The notes beneath the pieces were generated by a model that did no database searches, had not been told where the DNA came from, and saw only the letters and a program-made list of their open reading frames with translations. A program made the position numbers and the translations under genes. Below, piece after piece: positions 1 to 64,000 of a stretch of DNA of 64,000 nucleotides (position 1 is the first letter of the stretch; every line of letters begins with the position of its first letter). The DNA lies in NCBI GenBank assembly GCA_046484285.1, contig JAWOBP010000156.1, forward strand, positions 2,518-66,517. Reading direction: 5' to 3'. The DNA comes from Polyangia bacterium. GTDB taxonomy: Bacteria > Myxococcota_A > Polyangia > JAAYKL01.

Positions 1-173
1 GTCACCGGCGCCAGCGATCCGCTGGTCACCTCGGCAAGCAGCAGCGAGCTCTCCGCACGGCTCGACTCCACGAAATGATTGACGAGAATCGCCACCACGG
101 CGACCAGCAGCGCCAGGCCCAACACCGCGCCGATCTGCCGCCGCCGCTCCACGGCCCAGTCCAGGTAGGACAT
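1..173 (-). CDS. membrane-anchored protein, N-terminal part (runs off window start)
   Basis: Minus-strand reading frame open to position 1; ATG at 171-173 gives MSYLDWAVERRRQIGAVLGLALLVAVVAILVNHF... with a clear TM helix; an in-frame GTG near 256 could extend it (VARKKIKSEKPRRKDDLDPNKDEF...). Not in ORF track because it is truncated by the window edge. Confidence 0.4.
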   Translation of the reverse strand, partial: MSYLDWAVERRRQIGAVLGLALLVAVVAILVNHFVESSRAESSLLLAEVTSGSLAPV

Positions 174-505
174 CGATCTGGTGATGAACTCATCCTTGTT
201 GGGATCCAGATCGTCTTTTCGCCTGGGCTTTTCGCTCTTTATCTTCTTGCGTGCCACGAAATCGGCTCCGTCCCTTGTGGTTCCACTTCTTGCAGCCAGC
301 CGCCCGCCAAGGGGCGGGGGCGCAATATATTCCGCGCGGCCTCCCCATGTCAAACACGGCGCCGGGTCCGAACCAATCTCCTTGACGTGGCGCTGCCGAG
401 GATGGCGTGCACTGGAGCGAGCGATGGCGATTTCAACCGATGGCTTTTTCTTTTTGCAACGTTGGGGGTAACATCCCGGGGTCGATCGCCGAGGAGAGAC
501 GAGCG

Positions 506-1192
506 ATGCGGGGCACGCGAAAAACCGCCGTGGCGGTGCCGCTCGCGGCGGTCTTGTCGGCCGCTCTGGGCGCGGCAGGCTGCGCTCCATCCCACGCGGG
601 GCGCACGGTGGGGCGCGGCACGCTGCAGCTCGAGGGCGCGCTGGGCGGGCCTTTGCTGCGCAACCTGGGCCCGGCGCTGCCGGTTCCCAACCTGCCGGTC
701 GGCGCGCGCTGGGGCGCCACCGATCGCGTCGACCTCTCCTTGCACACCAATCCCCTGCCGCTGATCGTGGGCGGCTTCGCCACGCTCGACGCGGGCGCGA
801 CCTGGGCCCTGCTCGGGCAGGACGGCGGCCGCGGCCTGGAGATGGCGGCCAGCACCGGGATGCTGCTTGTGACCGACTTCCAGACCGACGCCCGAATCGC
901 CCCGCTGGTCGACTTCGCCGCCGGCTGGGCGCTGGAGCACGTGCGCCCCTTCGCCGGAGTCCAACTGGCCGCCGACCTCTGGGGCGGCGGGCTGATGATC
1001 AACCCCCACCTGGGCGCCGAATTCGAGATGGGCCGCCGCGCCGCGCTCTCGCTGACCGGCGTCTGGTTCCACGCCGGCTTCGACACCGCCGACTCCACGG
1101 TCGAGTGGGTCTCGCCCGGCGGGCGCGGAGCGCTGGGCCTGCTGGTGGGCCTAAAGCTCCGCTTCGAGACGCGAGGAGGAGAAGGTGACTGA
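506..1192 (+). CDS. hypothetical secreted/lipoprotein
   Basis: ATG at 506 preceded by GAGGAG; N-terminus MRGTRKTAVAVPLAAVLSAALGAAGCAPS = signal peptide with lipobox Cys; no recognisable family. Confidence 0.55.
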   Translation: MRGTRKTAVAVPLAAVLSAALGAAGCAPSHAGRTVGRGTLQLEGALGGPLLRNLGPALPVPNLPVGARWGATDRVDLSLHTNPLPLIVGGFATLDAGATWALLGQDGGRGLEMAASTGMLLVTDFQTDARIAPLVDFAAGWALEHVRPFAGVQLAADLWGGGLMINPHLGAEFEMGRRAALSLTGVWFHAGFDTADSTVEWVSPGGRGALGLLVGLKLRFETRGGEGD

Positions 1193-2144
1193 CCGAGCGC
1201 GCATCGCCCTGGCCGCCGCGGCGGCGTTCTGCCTGGCCGGCTGCATCTCGCTGGACGGCTTTCTCTTCGACTCCTCGCGCCGCGAGCTGGAGGACTACGA
1301 CTTCGGCGACGAGGAGCTGGACGGGATCGACCCGGATCGGATCACCAGCGTGCTGATCCCCTCGGCCGAGCCGGGGGTGAAGATCCACGTGGTCTACGCC
1401 GAGCGCGACCCGGCCGAGCTCGACTCGCGGATCGACCCGCAGCGGCGCGTGACCGTGCTGTTCAGCCACGGCAACCGCGGCAACATCGGGCTCTACTGGT
1501 ACCGCGCCGGCTACTTCGAGGACATGGGGTTCAACGTCATGTTCTACGACTACCGCGGCTACGGCGCCAGCGGAGGCGAGACCAGCGAGCGCCACATCTA
1601 CGAAGACGCCGCGAGCGCTTACGACTGGCTCGAGCAGCGCGAAGACGTGGGCGATATCGTCTCGGTGGGCTACTCGATGGGGGGCGCGCCGGCGATCTGG
1701 CTCTGCTCGAGCGACAGCGGCCGCGACCCGCTGGCCTGCTTCACCGAGTCGACCTTCACCGACACCGAGGGGATCGTCCAGGACGCGACCGGCTTCGACC
1801 TGCCCGGCGACTGGCTCGTCGACTCCGAGCTGAACAACCTGGCGCGCATCGCCCGCGTGGAGGTCCCGTTTTTGCTGATGCACGGCACCGAGGATCACAG
1901 GGTTCCGTTCTGGCACGGCCGCGATCTGTGGGAAGAGGTGCGGGACAACCACCCTCTGAACCGCTTCTACGCGGTGAACGGCGCGACCCACCGCAACGTC
2001 CCGCTGCCCTCCTACCAGGGGGAGGAGGAGCCCCGCGAGTACTCGCACCCCGACGAGCTGCCCGCCGAGCTGCGCGACGAGCTCGACCTCTACCAGCGAA
2101 GGATCGCCGACTTCGTGGTCGAGGCCCTCGCGGAGCTGCCCTGA
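1185..2144 (+). CDS. alpha/beta-hydrolase fold lipoprotein
   Basis: GTG start after GGAGGAG; signal peptide + LAGC lipobox; GYSMGG nucleophile elbow (GxSxG), HG dipeptide, C-terminal His motif typical of alpha/beta hydrolases. Confidence 0.7.
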   Translation: MTDRARIALAAAAAFCLAGCISLDGFLFDSSRRELEDYDFGDEELDGIDPDRITSVLIPSAEPGVKIHVVYAERDPAELDSRIDPQRRVTVLFSHGNRGNIGLYWYRAGYFEDMGFNVMFYDYRGYGASGGETSERHIYEDAASAYDWLEQREDVGDIVSVGYSMGGAPAIWLCSSDSGRDPLACFTESTFTDTEGIVQDATGFDLPGDWLVDSELNNLARIARVEVPFLLMHGTEDHRVPFWHGRDLWEEVRDNHPLNRFYAVNGATHRNVPLPSYQGEEEPREYSHPDELPAELRDELDLYQRRIADFVVEALAELP

Positions 2145-2336
2145 CAATTCTGTCTCGCCGAAGCGGCGGCGGTGACGGAGAGTTGACGCTTTCGCCGCTC
2201 TCGCCGCCGCTTCATCGAAAGCGATTTAAAACAATTGCGCCGTAAAAACGGGGTATTGGAAGATATCGGCGGCCCGAGGCGTGTCCTGGTACCAAAAATG
2301 CATATGTTTGTAGTAGGGAATTTTCGAGGTGGAAAA

Positions 2337-2675
2337 ATGGACTATCGACTGACTTGCGAAGGATTTCCTCCGGACGACGAGCTGAGGGAGCAGCTACTGC
2401 TGCGCGGCCGCAGCGTGGTGCTGCACACCGGCGGGCACAGCCCGGTCAGGCTGTCCGTCAAACAGGTGGAAGGCCGCGTGCAGGGCCGCGTGGAGGTGAT
2501 CCTGCCCGACCGCCGGCTGAGCGCCGTGGTCTGGCGGGCCGAGCCTCTGGCCGCGATCGAGGACGCGGCCGCGGCCCTGCTCGACGTGCTGGGCGAAGAC
2601 TGGATCCCCCCGATCGACGAGGAGGAGGATCGGGGCGTCTACGACAGCGGGGAGGTGCTCAGCACGCTCCAATGA
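2337..2675 (+). CDS. hypothetical protein
   Basis: ATG at 2337 preceded by GAGGTGG; 112 aa (MDYRLTCEGFPPDDELREQ...), high GC3; no known domain recognised. Confidence 0.5.
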   Translation: MDYRLTCEGFPPDDELREQLLLRGRSVVLHTGGHSPVRLSVKQVEGRVQGRVEVILPDRRLSAVVWRAEPLAAIEDAAAALLDVLGEDWIPPIDEEEDRGVYDSGEVLSTLQ

Positions 2676-3627
2676 CGTGAGTGCCGCCGCGGCCGTCGAG
2701 AGCGTCCGCCAGTGTCGCCGGGCTGGTGATGATCGCGCGGCGCCCTCCGCTGTCGAGGAACTCGCAGACCGCCTGGACCTTGGGCCCCATGCTCCCGGCC
2801 GGGAACTCGCCCTCTTCGTAGCACTGCCACAGCTCGTCGGAGGTGATCGCGCCGATCGGGCGCTGCTCGTCGGTGCCGTACTTGCGGTAGACGTGCGGCA
2901 CCTCGGTCAGGATCACGAAGATCTCGGCCTCGATCTGCGTGGCCAGGATCGACGAGGTCAGGTCCTTGTCGATCACCGCCTCGACTCCCTCATAGCTGGC
3001 GTCCTCCTTCTTGATCACCGGGATTCCGCCGCCGCCGGCCGCGATCACCACGTGCCCGGCCTTGGCCGACTCGCGGATCATGTGGCGCTGGATGACCTTG
3101 TAGGGCCGCGGCGAGGGCACCACCCGGCGCCAGCCGCGCCCCGAGTCCTCGACGATCTTCCAGCCGAGCTCGTCGCGGCGGCGCCTGGCCTCGGCCTCCT
3201 CGAGAAAGGCTCCGACCGGCTTGGTCGGCCGCTGGAACGCGCTGTCCGCCGGATCGACCAGCACCTGCGTGATCACGGTCACCACGTACTTGTGGATCCG
3301 GCGGCGCCTCAGCTCGTTGAGCATCGCCTGTTGCAGGAAGTAGCCGAGGCTGCCCTCGGTCTCCGCGACCAGCACGTCCATCGGCATCTTGGGCACCGAC
3401 TCGTCCCCGGTCTCGTTGAGGTTGAGCAGGTAGCCCACCTGCGGACCGTTGCCGTGTGTGATCACCACGTTGAACCCGCGCTCGATCAGAACCTGCAAGA
3501 CGCTGCAGATGCGCGCCGCGTTCTTCTCCTGGATCTCGACGGTCCCCTGCTCGCCGCGCTGCATGAATGCGTGGCCGCCGAGGGCCACCAGCACCGTCTG
3601 GTCTTCCCGCTCTCGCTTGTCGTTCAT
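2659..3627 (-). CDS. arcC: carbamate kinase
   Basis: LVALGGHAF... and GNGPQVG motifs, ~320 aa, full-length similarity pattern to carbamate kinases; start chosen at MNDKRER (ATG 3625-3627) rather than ORF-track 3642. Confidence 0.85.
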   Translation of the reverse strand: MNDKREREDQTVLVALGGHAFMQRGEQGTVEIQEKNAARICSVLQVLIERGFNVVITHGNGPQVGYLLNLNETGDESVPKMPMDVLVAETEGSLGYFLQQAMLNELRRRRIHKYVVTVITQVLVDPADSAFQRPTKPVGAFLEEAEARRRRDELGWKIVEDSGRGWRRVVPSPRPYKVIQRHMIRESAKAGHVVIAAGGGGIPVIKKEDASYEGVEAVIDKDLTSSILATQIEAEIFVILTEVPHVYRKYGTDEQRPIGAITSDELWQCYEEGEFPAGSMGPKVQAVCEFLDSGGRRAIITSPATLADALDGRGGTHVIGAC

Positions 3628-3742
3628 CTCGCCCTCTCGCATCGTAGTGTCTTCACAGCAAAAGGAAGCTCAGCTTCGATCTAGCCGGCGGACAGGCCCG
3701 GAATCAAGCGCGAAAACGCAAAGCGAGCGCAAGGCGCAAACG

Positions 3743-5275
3743 CTACTCGAGGTATCCCAGCATCTCGAGCTGTTTCAGCAGCCGCGGGTCGAGGCGCTCG
3801 CGCTTCTGCTCAGACCAGCGGCGCAGCTCGACTTCGAATGCGCGCTCTTTTTCCAACAGCTCCCGCGCGCGGCTCTCCATCCGCTCGACCACGTCTTCGT
3901 TCTCGGCGGAGAGGTTGTCGCTCTCGCGCGGGTCTCCGCTCCTGGAGAACAGCCAGCTCGAGACTCCCCCGAACGACTCGTTGGTGTAGGTGTAGGCGTC
4001 GGTCAGCAGGCGCACCTCTCCGAGCGGATCGCCGAAGCTGACCAGCGGCGGATCGTAGCCCGCGCCTTCGCCGACGGTCCCCAGAAACGAGACTCCCTGC
4101 ACGGGGTGCTCGATCCGGACGTCGAGATAGTCGAGGACAGTGGGCAGCACGTCCATGGTGCGTACCGGCCGCTCGACCACCCGCGGCTCGATCCCGGAGC
4201 CCCGGGGAAAGCGAATCAACAGCGGAACGCGCAGGTGCTCGACGAACAGGCGGCCGTGCTCCCGCCCGCCGTGCTCGCCGAACTCCTCGCCGTGATCGGA
4301 GAGCAGGACCACCAGCGTCTCGCCCGAGACGCCCTCCTCCTCCAGCAGGTCGAGCACCTCGCCGAAGAGGTGGTCGGAGTAGCGCACTCCGGCGTCGTAC
4401 ATCGCCACGATGTGCTCGCGGTGCTCGCGACGGGAGAGATCCACGCCCTTCCAGAAGCTCTTCAGCTCGTGGCCGAACAGCTTCTGCATCAGCAGAACCT
4501 TGTTGCGCGAAGAGCGGATCTTCTCCAGCTCGTCGACGACCGTCCAGCGCTTCTCGTCCGGGATTCCGTCCGGCAAGCCCTCGGCGCGTCTGCCTTCCAG
4601 CAAAGGGCGCAGGTGAGCCTGCGGCGCCGAGATGTACGGTGCGTGGCAGACGTAGTGGTGGAGAAACAAGAAGAACGGCCGGTTCCTGTCGCCGGCCAGC
4701 CGGATCCAGTGGCGCAGCGAATCCAGGTCGCCGGAATCGCGGAAGACATCCAGCCAATTGTAGGAAATCAGGTCCTGCGAGTACAAATCGAAGCCACGAT
4801 CGAAACCGAAGCTCTTTGAGACGTTGCCCCCGCCGTGGAAGCCGGCGTTCAGGTAGCCGTGCTCGGCGAACGTCTCGGTCAGTGGCGGAATCGCCGGATC
4901 GACCGCGCGTAAAGCGTGCCGCCCGCCCATGTTGCGCACCTTGTGCACCGCCGGCGTGGTCGCGGTGAAGATCGACATGTGGGCCGGCGCGGTCGAGGGC
5001 GCCTGGCTGATCGCGTGAGTGAAGCGGACGGACTCCTCGGCGAAGGCGTCGATGCGCGGAGACACCTCGCGCTCGTAGCCGTAGGCTCCCAGGTGGTCGG
5101 CGCGCAGCGTGTCGATCGAGAACAGCAGCACGTTGGGCGCCTTCTCGGCGGTCCGCTCGGGCCTCGCCCGGCGCAGGGGATCGGACGTCTCGCCGTCGTC
5201 TTTCGGCTCGGAGCCGCAGGCCGCCTGGAGAAAAAGCGCGGCGAGAAAGAAAAGAGCTGTGACCTGCGGGCTCAT
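3743..5275 (-). CDS. sulfatase-like (alkaline-phosphatase superfamily) lipoprotein, non-canonical active-site motif
   Basis: Start MSPQVTALFFLAALFLQAACGS (lipobox) at aa 71 of ORF 3743..5485; LLFSIDTLRADHLGAYGY metal-binding N-terminus of sulfatase/AP fold; motif SQAPSTAPAH instead of C/S-x-P-x-R; C-terminal ...LGYLE tail shared with paralog at 16790..18316. Confidence 0.8.
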   Translation of the reverse strand: MSPQVTALFFLAALFLQAACGSEPKDDGETSDPLRRARPERTAEKAPNVLLFSIDTLRADHLGAYGYEREVSPRIDAFAEESVRFTHAISQAPSTAPAHMSIFTATTPAVHKVRNMGGRHALRAVDPAIPPLTETFAEHGYLNAGFHGGGNVSKSFGFDRGFDLYSQDLISYNWLDVFRDSGDLDSLRHWIRLAGDRNRPFFLFLHHYVCHAPYISAPQAHLRPLLEGRRAEGLPDGIPDEKRWTVVDELEKIRSSRNKVLLMQKLFGHELKSFWKGVDLSRREHREHIVAMYDAGVRYSDHLFGEVLDLLEEEGVSGETLVVLLSDHGEEFGEHGGREHGRLFVEHLRVPLLIRFPRGSGIEPRVVERPVRTMDVLPTVLDYLDVRIEHPVQGVSFLGTVGEGAGYDPPLVSFGDPLGEVRLLTDAYTYTNESFGGVSSWLFSRSGDPRESDNLSAENEDVVERMESRARELLEKERAFEVELRRWSEQKRERLDPRLLKQLEMLGYLE

Positions 5276-5536
5276 CCCGATCGAGGGTACAGCGAATGCG
5301 GACCGCGGACAACGAGCCCCTGACCGCCAGGATCCACGATCAAGCTCCGGGATTCGCCGCCGCCGGGTGAAGCGGGCCCCGGCGATCTGCAAGGGAGGAT
5401 ACCCGCCGGCAGGCTCGACGAGACGAGGTCGCCGGTCCGGGGCGTTCAGATGACCGCCTTTTGCGCCGCTTCGTCGTCCCCGCAAGGACCCGGCTTTTCT
5501 GCGTATCGAGGACGGTCGGGATGGCGTTGGGATTTG

Positions 5537-5609
5537 TGGAGCCGATGGGACTTGAACCCACGACCTCCGCGTTGCGAACGCGGCGCTCTCCCAGTTGAGC
5601 TACGGCCCC
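5537..5609 (-). tRNA. tRNA-Ala (anticodon CGC)
   Basis: Reverse complement GGGGCCGTAGCTCAACTGGGAGAGCGCCGCGTTCGCAACGCGGAGGTCGTGGGTTCAAGTCCCATCGGCTCCA folds as cloverleaf; G3:U70 Ala identity pair; anticodon loop TTCGCAA; CCA encoded. Ends anchored on overlapping ORF-track frame. Confidence 0.85.
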
Positions 5610-5706
5610 TCGCTCGGCCCGCCTTGTCGCGAGCGAGGCGTGGATTATATGCACTCGGCCGGCGCGGACAAGGGGGTCTTCGTTTTTTTCCCGGACGTCG
5701 CGAATA

Positions 5707-7362
5707 TCAGATGCGGCGGGGGATCCGCACCCTCTTCAGACTGTCGGAAAGGTCCAGGTAGACCTCTAGCGCGCGGCCCGGCTCGTCGAGCGCGTCGCGG
5801 AACAGCTCGCGGATCCTCGACTTGGAAAGCAAGCCGACGGTCAGGGCGTAGAACATGCGATCGCCGAGCGCGTAGCCCAGCAGGTGGGCCGCGGCGTTGA
5901 ACACCTCCTCGTCGGCCAGGTCCTCGCCGTGCCCCGGGCCCTCCTCCGCCGCGTGGCGGCGGCGCTCCCAGTACATGTGGCCGAGCGCGAAGCGCGCCGC
6001 TCGCTCCTCGGCGGTCCACTCTCCGCGCTTGCGGGCTCGCGCCACCGTCGAGCGCAGGCGTCCCTGGTGATCGGCCTTGCGCTTGGGATTGATCAGCTTG
6101 GAGCCGAAAAACGCGCAGGCCTCGTTGAGCGCGATGTAGTAGAAGAAATCCGCGGCCCCTGAGGGCGGCCGGCCCCCGGAGAGCTGCTGCTTGACGAAGT
6201 GGGCGGCCTCCTCTGCGGCGTGGTTGACCGAGAGGGTCGCCAGGTAGATCGTGTTCAGCTCCGGCAGGTAGGCGCTCTGTTCGGCCTCGACCTTCCGGAT
6301 GAACGCCTGCTTCTCAGCCTCGTCGAGGTCGCTGTCCTCGAGCACGTCCATCAGGTCCAGGTCGGCGACCATCATCACCCGCACCCCCCGCGCGGCGCGC
6401 ACCTGCTGGAAATCGAAGTAGCGGAGCAGGTCGCGGATCAGCGAACGGACCGTGCTCTCCAGCTCGGTGTACTCGATCAGCTCCTCGTCGTAGTGGATCC
6501 AGTGCAGGTAGGAGAGCTGCTGGACCAGCGGCGGCGTGTTGTTGACGCAGTAGGCGTCCGGTCCGACGCGCACCACCTCGACCTCCTCGCGCCCCTCGGC
6601 GGCCAGCTGCCAGTAGATCTCCTCGGCGTTCTGGTAGACCATCACGCTCCGCGGCGCCTTCATTCCACGGGCGACGAACTCGCGCTGCACCGCGGCCGGG
6701 AGATGCTTCGGCGCGACGTGCATCTGGCCGGTGTAGACCAGGATCACTGCGTCCGGGTAGTCTTCGGCGGCCTCGGCGATCCGCTCCGCGGCCAGCCTGT
6801 CCCGCTCGGGCAGCGGCAGCTCGGAGTCGCTGTCGATCGCGACCGCCGGCATGCCCTGCTCCGCGGCCAGCTCGAAGATCGGCGCGAAGTTCGGCCAGAT
6901 ATCGTAGGGCCAGTTCTCGCGGTAGCGGATCAGACGCAGAAAGGTCCGCTCGGCTACCTCGCCGCGCAGAAAACGATCGAGGTGGATCTGCTCCTCGGCG
7001 CCGACGAACTCCAGCGCCAGGCAGAGGCTGTCCACCTGGTGCATCACTCCGCGTATGATCTTGACGAAGGTCTTCTGGGCCAGCCGCAGCGTGTGGTAAT
7101 CGGCGACGAACGCCACCCGCGCCCGCGAGATGGCGTCGCACAGGGCTCCGAAACCCGACTCCTCGACATAGTCGGAGACCGCCTCGCAGTACTCCCGCCG
7201 ATACTCGGCGAACCCAGGCGTCTGGTGAGCCTCGCTGGACTCGATCAGCTCGCGCTGCCGCTCGAAGATGCGGCGCTGGAGGTCGATCACCTCCCGCACC
7301 GCCTTGCGTCCCCTCACCGAAGGCCGCACCGAGGGTCGCTGCTGGTCTTCATTTGCGGTCAT
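5707..7362 (-). CDS. cytoplasmic ChaN/Tiki/TraB-superfamily domain protein with ~250-aa C-terminal extension
   Basis: N-terminal 300 aa shows the ChaN-like pattern (VAFVADYHTLRLAQKTF... PAVAIDSDSELP ... VILVYTGQMHVAPKHLP); no signal peptide; C-terminal half has no recognisable domain. Confidence 0.55.
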   Translation of the reverse strand: MTANEDQQRPSVRPSVRGRKAVREVIDLQRRIFERQRELIESSEAHQTPGFAEYRREYCEAVSDYVEESGFGALCDAISRARVAFVADYHTLRLAQKTFVKIIRGVMHQVDSLCLALEFVGAEEQIHLDRFLRGEVAERTFLRLIRYRENWPYDIWPNFAPIFELAAEQGMPAVAIDSDSELPLPERDRLAAERIAEAAEDYPDAVILVYTGQMHVAPKHLPAAVQREFVARGMKAPRSVMVYQNAEEIYWQLAAEGREEVEVVRVGPDAYCVNNTPPLVQQLSYLHWIHYDEELIEYTELESTVRSLIRDLLRYFDFQQVRAARGVRVMMVADLDLMDVLEDSDLDEAEKQAFIRKVEAEQSAYLPELNTIYLATLSVNHAAEEAAHFVKQQLSGGRPPSGAADFFYYIALNEACAFFGSKLINPKRKADHQGRLRSTVARARKRGEWTAEERAARFALGHMYWERRRHAAEEGPGHGEDLADEEVFNAAAHLLGYALGDRMFYALTVGLLSKSRIRELFRDALDEPGRALEVYLDLSDSLKRVRIPRRI

Positions 7363-7453
7363 TTTCGAGCATCGCCGCCTTCTCGACAGGCCCCGAGACT
7401 ACGCGGGGCATCTTTTTTCGCAACCGATCGGGCCCAGCGTCCGATATCACCAT

Positions 7454-8914
7454 GTGCGCTTGTTCGGGACCATCGTTTTCTCCGCCCTGGCCGCCGCCGT
7501 TTCACCCCCGGCCGCGGCCGCCGGACCGGTGGGCCCGACCGCGGCCGTGGCCTGCGCTCCGAGCGACGCCGAGACCGCGATCGCAGTCGTGGGCCGCGCC
7601 CTGTGGGTCACCCGAGACGGCGGGCGCAACTGGCGCCGCGTGCTGACCGTGAGCACGGCGGCCGACGGCGGAGATGGAGCCGGCGAGGTCCCCTTCGCCT
7701 TCGAGGGATCCGACCGGACGGTGTTTTCCGAGACAGAAGAAACCGCTGGCGAGAAGGGAGCCTCCGGCTCCGCGCTCGTTGCGAGCTTTCTCTCTTCGCC
7801 GCCGGGCGAGCCCGAGCAGGAGGCGAGCGAGCTGCTGCCGGCGGTCAGCGACGAAGGAGCCTGGGCGCTGGCCCGCGGCGACGAGGTAATCGTCGGCGGT
7901 CCGGGTTCCGGCGTGCGCCGCCGCATCTCCGCCGAGCGGTCGCGGGGGCTGCTGTTCGATCGAGAAGGCGGCCTGTGGCTGGTCGAGCGCGATCGGGTGC
8001 GGCTGCTGGGAAACGGAGGCTCGAGGCGGGAGTGGAAGGTCTTCGCGCGCGGCGCTCCGGCGCGGGGCTCCGGCGGCGCGATCGCGGTGCCGAGCGGCGA
8101 GGGGCTCTGGATCGCGGATCCGGCGACGCTGGAGGTGGAGCGGCGGCGTTTCGGTCCGGCCGAGGCGGTGGCGCCGGCCGGCGAGAGGGGCGTCTGGATC
8201 GCGGCCCAGCGGGGCAACCTGCTACGCGTGCTCTCCTCGAGCTCTGCGGTCCCGATCGGACGGGTCCCGGCGGGTACGCTTCGCCTTGTCGCCGGCCGGG
8301 ACGGAAGGCTGCGTGCGCGCGATCGCAAAGGAGCCTGGTGGGAAAAGAGCAGCGCGGGCTGGCGCCGCGCCCTGGATCGGGCCTACGCGGTGGACGGCTC
8401 CGGGCGCTGGTGGATCGGGACCGAGAGCAGACCGCTCGGGCCGGCCTCTCCGAGAACGGAGGTCTTTCTTCACCCGGCACCGGTGGCCGGCGCGCGGGCC
8501 GTCCGCTACGAGCTGGATCCCGGCTCGCCGCCCTGCCGCAGGGCGCCGCTGGATCCCTTGCCGAAGCTGCGTCTCGACGCCGGCTTCGGGCGGGGCAGCG
8601 TCCGCTGGCGGGGGATGCCCGGAGAGGTCGAGGAAGCGGGCCTGCGCAGCTGGGCGTACGCCTCGATTCGCCTCGGCTGGGATCTGGACCCGGTCCCGCC
8701 GTCCGACTGCGCGAGCGAGGATCGGCGCTTCGCCGACGCCGTGCTGAGCCGCCGCAGGCGCGCGGGTCGAATCGCGCGGGCGCTGGGACGGGCGCTGGGA
8801 CGCCGCCGGGAGGCGCGCGGCGCCGCCGAGATGGCCGAGTGGACCCTGGAGGCGAGACGGCTCGCCGAGACGCTGCGCATTCTGCGCGCGGCGACAATGG
8901 AGGAGCGAAAATGA
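7454..8914 (+). CDS. hypothetical secreted protein, BNR/Ycf48-like motif
   Basis: GTG start (aa 63 of ORF 7268..8914) giving signal peptide VRLFGTIVFSALAAAVSPPAAAAG; WVTRDGGRNW matches the S/T-x-D-G-G-x-T/N-W BNR/Ycf48 blade motif; repeated GLW/GVW segments. Confidence 0.55.
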   Translation: MRLFGTIVFSALAAAVSPPAAAAGPVGPTAAVACAPSDAETAIAVVGRALWVTRDGGRNWRRVLTVSTAADGGDGAGEVPFAFEGSDRTVFSETEETAGEKGASGSALVASFLSSPPGEPEQEASELLPAVSDEGAWALARGDEVIVGGPGSGVRRRISAERSRGLLFDREGGLWLVERDRVRLLGNGGSRREWKVFARGAPARGSGGAIAVPSGEGLWIADPATLEVERRRFGPAEAVAPAGERGVWIAAQRGNLLRVLSSSSAVPIGRVPAGTLRLVAGRDGRLRARDRKGAWWEKSSAGWRRALDRAYAVDGSGRWWIGTESRPLGPASPRTEVFLHPAPVAGARAVRYELDPGSPPCRRAPLDPLPKLRLDAGFGRGSVRWRGMPGEVEEAGLRSWAYASIRLGWDLDPVPPSDCASEDRRFADAVLSRRRRAGRIARALGRALGRRREARGAAEMAEWTLEARRLAETLRILRAATMEERK

Positions 8915-9633
8915 AAATCGAACGAATCGCAGGCACGGCAACGCTGCTGGTTGTCCTGGCGGCCGGCTCCGTAGCCGGGGCGGACGACGTCGAGGACGCC
9001 CGAGAGGAACCCGGAGCCGAAGAACGAACGGCCCTGCCTGAGGCGGAGGCCGAGGCCCCGCCCGAGCCGGAGGAGGAACGGGAAAAGGCCCGCCGCCGGG
9101 TGGATCGCGCCCTCGAGCGACTGGACAACGAGCCGTCGCTGGCCGAGCTGCAACGCGCGGCCCTGCGGCGGGCGGACGCCGACCGCGGCGGCGCCGATTC
9201 CTGGATGTCGTCCACGCGCTGGTCCGCGGTCCTGCCGGTGGTCAAGTTCACGGCCGAGCACGACATGGAACGCGACGAATCGCTGGACCGCTACCAGGAC
9301 GAGCCGGACCGCTGGGGAGCCGACACGGACAACGACCTCGGCTTCAAGATCACGGCGCAGTGGAAGCTCAACGAGCTGGTCTTCAACTCCGACCAGATGC
9401 GGGTCTACAACGCCCTGGCCGACCGGGCCGAGCGCCGCGAGGAGCTGCTCACGGTGCTGGTCGGCTACTACTTCGAGCGCCGCAAGCTGCAGGCCGCCGA
9501 GCTGCTCGATCCGGCACCGGACCCGGCCGCCTCGCTGGAGCGGAAGCTGCGCATCAGGGAGCTGACAGCGATGATCGACGCCTTGACAGGTGGTCTGCTG
9601 TCTAGCAGGCTCGAAGAGGATGCGCCCCGGTGA
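8911..9633 (+). CDS. hypothetical secreted protein
   Basis: ATG overlaps the previous stop (ATGA, translational coupling); signal peptide MKIERIAGTATLLVVLAAGSVAGA; acidic then Arg-rich helical region; in frame with the long artefactual ORF 6199..9633. Confidence 0.55.
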   Translation: MKIERIAGTATLLVVLAAGSVAGADDVEDAREEPGAEERTALPEAEAEAPPEPEEEREKARRRVDRALERLDNEPSLAELQRAALRRADADRGGADSWMSSTRWSAVLPVVKFTAEHDMERDESLDRYQDEPDRWGADTDNDLGFKITAQWKLNELVFNSDQMRVYNALADRAERREELLTVLVGYYFERRKLQAAELLDPAPDPAASLERKLRIRELTAMIDALTGGLLSSRLEEDAPR

Positions 9634-9658
9634 GCGCGTGACAGAGAGGTGAACGGCG

Positions 9659-10003
9659 ATGGTCGTCGTGGAGAAGCGGCGGGCTCGAAGGTACGATGTC
9701 GATATTTCGGCCGAGGTCTACACGGCGGCGTCCGTGCTGCCCGCCAGCACCAACAACCTGAGCGAGAGCGGAGTCAGCCTCGATCTCTCCGAGCCGCTCG
9801 ACGAGGAGGCCACGATCGGCGTGTCGCTGTTCCTGGTCACCGACGGCATCGAGGATCCGGACGCCGAGCCGCTCAACCTGCAAGCGCAGGTGATCTGGTG
9901 CGCCGAGCGCGAGGACGAGGGCTACTCGGCCGGGATGCGCTTCAAAGAGCTCGGCGAGGACAGCGAGAAGACGATCAAGAGCTTTCTCGAAGAGCTTTCC
10001 TGA
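9659..10003 (+). CDS. PilZ-domain protein (c-di-GMP receptor family)
   Basis: RRARR ... NLSESG motifs (RxxxR / D/NxSxxG) in a 114-aa protein. Confidence 0.7.
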   Translation: MVVVEKRRARRYDVDISAEVYTAASVLPASTNNLSESGVSLDLSEPLDEEATIGVSLFLVTDGIEDPDAEPLNLQAQVIWCAEREDEGYSAGMRFKELGEDSEKTIKSFLEELS

Positions 10004-10027
10004 CGGCCTCGAGGGGGTTTGCCGCCG

Positions 10028-18903: not shown

Positions 18904-21702
18904 ATGTCCAAGAAATATCTTTTCGTATTTGCTGTTTTCGCGGCTTGCTGGTCGCTGACCGGCTGGGGCTGCGATTCGAGCGGATCGGGGGGCTCCTCGG
19001 GCGACGCCGACACCGATGCCGACGCGGACGCCGATTCCGATGCCGACGCGGACGCCGATTCCGATACGGATGCCGACAGCGATGGCGACACGGACGCCGA
19101 CTCGGACGCCGACAGCGACGCCGACTCGGACGCCGACAGCGACGCCGACTCGGACACGGACTCCGATTCGGACACGGACATGCAGCAGACCGATTTTTGC
19201 AACGAGGACGGCTGGTGCTTCGAGAATCCCACCCCGCACGGCAACACGCTGCGCAGCGTCTGGATCAACTCAGCGAGCGACGTCTGGATGACCAGCGAGA
19301 CCGGGCAGGTGCTGCGCTACGACGGCAGCGACTGGTACGAGTGGCGCTCCGGAGAGTGGGGCGAGGTCTTCACCGCCCTGTGGGGCACCGCTCAGTCGAA
19401 CATGTTCGCGCTGAGCAGCAATCGGCTGATGCACTGGAACGGGAGCGGTTGGTCGGCGGTCTTCACCGACTACGGGCTGACCGCCGTGTTCGGTTTCGGC
19501 AGCGACGACATCTGGGTCACCAGCTACTATGGCGCCCACCACTGGGACGGCACGAGCTGGGAGGAGCACGAGCTGCCGGATTCGTACCTGGCGACCGTGT
19601 TCGGCGTCGCCACGGACGACGTCTGGCTCGGCGGGCAAAACGGCGTTCTCTACCACTGGAACGGCAGCGAGCTCGAGGATCGCTCCCTGACCGACGAGAA
19701 CCACATCTCCGATATCTGGGGCAGCGCCGCGGACGACGTCTACCTCGCATCGGCCGGCTCGAATTCGCTCTACCACTGGGACGGATCCGAGATGGGCCAG
19801 CTCAATCCCGGGCTGACCGCGAGCGGCTGGTCGAAGATCGCGGGCATCGCGGCCGACGACATCTACCTGCTGGGCTCGGGCAACAGGGTGGGTCATTACG
19901 ACGGATCCTTCTGGAGCGACGTCTCGCCCACGGTCCAGCCCTGGTCGCTGGTGGACATCGACGCCGAGTCGGGCGGCGACGTCTGGCTGGTGGGAGGCTA
20001 CGGGATCTTCTGCCAACGGGACGGGGGCGGCTGGGCGTGCAGCGACGCGCTGACCTACGAGAACCTGCAGAGCGTGGGAGGCAGCGCGGCCGACGATCTG
20101 ACGGCCTGCTCCGGCTGGGGCGTGATCGCGGAGCGCGGCTCGGGAGGCTGGAGCACCAATCAGGTCGCGGTTCCGACCTACCTTTCCGACGTCTGGCACA
20201 CGGGCGACGGGGTATTCTGGGGCTATTCCAGCAACACCTACACCGACGAGCTGCTCTTCTATCGCTACGACGGATCGGCGTGGAGCGAGTCGACGGTCGA
20301 AGCGCCGAGCGGGATGCACGCGGTCTGGGCCGGAGACGACGGCAGCGCCTGGGTGGCCGGTCTCGGCGGGCGGGCCTGCCGCTTCGACGGCGCGAGCTGG
20401 AGCTGCGACGCGACCGGGACGACCAAGGATCTGCAAGCCGTCTTCTCGGTGGACGGCGAGGTCTTCGCCGCCGGCCAGGACGGCGCCGTGGCTCACCACG
20501 ACGGAACGGGCTGGTCGCCGCAGGCGAGCAACGTGGACGACGACCTCCGCGCGGTCTGGGGCGCGAGCGCCGACGACGTCTGGGTCGTGGGACACCACGG
20601 CAACGCGGCGCATTTCGACGGCACGGCGTGGACGGCGGTCGATATCTCCAGCTCCTACGATCTCAACGACCTGTGGGGCTTCGCTTCGGACGACGTGTGG
20701 GCCGTGGGCTACAGCGGCGACGCCTTCCACTGGGACGGAGTCGAGTGGACCGAGGTGGAGACGCCGATCTACGACGAGATCTACTCCATCTGGGGCGCGA
20801 CGAGCGACGACGTCTGGGCGGTGTCCGACTGGGGCGGCCTGATCCACTGGGACGGGACGGAATGGAGCGAGGACACCAGCCTCGAGGACTGGGACATGAT
20901 GGCGGTTGCGGGCACCGCCTCCGACGATGTCTGGATCGTCGGCTGGCACGGAACCATGTACCACTACAACGGCTCGGCGTGGAGCGAGGTCAGCAACATG
21001 CTGACCGAGGATTCGCTCTACATGGAAGACATCACCGCCGGCGGAGGCGAGCTGTGGGTCGTCGACTGGGACGACCAGATCTACGCCCGCAAGAACGGCG
21101 CCTGGTCGATCCAGGTGCTGGCCGAGGAGGACGAGGCGCAGGTGACCGGGATCTGGGCCGCAGGACCGGACGACGCCTGGGCCGCGCTTCACCAGGGGAT
21201 GCTGCTGCGCTGGGACGGCGTCGAGTGGCGGCTCTACTCCAGCAGCGGGGCGTCGCGGCTGGACGCGATCCACGGCGCGGGCAGCGACCAGGTCTGGGCG
21301 ATCGGAGACGCCCTGATCGCCTGGGACGGCAGCGCCTGGACGCGGCTGGCCGACGTCTCGACTCAGAGCGAGAACGCCGATTTCGCCGGCATCTACGGGA
21401 CGTCCAGCAGCGAGCTGCGCGCTCTGCTGGAGAACGGAACGCTCTACTCATGGGACGGCTCCTCGTTCGCCCAGCAGTTCACGGTCGACTGGTACAACAT
21501 CTACATGGACGTGACCTGGCTGGGGCTCGACGAGCTGTGGGCCGTGGGCAGCGGCGGCGCTGTGCTGCACTGGGACGGCGTCTCGGTCGAGCTGCCGGCG
21601 AGGCTGACGAGCAACACGCTCTACGGAGTCACTTCGATTCCGGCCGGAGACCTGTTCGCCGTCGGACTGGGCGGCACGATTCTGCACCGCCTGCCGCAGT
21701 GA
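18904..21702 (+). CDS. large repeat lipoprotein: post-lipobox poly(Asp-Ser/Ala/Thr) tether + ~18 tandem Trp-rich beta-propeller-like repeats
   Basis: CAAGGAG RBS; [23 protein letters not shown] lipobox; 60-aa [27 protein letters not shown]... linker; then ~45-aa units with consensus [13 protein letters not shown]...HWDG..W (Ycf48/BNR-like blades). Confidence 0.8.
18997..19185 (+). repeat. imperfect 6/12-bp coding tandem repeat (GAC-RCS-GAY-KCS)n encoding the acidic tether
   Basis: Seen directly: gacgccgacaccgatgccgacgcggacgccgattccgat...gacagcgacgccgactcggacgcc... Confidence 0.7.
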
Positions 21703-21739
21703 CGGGGAGTCGGGCTCGATGGCAAGGAGGACAAAAACG

Positions 21740-22669
21740 ATGATCGGCAAGCTGCGAATCGCCCTGCTGGCCGCCGGGCTGGTCGCCGTCTCGGGCTGCG
21801 AGTCGGCCGGCGGCGCCAGCTCCGGCTCCGATGCCGACGCCGACGCGGACGGCGATAGCGACGGCGATAGCGACGGCGACAGCGACGCAGATTCGGACTC
21901 GGACCAGGAGTGCACGGACGGGGCCGCGATCTGCGCTGACGACTACACCGCGCAGACCTGCATCGGCGGGGAGTGGGTCGTCACCGACGAGTGTAACCCC
22001 GAGACCCAGATGTGCGTGGGCGGCGTCTGCGCCGACTGCGTGGACATCGAGTTCTCGATCCAGACCCAGCAGGCCTGCGCGATCTCGATCCTGGACGGTT
22101 ACGAGATGGACGGTGAGGGCTTCATCGAGCTGTACGGCGAGCAGTACCGCGTCTTCGCCATGGATCGCTGGGGCGAGGGGCACATCATCGCCTGGGCCGA
22201 CTCGACGACCACCGGCGAGCTGCTCGAGGCGTTCAACGTGACCGGCTACCTGGGCCAGATGGACGATCCGACCGTGGTCTCGTTCGGCGACAACTACCTG
22301 TGCAACCCGGACGGGCTGGACGGCTACATGCCTGACTACGTGCAGTACCTGGGCGAGGATCTTCCGGCCGCCTACCTGCAGAACGCCGCGCAGATGGCCA
22401 GTGATTTCGACGTGCTGATCTTCTGCGGGTTCCGCATTCCGTGGAGCAACGACTGGGCCGACGAGATTGCCGAGTTCGTCTCCCAGCACGGCAAGGGCTT
22501 CTTGGCGGTGATGGACTACGAGGGCGTGGTGGTGGCCGAGGATTTCACCAACATGAGCGCGATCACCTCCCAGGCCGGGATCGTGTTCGATCCGCTCAAC
22601 CTGGATTGGGCGCCGACCTCGGTCTCGGTTCAGCTGGAGTGCGTGCCCGACGTGCCTCCGGTCGAGTAG
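21740..22669 (+). CDS. hypothetical lipoprotein with acidic (D-S/A/G)n tether
   Basis: ATG at 21740 preceded by AGGAGG; MIGKLRIALLAAGLVAVSGC lipobox; [28 protein letters not shown] linker; Cys-rich globular domain; no family recognised. Confidence 0.6.
   Translation: MIGKLRIALLAAGLVAVSGCESAGGASSGSDADADADGDSDGDSDGDSDADSDSDQECTDGAAICADDYTAQTCIGGEWVVTDECNPETQMCVGGVCADCVDIEFSIQTQQACAISILDGYEMDGEGFIELYGEQYRVFAMDRWGEGHIIAWADSTTTGELLEAFNVTGYLGQMDDPTVVSFGDNYLCNPDGLDGYMPDYVQYLGEDLPAAYLQNAAQMASDFDVLIFCGFRIPWSNDWADEIAEFVSQHGKGFLAVMDYEGVVVAEDFTNMSAITSQAGIVFDPLNLDWAPTSVSVQLECVPDVPPVE
21824..21910 (+). repeat. short coding tandem repeat (GAC/GGC-GAT-AGC)n encoding DADADGDSDGDSDGDSDADSDSD
   Basis: gatgccgacgccgacgcggacggcgatagcgacggcgatagcgacggcgacagcgacgcagattcggactcggac. 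Confidence 0.6.
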
Positions 22670-22690
22670 CTCGAGCCCGCTGGAGGCGTC

Positions 22691-23257
22691 TCAGGCGTCT
22701 CCCACGGTCGCGGCCAGCGCGCCCGGCTCGATCCCCAGCCGGCGCAGGGCGGTCTCCCAGCGCTTCTCCATCGGGACGTCGAAGACCAGGTCGGCCTCGA
22801 ACGGGACCGTGATCCACGAGCCGCTCTTGATCTCGCCGATCAGCTGACCGGGGCCCCAGCCGGCGTAGCCCAGGCAGAACATGTAGCTGGCCGGGCCGTG
22901 ACCGGTGGCGATCGCCTCCACGATGTCGCGCGAGGCGGTGACCCGCACGCCGTCGGCCACCGGCCTGGTCTGATCGCCGTCCCAGTCCGCGCTGTGCAGG
23001 ATCCAGCCCAGCTCGACCGCCACGGGGCCGCCGTACATCACCGGCGGATGGGAGCGGCCGTCCACCTCGCCTTCGACCTCGACCTCCATTGCCTCGAGCA
23101 CGTCGGCCAGCTCGAGCTCGGCCGAGCGGTTGATCACCAGGCCCAGCGAGCCCTCGTCGTCCTCGTGCTCCATCATCAGAACAACGGTGCGCTCGAAGTT
23201 GGGATCCTTGAGCTGGGGCGCCGCGACCAGGAATCCGGGTGAGATGCGAGAACTCAT
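22691..23257 (-). CDS. YqgE/AlgH-family (UPF0301/DUF179) protein
   Basis: GFLVAAPQLKDPNFERTVVLMMEHEDDEGSLGLVINR... is the conserved N-terminus of the YqgE/AlgH family; start at ATG 23255-57 (GTG at 23272 also possible). Confidence 0.7.
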   Translation of the reverse strand: MSSRISPGFLVAAPQLKDPNFERTVVLMMEHEDDEGSLGLVINRSAELELADVLEAMEVEVEGEVDGRSHPPVMYGGPVAVELGWILHSADWDGDQTRPVADGVRVTASRDIVEAIATGHGPASYMFCLGYAGWGPGQLIGEIKSGSWITVPFEADLVFDVPMEKRWETALRRLGIEPGALAATVGDA

Positions 23258-23382
23258 GGAGTGATCATGCACGCTGCAAGCGCCCCTGTCGAGTGCCGGG
23301 CGGACGGATTGTGCCGGGGGGATGGATGCCGGGAGGATGGATGTTACCCGTGGGGACAGCCGGCTCTCCGTGCGGGGCGGGA

Positions 23383-24174
23383 TCAGTAGCTGTCCGGGGG
23401 CGGGTCTACCAGCTGGAACTGGGCTTCCAGCTTGGACAGGTCGGGCAGCTCCTCGAGGTTGGGCATCAGCGTTATCTCGATGCGGCGGTTGCGCGCCTTT
23501 CCGCGCTTTTTGCGGTTGGGCGCGACCGGTTGGTGGTGGGCGTAGCCCGCGGCCGAGAGCCGCCTGCCCGGAACGCCGTGCTCGATCAGGAACTGCACGA
23601 CCTCCACGGCCCTGGCCGCGCTGAGGTGCCAGTTGCTCTCGTGGGGGTTCTCCTCGCTGAGCGGAACGTTGTCCGTGTGCCCGGCAACCTGGAAGTCGCG
23701 ATCCTTTATCCCCCCGAAGACCTCGGCGACGCTTTTCAGAGTCTCCCTGCCCTTGTCGCTCAGCGAGGCCTCGCCCGACTCGAACAGCACCGCGCTCGGC
23801 AGCGCGATCACCATCCTGCCCCTCCGGATCCGCACCTGGAGGTCGCCCGCTTCGATCATCTTCTCGAGGCTGTCCAGCAGCCCCTGGAGCGTCTCCTGCC
23901 TGCGCGCGGCGAGATCGGCCGCCTCCCGGCTTCTTTCGACCTGCAACCGCAGACCCCGCAGCTCGGCCCGGGCGCTGTCCAGCTCGCCTTCGAGCTTCTC
24001 GAGCGCCGAGACCTGCTCGCGAAGGGTCTCGTTTTGCGACGAGATCGATTCGTTGAGCTCGGTCAGTTCGGCGATCCGCTTCTCCTGCTCGGAGCAGCAG
24101 CCGGAAATGACGAGCGCGGTGGTCAGCAGACCTCCGATCGCCAGCGGCGATCGATGCTTGCCGATGTAGAGCAT
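23383..24174 (-). CDS. OmpA/MotB-like peptidoglycan-binding lipoprotein with coiled-coil
   Basis: Lipobox LTTALVISGCC; heptad coiled-coil region; C-terminal OmpA-like motifs GHTDNVP...NWHLSAARA...NRRIEI. Confidence 0.75.
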   Translation of the reverse strand: MLYIGKHRSPLAIGGLLTTALVISGCCSEQEKRIAELTELNESISSQNETLREQVSALEKLEGELDSARAELRGLRLQVERSREAADLAARRQETLQGLLDSLEKMIEAGDLQVRIRRGRMVIALPSAVLFESGEASLSDKGRETLKSVAEVFGGIKDRDFQVAGHTDNVPLSEENPHESNWHLSAARAVEVVQFLIEHGVPGRRLSAAGYAHHQPVAPNRKKRGKARNRRIEITLMPNLEELPDLSKLEAQFQLVDPPPDSY

Positions 24175-24467
24175 TGGTCAGTTCCTTTGTTTTGAAGACG
24201 GTACGATACTGGACCCTGGATCGGTGCTGTCAATACCGACGTGCAGAGAGGCTCAGCCGAACAGCTCCAGCTGGCGTCGGTTTTCCCCTGTGCCTTGCTT
24301 GCTTCGTCTCCGGCGGCCCGTTCCCGGTCGCAGCCTTTGCTCCAGCTCGCCGCCGGCCGGTCCCAGCGCTGTCATTCCGCCCCGCTGGGGGGAAATGGCC
24401 CATTCCCGGTCGACGATCTGCTCGAATGACACTCCGGCCGTTTTCTCCAATCGGCGCGCGCGGAAGT

Positions 24468-24632
24468 CTAGTGCCTCGTCAACCCGACGATTTCGGGTAC
24501 GGGGCGAGAGATCATCGGCGAGGCCAAGGAACGACGACGAAGGACTGGCGGTGCCAATTCGAGGAGGAGTGACGCAGGGATCGTCGATGAGGGCCGGCCC
24601 GACCCGGCATTGTGGGGTTGACGAGGCGCTAG
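24468..24632. mobile_element. MITE-like element, copy A (IS630/Tc1-type: CTAG target, TA duplication, ~18-bp TIR)
   Basis: 165 bp bounded by CTAG...CTAG; TIR CTAGTGCCTCGTCAACCC / GGGTTGACGAGGCGCTAG; 100 % identical (bar one C) to the inverted copy at 37983..38146; no transposase ORF inside. Confidence 0.6.
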
Positions 24633-25061
24633 GCGGCGAAAGGAGTCGATCTTGTCGCTGTTGCCAATTCGGGCCCGGTCGAGAGCGTCGCGCAGCTCCT
24701 CGATCGTGCGGTCGTAGACGCGAAGCGGGACCGGGTGGGGGTGGCCGTCCTTTCCGCCGTGGGCGAAGGCGAAGCGGGCCGGATCGTCGAAGCGGGACGG
24801 AGCACCGCAGGCGACCTCGGAGGCGACCTCGGCGACCAGGGCCAGCGCCTGCATCGTACGCGGTCCCAGGCCCTCGGTCAGCAGCAGCGATTCGAAGTCG
24901 CGGCCGTCGGTCGCGACGAAGCCGTGCAGGTAGAGCGAGAAGCCGTCCTGGACTGCGGTGTTGTCCACCTTGGCCGTCAAGCGCGAGGCGCGCACCAGCG
25001 CTTCTCAGTCGAGCCCGGTGCGCTCGGCCGTGGCCAGCAGCTCGGCTGGTGTGGGATACAT
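24633..25061 (-). pseudogene. disrupted gene X (unknown family): in-frame TGA plus MITE insertion at 3' end
   Basis: Minus-strand ATG at 25059-61 gives MYPTPAELLATAERTGLD-TGA-EALVRASRLTAKVDNTAVQDGFSLYLHGFVATDGRDFESLL... (high GC3, protein-like); in-frame TGA at about 25005-07; reading frame then runs into MITE copy A and stops at its terminal CTAG. Confidence 0.3.
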
Positions 25062-25110
25062 GATCCACTCGGGGGGTACATGGATCGAGTTGATATCATT
25101 GTTTTTTTTC
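25061..25110. repeat. direct repeat DR-L flanking VapBC cassette
   Basis: TGATCCACTCGGGGGGTACATGGATCGAGTTGATATCATT + T-run; 38/40 identical to DR-R at 25875..25925; contains palindrome GATCCA-N13-TGGATC; begins exactly at the start codon of gene X. Confidence 0.7.
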
Positions 25111-25126
25111 TTGTATCGTTTTTTCC

Positions 25127-25180
25127 TTGACACTCACCGCGAGATATTCACACTATAATTGTGTGCACTAAAGTAGTGCA
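25127..25180 (+). promoter_or_regulatory. AT-rich promoter/operator region of vapB1-vapC1 (TTGACA ... TATAAT hexamers; TGCACTA-N3-TAGTGCA operator)
   Basis: Perfect TTGACA (25127-32) and TATAAT (25154-59) but 21-nt spacer; perfect 7-bp inverted repeat TGCACTAaagTAGTGCA at 25164-80, 14 nt before the AGAGG RBS of the antitoxin gene. Confidence 0.45.
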
Positions 25181-25194
25181 ATAGAGGTCCGCCG

Positions 25195-25413
25195 ATGAAA
25201 AACATAACCCTCAGCGCCGAAGAAGAGCTCATCGAGCGTTCCCGCCTGCGGGCCCGGCAGGAGAAGACCACCTTGAACGCGGTCTTCCGCAGGTGGCTCG
25301 CCAGGTATGCCCTCGGCGAGGACGCCGCGGCATCCTACCGCGATCTAATGAAGGATCTCTCCTATTCCAGCGCCGGTCGTCGCTTCACGCGCGAAGAGCT
25401 GAACGAGCGATAG
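25195..25413 (+). CDS. antitoxin, ribbon-helix-helix/VapB-like
   Basis: 72 aa, ...TLNAVFRRWLARYALGED... DNA-binding antitoxin-like; sits 9 nt upstream of a PIN toxin; lower GC than surroundings. Confidence 0.65.
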   Translation: MKNITLSAEEELIERSRLRARQEKTTLNAVFRRWLARYALGEDAAASYRDLMKDLSYSSAGRRFTREELNER

Positions 25414-25422
25414 GAATAGACC

Positions 25423-25893
25423 ATGAACGACAGGTTTTTTCTTGATACGAACATTTTGGTCTACACTTTCGACGAGCGAGAGCCCTCGAAGCGCGCCAAG
25501 GCAAGGCAGCTCGTGGAGCGCGCTCTCGAGAGCGGCCGGGGTGTGATCAGCTACCAGGTGCTCCAGGAGTTTCTCAACGTGTCGGTGCGCAAGTTCTCAC
25601 GACCGCTGAGATTCGCCGACCGAATCCGCTATCTCGAGACCGTGCTCTCGCCCCTTTGCGAGGTGTTTCCGTCCGAGGCCTTTTACCGCCGCGGGATCGA
25701 GATCGAACAGCGATACGGCTTCGGGTTCTACGATTCGCTGATAATCGCCGGCGCGCTGGCGGCCGGGGCAGCGACCCTCTGCTCCGAAGACTTTCAGGAT
25801 GGCCAGCGCATCGAAAGCACAACCATCGCCAACCCTTTTTCTGACCCCTCTGATCCGCTCTCTGATCCACTCTCTGATCCACTCGGGGGGTGA
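25423..25893 (+). CDS. vapC: PIN-domain toxin VapC
   Basis: FLDTNILVY (first acidic residue), YDSLIIAGA, LCSEDFQD motifs of PIN/VapC; C-terminal SDPSDPLSDPLSDPLGG tail is encoded by the 12-bp tandem repeats/DR-R (stop codon inside DR-R). Confidence 0.8.
   Translation: MNDRFFLDTNILVYTFDEREPSKRAKARQLVERALESGRGVISYQVLQEFLNVSVRKFSRPLRFADRIRYLETVLSPLCEVFPSEAFYRRGIEIEQRYGFGFYDSLIIAGALAAGAATLCSEDFQDGQRIESTTIANPFSDPSDPLSDPLSDPLGG
25849..25884. repeat. three tandem 12-bp units TCTGATCC(G/A)CTC
   Basis: tctgatccgctc tctgatccactc tctgatccactc immediately 5' of DR-R; inverted partial copy (TGGATCGAG) 10 nt downstream. Confidence 0.6.
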
Positions 25894-25925
25894 ATGGATC
25901 GAGTTGATATCATTTGTTTTTATTG
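25875..25925. repeat. direct repeat DR-R flanking VapBC cassette
   Basis: TGATCCACTCGGGGGGTGAATGGATCGAGTTGATATCATT + T-run; contains stop codons of vapC1 (25891-93, plus strand) and of the eIF-2B-like gene (25910-12, minus strand). Confidence 0.7.
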
Positions 25926-26818
25926 GAGCGCAGCTCGGCTCGCCGCCGCGCGATCTCGGCTCCTGCCCGGCCGGCCCTGCTCGCTGTCAGGCGGCCGGTC
26001 TCGGTCAGCACGGCACCCAGCAGGTCGGGCGGCGTCACGTCGAACAGCGGGCAGCTCACCCGCGCTCCGGGCGGCGATTCTCCGGCCAGGTCCGCCGGAT
26101 GCTCCTCGATACTCGCCTCCTTGCGCCCGGCCAGCTTCAGCCGCTGGCAGACTGCGTAAAACGGCACTTCGAAGCGCCTCGCGGCCAGCGCCAGCGGAAA
26201 TGTCCCGGCGCGGTTGACCAGCGATCCGTCGGCCAGGATCTGGTCGGCTCCCACCAGCACCGCGTCGGCGCGCTCCACGGCCGCGGGCAGCGCCCCGTCG
26301 GTCGTCAGCTCCACCTCCAGCCCGTTTTCCACCATCCGCCGCGCCGCGCGCCGGCCGTCTCCGAGGCTGTGCCCCTCGCCGATCAGCACCAGCTCCGGCC
26401 TCAGCCTCTCGAGGCAAGCGAGAGCCGTGGCGCTCCACGAGCAGGTGACCGCCGTCCCCACCTCGCCCAGCTCGCAAACGGCCAGGGCCGCGATCCGCTC
26501 GTCGGCTGCGCGGATCAGCTCCAGCTCGTCTCTAGCCGCCCGCTCGAGGGCAGCGCGCGGAGGTGCTCCCGAAAGCACGGCCCGGCGCGCTTCGATCGCG
26601 ACGCGGAACGCCGCGGATCCGACCGCCGCCATCGAGGGCCGCAGATTGTCGATCCGAACAGCAAGGTCGTCGATTGTCGAAAGGGCCTCTCGGCTTTCGC
26701 AGGGCAGATCCCCGGCCGCGATCTCCAGCGTCTCGAGCGCGCAAACCGCCAGCGAGGTCGCGCCGCTGTCCGTGTCGGAGCGGATCGCCTCCAGCAGCTC
26801 TTCGAGCCGGCGGCTCAC
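25910..26818 (-). CDS. eIF-2B alpha/beta/delta-like family protein (MtnA/ribose-bisphosphate isomerase-like)
   Basis: 302 aa with the IF-2B family pattern (…GADQILADGSLVNRAGTFPLALAARRFEVPFYAVC…); 4-nt overlap with upstream NUDIX gene. Confidence 0.65.
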   Translation of the reverse strand: MSRRLEELLEAIRSDTDSGATSLAVCALETLEIAAGDLPCESREALSTIDDLAVRIDNLRPSMAAVGSAAFRVAIEARRAVLSGAPPRAALERAARDELELIRAADERIAALAVCELGEVGTAVTCSWSATALACLERLRPELVLIGEGHSLGDGRRAARRMVENGLEVELTTDGALPAAVERADAVLVGADQILADGSLVNRAGTFPLALAARRFEVPFYAVCQRLKLAGRKEASIEEHPADLAGESPPGARVSCPLFDVTPPDLLGAVLTETGRLTASRAGRAGAEIARRRAELRSNKNK

Positions 26819-27228
26819 GGCGCGACCCTCCGCCAGGCCTCGCCGAGCGCTGGCACGGTCTCGAGCCGGTCGATCTCGCGCGGTTCGGCCCAGCGCAGCT
26901 CGACGTGCTCCCAGTCCAGCCTGGGCTGCGCGCCGGGAGCCAGTCGAAAGCGAAACGGGTGCACGCGCCAGCGACGCCCCAGCTCCTCGTCGAGCACCTC
27001 CAGCGGATCGCCGCTGCGCTCCAGCTCGATCTGCTCGCCGGAAAAGCCCAGCTCCTCGAAGATCTCGACCCGCGCCTGGCGCTCGGCCGAGCTCTCTTCC
27101 AGAAAGCCCGATACACCGGCCCAGCGACCCTGGTAGCTGCCCACGTGCGAGGAGCGCCGCAGCAGAAGCACGCGTCCGTCGCGCACGACAAAGGCGGTGA
27201 CCACGTCGGTGGTTTTTTCCGAGCTCAA
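26815..27228 (-). CDS. NUDIX hydrolase
   Basis: Nudix box GRWAGVSGFLEESSAERQARVEIFEELG (Gx5Ex7REuxEExGu). Confidence 0.8.
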   Translation of the reverse strand: MSSEKTTDVVTAFVVRDGRVLLLRRSSHVGSYQGRWAGVSGFLEESSAERQARVEIFEELGFSGEQIELERSGDPLEVLDEELGRRWRVHPFRFRLAPGAQPRLDWEHVELRWAEPREIDRLETVPALGEAWRRVAP

Positions 27229-27235
27229 GGCGCGG

Positions 27236-28516
27236 TCAGTGGGAGGGCTTGCAGACCGACCTGCGCTTTTCGATGTCGGCGCGGGTCACGCCCTGCAGGT
27301 CGCCTTCGAGCGCGTCCCGGTAATGCTGCTGCCCGAGGTCGTAGAGCCTCCGCTCGCAGGCGATGTCGCCCAGGATCACGTGCGCCAGGCTCAGATCGGG
27401 CTTCATCGAGATCGCCTGCTTGAGGTGGCTGCGCGCGCTGGTGTAGCGGCCCAGCCGGAAGTAGGTCTCGCCGGTGTGCAGGTAGACCTTGACCACGCCG
27501 GGCGCCACCGACTTGGCCTTGTCGAGCGCCTCCAGCGCCGCGTCCGAGTCGCCCGATGCGTACTCGATGTCGGCCAGCAACAGGTAGGCGTCGACCAGGT
27601 TCGGCACCTCCTCGATCGCTTTTTCCAGCGGCTCCCTGGCCTCCTCGGGCTTGTTCTGCCCGTAGAGGGCCTCGCCCAGGCCGAGGTAGGCCGTGCCGCG
27701 CTCCTGGTCTCCCTCCAGCGCGGCGCGGAAGGCCTGCTCGGCCGCGGCGAAGTCTCCGCCGGCCAGGTACGCCTCGCCCAGCGCGTGACGCGCCTCGATC
27801 CAGTCCGGGCGAATCGCCAGCGCGATCCCGAGCTGCTCGATCGCCTCGGGACCCTCGCCCAGCACGCGTCCCAGCTCGTAGTGCGCCCGGCAGGACGCCG
27901 GCTCGGTCTCCACCGCGTCGCGCAGCGCCGCGACCGCGCCCTGGTGATCTCCGCTCGCCTCGAGCGCGAGCCCCAGCCCGATCCGGGCCACGTGACCCGC
28001 GCCGGCCGAGATCGCCTCGCGGTAGGCGGCGATCGCCGTCTGGTTGTCGACTCGCCGGCGGTAGGCCTCGCCCATTCCGGTTTTGCCGCGCGCGACATCG
28101 CCCTTTTCGATCACTTTTTCGAATTCGTCGATCGCCCGGGCCGAGCGGTCGAAGGTCAACCACACCCAGCCGGAGCAAACCTGGCCGACGCTGCCGTCAC
28201 GGTTGCGCCGCTCCAATACCCGGCAGGCCCGCTTGGACTTCTCCAGCTTGCCCTTGGCCATCTGGATCTTGGCCAGACCGTAGCGGGCCTCGCCGAACCC
28301 CGCCTCCTCGTCGAGAGCGCGATCGTACAGCTCGCGGGCGCGATCGTGGTCCATCGCCTCCACGTAGAGATGGCCGAGATTCACCAGCTCGCCCGCGTCC
28401 ATGGTCGCCGAACGATCGTCTTTCCCCGCGAGGGGATTGCTCGACTGCTCGGCCAGCGCCCCGCCCGAGACGGTGGTCGCGGCCAGCACCAACAAGCCGA
28501 TCAGCACTTCGCGCAT
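27236..28516 (-). CDS. secreted TPR-repeat protein
   Basis: Start at MREVLIGLLVLAATTVSGGALA (aa 30 of ORF, signal peptide); multiple 34-aa TPR units (AxxxLGxAYxxxGDxxxA). Confidence 0.7.
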   Translation of the reverse strand: MREVLIGLLVLAATTVSGGALAEQSSNPLAGKDDRSATMDAGELVNLGHLYVEAMDHDRARELYDRALDEEAGFGEARYGLAKIQMAKGKLEKSKRACRVLERRNRDGSVGQVCSGWVWLTFDRSARAIDEFEKVIEKGDVARGKTGMGEAYRRRVDNQTAIAAYREAISAGAGHVARIGLGLALEASGDHQGAVAALRDAVETEPASCRAHYELGRVLGEGPEAIEQLGIALAIRPDWIEARHALGEAYLAGGDFAAAEQAFRAALEGDQERGTAYLGLGEALYGQNKPEEAREPLEKAIEEVPNLVDAYLLLADIEYASGDSDAALEALDKAKSVAPGVVKVYLHTGETYFRLGRYTSARSHLKQAISMKPDLSLAHVILGDIACERRLYDLGQQHYRDALEGDLQGVTRADIEKRRSVCKPSH

Positions 28517-28634
28517 CAGACTAGCTCCTTTGCACAGCAGGAAGTTCGCACGATAACACGTTTTTCCCCGCCGGTCTTCAACCCGACCTGTTCGACCTTG
28601 CAAGGACGATGATTGTTCAAATACGCAATCGCCT

Positions 28635-31600
28635 TTACGTCCCGCCGCCCAAAAGCAGGATGTGATCCACCTCGAAGCGCTCGCCGCCGGCCGAGACCAG
28701 CGAGATCGGCAGCGAGCCGGAGGGCCAGAGACCGGGCTCCAACGAAAAGCGGTATTCCCTCATTGCTCCGCTCAGCTCCGCGGTCGCTGCAAGGCGACCG
28801 TCGATCCGCACCTCGAGCTTTTCCGAGCTGGCGGGGTCATCCCCCAGGTGTCGCGCGCGAACCAACAGCAGGCCGCCTCGATCCGCCATCGCCTCGAAGC
28901 GCAGCTCTGCGCGCGATCCCGAACTGAGGCAGGTGGTGCGTCCCAGGTAGCCGCCGCGCCCCTCGCCGTCTGCGGTGCAGCGCGCCCAACCGGAAACCAG
29001 CGAGGGGGCGCCCCGCGCCAGGTCGGTGCCGAACAGCGGCGCGCGGCCCACCGCTCCAATTCGGACAAGGCTCTCCGCGGTGCACTCCAACTCGGGCTCC
29101 TCCACGAGCAGCCGCAGCAGGCGGGGCGCGGCCCACTCGATCCCGAGCCGTCCCAGCGACTGGACCGCGTAGCAGCGCGTGTCGGTGTGGTCGTCGCTGG
29201 CCAGCACGTCGAGCAGCACGGCGCCGGCCCGCGGATCGCCGAGCAGGCCCAGCGCCTTGACCGTCCGGTAGCGGGTGCGGTTGTCGTCCAGCAGGTCGAC
29301 CAGCGGCTCGAAGGCCCGCCTGTCACCGAGGCGGCCCAGGTGGCGAATCGCGGCGGTGCGCAGCTCGAGATCGCCGCGGTGCAGGGCCTCGATCAGGGCG
29401 GGGACCGCGGCCGTGTCGCCGAGGTTCGCCAGCGCCAGCGCCGCCCGATCCCGCCTGGACGTCTCCCGGGAGCCGAGCGCCTCGCGCAGCACGCGAGCCC
29501 CGCGCGAGCTGCCCAGCCGACCGAGCGCCACCGCGGCCGCCAGCGCCACGTCGCGATCCCCGTCGCCGAGCAGCTCTGCGATCTCACCTGTCTTCTTTCG
29601 CACGCCGATCTCGCCGACGAGCTCGAGCGCTTCGCAGCGATCCCGGCTTTGCGCCTCGACGTCGCGCGCCACGTCGAGCAGCGTCGGCACGGCCCGCGGA
29701 TCGCGCAGGCGGCCGAGACGGAGCGCCCGTCGCGTCCGGTCCGCGGCGGCGGCGATCCCGTCGATCCAGACGCGGATCTCGTCGAGCAGCTCGGCGCCGA
29801 CATCCGGCTCTCGGTCGTAGAGGTTGCGCTTCTCGCCCGGATCCGAGCCGAGGTCGTAGAGCTCGAAGAGGCGGCGGGAGGGATCCGATATCAGCTTCCA
29901 GGGCCAGCGCACGGCCATGTGCTGTCGCATCACCGAGGCGAAGACCGGGTGGGGCGTCCGGGGGCTCTGCCCGGAGAGCAGAAACGGACGCAGGTCGCGA
30001 CCCTCCATCCGGGCCGGGACATCGACGCCGACCAGGCGCAGCAGGGTGGGCGCCGTGTCCAGCGTCGAGACCGGCTGCTCCACGAAGCGGGGTTCGGCTC
30101 CGGGAACCCGGATGATCAGCGGCACGCGCACCTGCTCCTCGTAGAGCGAGGAACCGTGGTAATGCCCGCCGTGCTCGCCGAACTCCTCGCCGTGGTCGGC
30201 GGTCAGCACCACGACCGCGTCGCGCGCCAGCTCTTTTTCCACGTGGTCGAGCAAGCGGCCGGCCGCCGCGTCGGCCTCGAAGATCTCGCCTTCGTAGCGC
30301 TCCCGCGGCGAGGTGCCGAAACGCTCCGAGCGGTAGGGCTCGTGGACGTTGAAGAAGTGCACCCAGAGGAAGAAGGCCGGCTCGCCCTGCTCGATGTAGC
30401 TCTCGATCCTGGTGATCGCCAGATCGGCGAGCTTGTCCGGAGACGGAGATCCGTGGTGCACGGACTCGAATCCGAAGCTGCGATCGCGCAGCGAGCCCAC
30501 CCGATCGCCGTGGGTGTGGAAGATCCCGTTGGTGTAGAACGCCGAGCTCTCGTAGCCGGATTCTCCCAGCACGTCGGCCATGGTCGTGGTGCTCGATACG
30601 TCGAGCCCCATCGCCACCTCGTCGTAGAGGTAGCGGGAGGTGTGGAACGATGAGATCGAGTACGAGCTGTGAGGCACCGGGCAGTAGGCGCGCTCGAAGG
30701 CCGTGGCGCGGCTCGCCCACTCGTCGATTCGCGGCGAGGCGGGTCGCTCGTGGTAGCCGTAGACGCCCAGGCGGTCGGCGCGCAACGCGTCGATCGAGAT
30801 GATGATCAGGTGCGCGCCGGGGAAGGTCGGCCAGTCGCCGGAGGATATCACCTCCCGCTCGGCGCGCTCTCGCTCGTAGAGCCTCCGTCGCGCCGCGGTC
30901 GAGGGGCGGCTCTCGGCCGGGGATTTCCCGCTCGCGACAATGCTGGCGACGCGCAGCAGGCTCGAGGTGGTCGCCGTCCGCTCGTGCAGCGCCAGCTTGA
31001 CCGTCTGTCGTTCGTTGCTGGTCCACAGCGCCGCCGCCAGCAGCAGCAAAACCAACGCGGCGGTCCGCGCGGCGGCGATCGCCAGGCGCCCGGTTTCGAC
31101 GCGGCCCAGGCGCGAGATGGCGATTCGCGCTCCCAGCGCCAGCAACCCCAGCGAGCCCAGCGCCAGCGCAGCGTGCAGGTAGTCGTAGAGGCGGCGGTAG
31201 AGGTGTCCGTCACACCAGCGCGCGCCCAGCGCCAGCGCCACCAGCGCCAGCACTGCGGCCAGCCTGGCGCCGCGCGCCGCGTTCGGGCGGTCGAGCCTCG
31301 CGACCAGGGCCAGGACCACGCTCGCAGCGATCCATGTCAGCACCGCCAGGAGCAGCGCTGCCAGCGCGACCAGCAGCCAGCGCGCCGGCAGGCGGGAGGT
31401 CGTTCCACCCTGGAAGAGGCGCACTGCCACGTAGATGCAGGCGGGCAGCGCCAGCACCGTCAGCGCCCAGGACGAGCCGCGCGCGGGGCGGCGACTCCGC
31501 CGCCGCCAAAGCCGGGCGCCCGCCAGCGATCCGACCGACGCCACGAGCGCGATGCACAGGCCGATCGGAGCCAGCCGTCCGGCGGTCTGCAGCAGGAGCA

Positions 31601-31760
31601 ATGCTCGTTGGGCCGTTCCGGACAGATCCGACCAGCCCTGTACGGCATCCAGGGCGCCCGCGATCAGCCCCGCCGCCGCCCCGGAGACGACGGCCAGCGA
31701 CGGTCCGGCGAAGTCCGGGATCGCGGTCTCTGATCGGCCGGCTGCCAGTGAAAAGCTCAT
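28635..31760 (-). CDS. 1041-aa polytopic membrane protein: sulfatase-like (AP-superfamily) domain + HEAT (PBS-lyase-type) repeats + C-terminal beta-rich domain
   Basis: Start MSFSLAAGRSE (aa 45 of ORF 28635..31892; the ORF-track N-terminus overlaps tRNA-Cys); ~7 Ala/Leu-rich TM helices in the first 320 aa; HLIIISIDALRADRLGVYGY...CPVPHSS (non-canonical motif); GDTAAVPALIEAL/…LGRLGDRRAFEPLVDLLDD HEAT repeats. Confidence 0.7.
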   Translation of the reverse strand: MSFSLAAGRSETAIPDFAGPSLAVVSGAAAGLIAGALDAVQGWSDLSGTAQRALLLLQTAGRLAPIGLCIALVASVGSLAGARLWRRRSRRPARGSSWALTVLALPACIYVAVRLFQGGTTSRLPARWLLVALAALLLAVLTWIAASVVLALVARLDRPNAARGARLAAVLALVALALGARWCDGHLYRRLYDYLHAALALGSLGLLALGARIAISRLGRVETGRLAIAAARTAALVLLLLAAALWTSNERQTVKLALHERTATTSSLLRVASIVASGKSPAESRPSTAARRRLYERERAEREVISSGDWPTFPGAHLIIISIDALRADRLGVYGYHERPASPRIDEWASRATAFERAYCPVPHSSYSISSFHTSRYLYDEVAMGLDVSSTTTMADVLGESGYESSAFYTNGIFHTHGDRVGSLRDRSFGFESVHHGSPSPDKLADLAITRIESYIEQGEPAFFLWVHFFNVHEPYRSERFGTSPRERYEGEIFEADAAAGRLLDHVEKELARDAVVVLTADHGEEFGEHGGHYHGSSLYEEQVRVPLIIRVPGAEPRFVEQPVSTLDTAPTLLRLVGVDVPARMEGRDLRPFLLSGQSPRTPHPVFASVMRQHMAVRWPWKLISDPSRRLFELYDLGSDPGEKRNLYDREPDVGAELLDEIRVWIDGIAAAADRTRRALRLGRLRDPRAVPTLLDVARDVEAQSRDRCEALELVGEIGVRKKTGEIAELLGDGDRDVALAAAVALGRLGSSRGARVLREALGSRETSRRDRAALALANLGDTAAVPALIEALHRGDLELRTAAIRHLGRLGDRRAFEPLVDLLDDNRTRYRTVKALGLLGDPRAGAVLLDVLASDDHTDTRCYAVQSLGRLGIEWAAPRLLRLLVEEPELECTAESLVRIGAVGRAPLFGTDLARGAPSLVSGWARCTADGEGRGGYLGRTTCLSSGSRAELRFEAMADRGGLLLVRARHLGDDPASSEKLEVRIDGRLAATAELSGAMREYRFSLEPGLWPSGSLPISLVSAGGERFEVDHILLLGGGT

Positions 31761-31778
31761 GGGCAAGAAACGACTCTG

Positions 31779-31849
<71 letters not shown>

Positions 31850-31938
31850 CGAAACGAACGGGAATCCTAGTCGTGCCCGACCCCGTTGTCAATTGCGCGG
31901 ACCTTGGGCGAGTGGGCGAGAGGTCGTCCCGTCAGAAT

Positions 31939-31960
31939 CCGCCACGCGGTTTTTTGTTTT
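31939..31960 (+). terminator. weak hairpin + T-run (CCGC-cac-GCGG TTTTTTGTTTT), no upstream plus-strand gene
   Basis: Seen in sequence between tRNA-Cys and the lipoprotein gene; stem only 4 bp, so weak. Confidence 0.2.
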
Positions 31961-32023
31961 GCAGTATGATGATAGATGAAAAACAAAGGAAGAGACCGAA
32001 TCTTGCAACACGAGGAGGCCGAT

Positions 32024-33214
32024 ATGCGTACATGGTGGGCTATGACTGCAATCGCCGCGCTGCTCCTGGCAGCTTGCGGCGGAGATCCGCCGCCGTTCGA
32101 CGCAGACGCCGGTACGGACGCGGACAGCGACGCGGATTCCGACGCGGACTCCGACGCGGACTCCGACGCGGACTCCGACGCGGACTCCGACGCGGACTCC
32201 GACGCGGACTCCGACGCGGACTCCGACGCGGATTCCGACGCGGATTCCGACGCGGACTCCGACGCGGACTCCGACGCGGACTCCGACGCGGACGCGGATC
32301 AGTGCACCGGAGAGGAGCAGATCGAGCTGCTGGTCGCCGACGCGGAGATAACCGAGCCGATGGAGACCGCCGAGAGCCAGTCGGGCGAGGGCATCTACTG
32401 CCGCACCACGGTCTACGGCGAAGGTCTGGCCGAGTGGTCGGGAGTGCAGATTCCCTGCCAGGGTGACTGGTACGTGCTGGGCCGCGTCTTCGGACAGGCG
32501 CCGGTCGACTCGATGTACCTGACGGTCGAGGATTACGACGAGGTGGTCTGGGATTTCAGCCAGTGCGAGGGGACCCAGTACTGGGACTGGGACTTCGCCT
32601 CCTCCGGGCCGGACGTCGAGGAGTGCTCGGTCGGCGAGATCGAGGATCCGGTGTCGTTCTTCCTGGTGCCCGGGCCGATCGGCGTCGCTCTTCGCGGGCG
32701 CGAGATACCGTCCGAACAGGGATACTCGCCATCGGTGGCCCGCCTCTACCTGGTCACCGATCCCGAGATCGATCCGGACACGATCGGGCTGGGCCTGCTG
32801 GACATCACCGGCCCCGGCGCTGTTCCCGACAACCTGGTCGACATCTACCACCAGGTGGGCGACGTCGGCACGCCGCTCGACACGACGCTGGAGGCCTGGA
32901 TCCGCTGGTCCGGCTCGGTGAGCCCGGACAACGAGGAGGGCTGCGGGCCCTATCCCCCGGACGTGTTCACCGATGCGGTGGCTCTGATTCGCAGGGGCAC
33001 CTGCCAGTTCTCCGACAAGGTCGCCAATGCCGAAGCGGCCGGCGCGGTGGGAGCAGTCGTGCTCAACAATCAGGGCAACGAGATAGTCTACATGACGGGA
33101 GATCCCAACGGTATTCCGGCCACCTTCGTCGGCCAGGACGACGGGCAGGCGATCGTCGACTGGATCCTGGATCACCCCGGCCAGGCCACCGTCGCGATCC
33201 ACCCCATGCCCTGA
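32024..33214 (+). CDS. lipoprotein with (Asp-Ala-Asp-Ser)17 tether and C-terminal PA (protease-associated) domain
   Basis: Start [20 protein letters not shown] (aa 17 of ORF); 68-aa perfect DADS repeat; C-terminal [35 protein letters not shown]...[14 protein letters not shown] is a PA-domain signature. Confidence 0.7.
32117..32300 (+). repeat. near-perfect 12-bp tandem repeat (GCGGAYTCCGAC)~15 encoding (ADSD)n
   Basis: Seen directly: gcggactccgac repeated head-to-tail with only T/C wobble differences; likely prone to slipped-strand length change. Confidence 0.8.
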
Positions 33215-33223
33215 CGGTTTCGG

Positions 33224-34375
33224 CTACTCGCAGCTCGCGGGCCGGGGAAGCTCCGGCCAGCGGTCCAGGGCGCGCTCGAGCTCGCCGGCGCGATATCGAT
33301 ACGCCGCAGGCCAGTCGAAGCGTTCCAGCAGCAACCGCGCCGTCTCCAGGCGTCCCAGCCGCAGCTCGATCTCGACGAGTCGCAGCCTGGCCCGCGCCTC
33401 GGCGGGAGCCGCACCGGCCGCTTCCACGACCCGCTCGCGAGCCGGCCAGTCCCTCCCGGCTCGCTCCAGGCGGCAGGCGCGCCGCTCGGCCGCCGCGAGG
33501 TCGCCGGGAGGTGGCTCGGGCAGAGTGCGCAAGTGCCTCAGCGCGCGGTCCCAGCGCCCGTCTTCGATCAGCAGCTCGACCAGCTCCTCGCGCAGCTCCT
33601 CGAAGGACGCCCCCGGCTCGTACCCCTCGGCCAGCACGGCCTCGACGACCTCGCACGCCGCCACCGGGTCCGAGCTCTTCAGCGCCGCTTCGGCCAGTTC
33701 GGCCGCGCTCTCCCCGCGGGCCGGCTCCAGCGAGACGGCGATCCGCAAGTGCCGCACGGCCGCGGCCCAGTCGCCTTCCTGCAGCGCGATTCTCCCCAGC
33801 CCGCGGTGGGCCGCGCCACATGACGGATCCGCTGCGGCGGCGCGGCGATAGAGCTCGGCCGCGGCGCGACGCTCGCCGCGCTCCAGGTGGAGGCGGGCCA
33901 GCCACAGCTCGGCCTCGCGGCTGCCGGGCTCGACCCGCATCGCGCGCAACGCGGCCCGCTCTGCTTCCTCGACGTCTCCGCGCGCCAGCCGCAGCTCGGC
34001 CAGCGCGATCCAGGCGTACTCGGCGGCGGGCTCCGACTCGATCGCGGCGGCGATCTCCTCGCGCGCCTGCTCGTACCGCTCCAGCTCGATCAACGTCAGC
34101 GCCAGGTCGACGCGCAGGTGGAAGTCGTCCGGGTCGGCGCTCAGGGCCCGGCGGTAGTGGAGCGCTGCCTCCTCCAATTCTCCGTCGAGACGCAGCAGAT
34201 CGGCGCGCAGCTTGTGCTCGTAGGCGAGCGGAGAGCCGCTCGCGCCGCCGGGGCCCGAGGAGACGACCAGGCTGCGGCTGGACGTATCCGCGTCGAGCGC
34301 GGCGCCTCCGGCGCAGGCGGCGAAGGTCGCCGCCTGCAGAAGGCAAGCGGTGTTGGTGAAGAGCGCGGCGCGCAT
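33224..34375 (-). CDS. TPR-repeat lipoprotein
   Basis: Start MRAALFTNTACLLQAATFAACAGG (aa 98 of ORF 33224..34666); repeated TPR units (ALHYRRALSADPDD, EYAWIALAELRLARGD, ...). Confidence 0.65.
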   Translation of the reverse strand: MRAALFTNTACLLQAATFAACAGGAALDADTSSRSLVVSSGPGGASGSPLAYEHKLRADLLRLDGELEEAALHYRRALSADPDDFHLRVDLALTLIELERYEQAREEIAAAIESEPAAEYAWIALAELRLARGDVEEAERAALRAMRVEPGSREAELWLARLHLERGERRAAAELYRRAAAADPSCGAAHRGLGRIALQEGDWAAAVRHLRIAVSLEPARGESAAELAEAALKSSDPVAACEVVEAVLAEGYEPGASFEELREELVELLIEDGRWDRALRHLRTLPEPPPGDLAAAERRACRLERAGRDWPARERVVEAAGAAPAEARARLRLVEIELRLGRLETARLLLERFDWPAAYRYRAGELERALDRWPELPRPASCE

Positions 34376-34523
34376 CGCCGCCGGAGCATAGCAGATCTGG
34401 GGCAAAACAAGTATCGCAAGACGTCTCAATATATCACCGTCGCCACCGGTTTTCTTCCGGGTCGTTTCGTTGTAAAAAAAGCAGTCAATTTTCGAAACGA
34501 AGAAAAACGCGAGGTGAAGGGCG

Positions 34524-35078
34524 ATGACAGACGTCAACACGAAATGTCTCGATACATTTCCCGGATGGCTGCGATCACTCGACGAAGACGTGCAACTCGT
34601 GTTCCGCGCGATCGAGAACACCGAGCTGCCGGTCGAGGCGCGCAGGTTCCTGGTCGGGGGCATCAACTACCTGTTCAGGTCGCTGGACCTGATTCCGGAC
34701 GGCATCGACGACATCGGCTACCTGGACGACGCCTTCGTGCTGCGTCTCTCGGTCAAGTCGGCGCTCGAGGAGAATACGGACGCGCTCGACCCGGAGCTGA
34801 TGGCCAAGCTCGGCCAGCTGGCCAACGACGTGGATTTGATCGAGCAGCTATTGGAAAAGGACGTGTTCGACCGCCTGGACAAGTACACGCGCGACCTTCG
34901 CAAGGGAGCGGCCCGCGGTCGCACCGTGGACGAAATCGTGGAAGACGAAAACGTCTTCAAGGAGTTCGTTTCCGAGGTCGGCAGCTTCGTCAAGGGCTAC
35001 ACCTCGCCCGGCTTCGCCAAGGATCAGAAGAACCTGATCAAGCTCGAGGCGTTTTTGGAAGCCAAGCTCCCCAAGTAG
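34524..35078 (+). CDS. DUF1232 (YkvA-like) family protein
   Basis: DLIPDGIDDIGYLDDAFVL is the signature motif of DUF1232. Confidence 0.65.
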   Translation: MTDVNTKCLDTFPGWLRSLDEDVQLVFRAIENTELPVEARRFLVGGINYLFRSLDLIPDGIDDIGYLDDAFVLRLSVKSALEENTDALDPELMAKLGQLANDVDLIEQLLEKDVFDRLDKYTRDLRKGAARGRTVDEIVEDENVFKEFVSEVGSFVKGYTSPGFAKDQKNLIKLEAFLEAKLPK

Positions 35079-35225
35079 TGACGCGCGGCAGGCGCGACAC
35101 GCATCGGTCCCCGGCTCGCGATTCGGCTCGCGCGGGGCCGTAGAGAACGAAGCTACTCTGTTGCCGTCCAGGGCGAAGGTCCGCTGATCGGGCAGGGTTG
35201 TCCGAGAAACGAAAGGAGCACTGAG

Positions 35226-37286
35226 ATGGGTCCCTACGTCATGACCGCATGCATCGCGGTGGCTCTCGCCGTCTTCGGCTGGTCGGCGCACCGGCGCTGG
35301 CTGCTGATGCGCGCCGCCGCCGCCGAGAACCGCTTCGATCGCCTCGGCACGCGCCTGGGCCGCATGATCTGGTTCGCGCTGATGCAGCGCAAGCTGCCCA
35401 AGTACCCGGTGATGGGGCTGATCCACATGGCCATCTTCTGGGGCTTTCTGGTGCTGCTGATCAACACGGTGATCCTGTGGGGCCGCGGGTTCGATGAACA
35501 TTTCGCCCTGTGGATCTTCGGCGACAACTGGCTGGGTGACCTGTACCGCTTTCTCAAGGACATCTTCGCGGTCGCGGTGCTCGTAGCCGCCGGGCTGGCG
35601 TTGCTCAATCGCGTGATCCTGAGGCCGTCGCGGATGACCGCCTCGTTCGAGGCGGCGCTGATCCTGCTGATCATCGTGGTGATGATGATAGGCGATCTGG
35701 CCTACTGGGGCTGGCAGCTGTCCAGCGAGGGGATGAGCGGCTTCCACGTCTCCGAGCCGTTCGTCTCGCTGGTTGCCGCGGGCTTTTCTCGGATGGAACC
35801 CGCCTGGGTCGAGATCCTGGGCACGATCGGCTACTGGGCGCACGCGGTGCTGGTGTTGATCTTTCTCAACATCCTGCCTTACGGCAAGCACTTCCACGTT
35901 GTCACCTCTCTGCCCAACGTGTTTTTCTCCAACCTCGAGGCGCCGGGCAAGCTGCCCCGCGACGAGAACATCGAGAAAGTGCTCAACGAGGAGGACGAGG
36001 AAGAGGAGGACGAGGAAGAGGAGCCCGTCTTCGGCGTCGACGAGGTCCAGCACTTCAGCTGGAAGGACGTGCTGGACATGTACTCCTGCACCGAGTGCGG
36101 GCGCTGCACGGACAACTGCCCGGCCGCCGAGAGCGGCAAGCCGCTGCAGCCCAAGCAGTTCCTCACCGCGGTGCGCGATCACCTCTACTCCCGGCAGCGG
36201 GAGATGATCTCCGGCAAGATCGAGAGCCGCCCGCTGGTGCCGGACGTGATCGATCCCGAGGTGGTCTGGAGCTGCACCACCTGCCGCGCCTGTGAGGAGG
36301 AGTGCCCGCTGCTGATCACCTACGTGGACAAGCTGGTCCGCATGCGGCGCGACCTGGTCGAGGGACGCGGCGAGCCGCCGGCCGAGCTGGCCACGGCTCT
36401 GCGCGGAATTGAGACCAACGCCAACCCGTGGAACATCTCGCCGATGGATCGCGACGACTGGAGCGAGGGGCTCGAGGTCCCCCAATTCGATTCCGACAGC
36501 TGCGAGTACCTGCTGTTCGTCGGCTGCGCGGCGAGCTTCGACGATCGGGCGCGCAAGATCGCTCGCGCGCTGGTCTCGCTGCTGGACGCCGCCGGCGTCA
36601 GCTACGGCTACCTGGGAGCCGAGGAGCCGTGCTGCGGCGACATCGCGCGCCGCGGCGGCTCGGAGGCCAACTTCCGGATGATGGCCGAGATGACCGTCGA
36701 GACGCTCAACGAGCTGGGCGTCGAGAAGATCATCACGCCCTGCCCGCACGGCTACAACACGCTCAAGCACGAGTACCCCGAGCTGGGCGGCGAGTGGGAG
36801 GTGCTGCACCACAGCGAGCTTTTGGCCAAGCTGCTCGACGAGGGCAAGCTGCGTCCCGCCCAGCGGGTCGAGCAGCGGATGGTCTTTCACGACGCCTGCT
36901 ACCTGGGGCGCTACAACGAGATGTACGACGCGCCGCGCCGCATCCTGGAAGCGGTTCCCGGCCTGGAGCTGGTCGAGATCGACGCCGGCCGCCAGCGAGC
37001 CATGTGCTGCGGCGCGGGAGGAGCGCGCTACTTCATGGAGGAGGCCCCGGACCAGCGGGTCAACAGCAGGCGCCTCGACCAGCTGCTCGAGCCAAAGCCG
37101 AAATCTATCGCCTCGGCCTGCCCGTTTTGCATGACCATGCTCTCCGACGGCCTCAAGGAGCGCGACCTCTACGACAGCACCGGCCAGCTCGACGTGGCCG
37201 AGATTTTGGCGATCTCCTGCGGAAAGGGAGACCGCAAGCTGCTCAGGGAGCAAGGCGACTCCGCCGAGACCGGAGCGGAGGGCTGA
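35226..37286 (+). CDS. membrane-anchored (Fe-S)-binding protein: NarI/DsrM-like N-terminal helices fused to two 4Fe-4S ferredoxin motifs and two CCG (HdrD/GlpC-like) domains
   Basis: N-terminal TM helices; CTECGRCTDNCP and CTTCRACEEECP ferredoxin motifs; GCAASFDD...PCCG and CPFC/MCCGAGG cysteine-rich CCG domains. Confidence 0.7.
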   Translation: MGPYVMTACIAVALAVFGWSAHRRWLLMRAAAAENRFDRLGTRLGRMIWFALMQRKLPKYPVMGLIHMAIFWGFLVLLINTVILWGRGFDEHFALWIFGDNWLGDLYRFLKDIFAVAVLVAAGLALLNRVILRPSRMTASFEAALILLIIVVMMIGDLAYWGWQLSSEGMSGFHVSEPFVSLVAAGFSRMEPAWVEILGTIGYWAHAVLVLIFLNILPYGKHFHVVTSLPNVFFSNLEAPGKLPRDENIEKVLNEEDEEEEDEEEEPVFGVDEVQHFSWKDVLDMYSCTECGRCTDNCPAAESGKPLQPKQFLTAVRDHLYSRQREMISGKIESRPLVPDVIDPEVVWSCTTCRACEEECPLLITYVDKLVRMRRDLVEGRGEPPAELATALRGIETNANPWNISPMDRDDWSEGLEVPQFDSDSCEYLLFVGCAASFDDRARKIARALVSLLDAAGVSYGYLGAEEPCCGDIARRGGSEANFRMMAEMTVETLNELGVEKIITPCPHGYNTLKHEYPELGGEWEVLHHSELLAKLLDEGKLRPAQRVEQRMVFHDACYLGRYNEMYDAPRRILEAVPGLELVEIDAGRQRAMCCGAGGARYFMEEAPDQRVNSRRLDQLLEPKPKSIASACPFCMTMLSDGLKERDLYDSTGQLDVAEILAISCGKGDRKLLREQGDSAETGAEG

Positions 37287-37381
37287 GGTCTCGCCTTCGT
37301 CCTGGACAGTCGGGGGATCGACATCACACCACCACGCTGAGCAGGCGCGATACCGATCGTCGCTTGTCTGTTTGGGGCTCG

Positions 37382-37666
37382 CTACTCCGGAATCTCGTCC
37401 GCCTCCACGTACTTGGCCAGGATGTCCGCGGCCTGCACGAGGCGGTGGGGCTTGCCGTCGATTCTTATCTCCTCTCCGGAGAACTTTTTGTAGATCACCC
37501 GATCGCCGATCTCGATCTCGTCGCTGGCGTCCGCGGCCAGCGCCACCACCTTGCCTTCGTCGGGACGCTGCTTGGCGTTTTCGGGCAGGATGATCCCACC
37601 GCTGGTCGTCTCTTCTGGTTCGAATTGTTCGAGTAGCACGTAATCACCCAGTGGTTGCAGCTTCAT
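37382..37666 (-). CDS. groES: co-chaperonin GroES (no groEL downstream)
   Basis: MKLQPLGDYVLLEQFEPEETTSGGIILPENAKQRPDEGKVVALA... 94 aa; AGGAGG RBS; start at aa 113 of ORF 37382..38002. Confidence 0.85.
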   Translation of the reverse strand: MKLQPLGDYVLLEQFEPEETTSGGIILPENAKQRPDEGKVVALAADASDEIEIGDRVIYKKFSGEEIRIDGKPHRLVQAADILAKYVEADEIPE

Positions 37667-37686
37667 CGCCTCCTCCTTCGCGGTGC

Positions 37687-37932
37687 TCACGCCGCGCTTT
37701 GTTCGGGCGTCAGGTCGAGCAGCTCGTCGATCTTGGCCCGGTCGAAACCCACGACGTAGCGCCCCTCTATGTCTATTTGGGGCACGCCGGTCTGTCCGGT
37801 CCTGGCCATCAGGCTGCGCGCCGCGGCCGGGTCCTTTGAGACGTCGACCTCGATGAACCGCACGCGCCGCTTGCGCAGGTAGCTCTTGACCCTGTTGCAC
37901 CAGGGGCATCTCTCGCCCACGTAGACGACCAC
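37687..37932 (-). CDS. glutaredoxin-like protein (CPWC active site)
   Basis: MVVYVGERCPWCNRVKSYLRKRRVRFIEVDVSKD...GVPQIDIEGRYVVGF: thioredoxin-fold Grx/NrdH-like; GTG start. Confidence 0.7.
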   Translation of the reverse strand: MVVYVGERCPWCNRVKSYLRKRRVRFIEVDVSKDPAAARSLMARTGQTGVPQIDIEGRYVVGFDRAKIDELLDLTPEQSAA

Positions 37933-37982
37933 GCGCTTGGCGCGCTTGCCCTCCCCGGAGGGCTGCGGAGTCGCCGAGGTCT

Positions 37983-38146
37983 CTAGCCCTCGTCAACCCC
38001 ACAATGCCGGGTCGGGCCGGCCCTCATCGACGATCCCTGCGTCACTCCTCCTCGAATTGGCACCGCCAGTCCTTCGTCGTCGTTCCTTGGCCTCGCCGAT
38101 GATCTCTCGCCCCGTACCCGAAATCGTCGGGTTGACGAGGCACTAG
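37983..38146. mobile_element. MITE-like element, copy B (inverted relative to copy A)
   Basis: 164 bp CTAG...CTAG, reverse complement identical to 24468..24632; lies between glutaredoxin-like gene and the vapB2 promoter. Confidence 0.6.
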
Positions 38147-38204
38147 CTTTTCCGGCCGCACGAACCCCCATTTTTCGTTCCAAAGCCGTCGCGTCGGATG
38201 GCCT

Positions 38205-38241
38205 TTGACATTACGCAAAGAGGTCATTATTATCATAATAA
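38205..38241 (+). promoter_or_regulatory. sigma70-like promoter TTGACA-17-TATTAT with overlapping operator palindrome TTATTATcATAATAA
   Basis: TTGACA 38205-10, TATTAT 38228-33, perfect 7-bp-arm palindrome 38227-41; AGGAG RBS 38253-57; AT-rich island in 70 % GC DNA. Confidence 0.55.
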
Positions 38242-38264
38242 CCAATACGAACAGGAGCGTTTCG

Positions 38265-38540
38265 ATGCCCACTATCGAGATTCCAGCCGCAGAAGCCAAA
38301 AGGCGCCTGGCCGACTACCTTAGCCGCAGTTCCCACGGTCAGTGCCGCGTGGTGGTCACCCGCCGGGGCAGACCGCTGGCCGCGATCGTCAGCATCGAGG
38401 ACTTGCAGGATCTCGAGCAGCTCGAAAAGCGCCGGGGGCTGGCCTCGGTGGCGGGCAAGTGGAGAGGCTTCGCCGAGATAGCCGCTGATATCGAAGCGGC
38501 CAGGAGCTCCGGCGGCGAAGGTCGCGATGTATCTCTTTGA
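38265..38540 (+). CDS. Phd/YefM-family antitoxin
   Basis: MPTIEIPAAEAKRRLADYLSRSSHGQCRVVVTRRGRPLAAIVSIEDLQDLE = Phd/YefM N-terminal fold; 14-nt overlap with downstream PIN gene. Confidence 0.75.
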   Translation: MPTIEIPAAEAKRRLADYLSRSSHGQCRVVVTRRGRPLAAIVSIEDLQDLEQLEKRRGLASVAGKWRGFAEIAADIEAARSSGGEGRDVSL

Positions 38541-38931
38541 CACCGACGTGCTGACCACCGTGCTCAAGCCGCGTCCTCCCCGGCGCCTGCTCGAGAGGCT
38601 GTCGGATGTTCCGGCCTCTCGGCAGTTCACCAGCACCGTCACCATCAGCGAGATAGTCTACGGCGCGCACAAGAGCGACAGGACCGACCACCATATCCGC
38701 AACCTCGAGCAGGTGCTGCTGCCCGCGGTCAACGTGTTGGATTTCGACGCCGAGGCTGCGTACCTGGCCGGTGCGATTCGAGCCCGGCTCGAAGCGCGCG
38801 GCCTGCCCCTGTCGTTCGCCGACATCCAGATCGCGGCGATCGCCCGCGCCAACGAGCTGACCCTGATCACCGGCAACGAGCGGAACTTTCGCCGGATCGG
38901 GGATCTGCGCGTGGAAAGCTGGCTGGCCTGA
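38527..38931 (+). CDS. vapC: PIN-domain toxin VapC
   Basis: MYLFDTDVLTTVLKPRPP...TISEIVYGA...ADIQIAAIARANELTLITGNERNF PIN motifs. Confidence 0.8.
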   Translation: MYLFDTDVLTTVLKPRPPRRLLERLSDVPASRQFTSTVTISEIVYGAHKSDRTDHHIRNLEQVLLPAVNVLDFDAEAAYLAGAIRARLEARGLPLSFADIQIAAIARANELTLITGNERNFRRIGDLRVESWLA

Positions 38932-38993
38932 GCCTGGTCTATTTTCGTCAAAAATTTGTTGACAGCCGCGCCCGACCAGCTTAGAAGCGAATC

Positions 38994-39062
38994 ATGTTCG
39001 CTTCGCGCGCAATCACGACGCTCTCCCGTCGCTGGTGGCGGCCCTGCCTCCTCCACGGGTAG
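38994..39062 (+). CDS. putative trp leader peptide (22 aa, tandem Trp codons)
   Basis: ATG 38994; MFASRAITTLSRRWWRPCLLHG-TAG; TGG TGG at 39033-38; start codon embedded in inverted repeat GAAGCGAA/TTCGCTTC; lies 130 nt upstream of trpB2. Confidence 0.55.
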   Translation: MFASRAITTLSRRWWRPCLLHG

Positions 39063-39149
39063 GGCGCGCGCGGACCCAGGACGACCACACAGTCAACGAG
39101 CAGGCAACGCGGACCGCGACCCCACCCGGGCTCGCGGTTCCTTTTTTTC

Positions 39150-39182
39150 GGCCGTGGGCAACCAGCTCGCGGCCTTTTTTTT
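39150..39182 (+). terminator. intrinsic terminator (attenuator) directly upstream of trpB2 RBS
   Basis: 10-bp stem GGCCGTGGGC/GCTCGCGGCC (two G-U) + T8, followed immediately by GGAGG and ATG 39195. Confidence 0.6.
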
Positions 39183-39194
39183 GGAGGTGAAACG

Positions 39195-40571
39195 ATGAGC
39201 GAAAAACCAGTCAAGAAGGTGCTGCTCGGCGAAGACCGGATTCCGCGGGCCTGGTACAACGTGCTGGCCGATCTGCCCGAGGCTCCGCCTCCGCCCCTGC
39301 ACCCGGCGAGCGGCGAGCCGCTCGGACCGCGAGACCTGGAGCCGCTTTTTCCGATGGCGCTGATCGAGCAGGAGGTCTGCAGCGACGCGGAGGTGCCGAT
39401 TCCGGACGAGATCAGGGAGAAGCTGGCGATCTGGAGACCGACGCCGCTGGTGCGGGCCACCGCGCTGGAGCGCGCGCTCGATACTCCGGCGCGGATCTTC
39501 TACAAGAACGAGTCGGTCAGCCCGCCGGGATCGCACAAGCCCAACACCGCGGTGGCGCAGGCATACTACAACCGCGAGGCCGGAACCGCGCGGATTGCGA
39601 CCGAGACCGGAGCCGGGCAGTGGGGCAGCGCGCTGGCCTTCTCCGCGGCGCAGTTCGGGATCGGCTGCGAGGTGTTCATGGTGCGCGCCTCGTACGACCA
39701 GAAGCCCTACCGCCGCACGATGATGGAGACCTGGGGCGCCAGCTGCGTGGCCAGCCCCAGCCCCGAGACCCGCACCGGGCGCGGCTTTCTCGAGCGCGAC
39801 CCGGAAACGCCCGGCAGCCTGGGGATCTCGATCGCCGAGGCGGTCGAGGTGGCGATGGAGCGCGACGACACCAAGTACGCGCTGGGATCGGTGCTCAACC
39901 ACGTGCTGTTGCACCAGACCGTGATCGGCCTGGAGTCGGCCGAGCAGCTGGCCTCGGTCGGCGCCGAGCCCGACGTGGTCGTGGGCTGCGTGGGCGGCGG
40001 ATCCAACTTCGGCGGAGTGGCCCTGCCGTTCGTCAGGGACAGGATCGCGGGGCGCGATCTGCGGATCGTCGCGGTCGAGCCGACCTCGTGCCCGACCCTG
40101 ACCCGCGGTCCCTACACCTACGACTTCGGCGACTCGGCCGGGCTCACCCCGCTGGTTGCGATGTACACCCTCGGCCACGGCTTCATTCCGCCGCCGATCC
40201 ACGCCGGAGGCCTGCGCTACCACGGCGTGGCGCCGATCATCGCCCAACTGCGGCGCGACGAGCTGATCGAGGCGATCGCGGTCGACCAGGTCGAGGCGTT
40301 CGAGGCCGGCGTCGCCTTCGCCCGCAGCGAGGGGTTGATCCCGGCGCCCGAGACCTGCCACGCGCTGGCCGCGGTGGTCCGCGAGGCGCGCCGTAGCGCC
40401 GAGGAGGGCCGCGCGCGCAACATCCTGGTCTCCTTCAGCGGCCACGGCCTGATCGACCTGGCCGCCTACGACGCCTTTCTGCGCGGCGAGCTCCGGCCCC
40501 ACGTTCTCGACCAGGACGGGATCGAGAACGCCCTGGAGGCGGTCGCCGAGCTGCCCGATCCTCCCGGCTGA
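39195..40571 (+). CDS. trpB: TrpB2-type tryptophan synthase beta-like PLP enzyme
   Basis: 458 aa; [20 protein letters not shown] (PLP lysine), [11 protein letters not shown] motifs and length characteristic of the TrpB2 clade; no trpA adjacent. Confidence 0.8.
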
Positions 40572-40600
40572 GCAGCCCGATCGCGCTTTTCGCCAGAAGC

Positions 40601-40629
40601 TTGCCATCTGTACGCTGGTATCCTACAAT
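40601..40629 (+). promoter_or_regulatory. sigma70-like promoter TTGCCA-17-TACAAT upstream of PilZ gene
   Basis: Hexamers and 17-nt spacer seen directly; followed by ACAGGAGG RBS and ATG 40658. Confidence 0.45.
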
Positions 40630-40657
40630 GTAGGCAGAAGGATTACAGGAGGACACC

Positions 40658-41047
40658 ATGTACAGGAGAAGCGAAATCCGCCGGCTGGCAGGAGTCCCGA
40701 TCGAGGTGATCACCTCCAGGACGGATCTGCCGATCACCTTCGTCAGCTGGGACCTGAGCCCGCGGGGCGTGTTCCTGATGAGCGACGCGGCGCCGCAGTC
40801 CGGCGAGCCGCTGGTCTGCTCGTTCAACCTCGACGACGCGCGCGAGTACTGCTTCTTCGGCGAGGTGGCGCGGATCAGCCGGAGCCGCAGGTGCTGCGAC
40901 ACGGCGCCGGCCGGGTTCGGGGTGCGCTTCCTCGACGCCGGCCCGCTGGAGCGGCTCGACATCAGGGGCGAGCTGTCCGCGTCTCCGCCCGCGCTGCCGG
41001 GGAGGCCCAGGGACAACGCGCTGACCCGCGCGATGGGCTGGTGCTGA
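40658..41047 (+). CDS. PilZ-domain protein
   Basis: RRSEIRR ... DLSPRG motifs; paralog of the next gene. Confidence 0.7.
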   Translation: MYRRSEIRRLAGVPIEVITSRTDLPITFVSWDLSPRGVFLMSDAAPQSGEPLVCSFNLDDAREYCFFGEVARISRSRRCCDTAPAGFGVRFLDAGPLERLDIRGELSASPPALPGRPRDNALTRAMGWC

Positions 41048-41064
41048 GCGACAAGGAGGAGACG

Positions 41065-41469
41065 ATGCAACCACGTCTGGAGATACGACGCGCCGCAGAG
41101 TGCCGCATCGAGGTGATCTCCTCGCTGTGGGACGCGCCGCTCGAGTTCTCGAGCGGTGATCTCAGCCCGCGGGGAGCCTACCTCTACAGCGAGCTGCTGC
41201 CCGATCCGGGCGAGCACGTCGTCTGCTCGTTCGACCTGGGGCTCTCCGACGAGCTCGGCTTCTTCGCCGAGGTGGTGCGGGTCAACCTGCTCAGGCGGGC
41301 CTGCGACACGGGGCGGCCCGGATTCGGCGTGCGCTTTCTCGACGCCGGGCCGTTCGATCGGCTGCGCATCAGGGACAAGCTGCGGGGCCTGCCCCCGCCG
41401 CTGCCGGTCCCGCGTCGCTGTGTGGATCCGCCCAGGTCCGCGCGGTCGGGCCTGGGGATGATTCTTTGA
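41065..41469 (+). CDS. PilZ-domain protein (tandem paralog)
   Basis: ATG preceded by AGGAGG; RLEIRRAAECRIEVI...GDLSPRG...GFGVRFLDAGP, about half the positions identical to the upstream paralog in a by-eye alignment. Confidence 0.7.
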   Translation: MQPRLEIRRAAECRIEVISSLWDAPLEFSSGDLSPRGAYLYSELLPDPGEHVVCSFDLGLSDELGFFAEVVRVNLLRRACDTGRPGFGVRFLDAGPFDRLRIRDKLRGLPPPLPVPRRCVDPPRSARSGLGMIL

Positions 41470-41810
41470 CCGCACGCGCCCGCCGGACCTATAACCGCTT
41501 TATGGACACCTTCGTGCGGTTCATACGAGTCGCGCTGCCGGTCGGCCTGCTGCTGGCCGCCTTGATCTTCCTGCCGCTCAAGCTGCTCGACGAGCGCGGC
41601 CTCTCGCGGGTGGAGGAGCTCTCCGCCCAGCTCGAGGTGCTGCGCGACAAGAACCGGCGCATCCGCTGGGAGAACCGCGCGCTGCGCAAGGAGATCCGCG
41701 CCTTCCACTCCGACCCGCAGTACGTGGAGAAGGTGGCGCGCGACGAGCTGGGCATGGTCGGCCCGGACGAGATCATCTACCAGTTCCCCACCGAGCCCGG
41801 AGATCAGTGA
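41466..41810 (+). CDS. ftsB: FtsB/DivIC-like septum formation initiator
   Basis: N-terminal TM helix, coiled coil, ...EIRAFHSDPQYVEKVARDELGMV... conserved FtsB C-terminal motif. Confidence 0.6.
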   Translation: MTARARRTYNRFMDTFVRFIRVALPVGLLLAALIFLPLKLLDERGLSRVEELSAQLEVLRDKNRRIRWENRALRKEIRAFHSDPQYVEKVARDELGMVGPDEIIYQFPTEPGDQ

Positions 41811-42712
41811 TCCGGATTCGCCTCGTCGATCAGTGACCCGGCCCGCCGCGCCCGCCCGAGCGCAGCCGGCGAGTCGAGCAGCCTCGAGGCCTGCTCGATA
41901 TCCCGCCGCGCCTCGGCGAGACGCCCGCAGCGCAGCTCGGCCACGCCGCGCCGCAGCAGCGCCTCGCCGACCAGCGCGCGGGCGAACACGTCTTGCCGGC
42001 AGATCGTCAGCGCCAGCCGCCCGCGGGCGATCGCGGCGTCTGGGTTGGCGGACAGAAACGCGTTCCACGCGGCCTGCCGCTCGCCGGCGGCGTCCGGGCA
42101 GCGCCGGCGGGAGACGGGCCGCAGCCGCGCGATCCGCTCGCGCTCCAGATCCCGGGGCTCGCCGTTCACGTACAGCAGCGGAGGATCGAGCGGGTCGACG
42201 AGGCGCACCCTCGCGCCCGACGCGCTCCAGGCGACCTCCACCTCTGCGCCGCGGTTGACGTCTTCGACTCCGGCCAGGCCCGGCGAGGCCGGCAGCAGCG
42301 GAATCGCCGCCGCGCCCGCGGCCAGCCCCGCGGCCAGGCCGCCCCACCACCAGCAGCGGGCGCGCCGGACCGGGAACCAGCCCAGCGCGAACAGCGCGGC
42401 GAAAATCCAGGGATCGGCCGCGGCGAGCGGAAAGCCGCGGGGCGCGCCGAGCGCCGGGCCGATCGAGGCCAGCGCGCCGAGCAGAACCGCGACCGCCGAC
42501 AGCGCCGCGACCCGTCCGGCGCCGGCCCGGCCAAAACCCCGGCCGCGGCGCAGTAAACCCGCGCAGACGGCCGCGACCAGCAGCAGGCCGGCCGCGGCGA
42601 GCAGCAGCCCCTCGCGCCCGAAAGAGACCCCGGCCAACAGCGGGCACGGCGCCAGCGGGCAAAGCACCGCACCGCGCCACGCGACCAGAGCTCGTGGCAA
42701 TCGTTGGGTCAC
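41804..42712 (-). CDS. hypothetical polytopic membrane protein with C-terminal TPR-like segment
   Basis: Several Ala/Leu/Gly-rich predicted helices; 302 aa; no family recognised. Confidence 0.45.
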   Translation of the reverse strand: MTQRLPRALVAWRGAVLCPLAPCPLLAGVSFGREGLLLAAAGLLLVAAVCAGLLRRGRGFGRAGAGRVAALSAVAVLLGALASIGPALGAPRGFPLAAADPWIFAALFALGWFPVRRARCWWWGGLAAGLAAGAAAIPLLPASPGLAGVEDVNRGAEVEVAWSASGARVRLVDPLDPPLLYVNGEPRDLERERIARLRPVSRRRCPDAAGERQAAWNAFLSANPDAAIARGRLALTICRQDVFARALVGEALLRRGVAELRCGRLAEARRDIEQASRLLDSPAALGRARRAGSLIDEANPDH

Positions 42713-42768
42713 GAGAACCTGATAACACGAACCCGGCCTCGAAAAGGAACGCTGTTTGAGAGGTCGCC

Positions 42769-42921
42769 GAAATTGTGGTCCGCTTGCGCCGCGAGCACCG
42801 CATCGAGCTGCCGGACGCGATAATCCGGGCCAGCGCCAGGGTCACGGAATCGCTGCTGGTGACGCGCAACACCCGCGACTTCTCCGCCGACGACCCCGGA
42901 GTGCGGGTTCCCTACGAGTAG
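42769..42921 (+). pseudogene. C-terminal remnant of a PIN/VapC toxin gene (no start codon, ~50 codons)
   Basis: EIVVRLRREHRIELPDAIIRASARVTESLLVTRNTRDFSADDPGVRVPYE-TAG matches the conserved VapC C-terminus (…LPDAIIAATA…LvTrNxrDF…); preceded by in-frame TGA, no upstream antitoxin. Confidence 0.5.
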
Positions 42922-43024
42922 CCGACCGGCTCTGCTCTGAAAACAGCTTTGCCAAGCGCCCGGACCTCGCCGGTGAACTGCGCTGTTTGTCAGCCCGCGG
43001 TGGTGGTGTATATTCTTGCGCGCC

Positions 43025-44410
43025 ATGGGTCCCGATCCGCGACGCAACAAGGGAGGCTCTCCCGCGCTCACCGGCGTGGGAGATACCGCTGTCACCTACG
43101 AGCGGGACGGCTCCTTGCTGGTCGAGGAGTCGCGCGTGCAGCTGCACGTCTGCGAGGGGGCCGACGAGGGAAAGACCGGCGTGCTCCCGGACGAGGGAGC
43201 CGTGGTCGGCACCTCCTCCGAGGCGGGCTTCCGGCTGAGCGATCACTCGGTCTCGCGGCGCCACGTGCAGCTGGAGCCGGTCGCGGGCGGCATTCGCGTC
43301 AAGGACCTGGGCAGCACCAACGGCACGCTCGCCGGCGGCAACCGGATCAGCGAGGCGGTCGTGCCGCCGGGCACCACGCTGGTGCTGGGCGAGACGCGGC
43401 TCGACCTGGTGCGCGTCGTCGAGCGCACCCCGCTGCCGCTCTCCCGGCGGCGCAGGTTCGGCGAGCTGATCGGCTCCTCGGCGGCGATGCGGCAGGTCTA
43501 CGCGCTGCTCGAGCTGGCCTCCGAGGTGGACGTGACCGTGCTGATCGAGGGCGAGACCGGAACCGGCAAGGAGCTGGCCGCGCGGGCGATTCACGGCCAC
43601 TCCCCGCGCTCGGCGAACGCCTTCCAGATCGTCGACTGCGGCGCGGTCTCGCCGACCCTGATCGAGGCCGAGCTGTTCGGCCACGTGCGGGGCGCGTTCA
43701 CCGGCGCCGATCGCGACCGGGCCGGCGCCTTCGAGCTGGCCCACCAGGGCACGCTCTTCTTCGACGAGATCGGAGAGCTGCCGCTCGGCCTGCAGCCCAA
43801 GCTGCTGCGCGCGCTGGAGACCCGCGAGGTGCGCCGCATCGGCGGCTCGACGCGCATCCCGGTCGACGTGCGCTTCGTGGCCGCGACCAACCGCGACCTG
43901 GCCGAGGAGGTGCGCCGCGGGCGTTTCCGCGAGGACCTCTACTACAGGCTCAACGTCTTTCGCGTGACCATGCCGCCGCTGCGCGAGCACCGCGAGGACA
44001 TCCAGCTCTTGGCCGAGCATTTCCTCGCTCCGCTCGGCCAGGGCGCTCTCTCTGCGGAGCTGCTGGATCGCATGCGGCAGCTCGACTGGCCGGGAAACGT
44101 GCGCGAGCTGCGCAACGCGGTGGAGCGCGCGGTCGTGCTGGCCAGGGGCGAGCGGGGAGCCGAGGCGGAAGCGGGCGCGGGCGGGAAGGCCCCCTGCCAC
44201 GAGCACGACGAGCCGCTCCACGTGGACGCCTCGCGGCCGTTCAAGGAGGTCAAGGCCGAGATGGTCTCGCACTTCGAGCGCGACTACATCGAGCAGGTGC
44301 TGGAGCGCACCGGCGGCAACATCTCGGCGGCGGCGCGCGAGGCCGGCATCGATCGCAAGCACATGGAGCGCCTGGTTCGCAAACACGGCATCGAGATCGA
44401 ACGGCGGTAG
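43025..44410 (+). CDS. sigma-54-dependent transcriptional activator with N-terminal FHA domain
   Basis: FHA signature ([22 protein letters not shown]...GSTNGT); AAA+ sigma54 module [33 protein letters not shown]; C-terminal Fis-type HTH. Confidence 0.8.
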
Positions 44411-44415
44411 AAGAG

Positions 44416-44985
44416 ATGTACAGGGAAAAAGCGCTCGAGATTCTGCGAGAGCACAACCCCTACGGCGAGCCGCTGGAGAACCACTGCCTGCGGGTCGCGG
44501 AGCTGACGCTGGCGCTGGGCGAGCACCGCGGCGTGGCGGTCGACGAGGACCTGGTCTTCGCGATCGCCTACCTGCACGACCTGGGGCTCTGCGTCGAAAG
44601 TCGTTCGCCGGCGAGCTACCTGGTCCGCGGTCTGGAGGTCGCCCGGCCGCACGCCGAGAGCTGGGGCCTGGACGAGGGGCAGCTCCAGACCTTCGAGGAC
44701 GGGATGCTCTACAACCACTCGCTCGCCGGAGTGGACGGCATCTCGCCGACAGGCGACCTGATCCGCCGCGCGGTCCAGGTGGAGCACAGCCTGGGCGCGA
44801 TCTCCCACGGGCTGCCGCGGCGCGAGGTCGAGCAGGTGCTGGCGCGCCACCCCCGCCGCGGCTTCGAACGCGTGCTGCTCGCCTTTGCAAAGAAGGCGGT
44901 GCTGGAGGACGGTCCGGCCGAGGTGCTGAGGATCTTCTTCCCCACCGGCCTCGGCCCCCTGAAGGCCCTGCGCGGGCCGGGCTGA
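44416..44985 (+). CDS. HD-domain protein
   Basis: H...HD pattern (HCLRVAEL...AYLHDLG) in a 189-aa protein; 5 nt after the regulator stop. Confidence 0.55.
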   Translation: MYREKALEILREHNPYGEPLENHCLRVAELTLALGEHRGVAVDEDLVFAIAYLHDLGLCVESRSPASYLVRGLEVARPHAESWGLDEGQLQTFEDGMLYNHSLAGVDGISPTGDLIRRAVQVEHSLGAISHGLPRREVEQVLARHPRRGFERVLLAFAKKAVLEDGPAEVLRIFFPTGLGPLKALRGPG

Positions 44986-45127
44986 GCGCGCGGACGTCTC
45001 GACCCCGCTGCCTGTTACTGCGAAAGCCTTTGCTTGCGAAAGAAAGCAAACGAAAAAACTGGCAGCCGGGCGGCGGTGGTACTACGGTGGCGGCGAGCCG
45101 GATCCGCGCCCGGCGGAGGAGGTCGCG

Positions 45128-46312
45128 ATGCGTCGAGTCAGCCGCAAGGCGGAGCAGATGCCGCCTTTTCTGGTGATGGAGGTGCTGGAGCGGGCCGGCG
45201 AGCTGGAGCGGGCCGGCGAGTCGATCGTGCATTTGGAGATCGGCGAGCCCGACTTCGACACGCCCGAGGTGGTGCGCGAGGCCGGAATCAAGGCGCTGCG
45301 CGACGGTCACACCCACTACACCCACTCGCTGGGCCGGATCGAGCTGCGCGAGGCGATCGCCGCCTGGACGCGGCGCCGCTACGGGCTGGAGGTCTCGCCC
45401 GAGCGAGTCGTGGTCACGCTGGGCAGCTCCGGGGCGATGCTGATGACCTACGCCGCGATCCTGGAGCCCGGCGACCGCGTGCTGATGACCGATCCCTGCT
45501 ACGCCTGCTACCCCAACTTCGTCAGCGCCTGCAACGCGGAGTCGGTGCGGCTGCCGGTGCGCGAGCAGGACGGCTTCCAATTCTCGCCCGACGACGTGCG
45601 AAAAGAGGTGGGACGCGGGGCGAGCGCGCTGCTGCTCAACTCACCGGCCAACCCTACCGGGATCGTCACCTCGCCCGAGCGGATGCGAGAGATCGCAGAG
45701 GAGACGCGCGGTCGCGTGCAGCTGATCTCGGACGAGATCTACCACGGCCTGACTTACGGCGAGCAGGCCCGCAGCGCGCTGGAGCTCGATCCGGACGCGG
45801 TGGTGGTCAGCGGCTTTTCCAAGCTGTTCGCGATGACCGGCTGGCGCCTGGGCTGGGCGATTTTGCCCGCGCACCTGGTGCGGCCGGTGCAGAAGCTCCA
45901 GCAGAACCTGATGATCTCGGCCCCGGACTACGCCCAGCTGGCCGGCGTGGTCGCGCTGGAGGAGGCCGACGACGACATCGAGCGGATGCGGCGCTGCTAC
46001 GACGAGCGGCGGCGGCTGGTGCTGGACCGCCTGGCCGAGATGGGGCTCGAGGTGCTGGTCGAGCCGACCGGGGCTTTCTACGTCTTCTTCAACGTCTCGC
46101 GCTACACCGGCGACGTCTACTCCTTCGCCTTTCGCCTGCTGGAGGAGGCCGGCGTGGCGCTGACCCCGGGAGTCGACTTCGGGCCCCACGGCGAGGGGTT
46201 CCTGCGGCTTTCCTACGCCAACTCGCTGGAGAACCTCGCCGAGGGGATGGACCGCTTGCAGCGTTTTCTGGCAAGCGTCGACCGAGTTGCGAGTCGACCC
46301 GCTCCGGCGTAG
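45128..46312 (+). CDS. class I/II PLP-dependent aminotransferase
   Basis: NSPANPTG, SGFSKLFAMTGWRLGW (PLP lysine), ~394 aa AAT-like fold. Confidence 0.8.
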   Translation: MRRVSRKAEQMPPFLVMEVLERAGELERAGESIVHLEIGEPDFDTPEVVREAGIKALRDGHTHYTHSLGRIELREAIAAWTRRRYGLEVSPERVVVTLGSSGAMLMTYAAILEPGDRVLMTDPCYACYPNFVSACNAESVRLPVREQDGFQFSPDDVRKEVGRGASALLLNSPANPTGIVTSPERMREIAEETRGRVQLISDEIYHGLTYGEQARSALELDPDAVVVSGFSKLFAMTGWRLGWAILPAHLVRPVQKLQQNLMISAPDYAQLAGVVALEEADDDIERMRRCYDERRRLVLDRLAEMGLEVLVEPTGAFYVFFNVSRYTGDVYSFAFRLLEEAGVALTPGVDFGPHGEGFLRLSYANSLENLAEGMDRLQRFLASVDRVASRPAPA

Positions 46313-46342
46313 AGTGATCGCGACGCTGCGAGGAGGGCGGGC

Positions 46343-46909
46343 GTGACCATCTTCGGCTTCATCCTGGTCCACCTGCTGGCCGGCGCCTCGGTGGCGTGGG
46401 CTGCGCGGGTGCAGATCCGCAACTTGCAGCGCCCGATCTTCGCCAATCGCTACTTCAGCGCGCTGATGCTGTTCGAGGCCGCGGTGCTGCTGCCCGAGGG
46501 CATCTACTTTTTGGCCTTCTACCCCGACTGGGCCTGGATGTACCTGCTCGACTCGCGAACCGTGCCGCTGGCGGTCGACGCGATGGCGCTGGTCGCGATG
46601 CCGGCCACGGCCACGATGGGCTTCATCGTCGGCTACTTCTCGGCGCGCAGCAACTCCGACTGGGTGACGCTGATGGTGATCGCCTTCGGCCTGGCCGGGC
46701 TGCTGGGGATGTTCGTCGTGGCGCGGGACAAGCTGCTGTGGGTCGGCAACTTCGAGCAGTACCACCGTGGTGTCGGCCTGGAGCCGCTGCAGTCCACCTC
46801 GCTGCTGGCCTCGCTGGTTCTCGGCTGGTGCGGCGCGGGCGTGTGCTGGGTCTACCTGGTCTACCGCTTCTCGCGCGAGGGCCGGCTCTCTGCTCGGTCC
46901 GGAGCGTGA
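46343..46909 (+). CDS. hypothetical integral membrane protein
   Basis: Five to six hydrophobic helices in 188 aa. Confidence 0.5.
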   Translation: MTIFGFILVHLLAGASVAWAARVQIRNLQRPIFANRYFSALMLFEAAVLLPEGIYFLAFYPDWAWMYLLDSRTVPLAVDAMALVAMPATATMGFIVGYFSARSNSDWVTLMVIAFGLAGLLGMFVVARDKLLWVGNFEQYHRGVGLEPLQSTSLLASLVLGWCGAGVCWVYLVYRFSREGRLSARSGA

Positions 46910-46923
46910 GCGGGAGCGGCGCC

Positions 46924-47970
46924 GTGTCCGCCACCCGCGCCGAAGCCCTCCTCGCCGCCCTGCGGCGGCCGGACGGACCGTTCCCCCGCGTGGAGCTGGG
47001 CCGCTGGCCGACCCCGGTCGAGCCGGTCGATATCCGTACCGGCGACCACACCGCGCGAGTCTGGATCAAGCGCGACGATCTCTCCTCGAGCGTCTACGGC
47101 GGCAACAAGGTGCGCAAGCTGGAGTACCTGCTGTTCGGCCCGCGCCGCGCGGTGATCACGGCCGGCGCCCGCGGCTCGCACCATTTGCTGGCAACCGCGC
47201 TGCACGCCCGCGCGCTGGGGCGGCCCAGCATCGGGATCGTGCTGGCCGATCGGCCCCGTACCACCCACGCCGACGCGGTGCACGAGCTGGTGCTGCGCTT
47301 CTGCGATCGCGTCGTCCCGCTCGAGCACTCGCCGAGCGCCATGCTAGAAACCGCGGCTGGGCTGGCCGGTGCCGCGCGGCTGTCGCTGGCCTCCCGCGGA
47401 GCAACGGCGATCCCACCCGGCGCCTCCACGCCTCTGGGAACCCTGGGCTACGTGGCGGGCGGCCTCGAGATCGCCCTCCAGGCCGCGAGGGGTGGCTGCC
47501 CGCCGCCGGCGGTCGTCTACACCGCGCTGGGCACGGGCGGCACCGCCGCCGGGCTGGCGCTGGGGCTGGCCCTGGCCGGACTGCGCACGAGGGTGGTCGC
47601 GGTGCGCGTCGCCACGCGCCTGGTGGGAAATCGACTTTACCTGCGAGCGCTGGCCGATCGCACCCTGGCGTTGCTGCGCCGCGCCGGGCTGGTGCGAAAC
47701 AGACCGCGGCCGCGCATCGAGGTCGACCACCGCTTCGTCGGAGCGGGCTACGGCCATCCCACACCGGCCTCCCGGCGGGCGATTCGCGCCGCGGCAGAGT
47801 CCTGCTCCGCCGATTTCGAGACCACCTACACCGGCAAGGCGCTGGCCGCGCTGCTGGCCGACAGTGCCGGCGCGCCCGCCTCGCAGCCGCGGATGTTCCT
47901 TGACACCTACGGCCCCATCGAAGATCTGGACAGGGGTTCGCATGAGGCGCTCGGAGGTGAACCGCGATGA
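46924..47970 (+). CDS. PLP-dependent ACC deaminase / D-cysteine desulfhydrase-family protein
   Basis: WIKRDDLSSSVYGGNKVRKLEYLL (PLP-Lys in GNKxRKLE) signature of the ACC-deaminase/DcyD family; GTG start in frame of ORF 46396..47970. Confidence 0.7.
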   Translation: MSATRAEALLAALRRPDGPFPRVELGRWPTPVEPVDIRTGDHTARVWIKRDDLSSSVYGGNKVRKLEYLLFGPRRAVITAGARGSHHLLATALHARALGRPSIGIVLADRPRTTHADAVHELVLRFCDRVVPLEHSPSAMLETAAGLAGAARLSLASRGATAIPPGASTPLGTLGYVAGGLEIALQAARGGCPPPAVVYTALGTGGTAAGLALGLALAGLRTRVVAVRVATRLVGNRLYLRALADRTLALLRRAGLVRNRPRPRIEVDHRFVGAGYGHPTPASRRAIRAAAESCSADFETTYTGKALAALLADSAGAPASQPRMFLDTYGPIEDLDRGSHEALGGEPR

Positions 47971-49004
47971 GCGACGAGCTGCAGGAACGAATCACCGCCG
48001 CGGTGCGGCGTCGTCTCGAGCGCGTCTTCGACGAGGCCTGCGCCTGCGAGCCGAGCGGTCTGTTCCCTCCGCCCGCCGGGTCGCTGCCGCTCGAGCAGGC
48101 TCGCGAGCTGACGCTGCGCTCGGGCAAGAGGCTGCGCGCCGTGCTGCTGGTCTGCGGCGCGGCTCTGTTCGACCGGGACGCCGATCGAAAGGCGGCCGTG
48201 ATCGACGCCGCGGCCGCGCTGGAGCTGCTGCACACTTACTTCCTGATCCACGACGATATCATGGACGAAGACGCCACCCGGCGCGGAGGCCCGTCGGCGC
48301 ACGTGGCGCTCGCGAGGCAAACGGGAGACGACAAGCTCGGCCGCGACCTGGCGATCCTGGCCGGCGATCTGGCGGTCGCCCTGCACGAGCAGCTGGTCGC
48401 CGGGCTGGAGGTGGACGAAGCGCGCCGCCGCACGACCGCACGCGTCTTCTCCGAGATGCATTTCGACGTCGTCCACGGCCAGACGCTCGACATGCTCGGC
48501 GGCTCCGACGCCGAGGAGGTGGCCAGCCGCAAGACCGCCAGCTACACGACCGTGGGGCCACTGGTCGCCGGCGCGGCGCTGGCCGGAGCGGGAGAGGAAC
48601 GCTTTTCGCAGCTGGCCGAGCTGGCGCGCCCGCTGGGCGTGGCCTTCCAGCTCCGAGACGACCTGCTGGGGGTCTTCGGCCTGCCCGAGGTGACCGGCAA
48701 GCCGGTGGGCACCGACCTGCGTCTGGGCAAGCGCACCTACGTGATCCAGGAGGCCCTGCGGCGCGCCTCGGCAAAGTGTGCCGCGACGATCGAAAGCGTG
48801 CTCGGGGACGGGTCGGCACCCGCCTCCGCGATCGGCGAGGTCGGCGCGCTGCTGGAGGAGATCGGCGCGCGCTCGGCCTGCGAGGAGCGGATCGAGCGGC
48901 TGGTGGGCGGCGCTCTCGAGCGGCTGGAGAGCGAGAGCTACCTGGACGAGGGCAAACGACTGCTGGCGCACGTCGGCGAGCGGCTGGCCAGGAGAATATC
49001 TTGA
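47967..49004 (+). CDS. polyprenyl (geranylgeranyl/farnesyl) diphosphate synthase
   Basis: First DDxxD (LIHDDIMDED) and second DDxxD (FQLRDDLLG) motifs; 345 aa. Confidence 0.8.
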   Translation: MSDELQERITAAVRRRLERVFDEACACEPSGLFPPPAGSLPLEQARELTLRSGKRLRAVLLVCGAALFDRDADRKAAVIDAAAALELLHTYFLIHDDIMDEDATRRGGPSAHVALARQTGDDKLGRDLAILAGDLAVALHEQLVAGLEVDEARRRTTARVFSEMHFDVVHGQTLDMLGGSDAEEVASRKTASYTTVGPLVAGAALAGAGEERFSQLAELARPLGVAFQLRDDLLGVFGLPEVTGKPVGTDLRLGKRTYVIQEALRRASAKCAATIESVLGDGSAPASAIGEVGALLEEIGARSACEERIERLVGGALERLESESYLDEGKRLLAHVGERLARRIS

Positions 49005-49897
49005 GCGGCGAGGCGGTCGGCCGCGCCGCGGGCAAGGCGATCCTGCTCGGGGAGCACGCGGTGGTCCACGGCGAGCCGGCGCTGGCAGCCGCGCTCCCGA
49101 TCGGAGTCGAGGCCGCCGCCCGCCCCGCTGCCGGTCCGCTCGCGGTCCACGTCTCGAGCTGGGACTACCGCGCCGCGATCGGCGACGGCTCGGAGGGAGG
49201 TCGCGCGCTCGAGGCGCTGGCCCTCTCGCTCGGGCTCGAACCGCGGGGCGTCGCGCTGGAAGCGCTGGCCGAGGTGCCGCCGCGGGCCGGCCTCGGGTCG
49301 TCCGCCGCGCTGGCAGCGGCCGCCGCCCGCGGGCTGATCGCGCTGGCCGGAGCCGATCCCGGCGAGGCGAAGCTGTTCGAGGCCGTCCAGGCCTCGGAGC
49401 GCGTCTTTCACGGCAACCCGTCCGGTCTCGACGCCGCCGTGGCGCTGCGCGGCGGTCTGCTGCGCTTTCGCCGCGGCGCCGAGCCGCTCGCGCTGGAGGC
49501 CGCCGTGCCGCCGCTGGTAATCTGCCATTCCGGCGAGCCCGGCCGCACGCGACTGGCGGTTGAAGCCTTCGCCCGCCGCCTGGAGTCGAGCGCGGAGGCG
49601 AAGCAAAGACTGGCGCGGATCGGAGAGCTGGTCTCAGCCGGCGAGGAGTCGCTGCTCGGCGGCGACCTCGTCTCCCTGGGGCGAGCGATCAACGAGAACC
49701 ACGAGCAGCTCGCCTGGTTCGGCGTCTCCACGCCCGCGCTCGACCGCATCTGCTCAGTGGCCCGAGAGCTGGGAGCCCTGGGAGCCAAGCTGACCGGCGG
49801 AGGCGCCGGCGGCTGCGCGATCGCGCTGGTCGAGCCGCAGCGACGCGCGAGGCTCGCGGCCGAGCTGGCCGCCGCCGGAGTGGAGGTGGTGAGGTGA
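49001..49897 (+). CDS. mvk: mevalonate kinase
   Basis: GHMP kinase: GKAILLGEHAVVHG N-terminal motif, PRAGLGSSAA ATP-binding motif; TTG start after AGGAG. Confidence 0.7.
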   Translation: MSGEAVGRAAGKAILLGEHAVVHGEPALAAALPIGVEAAARPAAGPLAVHVSSWDYRAAIGDGSEGGRALEALALSLGLEPRGVALEALAEVPPRAGLGSSAALAAAAARGLIALAGADPGEAKLFEAVQASERVFHGNPSGLDAAVALRGGLLRFRRGAEPLALEAAVPPLVICHSGEPGRTRLAVEAFARRLESSAEAKQRLARIGELVSAGEESLLGGDLVSLGRAINENHEQLAWFGVSTPALDRICSVARELGALGAKLTGGGAGGCAIALVEPQRRARLAAELAAAGVEVVR

Positions 49898-50823
49898 GGG
49901 GATCGTTGCTGGCCAGCGCTCCGGGCAAGCTGTTCCTCTCCGGCGAGTACGCGGTGCTGAGCGGCGCCCCGGCCGTGGTCACCGCGGTCGACCGGCGGGC
50001 AATGGCCTACGCCGCGAAGACGGCGCCCCCGCCCTCCCCGGTGCTCGCAGCGGTGCGCCGGGAGGTGGCGCGCCATTTCGGCGTCGCCGGCCCCGGCCAG
50101 CTGCCGTTGGTGCGGGTCGACACCTCCGAGCTGAGCCTCGGCCGGCGCAAGCTCGGCCTGGGCTCTTCCGCCGCGACCGCGGTCGCGGCCACGGCCGCGT
50201 TGCTCGCGCTAGGGGGCGCCGGCGAGCTCGGCGCCGGCGAATTGCTGGCGCTGGCGGGCGCCGCCCACCGGAGCGCCCAGCGAGGTCGCGGATCCGGAGC
50301 CGACGTGGCAGCCGCCGTCTACGGCGGGACGCTGGAGTTCTCGGCCGAGCGCGAGCCGCGGCCGCTGGAGCTGCGCGGAATCGAGCCGGTCTTCGCCTGG
50401 ACCGGGGTCGAGGCCTCGACCGCCGAGCTGCTCGCGGCCGTCGAGCGCCTCGCCGGACGGGACCCGGCCGCGCACCGCGACCTCGTCGCGCGGCTCGAGA
50501 GAGAGGCCCGCGATCTGGCCGGGGCCTACCGCGCCGGCGATGCCGCGGGCGTGATCGCCTCCTCGGCGCGTTACCGCGAGCTGATGGAGGAGCTGGGGCG
50601 CGCGGCCGGCGTCGCGATCGTGACCGCCGCCCACCGCCGGGCGGCCGAAATCGCGGAAGGGCTGGGGGGGACGGCCAAGCCGTCCGGCGCGGGAGGCGGC
50701 GACTGCGCGGTGGCGCTCTTCGCGGAAAAGAAAGCGGCCCAGAGCTTCCGCCGCGAGTGCCGCGCCGCCGGTCTCGAGCCGCTGGATCTGCGCCCGAGCG
50801 CGGCCGGCGCGACGATCGGATAG
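49894..50823 (+). CDS. phosphomevalonate kinase (GHMP family)
   Basis: APGKLFLSGEYAVL N-terminus and GLGSSAA motif typical of ERG8/MvaK2-type PMK. Confidence 0.65.
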   Translation: MRGSLLASAPGKLFLSGEYAVLSGAPAVVTAVDRRAMAYAAKTAPPPSPVLAAVRREVARHFGVAGPGQLPLVRVDTSELSLGRRKLGLGSSAATAVAATAALLALGGAGELGAGELLALAGAAHRSAQRGRGSGADVAAAVYGGTLEFSAEREPRPLELRGIEPVFAWTGVEASTAELLAAVERLAGRDPAAHRDLVARLEREARDLAGAYRAGDAAGVIASSARYRELMEELGRAAGVAIVTAAHRRAAEIAEGLGGTAKPSGAGGGDCAVALFAEKKAAQSFRRECRAAGLEPLDLRPSAAGATIG

Positions 50824-50863
50824 GCCTCGGGGAGCAAGAGGCGAGTCCTGCGCCTTGGGACAG

Positions 50864-51808
50864 CTACGCGCGACTCGGGATCGGCCGGTTTCGCGCGGGG
50901 GCTGCTCTTTCGCGGCGCATGCGCTCCACGTACATCCCGCAGTTGGACCCGATCTCGTTTTCCCGCAGGTCTCCGATCGACAAGATCGTCTCGTAGCCGA
51001 GCGACTCGAAGCTCTCGACCGCGGCGCGGCAGGCGTCCTCGTCGGCCGGATCGATCGCGCCGACCAGGCCGGAGCGACTCGCTGCGGCGGTGGGGTTGAT
51101 CGGAGTCAGCTTGACCAGGAAGCGCTCCGGGGAGAACAGCGGCGCCAGGATATCGGGCTCGAGCGGCAAACCGAGCGCCGGCGCGAAGTTGAGTGATATC
51201 TTGCGATCGCCGCTTTCGAAGAACCGATCGCCGCAGGCGGCGATCCGCTCCAGCGGCCAGGTCCGGATCGGCACCAGCCTGCGGCGCGCTTCGGGGCAGG
51301 TGGTGTGCACCGAGAACTGCATCTGGAAACGCCCCCCGCCGTACAGCTCGCGCTTGACCCGCTCCAGCTCGGAGAACCAGCGCTCCCTGCCGACCGGAGC
51401 CACCGTCGAGATGCAGGGCATCAGCCCCGGCAGCCCCAGCCCGGGCAGATCCTCGAGCGCGGCGATCACCTCGTCGTTGAGCGCCGGCTCGCCCATCCGC
51501 GCGAGCTGGACCTTGACCCGCTTCGAGATCACCTCCCCGCTCGGAAAACGACTGGCGACCAGCGCCCGCACCTGGTCCAGGATCTCCTCGCGCGTCAGCC
51601 TGCCCCTGTAGTCGCCGCCCGCGTCGCAGATCGGACAGCCGACAGGACAGCCCTTGAGCGTCGAGACGATCAGCACCCACTTCTCCTCGCGCCTCAGCGG
51701 AGGCTGGATCGACTCGACGAACTCCACCCGCGAGCCGTCGTCCAGCTCGCCGACGAAGACGCGGGCCAGCTCCTCGTTCCCGCTCGCGTCTACCACCTCG
51801 AGGCTCAT
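50864..51808 (-). CDS. radical SAM enzyme, RlmN/Cfr-like core without the N-terminal RNA-binding domain
   Basis: CPVGCPIC (CX3CX2C); segment-by-segment colinearity with RlmN (…STLKGC..C.IC.AGG..R.LT.EEI..QV… MGEP… SVHT… C-terminal NCGMY matching the methyl-carrier Cys region) but only 314 aa and Ile at the position of RlmN Cys118. Confidence 0.65.
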   Translation of the reverse strand: MSLEVVDASGNEELARVFVGELDDGSRVEFVESIQPPLRREEKWVLIVSTLKGCPVGCPICDAGGDYRGRLTREEILDQVRALVASRFPSGEVISKRVKVQLARMGEPALNDEVIAALEDLPGLGLPGLMPCISTVAPVGRERWFSELERVKRELYGGGRFQMQFSVHTTCPEARRRLVPIRTWPLERIAACGDRFFESGDRKISLNFAPALGLPLEPDILAPLFSPERFLVKLTPINPTAAASRSGLVGAIDPADEDACRAAVESFESLGYETILSIGDLRENEIGSNCGMYVERMRRERAAPARNRPIPSRA

Positions 51809-52713
51809 CGTCTCTCCTCCTCTCCCAGCACCAGCCGCACCGCGCGCGCGGCGGCTTGCAGCCCGTCGCCCACGGCGATCCCGGCCTGACCCAGCGAGCC
51901 CAGCCGCGCGTCGCCGCAGACCAGCAGCCCCAAACGCGGCTCCAGCGGCAGCGGCCCGCCTTCCCCGCGCAGCGCCGGAACCAGTCGCCCCAGCGCGGCG
52001 CGGCGCCCCAGCGCGGCCAGCAGCGCATCGACCTCAAGCAGCTCTTCGCCCGCGGGTGTCTCGACGTACAGCGCCGCTCCGCCCGCGACCGGCTCGAGGC
52101 GTCTCACCCGGCAGCGGGTGCGCAGCCGGGCCCTCGGCTCGCGGGAGAGCAGCTCGGCCAGCCGGCCGCCGGCGCGCGGCCGGTCGGCGCGCACCAGCAC
52201 GGAGACCTCGGCGCCGGCCTCGGCCAGCGCCAGCGCGCCGTCGAACGCCGCCTCGCCCCCGCCGATCACCGCCGCGCGGCGCGGCCGGGGAAACTCCTCC
52301 AGCAGCTCGCGCGCCCCTCGAAAGACGCGATCCGCCGTTTTCTCGAGACCGCCGACGCGCAGCGGCAGCGGCTCGGTTCCGGTGCACACCAGCGCGCAGC
52401 GAGCCCGCAGCTCCCCGCGCTCGGTGCGGGCGATCCAGCGATCGCCTTCCGGCTCGATCCGCGCCAGCTCCGACCGTTCCACCGAAACGTCGAAGCGCGC
52501 CAGGTGCTCGGCGAGACGGACGGCGAAGTCCGCTCCTCGCAGCGGGTGCTCCGGTCCCGGGTAGTTCTCCACCAGCCAGGCTCCGGCCACCAGACCGCCG
52601 GCGGCTCCGCTGCGATCGATCAGCACGGGCCGCACTCCGAGCCGCGCGCACTGCACCGCCGCGGAACAGCCGGCCGGACCCGCGCCGACGATCAGGATCG
52701 ACGTCTCGCGCAC
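51805..52713 (-). CDS. thioredoxin-reductase-like FAD/NAD(P)-binding oxidoreductase (no CxxC)
   Basis: GTG start (aa 143 of ORF 51805..53139); two dinucleotide-binding motifs ILIVGAGPAGCSAA and AAVIGGGEAAFDGAL; 302 aa; overlaps rSAM start by 4 nt. Confidence 0.65.
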   Translation of the reverse strand: MRETSILIVGAGPAGCSAAVQCARLGVRPVLIDRSGAAGGLVAGAWLVENYPGPEHPLRGADFAVRLAEHLARFDVSVERSELARIEPEGDRWIARTERGELRARCALVCTGTEPLPLRVGGLEKTADRVFRGARELLEEFPRPRRAAVIGGGEAAFDGALALAEAGAEVSVLVRADRPRAGGRLAELLSREPRARLRTRCRVRRLEPVAGGAALYVETPAGEELLEVDALLAALGRRAALGRLVPALRGEGGPLPLEPRLGLLVCGDARLGSLGQAGIAVGDGLQAAARAVRLVLGEEERR

Positions 52714-53366
52714 GACTCCAGCACCTCGTCGACGCTCAGCACCACCGCCACCGCGTCGGCCATCGACCGCAGCGAGGCGACGTGCAGCTCCTCGTTGCGC
52801 GAGGCGGTGGCGTCGGCCGCCACGTAGACCTCGAAGCCGCGGCAAAACGCGGAGCGGGCGGTTGTCTCGCAGCACATGTGGGTCAGAACTCCGCTGATCA
52901 GCACCTGCTCGATCTCCCGGTCGCGCAGGATCGACTCCAGGGGTGTCGACAGGAAGGCGTCGTAGGTCGTCTTGCCCACGACCGGCTCGTCCTCGAGGGG
53001 GGCCAGCCTCTCGACGATCTCGGCCTGTGGGTCGCGGGCGTCGAGGAAGCCTCCGAAAAAGCGCCCCAGCATCCCGGCGTCCCGTTCGCCCTCGTGGCCG
53101 TGCCTGGTGAACGCGACCGTCGATCCCAGCCCGCGCCACGCCGAGAGCAGCTCGGCGATGCGGGGCACGGCCGCGCCCGCGGCCGGCAGGTAGCAGGCGC
53201 CCGCCGGATCGGCGAAGTAGCGGTTGGCGTCGATCACCACAAGCGCGCAGCGGGCGGGATCGAGGCGCAAGCGGGGCCGGGGGGCGGTCTGCTTTCTAAT
53301 CTCTGCCAGCCAGCTTCCGACGCGCTTTTCGCGGTCGGCGTCGGTGATGTAGCTCTCGGTGCGCAT
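52692..53366 (-). CDS. isochorismatase-family (cysteine) hydrolase
   Basis: Start MRTESYITDAD (aa 61 of ORF); ALVVIDANRYF, VVGKTTYDAF and catalytic-Cys region VLISGVLTHMCCETTARSAF. Confidence 0.7.
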   Translation of the reverse strand: MRTESYITDADREKRVGSWLAEIRKQTAPRPRLRLDPARCALVVIDANRYFADPAGACYLPAAGAAVPRIAELLSAWRGLGSTVAFTRHGHEGERDAGMLGRFFGGFLDARDPQAEIVERLAPLEDEPVVGKTTYDAFLSTPLESILRDREIEQVLISGVLTHMCCETTARSAFCRGFEVYVAADATASRNEELHVASLRSMADAVAVVLSVDEVLESCARRRS

Positions 53367-53429
53367 CGCGGCGTCCACCCCCAAAAACGCGCGCAATCCT
53401 ACGCCCACGAGACCCGGCAGGCAAGCTCG

Positions 53430-53651
53430 CTCAACAGAGTTTTTTCGGCCCTGGACCTGACCAGGGCGAGCTACGATCTCTCGCGCCGGGTGGTCTACTA
53501 CGATCTGCCCGGGCTCTCGTTCCGCGAGTACCTCGCCTTTCGCCACGGGATCGAGCTGCCCGTCCTGGCGTTGCGCGAAATCCTAGAAAACCACGTCGAC
53601 ATCGGCGCCGACGACCGGATACCGCTCTACCTCTTCGGCTTTCTCTATTGA
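53430..53651 (+). pseudogene. internal fragment (~73 codons, no start) resembling COG1373/DUF4143 AAA-ATPase family
   Basis: High-GC3 frame LNRVFSALDLTRASYDLSRRVVYYDLPGLSFREYLAFRHGIELPVLALREILENHVDIGADDRIPLYLFGFLY-TGA; the PGLSFREYLAFRHGIEL segment resembles the P-x-SFREFL-x-F motif of that family; no in-frame start codon. Confidence 0.3.
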
Positions 53652-53679
53652 AAAGCTTCAGCTGCGGTGTCTGTCTCGG

Positions 53680-55287
53680 CTATGGTGGCGGGGCGGCTCC
53701 TACCGGGTAGTCTTCCTCGGCGGCGAAGCGCTCCTCGAGGTAGCGCATCACCGCCAGCACCTGGTCCTCGCGCCAGTGACGCCCCACGACCTGGACCCCG
53801 ACCGGCATCCCGGCGCTGCCGCGCTCCATCGCGATCGCGTCCCGGATAACGCGGTCCCGGCTCGCGGGACGGTCACTTTCCTCTTCCGCGCCCACGCGCC
53901 CGGCGGCCACCACCCCGGCCGGAAGGCCCACCAGGTTGAACAGGGCCGCGTAGAGGGCCGTGGCCGTCTCGACTCCGTTGCGGTTGCCGTCCAGCCGAAA
54001 GGCGGGCAGCGGGTGGGGCGGACAGACAAGCACGTCGACTCCGGCCCGATCCATCTCGTCGACGAACCTCATCCGGTAGCGGGTACGCTCCGCGGTCAGC
54101 CTCCAGTACTCCCGCGCGCTGCAGCGACCGGAGGCGGACAGCGCCCGTGCCGCGTACTCCTGGCCCGTGGCGCGCATCAACCCGGCAAGCATCCGGCGTA
54201 GCCAAAGAGGCGCGCCTCCCACCCGCAGAATCGCCTCCACGTCGCCGATCGGACGCTCCCCGTCCAGGGCCTCCCGAATCCAGGCTCCGCCGTCCGAGAC
54301 CAGCAGAGAGACGTACAGCCGGGCCGCGTACGCCGGGTCGGGCACGGAGAACCCGGCGACCGGGTTGCCGTTTTCCTCCAGCGCGAGCGCGGCTCGGGCG
54401 ACGACCCGGCGAATCGCCGGGCAGGGAGTGAAGTAGCCATCGTCGACGTAGGTGCCGACGCGGATGCCGTCCACCTCGGAAATCGGTCCCGTGCGCCAGG
54501 GGACCGGAGGGGTCAGGGAGCGCTGCGGCAAAGGCTCGCCGGCGAAGCAGTCCATCGCCAGCTTGAGATCGTCGACCCTTCGCGCCAGCGGACCCGGTTG
54601 GACGATGATCCCCTCGAAGCCGACCAGATCACCGACGTGACCCTCGAAAAACGGGGAGTCGTCGTTGGGCAAACGACCGCCCGTGGGCTTCAGCCCCGAT
54701 ACGCCGCAGAAATGGGACGGAATGCGCACGCTGCCGCCCATGTCGCCCCCCAACCCCAGGGGAGAGCCGCCCGCGGCGATGATCGCGGCCTCCCCGCCGC
54801 TGCTGCCGCCCGGGGTACGACCTTCGTCGAAGGGATTCTTCGCCGGCCCGTAGCGCGCGTGGCGGCACTCGTGGGAGATCAGCAGCTGGGGCACGTTGGT
54901 CTTGCCCAGGATGATCGCGCCGTTCTCCCGCAGGCGGGTCACCAGCGTACCCTGCTGGTCGAAAACCTCATCCGAGCGGTGGGCCAAACCGCAGCTGACC
55001 GGCGTGCCGCTCACGAAGAACTGGTCCTTGATCGTGACCGGCACTCCGAACAGCGGCGGCAGCTCCTCGGACGCGCCGCCCGCCCTGCGCGAGTCCGCCT
55101 CGCGGGCCTCCCTGCGAGCGCTTTCGAACAACGGCACGATCACGGCGTTGAGCCGATCGTTCAACGCCTCTATGCGAGCGATCAGCGCCTCGACGACGCC
55201 GACGGCCGTGGCCTCGCCTTCGCGGATCGCGGCGGCGATCTCCCCCGCGCCCATCTCGGCGATCTTTTCCGATGACACCTGGCACAT
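53680..55287 (-). CDS. amidase-signature family amidase
   Basis: GGSSGGEAA amidase signature, catalytic Lys/Ser region (TIKDQF...), 535 aa; start MCQVSS (aa 30 of ORF) with GGAGG RBS. Confidence 0.8.
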   Translation of the reverse strand: MCQVSSEKIAEMGAGEIAAAIREGEATAVGVVEALIARIEALNDRLNAVIVPLFESARREAREADSRRAGGASEELPPLFGVPVTIKDQFFVSGTPVSCGLAHRSDEVFDQQGTLVTRLRENGAIILGKTNVPQLLISHECRHARYGPAKNPFDEGRTPGGSSGGEAAIIAAGGSPLGLGGDMGGSVRIPSHFCGVSGLKPTGGRLPNDDSPFFEGHVGDLVGFEGIIVQPGPLARRVDDLKLAMDCFAGEPLPQRSLTPPVPWRTGPISEVDGIRVGTYVDDGYFTPCPAIRRVVARAALALEENGNPVAGFSVPDPAYAARLYVSLLVSDGGAWIREALDGERPIGDVEAILRVGGAPLWLRRMLAGLMRATGQEYAARALSASGRCSAREYWRLTAERTRYRMRFVDEMDRAGVDVLVCPPHPLPAFRLDGNRNGVETATALYAALFNLVGLPAGVVAAGRVGAEEESDRPASRDRVIRDAIAMERGSAGMPVGVQVVGRHWREDQVLAVMRYLEERFAAEEDYPVGAAPPP

Positions 55288-55410
55288 GCGCTCCTCCCTT
55301 GCTCGGAGATCCGAATGGACACCGCGGACGCCGAAAAGTTCCGACCGGGAGCAGCGAAAAAAGGCTGCGCTCACTATGCAGGGAAAGAAAGGAGGGGCGG
55401 GGGCGGGAGG

Positions 55411-57498
55411 CTACTCGTCTTCCTCGTCGGACTGGAAGGCCTCGATAACCTTCTGGGCGTTCTCGTGCGGCACCTCGTCGTAGTGGGAGAAGCCGACCGT
55501 GAAGGCGCCCCGGCCGCCGGTCATCGAGTCGAGATCCGGGGCGTACTGCAGCAGCTCTGCCATCGGCGCCTGGGCGCGGATCACCTGGTTGCGCCCGCGC
55601 GCCTCCATCCCCAGCACCTTGCCGCGCCGCGAGCTGACGTCTCCCATCACGTCTCCCATGCACTCGTCCGGCACCAACACCTCCAGGTTCCAGACCGGCT
55701 CGAGCAGGTAGGCGCCGGCCTGCTCGACCGCGACCTTGAACCCCTTGGAGCCGGCCATCTGGAAAGCGCCGTCCGAGGAATCGACGTCGTGGTACTTGCC
55801 GTCGTAGAGCGTGACCCGCACGTCGACCAGCGGGTAGCCGGCGATCACGCCGCGCGCCATGCGGCCGACGATCCCCTTCTCCACCGAGGGAATCCACTGC
55901 TTGGGAATCGCGCCGCCCACGATCTTGTTGACGAACTCGAAGCCCTCGCCCCGGGGCAGCGGCTCGACGTTGATGTAGCAGACGCCGAACTGGCCGCGGC
56001 CGCCGGTCTGCTTCTTGTGTTTGCCCTCCACGCCCTCGACCTTCTTGCGGATCGTCTCGCGGTAGGGGATCTTCGGCGGCGCCAGCTCCACGTCCACCTC
56101 GAACTTGCGCCTCAGCTTGTCGACGGTCGTCTCGATGTGGACTTGGCCCATCCCGGCGATCTGGGTCTCCTGCATCTCTGGGTCGCGGATGATCCTGATC
56201 GTCGGATCCTCCTCGGCGACTCGGTTGAGCGCCTGGCCGAGCTTGTCCTCGTCGTTCTTGTCCTTGGCCCGCACCGCGTAGGTGATGATCGGATCGATCT
56301 CCGGCAGCGAGGGGAAGACCACCTTGCGCCGCTCGTCGCAGACCGTGTCGCCGGTGGTCGTGCTCTTCAGCTTGGCGATCGCGACCACGTCGCCCGGCCC
56401 GGCCGAGTCGACGCTCTGTTGCTTCTTGCCGAGCGGCACCAGCAGCTGCCCCAAGCGCTCCTTCTCCTCCTTGTTGGAGTTGAAGAAGCCCGAGTCGGCC
56501 TCCAGCGTGCCCGACCAGACGCGCAGCACGGTCAGTGTGCCGGTGAACTTGTCCTGGATGCTCTTGAAGACCGTGCCGGCGAACGGAGCTTCGGGATCGG
56601 GCGGGCACTCGACCTCCTCCTCGCCGACCAGGCCCCTGCGCGGCGGTCGATCGGCCGGGGAGGGGTAGAGCCTGCAGATCGCATCCAGCAGCGGCTGCAC
56701 TCCGATGTTCTTTATCGACGAGGTGACGACCGCTGGAATCAGCGCGCCCGAGGCGATCGCCGCCGGCAGCGCCGCGTCGATCTCCTCCTCGGTCAGCTCC
56801 ATTGTCTCGAGGTACTTCTCCATCACTGCGTCGTCGCTCTCGGCGATCGCCTCGATCAGCGCCTCGCGCGCCGACTCGACCTGGTCGGACATCTCGGCCG
56901 GAATGTCGATCTGCTCGACCTTCTTGCCGTCGTCGCCGAAGCGGTAGGCCTTCTGCTCGAGCAGCTGGACCACGCCCGAAAGCGAATCCTCGGAACCGAT
57001 CGGTATCGTCAAAGGAGCGATGTGCTTGGAGAGCACCTCGCGGGCCCCGTCGAACGAGCCCTGGTAGTCGGCCCGCTCGCGATCCATCTTGTTGATCACC
57101 AGCAGCCGCGGCTTGTCCAGCTCCTCGGCGAGCTGCCACATCTTTTCGGTCATGACCTGCACGCCGTCCACCGCGGAGACCACCACCGCGGCGATGTCGC
57201 TGGCGGCCAGAGCGTTTCTGGCATCGAAAAAGAAGTTGTTGTCGCCGGGAGTATCCGAGATCTGGATCTTCTTCTTGTCCCACTCGACCGCGGCGAACGC
57301 GGTCGAGATCGAGTTCTGGCGCTTGACCTCCTCGGGCTCGAAATCGAACGTGGAGGTCTCGTCGAGCACGCTTCCCAGGCGAGTCGTCACGCCGGCGTCG
57401 AAGAGCATCGCCTCTCCGAGCGAAGTCTTTCCGCTGCCGCCGTGTCCCACCAGGCAGATGTTGCGGATGCTCGTCGTGTCGTACTTTTTCATGGTCAC
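55411..57498 (-). CDS. elongation factor G-family GTPase (EF-G paralog, not in str operon)
   Basis: G1 NICLVGHGGSGKTSL, G3 DTPG, NKMD; full five-domain length 695 aa; atypical G1 (GHGGSGKTS instead of AHIDAGKTT). Confidence 0.8.
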   Translation of the reverse strand: MTMKKYDTTSIRNICLVGHGGSGKTSLGEAMLFDAGVTTRLGSVLDETSTFDFEPEEVKRQNSISTAFAAVEWDKKKIQISDTPGDNNFFFDARNALAASDIAAVVVSAVDGVQVMTEKMWQLAEELDKPRLLVINKMDRERADYQGSFDGAREVLSKHIAPLTIPIGSEDSLSGVVQLLEQKAYRFGDDGKKVEQIDIPAEMSDQVESAREALIEAIAESDDAVMEKYLETMELTEEEIDAALPAAIASGALIPAVVTSSIKNIGVQPLLDAICRLYPSPADRPPRRGLVGEEEVECPPDPEAPFAGTVFKSIQDKFTGTLTVLRVWSGTLEADSGFFNSNKEEKERLGQLLVPLGKKQQSVDSAGPGDVVAIAKLKSTTTGDTVCDERRKVVFPSLPEIDPIITYAVRAKDKNDEDKLGQALNRVAEEDPTIRIIRDPEMQETQIAGMGQVHIETTVDKLRRKFEVDVELAPPKIPYRETIRKKVEGVEGKHKKQTGGRGQFGVCYINVEPLPRGEGFEFVNKIVGGAIPKQWIPSVEKGIVGRMARGVIAGYPLVDVRVTLYDGKYHDVDSSDGAFQMAGSKGFKVAVEQAGAYLLEPVWNLEVLVPDECMGDVMGDVSSRRGKVLGMEARGRNQVIRAQAPMAELLQYAPDLDSMTGGRGAFTVGFSHYDEVPHENAQKVIEAFQSDEEDE

Positions 57499-57658
57499 CC
57501 TCCGAAAAGCCGCGGCCGCGACACCGCGCCCGCAATGGCAAGGACCCCGCTATGTAGATCATCTAACGAGGGGCCGTCAATCGCTGCGCACCGCTTTTTG
57601 GGGATTGCCCGTCGATTGTCGAGGCAGGCGGGGTGCGAGGAGCCGACCGCGCCGGATC

Positions 57659-57892
57659 TCAGTACTCGCCGACGGCGTTGCCGCAGTAGGTGTGGAGCAG
57701 CCCGGATATCTCCTGCAAGTCGGGATCGGAGGTCTCCTCCGCGGCCTCGTCGAGCACGCCGGTGGCGAACTCGCACTCCGCCTGGGCCGCGTCGTGGTCC
57801 GACGACTGCAGCGCCATCGTCACCTTGGCCAGCGCCTGTACGTAGACCACGATCGAATCGCCCTTGCGCAGCTGCTCGCAGGGACCGTCCAC
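57659..57892 (-). CDS. possible small acidic protein (77 aa)
   Basis: Very high GC3 (~90 %) in this frame; GTG start with weak GGAG; just upstream of the EF-G paralog on the same strand. Confidence 0.3.
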   Translation of the reverse strand: MDGPCEQLRKGDSIVVYVQALAKVTMALQSSDHDAAQAECEFATGVLDEAAEETSDPDLQEISGLLHTYCGNAVGEY

Positions 57893-58082
57893 CAGCTCCT
57901 GCAGCGTCGAGGAGAGCGAGACCTCGCCCGGCTGGCCGCTCAGCGCGGCGGCAGCGTCATCTCCACCTGCACGTCGAGGGCTGTCACCTCCATCATCGAG
58001 TCGCGGAATCTCTTGACTTTGTCGTCGCGGTTTTCATACGATAGCGAGTCGCTACGCTACGCGTAAGCTGAAGGAGGATTAC

Positions 58083-58325
58083 ATGACCGAGCAGCAGCCG
58101 ACAGGCGGCGGTGAGCTGACTCAATACGAGTCGATGTCCGCAATCACGCCCAAGAAGCAGCCGCTGGCGATCATCATCGGCACTCTTCTTTTGCCGCTTG
58201 TCTTGTGGGTGATCAACCTCCTGGCACCCACCGAGGCGGTCGAGGACTTGAAGGAGGGGCAAGAAGAAGAATCGGACAAGGCCGCCCAGACTGCCACCGA
58301 CAACGACCTGGCCGAAGAGATCTGA
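58083..58325 (+). CDS. small membrane protein (80 aa)
   Basis: Strong RBS GAAGGAGG; central TM helix LAIIIGTLLLPLVLWVINLLA; acidic C-terminus. Confidence 0.55.
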   Translation: MTEQQPTGGGELTQYESMSAITPKKQPLAIIIGTLLLPLVLWVINLLAPTEAVEDLKEGQEEESDKAAQTATDNDLAEEI

Positions 58326-58397
58326 AAGTGGCGGCCAGCGCGACCGGATCTCTGCGTCCCGCCGCCGAACCGCTGCCGCAAGACACAGAGTGATGCA

Positions 58398-59228
58398 ATG
58401 TTCCTCGTGAGATTCTGGGGTGTTCGCGGATCCATTCCCACGCCCGGTCCGGACACCGTGGAGATCGGCGGCAACACCAGCTGCGTCGAGGTGCAGTCCG
58501 GCGAGCAGATGATCATTCTCGACGGCGGCACCGGGCTGCGGCTGCTGGGGCAGCGCATGCTGCAAGACGGACCGCGCTGCGCCGCGATGTTCTTCAGCCA
58601 CGTGCACTGGGACCACATCCAGGGGTTCCCCTTCTTCGCGCCGGCGTTCGTGCCCGGCTTCCGCTTCGAGATCTACGGCGGCAAGAACCTCTCGAGCACG
58701 CTGGCCGAGACGCTCGCCGGGCAGATGAACTTTCCCAACTTCCCGGTCACGCTGGACCAGATGGCGGCCGAGATCTCGTTTTTCCAGTTCGATGACGGGC
58801 AGCGCGTCGATCTCGCGGACGGCACGACCATCCGCGGTCTGCAGCTCAACCACCCCGACGGCGTCTACGGCTTTCGCATCGAGCACGGCGACCGGGCGGT
58901 CGCCTACTGCACCGACACCGAGCACACCGGCGAGCCGGATCGACACGTGCTCGAGCTGGCCCGGGACGCCGAGCTGTTGATCTACGACGCGCAGTACACT
59001 CCCGAGGAGTACGTCGGAGAAGGGGGGAAGCCCTCCAGAGAGGGCTGGGGACACTCCACCTACGTCGAAGGAGCGCGCCTGGCCGAGATGGCGGGCGCCG
59101 AGAGGCTCGTCCTCTACCATCACGATCCCGGTCACGACGACGCCGCGATCAAAGAGATCGAGCGCCGCTGCCGCGAGCTGTTCCCCGAGAGCCATGCCGC
59201 CCGGGAGGGCCTCGCGGTGGAAGTCTGA
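58398..59228 (+). CDS. MBL-fold metallo-hydrolase
   Basis: FSHVHWDHIQG (HxHxDH) and downstream His/Asp ligands; 276 aa. Confidence 0.75.
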   Translation: MFLVRFWGVRGSIPTPGPDTVEIGGNTSCVEVQSGEQMIILDGGTGLRLLGQRMLQDGPRCAAMFFSHVHWDHIQGFPFFAPAFVPGFRFEIYGGKNLSSTLAETLAGQMNFPNFPVTLDQMAAEISFFQFDDGQRVDLADGTTIRGLQLNHPDGVYGFRIEHGDRAVAYCTDTEHTGEPDRHVLELARDAELLIYDAQYTPEEYVGEGGKPSREGWGHSTYVEGARLAEMAGAERLVLYHHDPGHDDAAIKEIERRCRELFPESHAAREGLAVEV

Positions 59229-59232
59229 ACGC

Positions 59233-60969
59233 ATGTCGTACCTCGTCCTGGCCCGCAAGTGGAGACCGCAGACCTTCGAGGACGTGGTGGGCCAGAATCA
59301 CGTGACGCGCACCCTGGCCAACGCGATCGAGATGGACCGGGTGGCTCACGCCTTCCTCTTCTCCGGAGTGCGGGGCGTGGGCAAGACCTCGCTGGCGCGG
59401 ATCCTGGCCAAGGCGCTCAACTGCGAGCACGGCCCGACTCCGCGGCCGTGCGGAGAGTGCGGCTCGTGTCGCACGATCGCGGACGGTGGCGCGGTGGACG
59501 TGATCGAGATCGACGGCGCATCCAACAACTCGGTGGACGACATCCGCGAGCTGCGCGAGACCGTCCCCTACCGGCCGGCGCTGGGGCGCTACAAGATCTA
59601 CGTGATCGACGAGGTCCACATGCTCTCGGCCAGCGCCTTCAACGCGCTACTCAAGACGCTCGAGGAGCCTCCGCCCCACGTCAAGTTCATCTTCGCCACC
59701 ACCGAGCCGCACAAGATCCCGGCCACGATTCTCTCGCGCTGCCAGCGCTACGACTTCAGGAGAATCTCGACCCCGGCCGTGGTGGAGCGCGTGCGCGCCA
59801 TCCTGGACAGCGAGGAGATCGAGGCCGACGAGGAGGCGCTGGCGATCATCGGGCGCGAGGCCGAGGGTTCGATGCGCGACGCGCTCTCGCTGCTGGACCA
59901 GGTGCTGGCCGCGGGAACCGGAAAGCTGAGCGGGACCGCGGTCTCCGAGCTGCTCGGCGTGGTCACGCGCAGGGTGCACTACGACGTCTCCGCGGCGCTG
60001 CTCGCGGGCGATCCGCGCCGCTGCCTCGAAATCGTGCGCGACGTGGATCGCCAGGGTTTCGAGTCGATCTCGTTCACCCGCGGGCTGCTCGAGCACCTGC
60101 GCAACCTGGTGGTCGCCGGCGTGTGCGGCAGCGAGCCGGGTCTGCTCGACCTGCCGGAGGAGGAGATCGCCGAGCTGGCCGAGCTGGCCGGCCGCGTCTC
60201 CAACGCGACGCTGCACCGCCTGTTCAAGCACTTCGCCGAGGCCTACGAGGAGATCGCCCGCTCGGACCACCCGCGGCTGCTGCTGGAGACGACGCTGGCG
60301 CGGCTGGCCGAGATGGGGGATCTGCTCCCGGCCGCGGAGCTGGTGGGGCGGCTCGAGGCGCTGGCCGGCAAGCCCGGCGCGAGCCCCGGCCGCGGATCCG
60401 GCGGCGGGGGAGGCTCGGGAGGCGGAACGCGCAGCGCCGGAAGCGCCAACGAGCGCGGCGGCCGAAACGCCGGCGAGCCGCCGAAGGTGCGAGCAGACGG
60501 AGGGGGTGCGGCGGATCGGGCGCCGCGCCAGGCGAGCCCCGCGCTCCGGGCGGCGCTGGAGATCGGCTCCTTGCGCGAGGCGCTGGCCGCCTTCGCCCGG
60601 GAGAACCCGGCGATCGCCTCGGTCGTGGAGCGCGCCGAGCCGAGCGTCGACGGAGACGATCTGCTGCGCCTCAGATTCGATCGCGACGACGCCTTCGCGG
60701 TCTCGGTAGCCAGCGACGCCGCTCGCCAACGCCAGATCACCGGCTACCTGGAGCGACGCCTGGGACGCTCGGTGCGACTCGAGGTCGAGCTGGGCGACCT
60801 CGGAGGCTGCAGCGCCGCGGCCCGCGAGAAGCTGGCGCGCCAGGAGCGGCTACGAGAAATCGACACGGAGGCTCGCCAGCACCCGCTGGTGCGTGGAGTG
60901 CTCGACGAGCTGGGTGGAAAGATATCGCGCGTTCGACCACAACACATTGAGGAAGGCGAACGCGGCTGA
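59233..60969 (+). CDS. dnaX: DNA polymerase III subunit gamma/tau
   Basis: MSYLVLARKWRPQTFEDVVGQ, GVRGVGKTSLARILAKALNC, Zn-binding CGECGSC, YKIYVIDEVHML, SRCQRYDF; Gly-rich linker then C-terminal domain. Confidence 0.9.
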   Translation: MSYLVLARKWRPQTFEDVVGQNHVTRTLANAIEMDRVAHAFLFSGVRGVGKTSLARILAKALNCEHGPTPRPCGECGSCRTIADGGAVDVIEIDGASNNSVDDIRELRETVPYRPALGRYKIYVIDEVHMLSASAFNALLKTLEEPPPHVKFIFATTEPHKIPATILSRCQRYDFRRISTPAVVERVRAILDSEEIEADEEALAIIGREAEGSMRDALSLLDQVLAAGTGKLSGTAVSELLGVVTRRVHYDVSAALLAGDPRRCLEIVRDVDRQGFESISFTRGLLEHLRNLVVAGVCGSEPGLLDLPEEEIAELAELAGRVSNATLHRLFKHFAEAYEEIARSDHPRLLLETTLARLAEMGDLLPAAELVGRLEALAGKPGASPGRGSGGGGGSGGGTRSAGSANERGGRNAGEPPKVRADGGGAADRAPRQASPALRAALEIGSLREALAAFARENPAIASVVERAEPSVDGDDLLRLRFDRDDAFAVSVASDAARQRQITGYLERRLGRSVRLEVELGDLGGCSAAAREKLARQERLREIDTEARQHPLVRGVLDELGGKISRVRPQHIEEGERG

Positions 60970-61014
60970 CAGCGCCGGCCGGCGTAAGAGCGGCCGGAGA
61001 AAAGGAGGCGGAAG

Positions 61015-61353
61015 ATGGCCAAGGGCAGGGGCAGAGCCTTTCGCGGCGGGTTGTCCGGGCTGATGAAGCAGGCCAACCGCATCCAGAAGAAGCTCGAGAC
61101 CGTCAAGGAGGAGCTGCGCGAGCAGTCCTGGACGGCCGAGGCGGGCGGAGGCAAGGTCAAGGTGACGATCACGGGCGGCAAGGAGATCACCGACATCTCG
61201 ATCGACGAGGAGCTGGTGAATCCCGAGGACGTCGAGACCCTGCAGGACGTGGTGGTCTCCGCGGTCAACGCCGCGGTCACGCTCGCCGAGGAGAAGATCG
61301 AGGAGGCCTCCGAGGGGGTGACCGGCGGAATGCACCTGCCGGGCATGTTCTGA
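61015..61353 (+). CDS. ybaB: nucleoid-associated protein YbaB/EbfC
   Basis: MKQANRIQKKLETVKEEL...GGGKVKVTITGGKEITDISID...; conserved dnaX-ybaB-recR order. Confidence 0.85.
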   Translation: MAKGRGRAFRGGLSGLMKQANRIQKKLETVKEELREQSWTAEAGGGKVKVTITGGKEITDISIDEELVNPEDVETLQDVVVSAVNAAVTLAEEKIEEASEGVTGGMHLPGMF

Positions 61354-61359
61354 GGCGCG

Positions 61360-61950
61360 ATGAGCGGCGCGATCCACGAACTGGCCGAGTTGCTGGCCCG
61401 ACTGCCCGGAGTGGGCAGGAGAACCGGAGTGCGGCTGGCGTTCCACCTGCTGGAGGCGTCGCCCCGCTACTCGGAACAGCTCGGCGAGGCGATCGCCCGG
61501 CTGCACCGGCGCGTGGTGCGCTGCTCGCGCTGCGGCAACCTCGACGATTGCGATCCGTGCGGCATCTGCCAGGATCCCGCGCGGGACGAGGGGACCATCT
61601 GCGTGGTCGCCAGCGTTCCCGACCTGTGGGCGCTGGAGGAGTCCTCCTCTTTTCGCGGTCGCTTCCACGTCCTGCACGGGCTGCTCTCCCCGCTGGACGG
61701 CGTCGGTCCCGAGGATCTCCCGCTCGAGGAGCTGAAAGCGCGGGTCGAGGAGAACGCGGTCGAGGAGGTGATCGTCGCCACGCGGCCGTCGGTCGAGGGG
61801 GAGGCTACCGCGATGCTGATCCGAGAGACGCTGGCGGACAGCCCGGCGCGGGTCAGCCGGATCGCCTCGGGCGTGCCGCACGGGGGCGAGCTCGAGTACG
61901 CCGACCGGGTGACGCTGGGGCGCGCCCTGGACGACCGCCGGGAACTCTGA
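61360..61950 (+). CDS. recR: recombination protein RecR
   Basis: HhH LPGVGRRTGVRLAFHLL, C4 zinc finger CSRCGNLDDCDPCGIC, Toprim domain. Confidence 0.9.
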   Translation: MSGAIHELAELLARLPGVGRRTGVRLAFHLLEASPRYSEQLGEAIARLHRRVVRCSRCGNLDDCDPCGICQDPARDEGTICVVASVPDLWALEESSSFRGRFHVLHGLLSPLDGVGPEDLPLEELKARVEENAVEEVIVATRPSVEGEATAMLIRETLADSPARVSRIASGVPHGGELEYADRVTLGRALDDRREL

Positions 61951-61955
61951 CCGTG

Positions 61956-62750
61956 CGCCTTTCGTTTTCGATCGTCTTACTGCCGGCGCTCGCGCTCGCC
62001 GTCGCCTGCGGACCGGTTCCCAGGCCGGCCGACGCCTACGCCAGTGCGCCGGACCTGCTGGCCGACTTCGAAGACCTCCGTTGTGCCGTGCGCTCGCTGC
62101 GCGCCGCGGGGCGTTTCGACCACTTCGACGAGAGCCGACGCGTGCAGGGCGAGGCCCTGGTCTTCGCCGAGCTGCCCGACCGCCTGCGCGTGGACCTTCT
62201 CTCGCCGTTCGGCTCGACCCTCAGCGTGCTGACCGTGGACCGCGGCGAGTTCGCCCTCTCCGACTACCGCGAGCACCGCTTCTACGCCGGGCCGGCCGAT
62301 CCGTGCAACATCGCCAGGCTGATCCAGGTACCTCTTTCGCCCGAGGACGTGACGCGCGCGCTGGTCGGGCACACGCCGCTGATCGAGGGCGACGCCGAGG
62401 TGCGCTGGGATCCCGAAGGGCGCTACCGCGTGACGATCAGCGACGGGCAAAAAGAGCAGGTCCTATGGATCGATCCGGACAGGCGGACCCTCGCGCTGCG
62501 CCGCTCGCGCCTGAAGGACGAGCGGGGCACGATCTTCGACCTGCGCTTCGATCGCTGGCGGGAGGTGGACGGCGCCGCGATTCCTCACGAGATCGAAGTG
62601 GAGATGCCGCGCGAGGAGGCCCGCTTGCTGCTGCGCTACGACGCGGGCGGCGTCGAGATCAACGTCGATCTGCCCGCCGGCGCCTGGCGGCAGGAGCTGC
62701 CCGCCGGCGCCACGGTCGAGCACGTGACCTGCGCCGATGGCGCTACTTGA
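61956..62750 (+). CDS. lipoprotein, LolA/LolB-like fold suspected
   Basis: GTG start in frame of ORF 61548..62750 giving VRLSFSIVLLPALALAVACG lipobox; beta-rich 260-aa body; family assignment tentative. Confidence 0.45.
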   Translation, partial: RLSFSIVLLPALALAVACGPVPRPADAYASAPDLLADFEDLRCAVRSLRAAGRFDHFDESRRVQGEALVFAELPDRLRVDLLSPFGSTLSVLTVDRGEFALSDYREHRFYAGPADPCNIARLIQVPLSPEDVTRALVGHTPLIEGDAEVRWDPEGRYRVTISDGQKEQVLWIDPDRRTLALRRSRLKDERGTIFDLRFDRWREVDGAAIPHEIEVEMPREEARLLLRYDAGGVEINVDLPAGAWRQELPAGATVEHVTCADGAT

Positions 62751-62809
62751 TTGACGCCGGGTCGACCACTATTGTCCAAAGCTCCAGTAAAGCTCGAAAG
62801 GAAGACGAG

Positions 62810-64000
62810 ATGCGCAACAAGCTGACTTTCGCGGCGATCGTCGCGACGCTCCTGCTCTCGGCCCGCCCGACTGGCGCCTGCACCTCGATCGTGGTGGGCA
62901 AGGACGCCTCGACCGACGGATCGGTGATCACCACCCACACGGTCGACAGCCACCGCACCAGCACCGACGTGCAGGTCGTGCCGCACGAGAAGCACGCGCC
63001 GGGAGAGACGATCCGGCTGACCAGGCGCAAGGAGGACGACTCCGGTCCGATGCAGCGCTACGGCCGCGAGCCGGTCGGCGAGATACCGCAGGTGCGCGAG
63101 ACGTACGGCTACCTCTCGCCGGCCTACGCGCCGATGAACGAGCACCAGCTGGCGATCGGCGAGTCGACCTTCGGCGGCCGCGAGGAGCTGCGCTCCGAAA
63201 AGGGCCTGCTCGACTGCGAGACCACGCAGCGCCTGATGATGGAGCGCGCCGCCACCGCGCGCGAGGCGATCGAGATCGGCGGCGCGCTGATCGAGAAGCA
63301 CGGCTGGAACGACGAGGGCGAGGCGCTGACCATCGTCGACCCCGATGAGGCCTGGGTGATGGAGATCGTGGGACCGGGCGAGGGCGAGGTCGGCGCGATC
63401 TGGATCGCCCGGCGCGTGCCCGACGACCACGTCAGCGTCGAGGCCAACGCCTCGCGGATCTGCGAGGTCGACCTGGACGACAGCGAGCGCTTCATGGCCT
63501 CGAAGAACGTGATCTCGGCCGCGGAAAAGAAGGGTTACTGGAATTCCGACGGCGGTGATCCGTTCGAGTTCTGCTGGGCCTACGCTCCCGAGGGACGGAC
63601 CGGCTTCGTCGCCTCGCGGCGCGAGTGGCGGGTCTTCGATCTGCTGGCGCCGTCGCTCGAGCTGGATCCCGACCGCAACGTGTTTCCCTTCTCGATCAAA
63701 CCGGACGAGAAGGTCTCGGTGGAGCGCGTCATGGAGATCCTGCGCGACACCTACGAGGGTACGCCGTTCGACATGACCGCCGAGTTCACGGTCACCGACG
63801 AGGAGACCGGCAAGACGGTCAAGAGCCCGCTGGCCAACCCGTTCATGCCGTACGACGCCAACAAGCTGTTCGATATCAACGGCGGCTGGGGCTGGCGCGG
63901 AGAGCGCACGATCGCTCGCTGGTACACGATGTATGCCACGATCACCCAGTCCCGCTCCTGGCTGCCCGACCCGGTCGGCGGAATCGTCTGGTTCGGCTAC
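62810..64000 (+). CDS. peptidase C69-family dipeptidase (Ntn hydrolase), 3' partial
   Basis: Signal peptide MRNKLTFAAIVATLLLSARPTGA followed directly by nucleophile Cys in CTSIVVGKDASTDGS; open to window end (397 codons). Confidence 0.7.
   Translation, partial: MRNKLTFAAIVATLLLSARPTGACTSIVVGKDASTDGSVITTHTVDSHRTSTDVQVVPHEKHAPGETIRLTRRKEDDSGPMQRYGREPVGEIPQVRETYGYLSPAYAPMNEHQLAIGESTFGGREELRSEKGLLDCETTQRLMMERAATAREAIEIGGALIEKHGWNDEGEALTIVDPDEAWVMEIVGPGEGEVGAIWIARRVPDDHVSVEANASRICEVDLDDSERFMASKNVISAAEKKGYWNSDGGDPFEFCWAYAPEGRTGFVASRREWRVFDLLAPSLELDPDRNVFPFSIKPDEKVSVERVMEILRDTYEGTPFDMTAEFTVTDEETGKTVKSPLANPFMPYDANKLFDINGGWGWRGERTIARWYTMYATITQSRSWLPDPVGGIVWFGY

Follow-up and report, generated by a model that had tools for sequence, protein, structure and literature searches.

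A predicted tryptophan-codon attenuator with two tandem terminators precedes a stand-alone trpB2 gene in Polyangia

When does a bacterium need a second kind of TrpB? The role of stand-alone TrpB2 is debated: it may salvage indole, or it may act as an alternative, possibly phosphoserine-dependent, tryptophan synthase. One trpB2 gene, in a 64-kb stretch of DNA from an uncultured Polyangia bacterium (the window), is preceded by a 201-nt leader in which a short open reading frame (ORF) contains two adjacent tryptophan codons. A first-pass annotation of the window read this leader as an attenuator with the logic of Escherichia coli trpL. Does the leader measure the supply of tryptophan, and if so, how would a ribosome translating a few codons decide whether the polymerase ahead of it reaches trpB2?

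The gene, the leader ORF and the promoter

The gene downstream of the leader (39195..40571; all features described here lie on the plus strand) encodes a PLP enzyme of 458 amino acids with a PALP domain. Judged by profile scores, it is a TrpB2-type enzyme and not a canonical TrpB: the product scores 690.5 bits against NF009057 (cut-off 366) and 622.3 bits against TIGR01415 (cut-off 518.85), but only 142.8 bits against the canonical trpB model TIGR00263, below the cut-off of 392. It is 100% identical to a protein from a metagenome-assembled genome (MAG) labelled 'Polyangia bacterium'. The upstream neighbour, vapC of a vapBC operon, lies on the plus strand too and ends at 38931. We compared the locus with 10 related loci (L001, L081-L088 and L170) in Polyangia/Myxococcota-type MAGs and metagenome contigs, whose TrpB2 proteins are 66-95% identical. 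The genes that flank trpB2 differ completely between the loci.

The leader ORF is present as the first-pass annotation described it: 22 codons (38994..39062, MFASRAITTLSRRWWRPCLLHG) with TGG-TGG at 39033..39038 and a TAG stop codon at 39060-62. Short ATG-initiated ORFs with tandem Trp codons are rare, with only three on both strands of the whole window. The second of these (23480-23545, encoding WWW) is spurious; it runs antisense within an ORF of 263 aa and is not followed by a terminator. If the leader ORF and hairpins matter, they should recur upstream of trpB2 orthologs, and an in-frame short ORF with a Trp run, together with the first hairpin described below, is found at the same place in 10 of 10 relatives. 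The run is WWW in eight loci and WCWWRW or WRW in the others, so that most relatives have three Trp codons where the window has only two; in L001 the codon after TGG-TGG is TGG, in the window CGG. The N-terminal residues of the peptide are not conserved and vary freely. From the Trp codons to the second hairpin, the nucleotide sequences of the window and L001 hardly differ.

Upstream of the ORF lies a -35 box, TTGACA (38959..38964), followed at a 17-nt spacing by a predicted -10 hexamer, TAGAAG (38982..38987). TAGAAG lacks the usual final T, and a generic promoter scan of the window did not call it. The geometry is nevertheless kept: TTGAC[AGC] is found 35-39 nt before the leader ATG in all 11 loci, a hexamer starting with TA follows at a 17-18 nt spacing in 10 of the 11, and the ATG lies 6-9 nt 3' of the -10 box in every one. 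Compared with L001, the window is conserved from about 10 nt 5' of the -35 box onward. A start codon 6-9 nt past the -10 box coincides with the predicted transcription start, and this promoter geometry suggests that the leader ORF is leaderless.

The start codon also sits in the loop of an inverted repeat (38984..39004), which the first-pass annotation had pointed out. The repeat is real in the window: GAAGCGAA (38984-91)-tcatg-TTCGCTTC (38997-39004) folds at -11.4 kcal/mol, and only one of 300 shuffles does as well. It is not conserved, however. L001, a 95%-identical relative, carries an uncompensated mismatch and the other nine loci lack the repeat, which places it outside the conserved device. 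We rejected it as a sequestering hairpin or operator, as it is not conserved and its 5' arm lies upstream of the predicted transcription start; it is lineage-specific and probably outside the mechanism.

Two terminators and a pairing that competes with the first

The window has a GC content of 69%, and both strands of its 64 kb contain only 15 runs of six or more Ts. Two of the 15 fall in the trpB2 leader, 27 nt apart, and each follows a hairpin. The first structure, T1 (39111-39148; -20.2 kcal/mol), consists of a hairpin at 39111-39140 and a U7 tract (39142..39148); we call its 5' arm and loop segment 3 (39111..39127) and its 3' arm segment 4 (39128..39140). The second, T2 (39150-39182; -19.1 kcal/mol), has a 10-bp stem (39150-39174) formed by segment 5 (39150..39159) and segment 6 (39165..39174), followed by a U8 tract (39175..39182). 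T2 was also recovered by a terminator scan. As had been claimed for this final stem, it ends right at the start of trpB2: the U8 tract abuts the Shine-Dalgarno sequence GGAGG (39183..39187), 7 nt 5' of the ATG at 39195. Because T2 ends there, a promoter serving trpB2 alone would not fit.

With its U7 tract, T1 is a complete terminator in its own right, a feature missing from the first-pass annotation. That annotation described two hairpins that share a repeated 3' arm, GCTCGCGG, and took them to be mutually exclusive. The second copy of the arm is at 39165-72, as it said, but the first is at 39130-39137 and not 39131-38, and T1 and T2 coexist in the minimum free energy (MFE) fold as tandem terminators.

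How well are the two stems kept? T1 is found in 10 of 10 relatives; across the 11 loci its stem is 93.8% paired, with four pairs changed on both sides, and none of 500 shuffles reaches its score. The T2 helix is 87.5% paired in eight loci, against at most 48% when the arms are slid, with only two compensatory pairs; in L083 and L088, T2 is either weak or missing. Canonical tracts of U7-U10 follow both hairpins in the window and six other loci. Intrinsic terminators (T1 with U7, T2 with U8) thus stand between the leader ORF and trpB2; the exceptions are L082 and L084, which keep the ORF and both hairpins and have no U tract after either. In part of the clade (these two loci, perhaps more) the same sensor might therefore work through hairpins that are not intrinsic terminators, by way of Rho, RNA stability or translation. 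This idea fits L082, in which the second structure has an outer helix that extends into the Shine-Dalgarno sequence. [quoted passage not shown] We regard this variant as improbable.

An attenuator also needs a structure that keeps the terminator from forming. The region around the leader stop codon, segment 2 (39056..39073, CGGGUAGGGCGCGCGCGG), is complementary in each locus to part of T1, namely the distal 5' arm plus the loop. In the window it pairs with 39114-39128 (duplex energy -20.1 kcal/mol). Segment 2 and T1 are separated by a spacer that is not conserved, and because it varies, MAFFT misaligned the T1 5' arm in the window and L001. The whole-leader MAFFT alignment was dropped in favor of per-element alignments and alignment-free duplex tests, in which the partner from the same locus is compared with the partners from other loci. 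Cognate duplexes average -17.0 kcal/mol and non-cognate ones -11.8 kcal/mol; none of 200,000 permutations did as well (p<5e-6), and with broader regions p=0.00036. The pairing excludes T1, and in the folds a ribosome that has reached the end of the leader ORF hides segment 2, its 5' strand. On this comparative evidence, the pairing of segment 2 with segment 3 is the predicted antiterminator.

Segment 2 has another partner. Segment 1 (39041..39049, GCCCUGCCU), which follows the Trp codons, pairs with it in a 1:2 hairpin, the candidate anti-antiterminator, which is found in nine of 10 loci and for which cognate pairing again beats non-cognate (p=0.0016). The MFE folds of all loci contain such a hairpin. 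All three alternatives expected of a trpL-type leader are present in the window, with energies of -15.1 kcal/mol (1:2, 39041-39065), -28.4 kcal/mol (the 2:3 region, 39056-39128) and -20.2 kcal/mol (3:4). The trpL-like logic put forward in the first-pass annotation thus finds comparative support in four elements: the conserved ORF with its Trp run, the covarying T1 stem, the antiterminator and the 1:2 hairpin.

The spacing of these elements suits a ribosome-operated switch. In all loci the last Trp codon lies 12-21 nt 5' of segment 2, and the stop codon lies within segment 2 or no more than 6 nt before it. When transcripts are cut before segment 4, the 2:3 helix appears in the MFE fold in nine of 11 loci if the ribosome occupies the last Trp codon; it cannot form with a ribosome at the stop codon. 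Equilibrium folding predicts no switch: T1 has a probability above 0.8 in almost every ribosome-mask condition. The attenuator model therefore depends on kinetic trapping, as in E. coli trp, and since T1 always wins at equilibrium, thermodynamics alone neither supports nor refutes a switch.

The dominance of T1 and T2 in every equilibrium fold is also what one would see if the ORF were fortuitous or untranslated and the hairpins were constitutive terminators, either of the co-oriented vapBC operon upstream or of a small RNA made from the TTGACA promoter, with trpB2 expressed by leakage or from elsewhere. The small RNA has a precedent in Sinorhizobium, where the released attenuator RNA is reported to act in this way (PMC6614838). 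In the relatives, though, the gene upstream is a different one, often divergent, or absent, and the leader and hairpins are kept all the same. Covariation of the antiterminator has no role in a plain terminator, no space is available for another promoter before trpB2, and a chance ORF would not be expected to combine, in 11 of 11 loci, a constant spacing of the ATG from the -35 box, an in-frame UGG run and a stop codon at segment 2. We consider this explanation very improbable.

Could something other than a ribosome hold the antiterminator in place? Uncharged tRNA-Trp acting through a T-box, a TRAP-like Trp-binding protein and small-molecule riboswitches are conceivable: a leader of about 200 nt is long enough for any of them, and such modes of trp regulation are known in Firmicutes and some other phyla. 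The searches point the other way. No family in Rfam 15 matches the leader, and neither the window nor 11 related loci give a match at gathering score. The T-box model finds nothing in 38600-39500 even at E<=10, nor at gathering score in the 12 sources. TRAP requires 9-11 regularly spaced (G/U)AG triplets, 2-3 nt apart; the window leader holds three triplets and its relatives one to eight. Moreover, conservation does not extend to the stretch between segment 2 and T1; what is conserved is the in-frame run of Trp codons. We give regulation by a trans-acting factor scarcely any credence.

A proposed mechanism and a possible relay

We consider it highly likely, from these sequence comparisons, that the leader is a ribosome-mediated transcription attenuator that ties monocistronic trpB2 to the supply of charged tRNA-Trp. 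Transcription would start at or next to the leader AUG from the TTGACA/TAGAAG promoter, and the 22 codons would for that reason be translated as a leaderless mRNA. When tryptophan is ample, the ribosome would reach the stop codon at 39060-62 and mask segment 2 (39056-73). After its release, segment 2 would be held in the 1:2 hairpin, leaving segments 3 and 4 to form T1 with its U7 tract; any polymerase that escapes T1 would meet T2 with its U8 tract.

When charged tRNA-Trp is scarce, the ribosome would stall at UGG-UGG (39033-38). It would then cover segment 1, with a footprint that stops about 10 nt short of segment 2. Segment 2 would be free to pair with 39114-28 as soon as that stretch is transcribed, and T1 could then not form. 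The polymerase would still have T2 before it. How might a second terminator be disarmed by the same stalled ribosome?

The answer may lie in a third pairing. The 3' arm of T1 (39130-39), freed by the antiterminator, is complementary to the 5' arm of T2 (39150-59), a pairing of -13.2 kcal/mol with the U7 tract of T1 as its loop. This 4:5 pairing excludes both terminators; if it formed, T2 would be blocked and the polymerase would read into trpB2. Pairing of segments 4 and 5 is possible, at -12 to -22 kcal/mol, in nine of the nine loci that have a second hairpin, and the underlying complementarity of 8-12 bp is kept in these nine and in the distant L092. The T2 arms of L084 have diverged through transitions, which leave wobble pairing with segment 4 intact. 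The 4:5 loop is short (7-11 nt), so the hairpin would form before segment 6 is made. Covariation between segments 4 and 5 was not found in the cross-locus test (p=0.19; z about -2 against shuffles). The kept complementarity suggests a possible relay like that of the his leader, described below, which would disarm T2 as well as T1. If it operates, stalling at UGG-UGG would shift five consecutive pairings, from 1:2, 3:4 and 5:6 to 2:3 and 4:5, and two full intrinsic terminators would be disarmed in series, so that a single sensor would impose a very tight off state.

The same complementarity has a simpler reading, in which the attenuator is real and only T1 is regulated. T2 would then escape regulation and serve as a backup terminator or insulator, leaky in part, that keeps trpB2 expression low. 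The arms of T1 and T2 share a common core, CCGCGRG/CYCGCGG, in all loci; this similarity could be the relic of a tandem duplication. The lack of cross-locus 4:5 covariation fits this account, as do the scant covariation of T2 itself and the retention of the rest of the device in L083 and L088, where T2 is weak or absent. Against it, a U8 terminator of -19 kcal/mol at the Shine-Dalgarno sequence would block most starvation transcripts unless it were disarmed. The persistence of the 4:5 complementarity wherever a second hairpin exists, the wobble-preserving changes in L084 and a loop short enough for 4:5 to form ahead of segment 6 likewise weigh in favor of the relay. We think regulation through T1 alone unlikely, though it deserves to be taken seriously.

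Known attenuators and trpB2 leaders in other phyla

The resemblance to E. coli trpL is one of logic. Both leaders have a short ORF with adjacent UGG codons and control a gene for tryptophan synthesis; both combine 1:2, 2:3 and 3:4 pairings with a GC-rich terminator and a U tract; in both, segment 2 is covered once a ribosome sits at the stop codon, and the terminator is favored thermodynamically and the antiterminator kinetically. Homology is not detectable, however: the Rfam Trp_leader model (RF00513) scores 14.8 bits against the window (E=6.2), below its gathering threshold of 41 bits. Unlike trpL, the trpB2 leader ORF is predicted to have no 5' UTR or Shine-Dalgarno sequence of its own. Its segments 2 and 3 are separated by a non-conserved spacer of about 40 nt, its antiterminator uses the loop of the terminator, and a second terminator follows. 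The target here is a single TrpB2-type gene, there trpEDCBA.

The his leader of Salmonella and E. coli offers a closer parallel for the second half of the device. It has six segments, which pair as A:B, C:D and E:F or as B:C and D:E. The trpB2 leader would share with it a chain of hairpins whose register is shifted downstream of a stalled ribosome, provided that the relay operates. In the his leader only the last hairpin terminates transcription, whereas here the middle one, 3:4, has a U tract and makes a full terminator as well.

Leader ORFs that begin at the transcript 5' end have been described elsewhere. Deinococcus deserti has 14 predicted leader peptides, including one before trpEGD with a transcription start at -1 (PMC4007540), and mycobacteria have attenuators with leaderless polycysteine short ORFs (bioRxiv 10.1101/834739). 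In these leaderless attenuators, and in those of corynebacteria, transcription starts were mapped, whereas here the start is predicted from promoter geometry alone; this leader also belongs to another lineage, Myxococcota, and has another target gene. The trp attenuators of Actinobacteria predicted by comparative genomics (Seliverstov et al. 2005, PMC1262725) have UGG-containing leader ORFs, GC-rich terminators and U tracts, and, as here, conserved triples of the GGCC/GCC type common to antiterminator and terminator; they differ in having a single terminator. One of them precedes 'trpB2A' of Corynebacterium diphtheriae (PMC1262725). We rejected it as a precedent, as that gene is a second operon copy beside trpA and not a stand-alone gene of the TrpB2 type (TIGR01415). 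The first-pass annotation knew of no attenuation reported for TrpB2-type genes or in myxobacteria, and our full-text literature searches agree, returning no description of leader-peptide attenuation in either; a Geobacter genome paper mentions trpB2 and no leader.

How far does the device extend? By a T1-motif regular expression run over about 0.9 Mb of loci, the sequence family does not reach beyond the clade and L092, and leaders from other phyla, L092 excepted, have no recognisable homology to it. A metagenome scan with the clade alignment and generic patterns gave, among the matches listed, only relatives with 55-63% identity and no new clade members. We reused these matches as a survey set. 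WW-type ORFs lie upstream of trpB2 in 28 of 157 diverse loci (about 18%), compared with one of 157 on the opposite strand; a terminator-like hairpin accompanies 17 of these 28, against 14 of the 129 loci without such an ORF. We therefore put forward, tentatively and at slightly less than even odds, a reading in which the window holds a two-terminator relay attenuator with a leaderless peptide, one instance of a widespread, as yet undescribed rule that wires stand-alone trpB2 to tRNA-Trp. Under such a rule, trpB2 genes of Myxococcota, Spirochaetota, Desulfobacterota-like bacteria and Actinomycetota would be wired to tRNA-Trp charging.

The class of mechanism is a textbook one; the value of the finding therefore lies in what the attenuator is attached to. 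Rfam has no entry for the element, which could become a new family there; its tandem terminators and possible relay make a compact, testable layout that may serve in tight synthetic switches. With it, leader-peptide attenuation would reach genomes of the Polyangia/Myxococcota type, where initiation is apparently leaderless. For the debated enzyme itself, a Trp-codon attenuator in front of trpB2 would be direct regulatory evidence that TrpB2 is wanted when charged tRNA-Trp is low, and if the wiring is indeed widespread, TrpB2 would be a tryptophan synthase or indole-salvage enzyme induced by starvation in vivo.

The leader region and its gene

The gene at 39195-40571 (forward strand) opens with an ATG after GGAGG and encodes a 458-residue TrpB2-type enzyme, scoring 690 bits with NF009057 and 622 bits with TIGR01415 in profile searches and far under the canonical trpB cut-off. 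Its product is 100% identical to a protein from a 'Polyangia bacterium' MAG. The elements that the first-pass annotation had combined into a trpL-like attenuator are present on reading 38700-39400, all on the forward strand. A TTGACA -35 box (38959-64) is followed, after a 17-nt spacer, by the -10-like hexamer TAGAAG (38982-87). A 22-codon ORF, MFASRAITTLSRRWWRPCLLHG, runs from an ATG at 38994 to a TAG stop at 39060-62 and contains tandem Trp codons, TGG-TGG, at 39033-38. Next come two GC-rich hairpins with T runs, T1 (39111-39140, T7 at 39142-48) and T2 (39150-39174, T8 at 39175-82), the second directly followed by the trpB2 Shine-Dalgarno sequence GGAGG (39183-87). The repeated hairpin arm GCTCGCGG is also there, with its first copy corrected to 39130-37. 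The two hairpins had been read as mutually exclusive; both coexist in the minimum-energy fold and are therefore tandem terminators rather than alternatives.

The window is 69% GC, and two of its 15 runs of at least six Ts (64 kb, both strands) lie at the leader. Only three short ATG-initiated ORFs with WW occur in the whole window. The second of these Trp-run ORFs (23480-23545, forward strand; MRRLRAFPRFLRLGATGWWWA) was rejected as a spurious leader: it lies antisense inside a 263-residue ORF (23383-24174, minus strand), with no terminator 3' of it.

Upstream of the leader is a Phd/VapC toxin-antitoxin pair, and downstream of trpB2 a convergent ORF for which a family search gave no match; trpB2 thus stands alone. 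The pair, a Phd/YefM antitoxin and a PIN (VapC) toxin (38205-38931, forward strand), directly precedes the leader promoter and has a strong promoter-like TTGACA-17-TATTAT at 38205-38233. In the gene listing of a related locus, P0006, a Phd and ParE pair occupies the same position; L001 (TrpB2 95% identical) has no such pair before trpB2. Elsewhere in the window lie two tRNA genes, at 5537-5609 and 31779-31849 (both minus strand); apart from these, no Rfam match in the window reaches gathering score. The last 90 residues of a 206-residue ORF (37382-38002, minus strand) match Cpn10/GroES; as mechanically called it is roughly double the length normal for GroES, and its true start therefore probably lies further downstream.

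Conservation among relatives

A species-level genome collection held one close relative, L001 (an uncultured Myxococcales MAG, TrpB2 95% identical), the rest reaching at most 64%. A large protein database supplied intermediate relatives (65-73%), whose contigs were taken as L081-L088, L170 and L171. The leader ORF and first hairpin, whose lack upstream of trpB2 orthologs the first-pass annotation had named as refuting it, are conserved there: in all ten clade relatives the intergenic region of about 220-360 nt holds a short Trp-run ORF, and T1 is present. The peptides are MFASCAATALFGRWWWPCLLHG (L001), MNALNTTPNRMWWWRSSLG (L081), MTTTPCIHRWWWPAPLG (L082), MIKSMVSSLSSRRWCWWRWPVAR (L083), MMTNLSARSFYWWWPNPLG (L084), MMLKTGEARHLWRWRPVHNG (L085), MEIRRPAFRWWWRFTRRG (L086), MMRTSGQIRRWWWRTRRG (L087), ...GHATGWWWRGN (L088) and MKATKRTCARLWWWRCS (L170). 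Because flanking genes are unrelated between clade loci and conservation between the window and L001 begins about 10 nt 5' of the -35 box, the unit that is kept comprises promoter, leader, hairpins and trpB2. Between these two loci six N-terminal leader residues differ and the stretch from the Trp codons through T2 is nearly invariant, the pattern of a leader in which the RNA and the regulatory codons would matter and the peptide would not.

The low-GC relative L171 (65% identity; 2368-2487, the same as 449-568 of L172) has a WW-R-W ORF with no stop before its single terminator hairpin, through which it continues for 39 codons. The cause could be an assembly frameshift, or the mechanism could exist here in another variant.

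How is the leader peptide started? TTGAC[AGC] lies 35-39 nt 5' of the leader ATG in 11 of 11 loci, with a TA-starting hexamer at a 17-18-nt spacer in 10. Since the ATG follows that hexamer by 6-9 nt, and a search across the loci found no Shine-Dalgarno sequence before it, the simplest reading is translation from a leaderless mRNA. Leaderless leader peptides have precedents in Deinococcus deserti (PMC4007540) and mycobacteria (10.1101/834739); there the transcription starts were mapped, whereas here we infer the start. The inverted repeat noticed around the start codon (38984-39004, perfect over 8 bp, ATG in the loop) reaches significance in the window (1/300 shuffles) but is disrupted in L001 and missing from the other loci; it may be an operator specific to this lineage, or it may have arisen by chance.

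Alternative pairings and a second terminator

In every locus the sequence just 3' of the Trp codons (segment 1) pairs with the stop-codon region (segment 2), and T1 (3:4) folds after this 1:2 hairpin. Across 11 aligned loci the T1 stem is 93.8% paired, against 30-42% in slid controls, and four pairs carry changes in both partners; none of 500 shuffles reaches its covariation score. In the competing 2:3 pairing, a 13-nt stretch surrounding the leader stop is complementary to the T1 of its own locus, over the loop and the distal 5' arm, for example GGGUAGAGCG with CGCUCUGCCC (L081), GGAUAAGGCG with CGCCUUAUCC (L085) and GGGUAGCGCC with GGCGCUGCCU (L087). Cognate duplexes average -17.0 kcal/mol versus -11.8 for non-cognate ones, which none of 200,000 permutations equals (p=0.00036 with broader segments), and the cognate partner is best for 7/10 T1s. 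The same test on the 1:2 hairpin gives p=0.0016. In the window, 1:2 (39041-49 with 39057-65) is worth -15.1 kcal/mol and T1 -20.2; 2:3 pairs 39057-73 with 39114-27, and 39056-39128 folds to -28.4. The putative 2:3 antiterminator is the key element of the device.

Segment 2 is 12-21 nt 3' of the last Trp codon in all loci. With a footprint reaching to about +12, a ribosome held at that codon would sit over segment 1 but not over segment 2. The leader stop is either inside segment 2 or no more than 6 nt 5' of it, and a ribosome terminating there would therefore hide segment 2. When transcripts ending before segment 4 are folded with a ribosome mask on the last Trp codon, 2:3 appears in the minimum-energy structure in 9/11 loci; with the mask at the stop it cannot form. 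Once segment 4 is present, T1 wins at equilibrium under every mask and no switch is predicted, so any switch must be kinetic, like that of E. coli trp. We regard this requirement as a limit of the folding model, and it counts as no positive evidence.

T2 ends at the Shine-Dalgarno sequence; trpB2 therefore cannot have its own promoter, and transcripts must pass both T1 and T2. The window, L001, L081, L085-L087 and L170 have a T2 followed by a U tract; L082 and L084 have two hairpins, neither with a U tract, the second hairpin of L083 is weak and L088 lacks one. The T2 helix is 87.5% paired, against at most 48% when slid, with only two compensatory pairs. Between the two terminators a further pairing, 4:5, is possible, T1 contributing its 3' arm and T2 its 5' arm (39130-39 with 39150-59, -13.2 kcal/mol, the T1 U tract forming the loop); the pairing is possible in 9/9 loci having a second hairpin (-12 to -22 kcal/mol) and in the more distant L092. 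Cross-locus covariation of 4:5 gives p=0.19; the arms are conserved, so there is nothing to covary. These pairings make plausible, at roughly even odds, a relay of 1:2, 3:4 and 5:6 (T2) versus 2:3 and 4:5, the registers of the his leader's chain of alternative hairpins. Alternatively, T2 may be a leaky backup terminator, the remnant of a duplication, with no 4:5 relay.

L082 (2416-2500) and L084 (2407-2480) keep a WWW leader, antiterminator complementarity and two strong GC hairpins, with no U tract after either. L092 (857-1204; low-GC sediment metagenome, TrpB2 62% identity) has a WWW leader that also begins MFA, a TTGACA-17-TTAGAA promoter and tandem terminators, two or three in number, with arms able to pair in the 4:5 manner. 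The locus probably belongs, as a distant member, to the same leader family.

Occurrence beyond the clade and significance

Genome and metagenome scans gave 157 diverse trpB2 loci (55-64% identity). A short upstream ORF with WW, WWW or WWWW occurs in 28, versus 1/157 on the reverse complement, and a terminator-like hairpin with a U run precedes trpB2 in 17 of these 28 versus 14 of the 129 others. Named taxa include Spirochaetota (L004, L005), Syntrophorhabdaceae (L010) and Actinomycetota (L057, L060). In these five loci and L092, WWW/WWWW ORFs lie 100-300 nt 5' of trpB2, mostly followed by a terminator-like hairpin; further such ORFs are in L098, L100, L102, L127, L137, L147, L152 and L154/L155/L162/L169. 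The clade T1 motif was not found in the surveyed WW-ORF loci, so no homology to their leaders can be recognised. Stand-alone trpB2 genes in unrelated phyla seem widely subject to Trp attenuation, which seems to have arisen or diverged many times.

A permissive Rfam scan of the leader gave nothing significant (Trp_leader 14.8 bits against a threshold of 41, E=6.2) and no T-box; (G/U)AG triplets are too few for TRAP. No family other than tRNA reached threshold in the window or 11 related loci. Searches of open full text turned up no account of a TrpB2-type gene under leader-peptide attenuation, and none of a trp attenuator from myxobacteria or deltaproteobacteria; earlier mention in subscription papers is possible. 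For C. diphtheriae a 'trpB2A' attenuator has been predicted (PMC1262725), but it serves a second operon copy next to trpA, whereas the gene here is a stand-alone TrpB2 type.

The comparative evidence (conserved Trp-run ORF, T1, 2:3 and 1:2) upholds the proposed Trp attenuator, and trpB2 is very probably controlled by ribosome-mediated leader-peptide attenuation. With this leader the classical attenuator class gains a new, uncatalogued member that has an unusual target and two notable twists, a putative leaderless start and a possible tandem-terminator relay. Specialists will find nothing surprising in the mechanism; its contribution is that it would tie stand-alone TrpB2 directly, at the level of regulation, to tRNA-Trp charging, and that its architecture is clean and testable.

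Follow-up and report, generated by a model that had tools for sequence, protein, structure and literature searches.

Gene content of the locus

The window analyzed in this study is a stretch of 64,000 nucleotides from a Polyangia bacterium. The original prediction placed in it an operon of four minus-strand genes, and all four open reading frames are present (Table 1). The overlaps predicted for the last three were also found: the hydrolase gene overlaps the start of the flavoprotein gene by 22 nt, and the flavoprotein stop and the start of the radical SAM (rSAM) gene overlap as ATGA. However, the amidase gene is set apart from these three by a gap of 313 bp (53367-53679).

Table 1. Genes and sequence features of the locus, with positions in the window
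Feature	Position	Strand	Size or basis
Amidase-signature enzyme	ATG 55287 to TAG 53680	minus	535 aa; PF01425, E 6e-103
AAA_14/DUF4143 ATPase gene relic, two joined fragments	53445..53651	plus	comparison with L001
Terminator-like hairpin, then T-run	53594..53613	minus	pattern match only; ~70 nt past amidase stop
Candidate promoter/5' leader of cassette, ~80 nt upstream of hydrolase start	53367..53450	minus	DNA alignment, conserved with L001
Isochorismatase-family cysteine hydrolase	ATG 53366 to TGA 52692	minus	224 aa; PF00857, E 1.5e-45
TrxR-fold FAD/NAD(P)H flavoprotein	GTG 52713 to TGA 51805	minus	302 aa
Core-only RlmN/Cfr-like rSAM gene	ATG 51808 to stop 50864	minus	314 aa; ORF list
Ile47 codon, position of RlmN resolving Cys118	51668..51670	minus	profile alignments to RlmN chains
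CX3CX2C codons C54/C58/C61, [4Fe-4S]/SAM cluster motif	51626..51649	minus	three Cys conserved
Cys290 codon, IGSNCG loop	50939..50941	minus	aligned with RlmN methyl-carrier Cys355

The amidase start codon is preceded by AAGGGAGGAG, and the gene has a GC3 of 0.87, like host genes. It had been considered a member of the operon, but tblastn found it in none of 80 related loci, including the closest relative, L001 (94% identical), where a gene for an AAA_14/DUF4143 ATPase stands in its place. The relic of that gene in the window is 93% identical to residues 130 to 184 and 83% identical to residues 388 to 405 of the intact 405-aa L001 gene. The amidase is a lineage-specific local neighbor outside the conserved cassette. 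Because the neighboring gene is divergent in L001, the cassette must start its own transcript in that locus; the conserved segment upstream of the hydrolase gene, a candidate promoter or 5' leader, showed no match to the sigma-70 consensus or to Rfam. The gap also carries a terminator-like hairpin, of a kind found at 5 sites against 1.9 expected. The flanks hold mevalonate-pathway genes, a polyprenyl synthase gene, and an EF-G paralog, and no fourth conserved neighbor was found across the cassette loci surveyed. There is no sign of a natural-product cluster or of peptide tailoring.

The three proteins of the cassette

The rSAM was found to be related to RlmN and Cfr, which were its only sequence matches in the PDB. 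Its AlphaFold2 model (pLDDT 89) matched the RlmN structures 3rfa and 6fz6 best in Foldseek (TM 0.71-0.72). However, its match to the Radical_SAM profile was below threshold, and the RlmN/Cfr models gave 30-38 bits. Scores of about 35 bits compare with cut-offs of 290-550 for these models, and the protein is therefore not an RlmN. The fold and the alignment agree with the earlier assignment: the protein is related to RlmN/Cfr but consists of the core only, has no C118, and is not a genuine RlmN. The motifs claimed for it are all present: CX3CX2C, MGEP, SVHT, the C-terminal Cys, and Ile at the C118 position, together with KLTPINPT. It is truncated at the N-terminus as predicted, but the missing part amounts to ~65-70 aa and not ~100 aa, and a match to the RlmN beta-hairpin extension persists in residues 1-37.

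About 2,900 rSAM homologs were found. The cluster cysteines are invariant in 21 of 21 aligned sequences and conserved at 90% or more of a set of 81, and none of the clade members aligned has a Cys at the C118-equivalent position. Asp62 directly follows the third cluster Cys, where RlmN has Ser, and this Asp recurs in 19 of 21 wider-clade members. The IGSNCG loop with Cys290 (locally SNCGM) is invariant in the 21-sequence alignment, and its match to C355 was obtained in part with what we take to be the E. coli RlmN sequence. In the model, residues 281-290 have a mean pLDDT of 69, below the rest, which would fit a mobile loop. From its alignment, Cys290 may be the methyl carrier, but a conserved Cys could equally be a hydrogen-atom donor. 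The family has a median pI of 5.8; the argument this offers against an RNA substrate is weak because that E. coli RlmN sequence computes to pI 6.6.

The flavoprotein matched Pyr_redox_2 and, from end to end, the TrxR profile TIGR01292 (E 6e-29; 101 bits against a cut-off of 343), and both of its dinucleotide motifs are intact. As predicted, it has no redox CxxC: the family alignment reads (F/L)YEV..L at this site, and the protein of the window has RVFRGAREL, unlike the family. Without a CxxC, it cannot be a thioredoxin reductase. Nor does the family alignment show a conserved Cys or any other residue that would be an obvious target.

The hydrolase keeps the triad Asp46-Lys132-Cys165. Its top PDB match is 3irv, an uncharacterized "cysteine hydrolase," and its nearest named relatives are the ureide and amide enzymes BiuH, RutB, and N-carbamoylsarcosine amidase, although it falls below every NCBIfam equivalog cut-off (e.g., 81 bits against 370 for BiuH). 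Isochorismatase-family hydrolases act on small amides and ureides.

Conservation of the three-gene cassette

Analysis of 80 loci by tblastn and ORF maps revealed a fixed, tightly packed order of hydrolase, flavoprotein, and rSAM on one strand. Relative to the rSAM start, the hydrolase gene lies at about -1570 to -890 and the flavoprotein gene at about -900 to 0, with the rSAM gene running from 0. A flavoprotein homolog adjoins the rSAM in 78 of the 80 loci, the other two having less than 300 bp of upstream sequence, and the hydrolase lies upstream in 65. The hydrolase is not strictly required, because it is missing from about 1 in 8 (~12%) of the loci with enough upstream sequence. The neighborhood predicted for the rSAM is thus conserved for these two partners, and across phyla and domains the rSAM is indeed co-localized with both, but the same survey gave 0 of 80 for the amidase.

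The loci cover more than 12 bacterial phyla and three archaeal lineages. The bacteria include Myxococcota, Gemmatimonadota, Krumholzibacteria, Eisenbacteria, Fermentibacteria, Cloacimonadota, Chloroflexota, Planctomycetota, Acidobacteriota, Acetothermia, and Thermotogota, and the archaea are Thermoplasmatota, Heimdallarchaeota, and Methanosarcinales. At least 577 rSAM matches were found among the species genomes scanned, and the cassette recurs in hundreds of mostly uncultured bacteria and archaea. Flavoprotein-rSAM fusions occur in L033, L024, P0241, and P0263, and the hydrolase is fused to the rSAM C-terminus in P0273, P0276, P0280, P0295, and P0311. The pairwise divergences of the three families, among which the rSAM is the most conserved, correlate with r = 0.80-0.85, and when the rSAM matrix was compared with that of each partner by Mantel test, the observed value was reached in 0 of 999 permutations. 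The three genes are translationally coupled, sometimes fused, and inherited together across phyla and domains. Our searches found no known family, riboswitch, defense system, or paper that explains them; hydrolase, flavoprotein, and rSAM form an uncharacterized cassette.

Possible function and comparison with known systems

The region 50864-53366 is very probably a self-contained module of three proteins whose parts work as a complex. The best explanation overall, which we offer tentatively, is a methyl- or methylene-transfer system driven by NAD(P)H and acting through methyl-Cys290. The flavoprotein would take reducing equivalents from NAD(P)H and pass electrons directly to the [4Fe-4S] cluster of the rSAM, replacing the general flavodoxin/ferredoxin pool; we lean towards this role as electron donor, in which direct transfer from flavin to cluster is assumed. 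One SAM would be used by the rSAM to methylate its own Cys290. A second SAM would be cleaved to a 5'-deoxyadenosyl radical that abstracts hydrogen from methyl-Cys290, and the thiomethylene radical, as it does in RlmN/Cfr, would add to an sp2 carbon in an electron-poor position of the substrate. The chances that the rSAM uses methyl-Cys chemistry appear even. Without a second Cys, the Cys-S-CH2-substrate adduct might be resolved by another base, such as the clade-specific Asp62, or by reducing equivalents from the flavin, and the hydrolase would act on the substrate or the product by stripping off an amide or ureido group. The lack of an N-terminal domain, the partnership with a hydrolase, and the acidic pI tilt the balance somewhat towards a substrate other than RNA, and a free N-heterocyclic amide of the nucleobase or cofactor type is a likelier substrate than rRNA.

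It is also conceivable, although unlikely, that the rSAM is still a C-methyltransferase acting on an adenosine or another base of tRNA or rRNA, that the flavoprotein is only its private reductase, and that the hydrolase is ancillary, with RNA recognized through partner proteins or the retained beta-hairpin extension. RlmN and Cfr are the only homologs of known function, and the high conservation across domains (mean pairwise identity of 54%) would suit a universal macromolecular target. Among the phage-borne sister subfamilies, relatives adjoin genes for RNA ligase and kinase, and in one case the relative is embedded in a tRNA gene array, an indication that at least some of the clade acts on RNA. 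However, the N-terminal domain of the RlmN/Cfr family, for which Kaminska et al. (PMC2836569) predicted a role in binding the RNA substrate, is missing, as is C118. The acidity of the rSAM family and its tight linkage and fusion to an isochorismatase-family hydrolase also speak against RNA, and a domain search detected no RNA-binding domain in any of the three proteins. A further hint against RNA is that more distant clade members carry fusions to an MTA/SAH nucleosidase and to a small-molecule transporter domain of the QueT type.

These same fusions would suit a different and slightly more doubtful reading, that the rSAM is not a methylase and that its 5'-deoxyadenosyl radical cleaves or rearranges a bond, with Cys290 as the hydrogen-atom donor. 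The cassette would then serve anaerobic salvage or breakdown of a nucleobase-like heterocycle, as for the queuine lyase QueL, by a radical step, a flavin-dependent reduction, and then amide hydrolysis. The fusions resemble by analogy the queK-qrtT-queL operon of C. difficile (PMC11477304, PMC11130926), which likewise combines a transporter, a nucleosidase, and an rSAM, the hosts are for the most part anaerobic fermenters of the sediment and gut type, the nearest named hydrolases act on ureides and amides, and an adenine phosphoribosyltransferase gene lies directly upstream in one locus, although this is a single case. However, QueL is entered only under the generic IPR006638, and the likeness is one of operon logic. 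A search for preQ1 and other riboswitches found none upstream of the cassette, of the gene with the fusion, or of nine related loci. That the RlmN C355 loop (xxCGQ/M) is conserved exactly speaks for methyl-Cys chemistry having been retained.

The obligatory linkage, the fusions with both partners, and the lack of a conserved substrate-related gene nearby would also suit an rSAM that is a maturase of the hydrolase, the flavoprotein, or its flavin, the mature pair doing a metabolic job. This is improbable, considering that the hydrolase is missing from ~12% of complete loci, that the flavoprotein offers no obvious target residue, that an accessory maturase would not usually be the best conserved of the three proteins, as the rSAM is, and that RlmN-like enzymes offer no precedent. 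Least credible of all is a four-gene operon for C-methylation and tailoring of a secondary metabolite or peptide: the four genes are close together on one strand and two adjacent amide hydrolases could suggest tailoring, but the amidase is absent from the related loci, its place being taken by an unrelated gene in the closest relative and a relic of that gene remaining in the window, the gap with its terminator-like hairpin parts it from the cassette, there is conserved sequence immediately in front of the hydrolase gene, and the surroundings show no conserved core biosynthetic gene, be it for an NRPS, a PKS, a precursor peptide, or anything else.

Compared with the class A radical SAM methyltransferases RlmN and Cfr (TIGR00048, TIGR04432; PDB 3rfa, 6fz6, 9p0p), the cassette rSAM shares the partial TIM-barrel fold (TM 0.71), the CX3CX2C motif, the SAM motifs GEP and S-x-H, the strand (I/V)NLIP/KLTPINP, the beta-hairpin extension that precedes the cluster loop, and a C-terminal Cys-Gly-Gln/Met loop that aligns with the methyl-carrier C355 of RlmN. 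Unlike them, it lacks the N-terminal helical domain, has Ile where RlmN (C118) and Cfr (C105) have their second catalytic Cys, and is partnered by a hydrolase and, obligately, by a flavoprotein. The RlmN/Cfr family is essentially absent from Archaea, according to Kaminska et al. (PMC2836569), whereas the cassette rSAM occurs in several archaeal lineages. Its closest relatives outside the family are phrog_24834 and related stand-alone core-only rSAMs found in phages and mobile elements (phrog_24834 matches at 73 bits and RlmN at ~35 bits; identity of ~26-31%). They share the signature RMGEP, K(L/I)TP, and C-terminal CG(Q/N/M/K), the lack of a Cys at the C118 position, and the Asp after the third cluster Cys, but they have no flavoprotein or isochorismatase partner and occur in phage genomes, in a tRNA array, or fused to QueT and a nucleosidase; none has been characterized.

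The flavoprotein has the two-domain FAD and NAD(P)H architecture of TrxR (TIGR01292; aligned end to end, E 1e-21) and has lost the redox disulfide, as have the TrxR-type ferredoxin/flavodoxin-NADP+ reductases (YumC-like), so that it could reduce an iron-sulfur partner. It is far closer to true TrxRs (E 1e-21) than to these reductases (E 1e-7 to 1e-8), and it differs from both groups in being always encoded beside, or fused to, an rSAM. The hydrolase shares the full-length domain and the Asp-Lys-Cys triad with the PF00857 enzymes BiuH, RutB, and N-carbamoylsarcosine amidase, and its N-terminal extension matches that of 3irv; coupling to an rSAM has not been described for any PF00857 isochorismatase-like member that we found.

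ThyX and TrmFO are flavin-dependent methylases that use methylene-tetrahydrofolate, not SAM, and no radical step. They have no homology to the cassette proteins and serve as an analogy only, but the logic is similar to that proposed here, in that a one-carbon unit at the methylene level is delivered to an sp2 ring carbon. By this analogy, and as speculation, the flavin of the cassette could also have a chemical role, its reduced form supplying the reducing equivalents that finish the methyl group.

Gene organization of the cassette and its surroundings

The four minus-strand genes that the original prediction described as one operon, and for which it proposed small-molecule or peptide C-methylation, are all present in the window, and their families are borne out by Pfam and NCBIfam. 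The last three, encoding an isochorismatase-family hydrolase, a thioredoxin reductase (TrxR)-like flavoprotein, and an RlmN/Cfr-like radical SAM (rSAM) protein, overlap as described and are called the cassette here: the hydrolase and flavoprotein genes share 22 nt, and the flavoprotein stop codon and the rSAM start codon have an ATGA in common. The G+C content of the region is about 70%.

Features in and around the cassette (positions in the window)
Feature	Position	Strand	Remarks
Polyprenyl synthetase	47967-49004	+	Pfam
GHMP kinase, mevalonate/phosphomevalonate kinase-like by appearance	~48940-49897	+	
GHMP kinase, mevalonate/phosphomevalonate kinase-like by appearance	49894-50823	+	Pfam
rSAM protein	51808-50864	-	314 aa
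TrxR-like flavoprotein	52713-51805	-	GTG start, 302 aa
Isochorismatase-family hydrolase	53366-52692	-	224 aa
Relic of AAA_14/DUF4143 ATPase gene	53445-53651	+	Two joined fragments, in the 313-bp gap
Amidase-signature enzyme	55287-53680	-	535 aa
EF-G-like GTPase	55411-57498	-	695 aa, all five EF-G domains; directly upstream of amidase

The amidase, which had been counted as a member of the operon, is outside the cassette unit. It was matched in none of the 80 related loci by tblastn, and 313 bp separate its gene from that of the hydrolase. The 94%-identical relative L001 has the flanks in common with the window (the EF-G paralogue, the polyprenyl synthase, and the mevalonate-pathway genes); there, the EF-G and hydrolase genes are separated by an AAA_14/DUF4143 ATPase gene in divergent orientation (5041-6258 of L001). 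A relic of this gene is present in the gap in the window; of its two fragments, one matches residues 130-184 of the L001 protein at 93% identity and the other residues 388-405 at 83%, and about 80 nt of the gap just upstream of the hydrolase start are also conserved with L001. Given the ATPase gene in the amidase position of L001, its relic in the window, and the conserved stretch, the amidase came by local rearrangement beside a pre-existing three-gene unit. As weak evidence, there is a terminator-like hairpin 3' of the amidase gene. We rejected the idea of foreign DNA: the GC3 of the amidase gene (0.87) is in line with that of its neighbours, so there is no compositional sign of recent import and the gene looks native.

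On the plus strand, a run of genes converging on the cassette (45128-50823) forms a mevalonate-pathway block, which also holds an aminotransferase, a membrane protein, and a PLP-enzyme-like ORF. This block is kept in L001 and in no other cassette locus, and the same is true of the gene for the GTPase, which is probably an EF-G paralogue. No canonical RlmN is encoded within the 64-kb window, which is uninformative for a piece of that size.

The cassette is a co-inherited and translationally coupled trio

About 2,900 proteins match the rSAM family; the best 120 of them have a length of about 300 aa and identities of 58-93%. When one genome per prokaryotic species was scanned with two peptide motifs specific to the family, at least 577 matches were confirmed, and a HMMER scan of 1.84 billion cluster representatives gave 151 clusters at E ≤ 1e-30. 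Many family members have been labelled "23S rRNA (adenine2503-C2)-methyltransferase" by JGI/IMG, at about 35 bits against an RlmN cut-off of 290; this is a systematic over-annotation, which can mislead metabolic reconstructions and metagenome screens for RlmN/Cfr-type genes.

More than a dozen bacterial phyla are represented among the 80 best loci, together with three archaeal lineages (Thermoplasmatota, Heimdallarchaeota, and Methanosarcinales). In 78 of these loci, the rSAM start coincides with the end of a TrxR-like ORF of about 300 aa; the other two have less than 300 bp of sequence upstream. The flavoprotein gene is in turn directly preceded by an isochorismatase-family gene in 65 of the 80, or approximately 88% of the loci in which the upstream sequence is long enough. 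The co-localization on which the original prediction depended is thus borne out for the flavoprotein and the hydrolase. Of the three proteins, the rSAM protein is the best conserved, with a mean pairwise identity of 54% (hydrolase, 42%; flavoprotein, 35%). The divergences of the three families correlate pairwise (r = 0.80-0.85), and when the rSAM matrix was compared with that of each partner in Mantel tests, the observed value was reached by 0 of 999 permutations.

Some loci go further and carry fusions. The flavoprotein and the rSAM protein share a single open reading frame in L033, a locus of Thermoplasmatota, and in L024, and the called proteins P0241 (625 aa), whose gene directly follows an isochorismatase gene, and P0263 (617 aa) show this flavoprotein-rSAM architecture. 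Five further proteins (P0273, P0276, P0280, P0295, and P0311) are rSAM-isochorismatase fusions. Such Rosetta-stone fusions argue for the physical joint action of all three proteins, and we regard the module, its spread, and its fusions as solid, while its chemistry and substrate are what we infer.

All-against-all clustering of the ORFs of at least 70 aa in the 80 loci returned these three families only, with no fourth conserved gene; other ORF clusters are not widely shared, an ABC exporter, for example, occurring in 17 loci. The ORFs just upstream of the hydrolase showed no kinship among them, and the Pfam contexts of two long cassette contigs were unrelated to one another. Three candidate partners were rejected on their distribution. 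An adenine phosphoribosyltransferase gene (524-1075) is found only in L094, the locus of the fusion P0241, where it lies directly upstream of the hydrolase gene, past the 3' part of a sigma-70 gene, and this single adjacency may be a coincidence. An AIR-synthase-related gene (AIRS family, PF00586/PF02769; 4822-5877 in L092) is divergent from the cassette only in five closely related, Krumholzibacteria-like loci (L092, L007, L009, L015, and L018) and is 70-91% identical among them, so it probably reflects one-lineage synteny. Argininosuccinate lyase was seen in two Gemmatimonadota loci.

Searched with Rfam, positions 50000-56000 of the window, a diverse set of nine cassette loci, and the sequence preceding the QueT fusion gene of L090 described below contained no riboswitch or leader RNA. 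PADLOC gave no defence-system match for the cassette proteins, bar a trivial FAD-motif one at E 6e-4, and full-text searches found no description of the cassette in the literature.

Sequence features of the three proteins and of the wider clade

The rSAM protein was correctly described in substance by the original prediction. A sequence search of PDB chains, with the single protein as with the family profile, returned only Cfr (9p0p) and RlmN (6fz6, 3rf9, 4pl1, and 5hr6). The AlphaFold model, built with a 21-sequence alignment as input, has a pLDDT of 89 and fits RlmN 3rfa and 6fz6 best in Foldseek (E 3e-14, TM 0.71-0.72); scores for the next folds, SuiB, NosL, and MqnE, are poorer by nine orders of magnitude. 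With its 314 aa, the protein is shorter than Cfr and RlmN (349-384 aa), and Pfam and NCBIfam hold no model specific to it: the only matches are the RlmN/Cfr models at 30-38 bits (cut-offs 290-550), including 35.2 bits to TIGR00048 (cut-off 290) and 32.3 bits to TIGR04432 (cut-off 550), and a sub-threshold Radical_SAM match. C54, C58, and C61, the CX3CX2C motif for the [4Fe-4S] cluster and SAM, are invariant and align with C125/C129/C132 of RlmN. The predicted replacement of the resolving Cys (C118 of RlmN) is upheld by profile alignments, in which Ile47 sits on C118; across the aligned family and clade sequences this position is filled by I, L, V, A, or T, and Cys does not occur. C290, in an invariant IGSNCG loop, aligns with the methyl carrier C355 (DIDAACGQ) of the sequence that we take to be that of E. 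coli RlmN. The N-terminal helical domain is gone, as predicted, but less is missing than the roughly 100 residues first estimated. Alignments start at positions 61-109 of the RlmN/Cfr models or chains for query residues 2-42, and residues 1-37 still align with the beta-hairpin extension preceding the RlmN cluster loop; therefore, the missing part amounts to the helical domain of RlmN, its first 65-70 residues. On these sequence comparisons, the rSAM protein probably descends from, and may work like, the class A radical SAM methylases.

Of its partners, the flavoprotein aligns over its full length with low-molecular-weight thioredoxin reductases (E 1e-21), scoring 100.8 bits against TIGR01292 (cut-off 343). 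The motifs GAGPAG (FAD), GGGEAA (NAD(P)H), and C-terminal GD...GQAGIAVGDG (FAD) are conserved. At the former CxxC site the family consensus has (F/L)YEV..L and the window protein RVFRGAREL; there is no conserved Cys anywhere in the family, in agreement with the prediction of a flavoprotein free of CxxC. It cannot reduce thioredoxin by the standard mechanism. By analogy with TrxR-type ferredoxin reductases, it could carry electrons or hydride from NAD(P)H. The hydrolase scores 155.9 bits against PF00857 (threshold 27) and stays under every NCBIfam equivalog cut-off; Asp46, Lys132, and Cys165 are each retained in 90% or more of 66 sequences, and its N-terminal extension resembles that of the uncharacterised cysteine hydrolase 3irv.

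Distant relatives of the rSAM protein score 130-190 bits against the family profile, compared with about 34-50 bits for RlmN chains, and share a signature: no Cys at the C118 position, a C-terminal Cys in CG(Q/N/M/K), RMGEP, and K(L/I)TP. An Asp directly follows the third cluster Cys in 19 of 21 clade sequences, where RlmN has Ser. Loss of C118 thus appears, from the alignments, to define a whole sister clade of RlmN/Cfr. Kaminska et al. (PMC2836569) found the RlmN/Cfr family essentially absent from Archaea, so the cassette clade was outside their set.

The distant relatives correspond to phrog_24834, annotated as "unknown function", against which the window protein scores 73 bits, above its RlmN score. 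Relatives with 26-31% identity (tblastn) occur in 25 phage records, with the annotations hypothetical protein, "prohibitin family protein", "radical SAM protein", or "RlmN". Among the carriers of phrog_24834-type genes (loci L081-L087 and L088, and the phage records), the cultured phages are Moorella MTATph1, Xanthomonas JGB6, Stenotrophomonas ANB28, Salmonella Arash, and Vibrio and Pectobacterium phages; Moorella thermoacetica, the host of MTATph1, has a clade relative as well. Such genes are common in gut phages (one 90%-identity cluster has 2,049 members), in the company of an RNA ligase, a KTI12/AAA_33-type kinase, and DNA methyltransferases, and another relative lies in a phage-like region (topoisomerase, ParB-HNH) of a contig of about 636 kb. 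In a prophage-like region of [Clostridium] innocuum (GCA_003149285.1; L096, 4653-6284), the phrog_24834 protein P0511 is encoded inside a tRNA array, with three tRNA genes upstream and four downstream, which suggests a phage-encoded function tied to tRNA or tRNA-modification precursors. In Bacilli, P0359 (also P0360) joins a QueT-type transporter domain, a C118-less RlmN-like rSAM domain, and an MTA/SAH nucleosidase in one protein; P0359 (814 aa; L090, 6001-8445; Bacilli MAG, MCQ2753177.1) has a full, bona fide nucleosidase and, by its domains, looks like a protein for the import and processing of a purine-type nucleoside. These contexts pull the substrate question both ways, towards a nucleic acid and towards a free nucleoside or base.

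Proposed function and comparison with known enzymes

We propose that the flavoprotein would pass electrons from NAD(P)H to the cluster of the rSAM protein, which would methylate its own Cys290, cleave a second SAM, and add the resulting thiomethylene radical to an electron-poor sp2 carbon. The adduct might be resolved by another base, for which Asp62 is a candidate, or by reducing equivalents of the flavin, no second Cys being involved, and the hydrolase would deamidate the substrate or the product. On balance, we lean towards a heterocycle other than RNA as the substrate; this reading is favoured by the missing N-terminal domain, the small-molecule-type hydrolase, the QueT/nucleosidase fusions in the clade, and, weakly, the acidic pI (family median 5.8), a property that does not discriminate as a test of RNA binding. 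An RNA methylase with the flavoprotein as its private reductase, to which the nucleic acid contexts of the clade would point, is possible, if on the unlikely side. A non-methylating radical enzyme of heterocycle salvage in the manner of QueL (C. difficile CD1684, UniProt Q186P0, listed only under IPR006638) has its lead in the QueT-rSAM-nucleosidase fusions, but the clade relatives inspected lie in phage or tRNA-array contexts and not with queK/qrtT, and neither a QueK/QrtT context nor a riboswitch was seen in the regions searched, so we consider it improbable.

Within the preferred reading of a non-RNA heterocycle, we also put forward, as a speculation that is much more likely wrong than right, a new mechanistic class in which a TrxR-fold flavoprotein replaces the second Cys of RlmN/Cfr, priming the cluster from NAD(P)H and supplying the reductant that releases the methyl product from the Cys290-S-CH2-substrate adduct. 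The substrate would be a free N-heterocycle deamidated by the hydrolase, and many anaerobic bacteria and archaea, as yet uncultured, would use the cassette to make or salvage a base or cofactor methylated at carbon. If so, the sister families carried by phages would direct this chemistry, in a single-Cys form, at nucleic acids or nucleosides. In the cassette family the rSAM protein is tied to an NAD(P)H flavoprotein in three ways (gene adjacency, overlap of stop and start codons, and fusion); a single-Cys rSAM protein with such a partner would be a new finish to methyl-Cys chemistry or else a radical SAM system of a rare, self-sufficient kind that brings its own reductase. The cassette is found in hundreds of species-level genomes from more than 12 phyla and archaea, so a common reaction is at stake.

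To our knowledge, RlmN and Cfr are the sole characterised radical SAM enzymes that methylate via a methyl-cysteine, and both need a second cysteine. Like them, the rSAM protein has, as judged from alignment, the CX3CX2C cluster motif and a C-terminal Cys at the methyl-carrier position (RlmN C355, Cfr C338). Unlike them, it lacks three defining features of the RlmN/Cfr class A: the second catalytic Cys, seven residues ahead of the cluster motif (RlmN C118, Cfr C105), the N-terminal helical domain, which is the predicted binder of the RNA substrate, and a score within the curated range. Its partners, in a cassette that is matched in neither Rfam nor PADLOC, are a TrxR fold devoid of the disulfide and an isochorismatase-like hydrolase. 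The flavoprotein shares both dinucleotide domains and the C-terminal FAD motif with the thioredoxin reductases of TIGR01292 but lacks the redox CxxC of their NADPH domain, and it is weakly similar to the YumC-like TrxR-type ferredoxin/flavodoxin-NADP+ reductases (3ab1, E 4e-8; 3lzw, E 2.5e-7). The hydrolase has the Asp-Lys-Cys triad of the isochorismatase-like cysteine hydrolases of PF00857.
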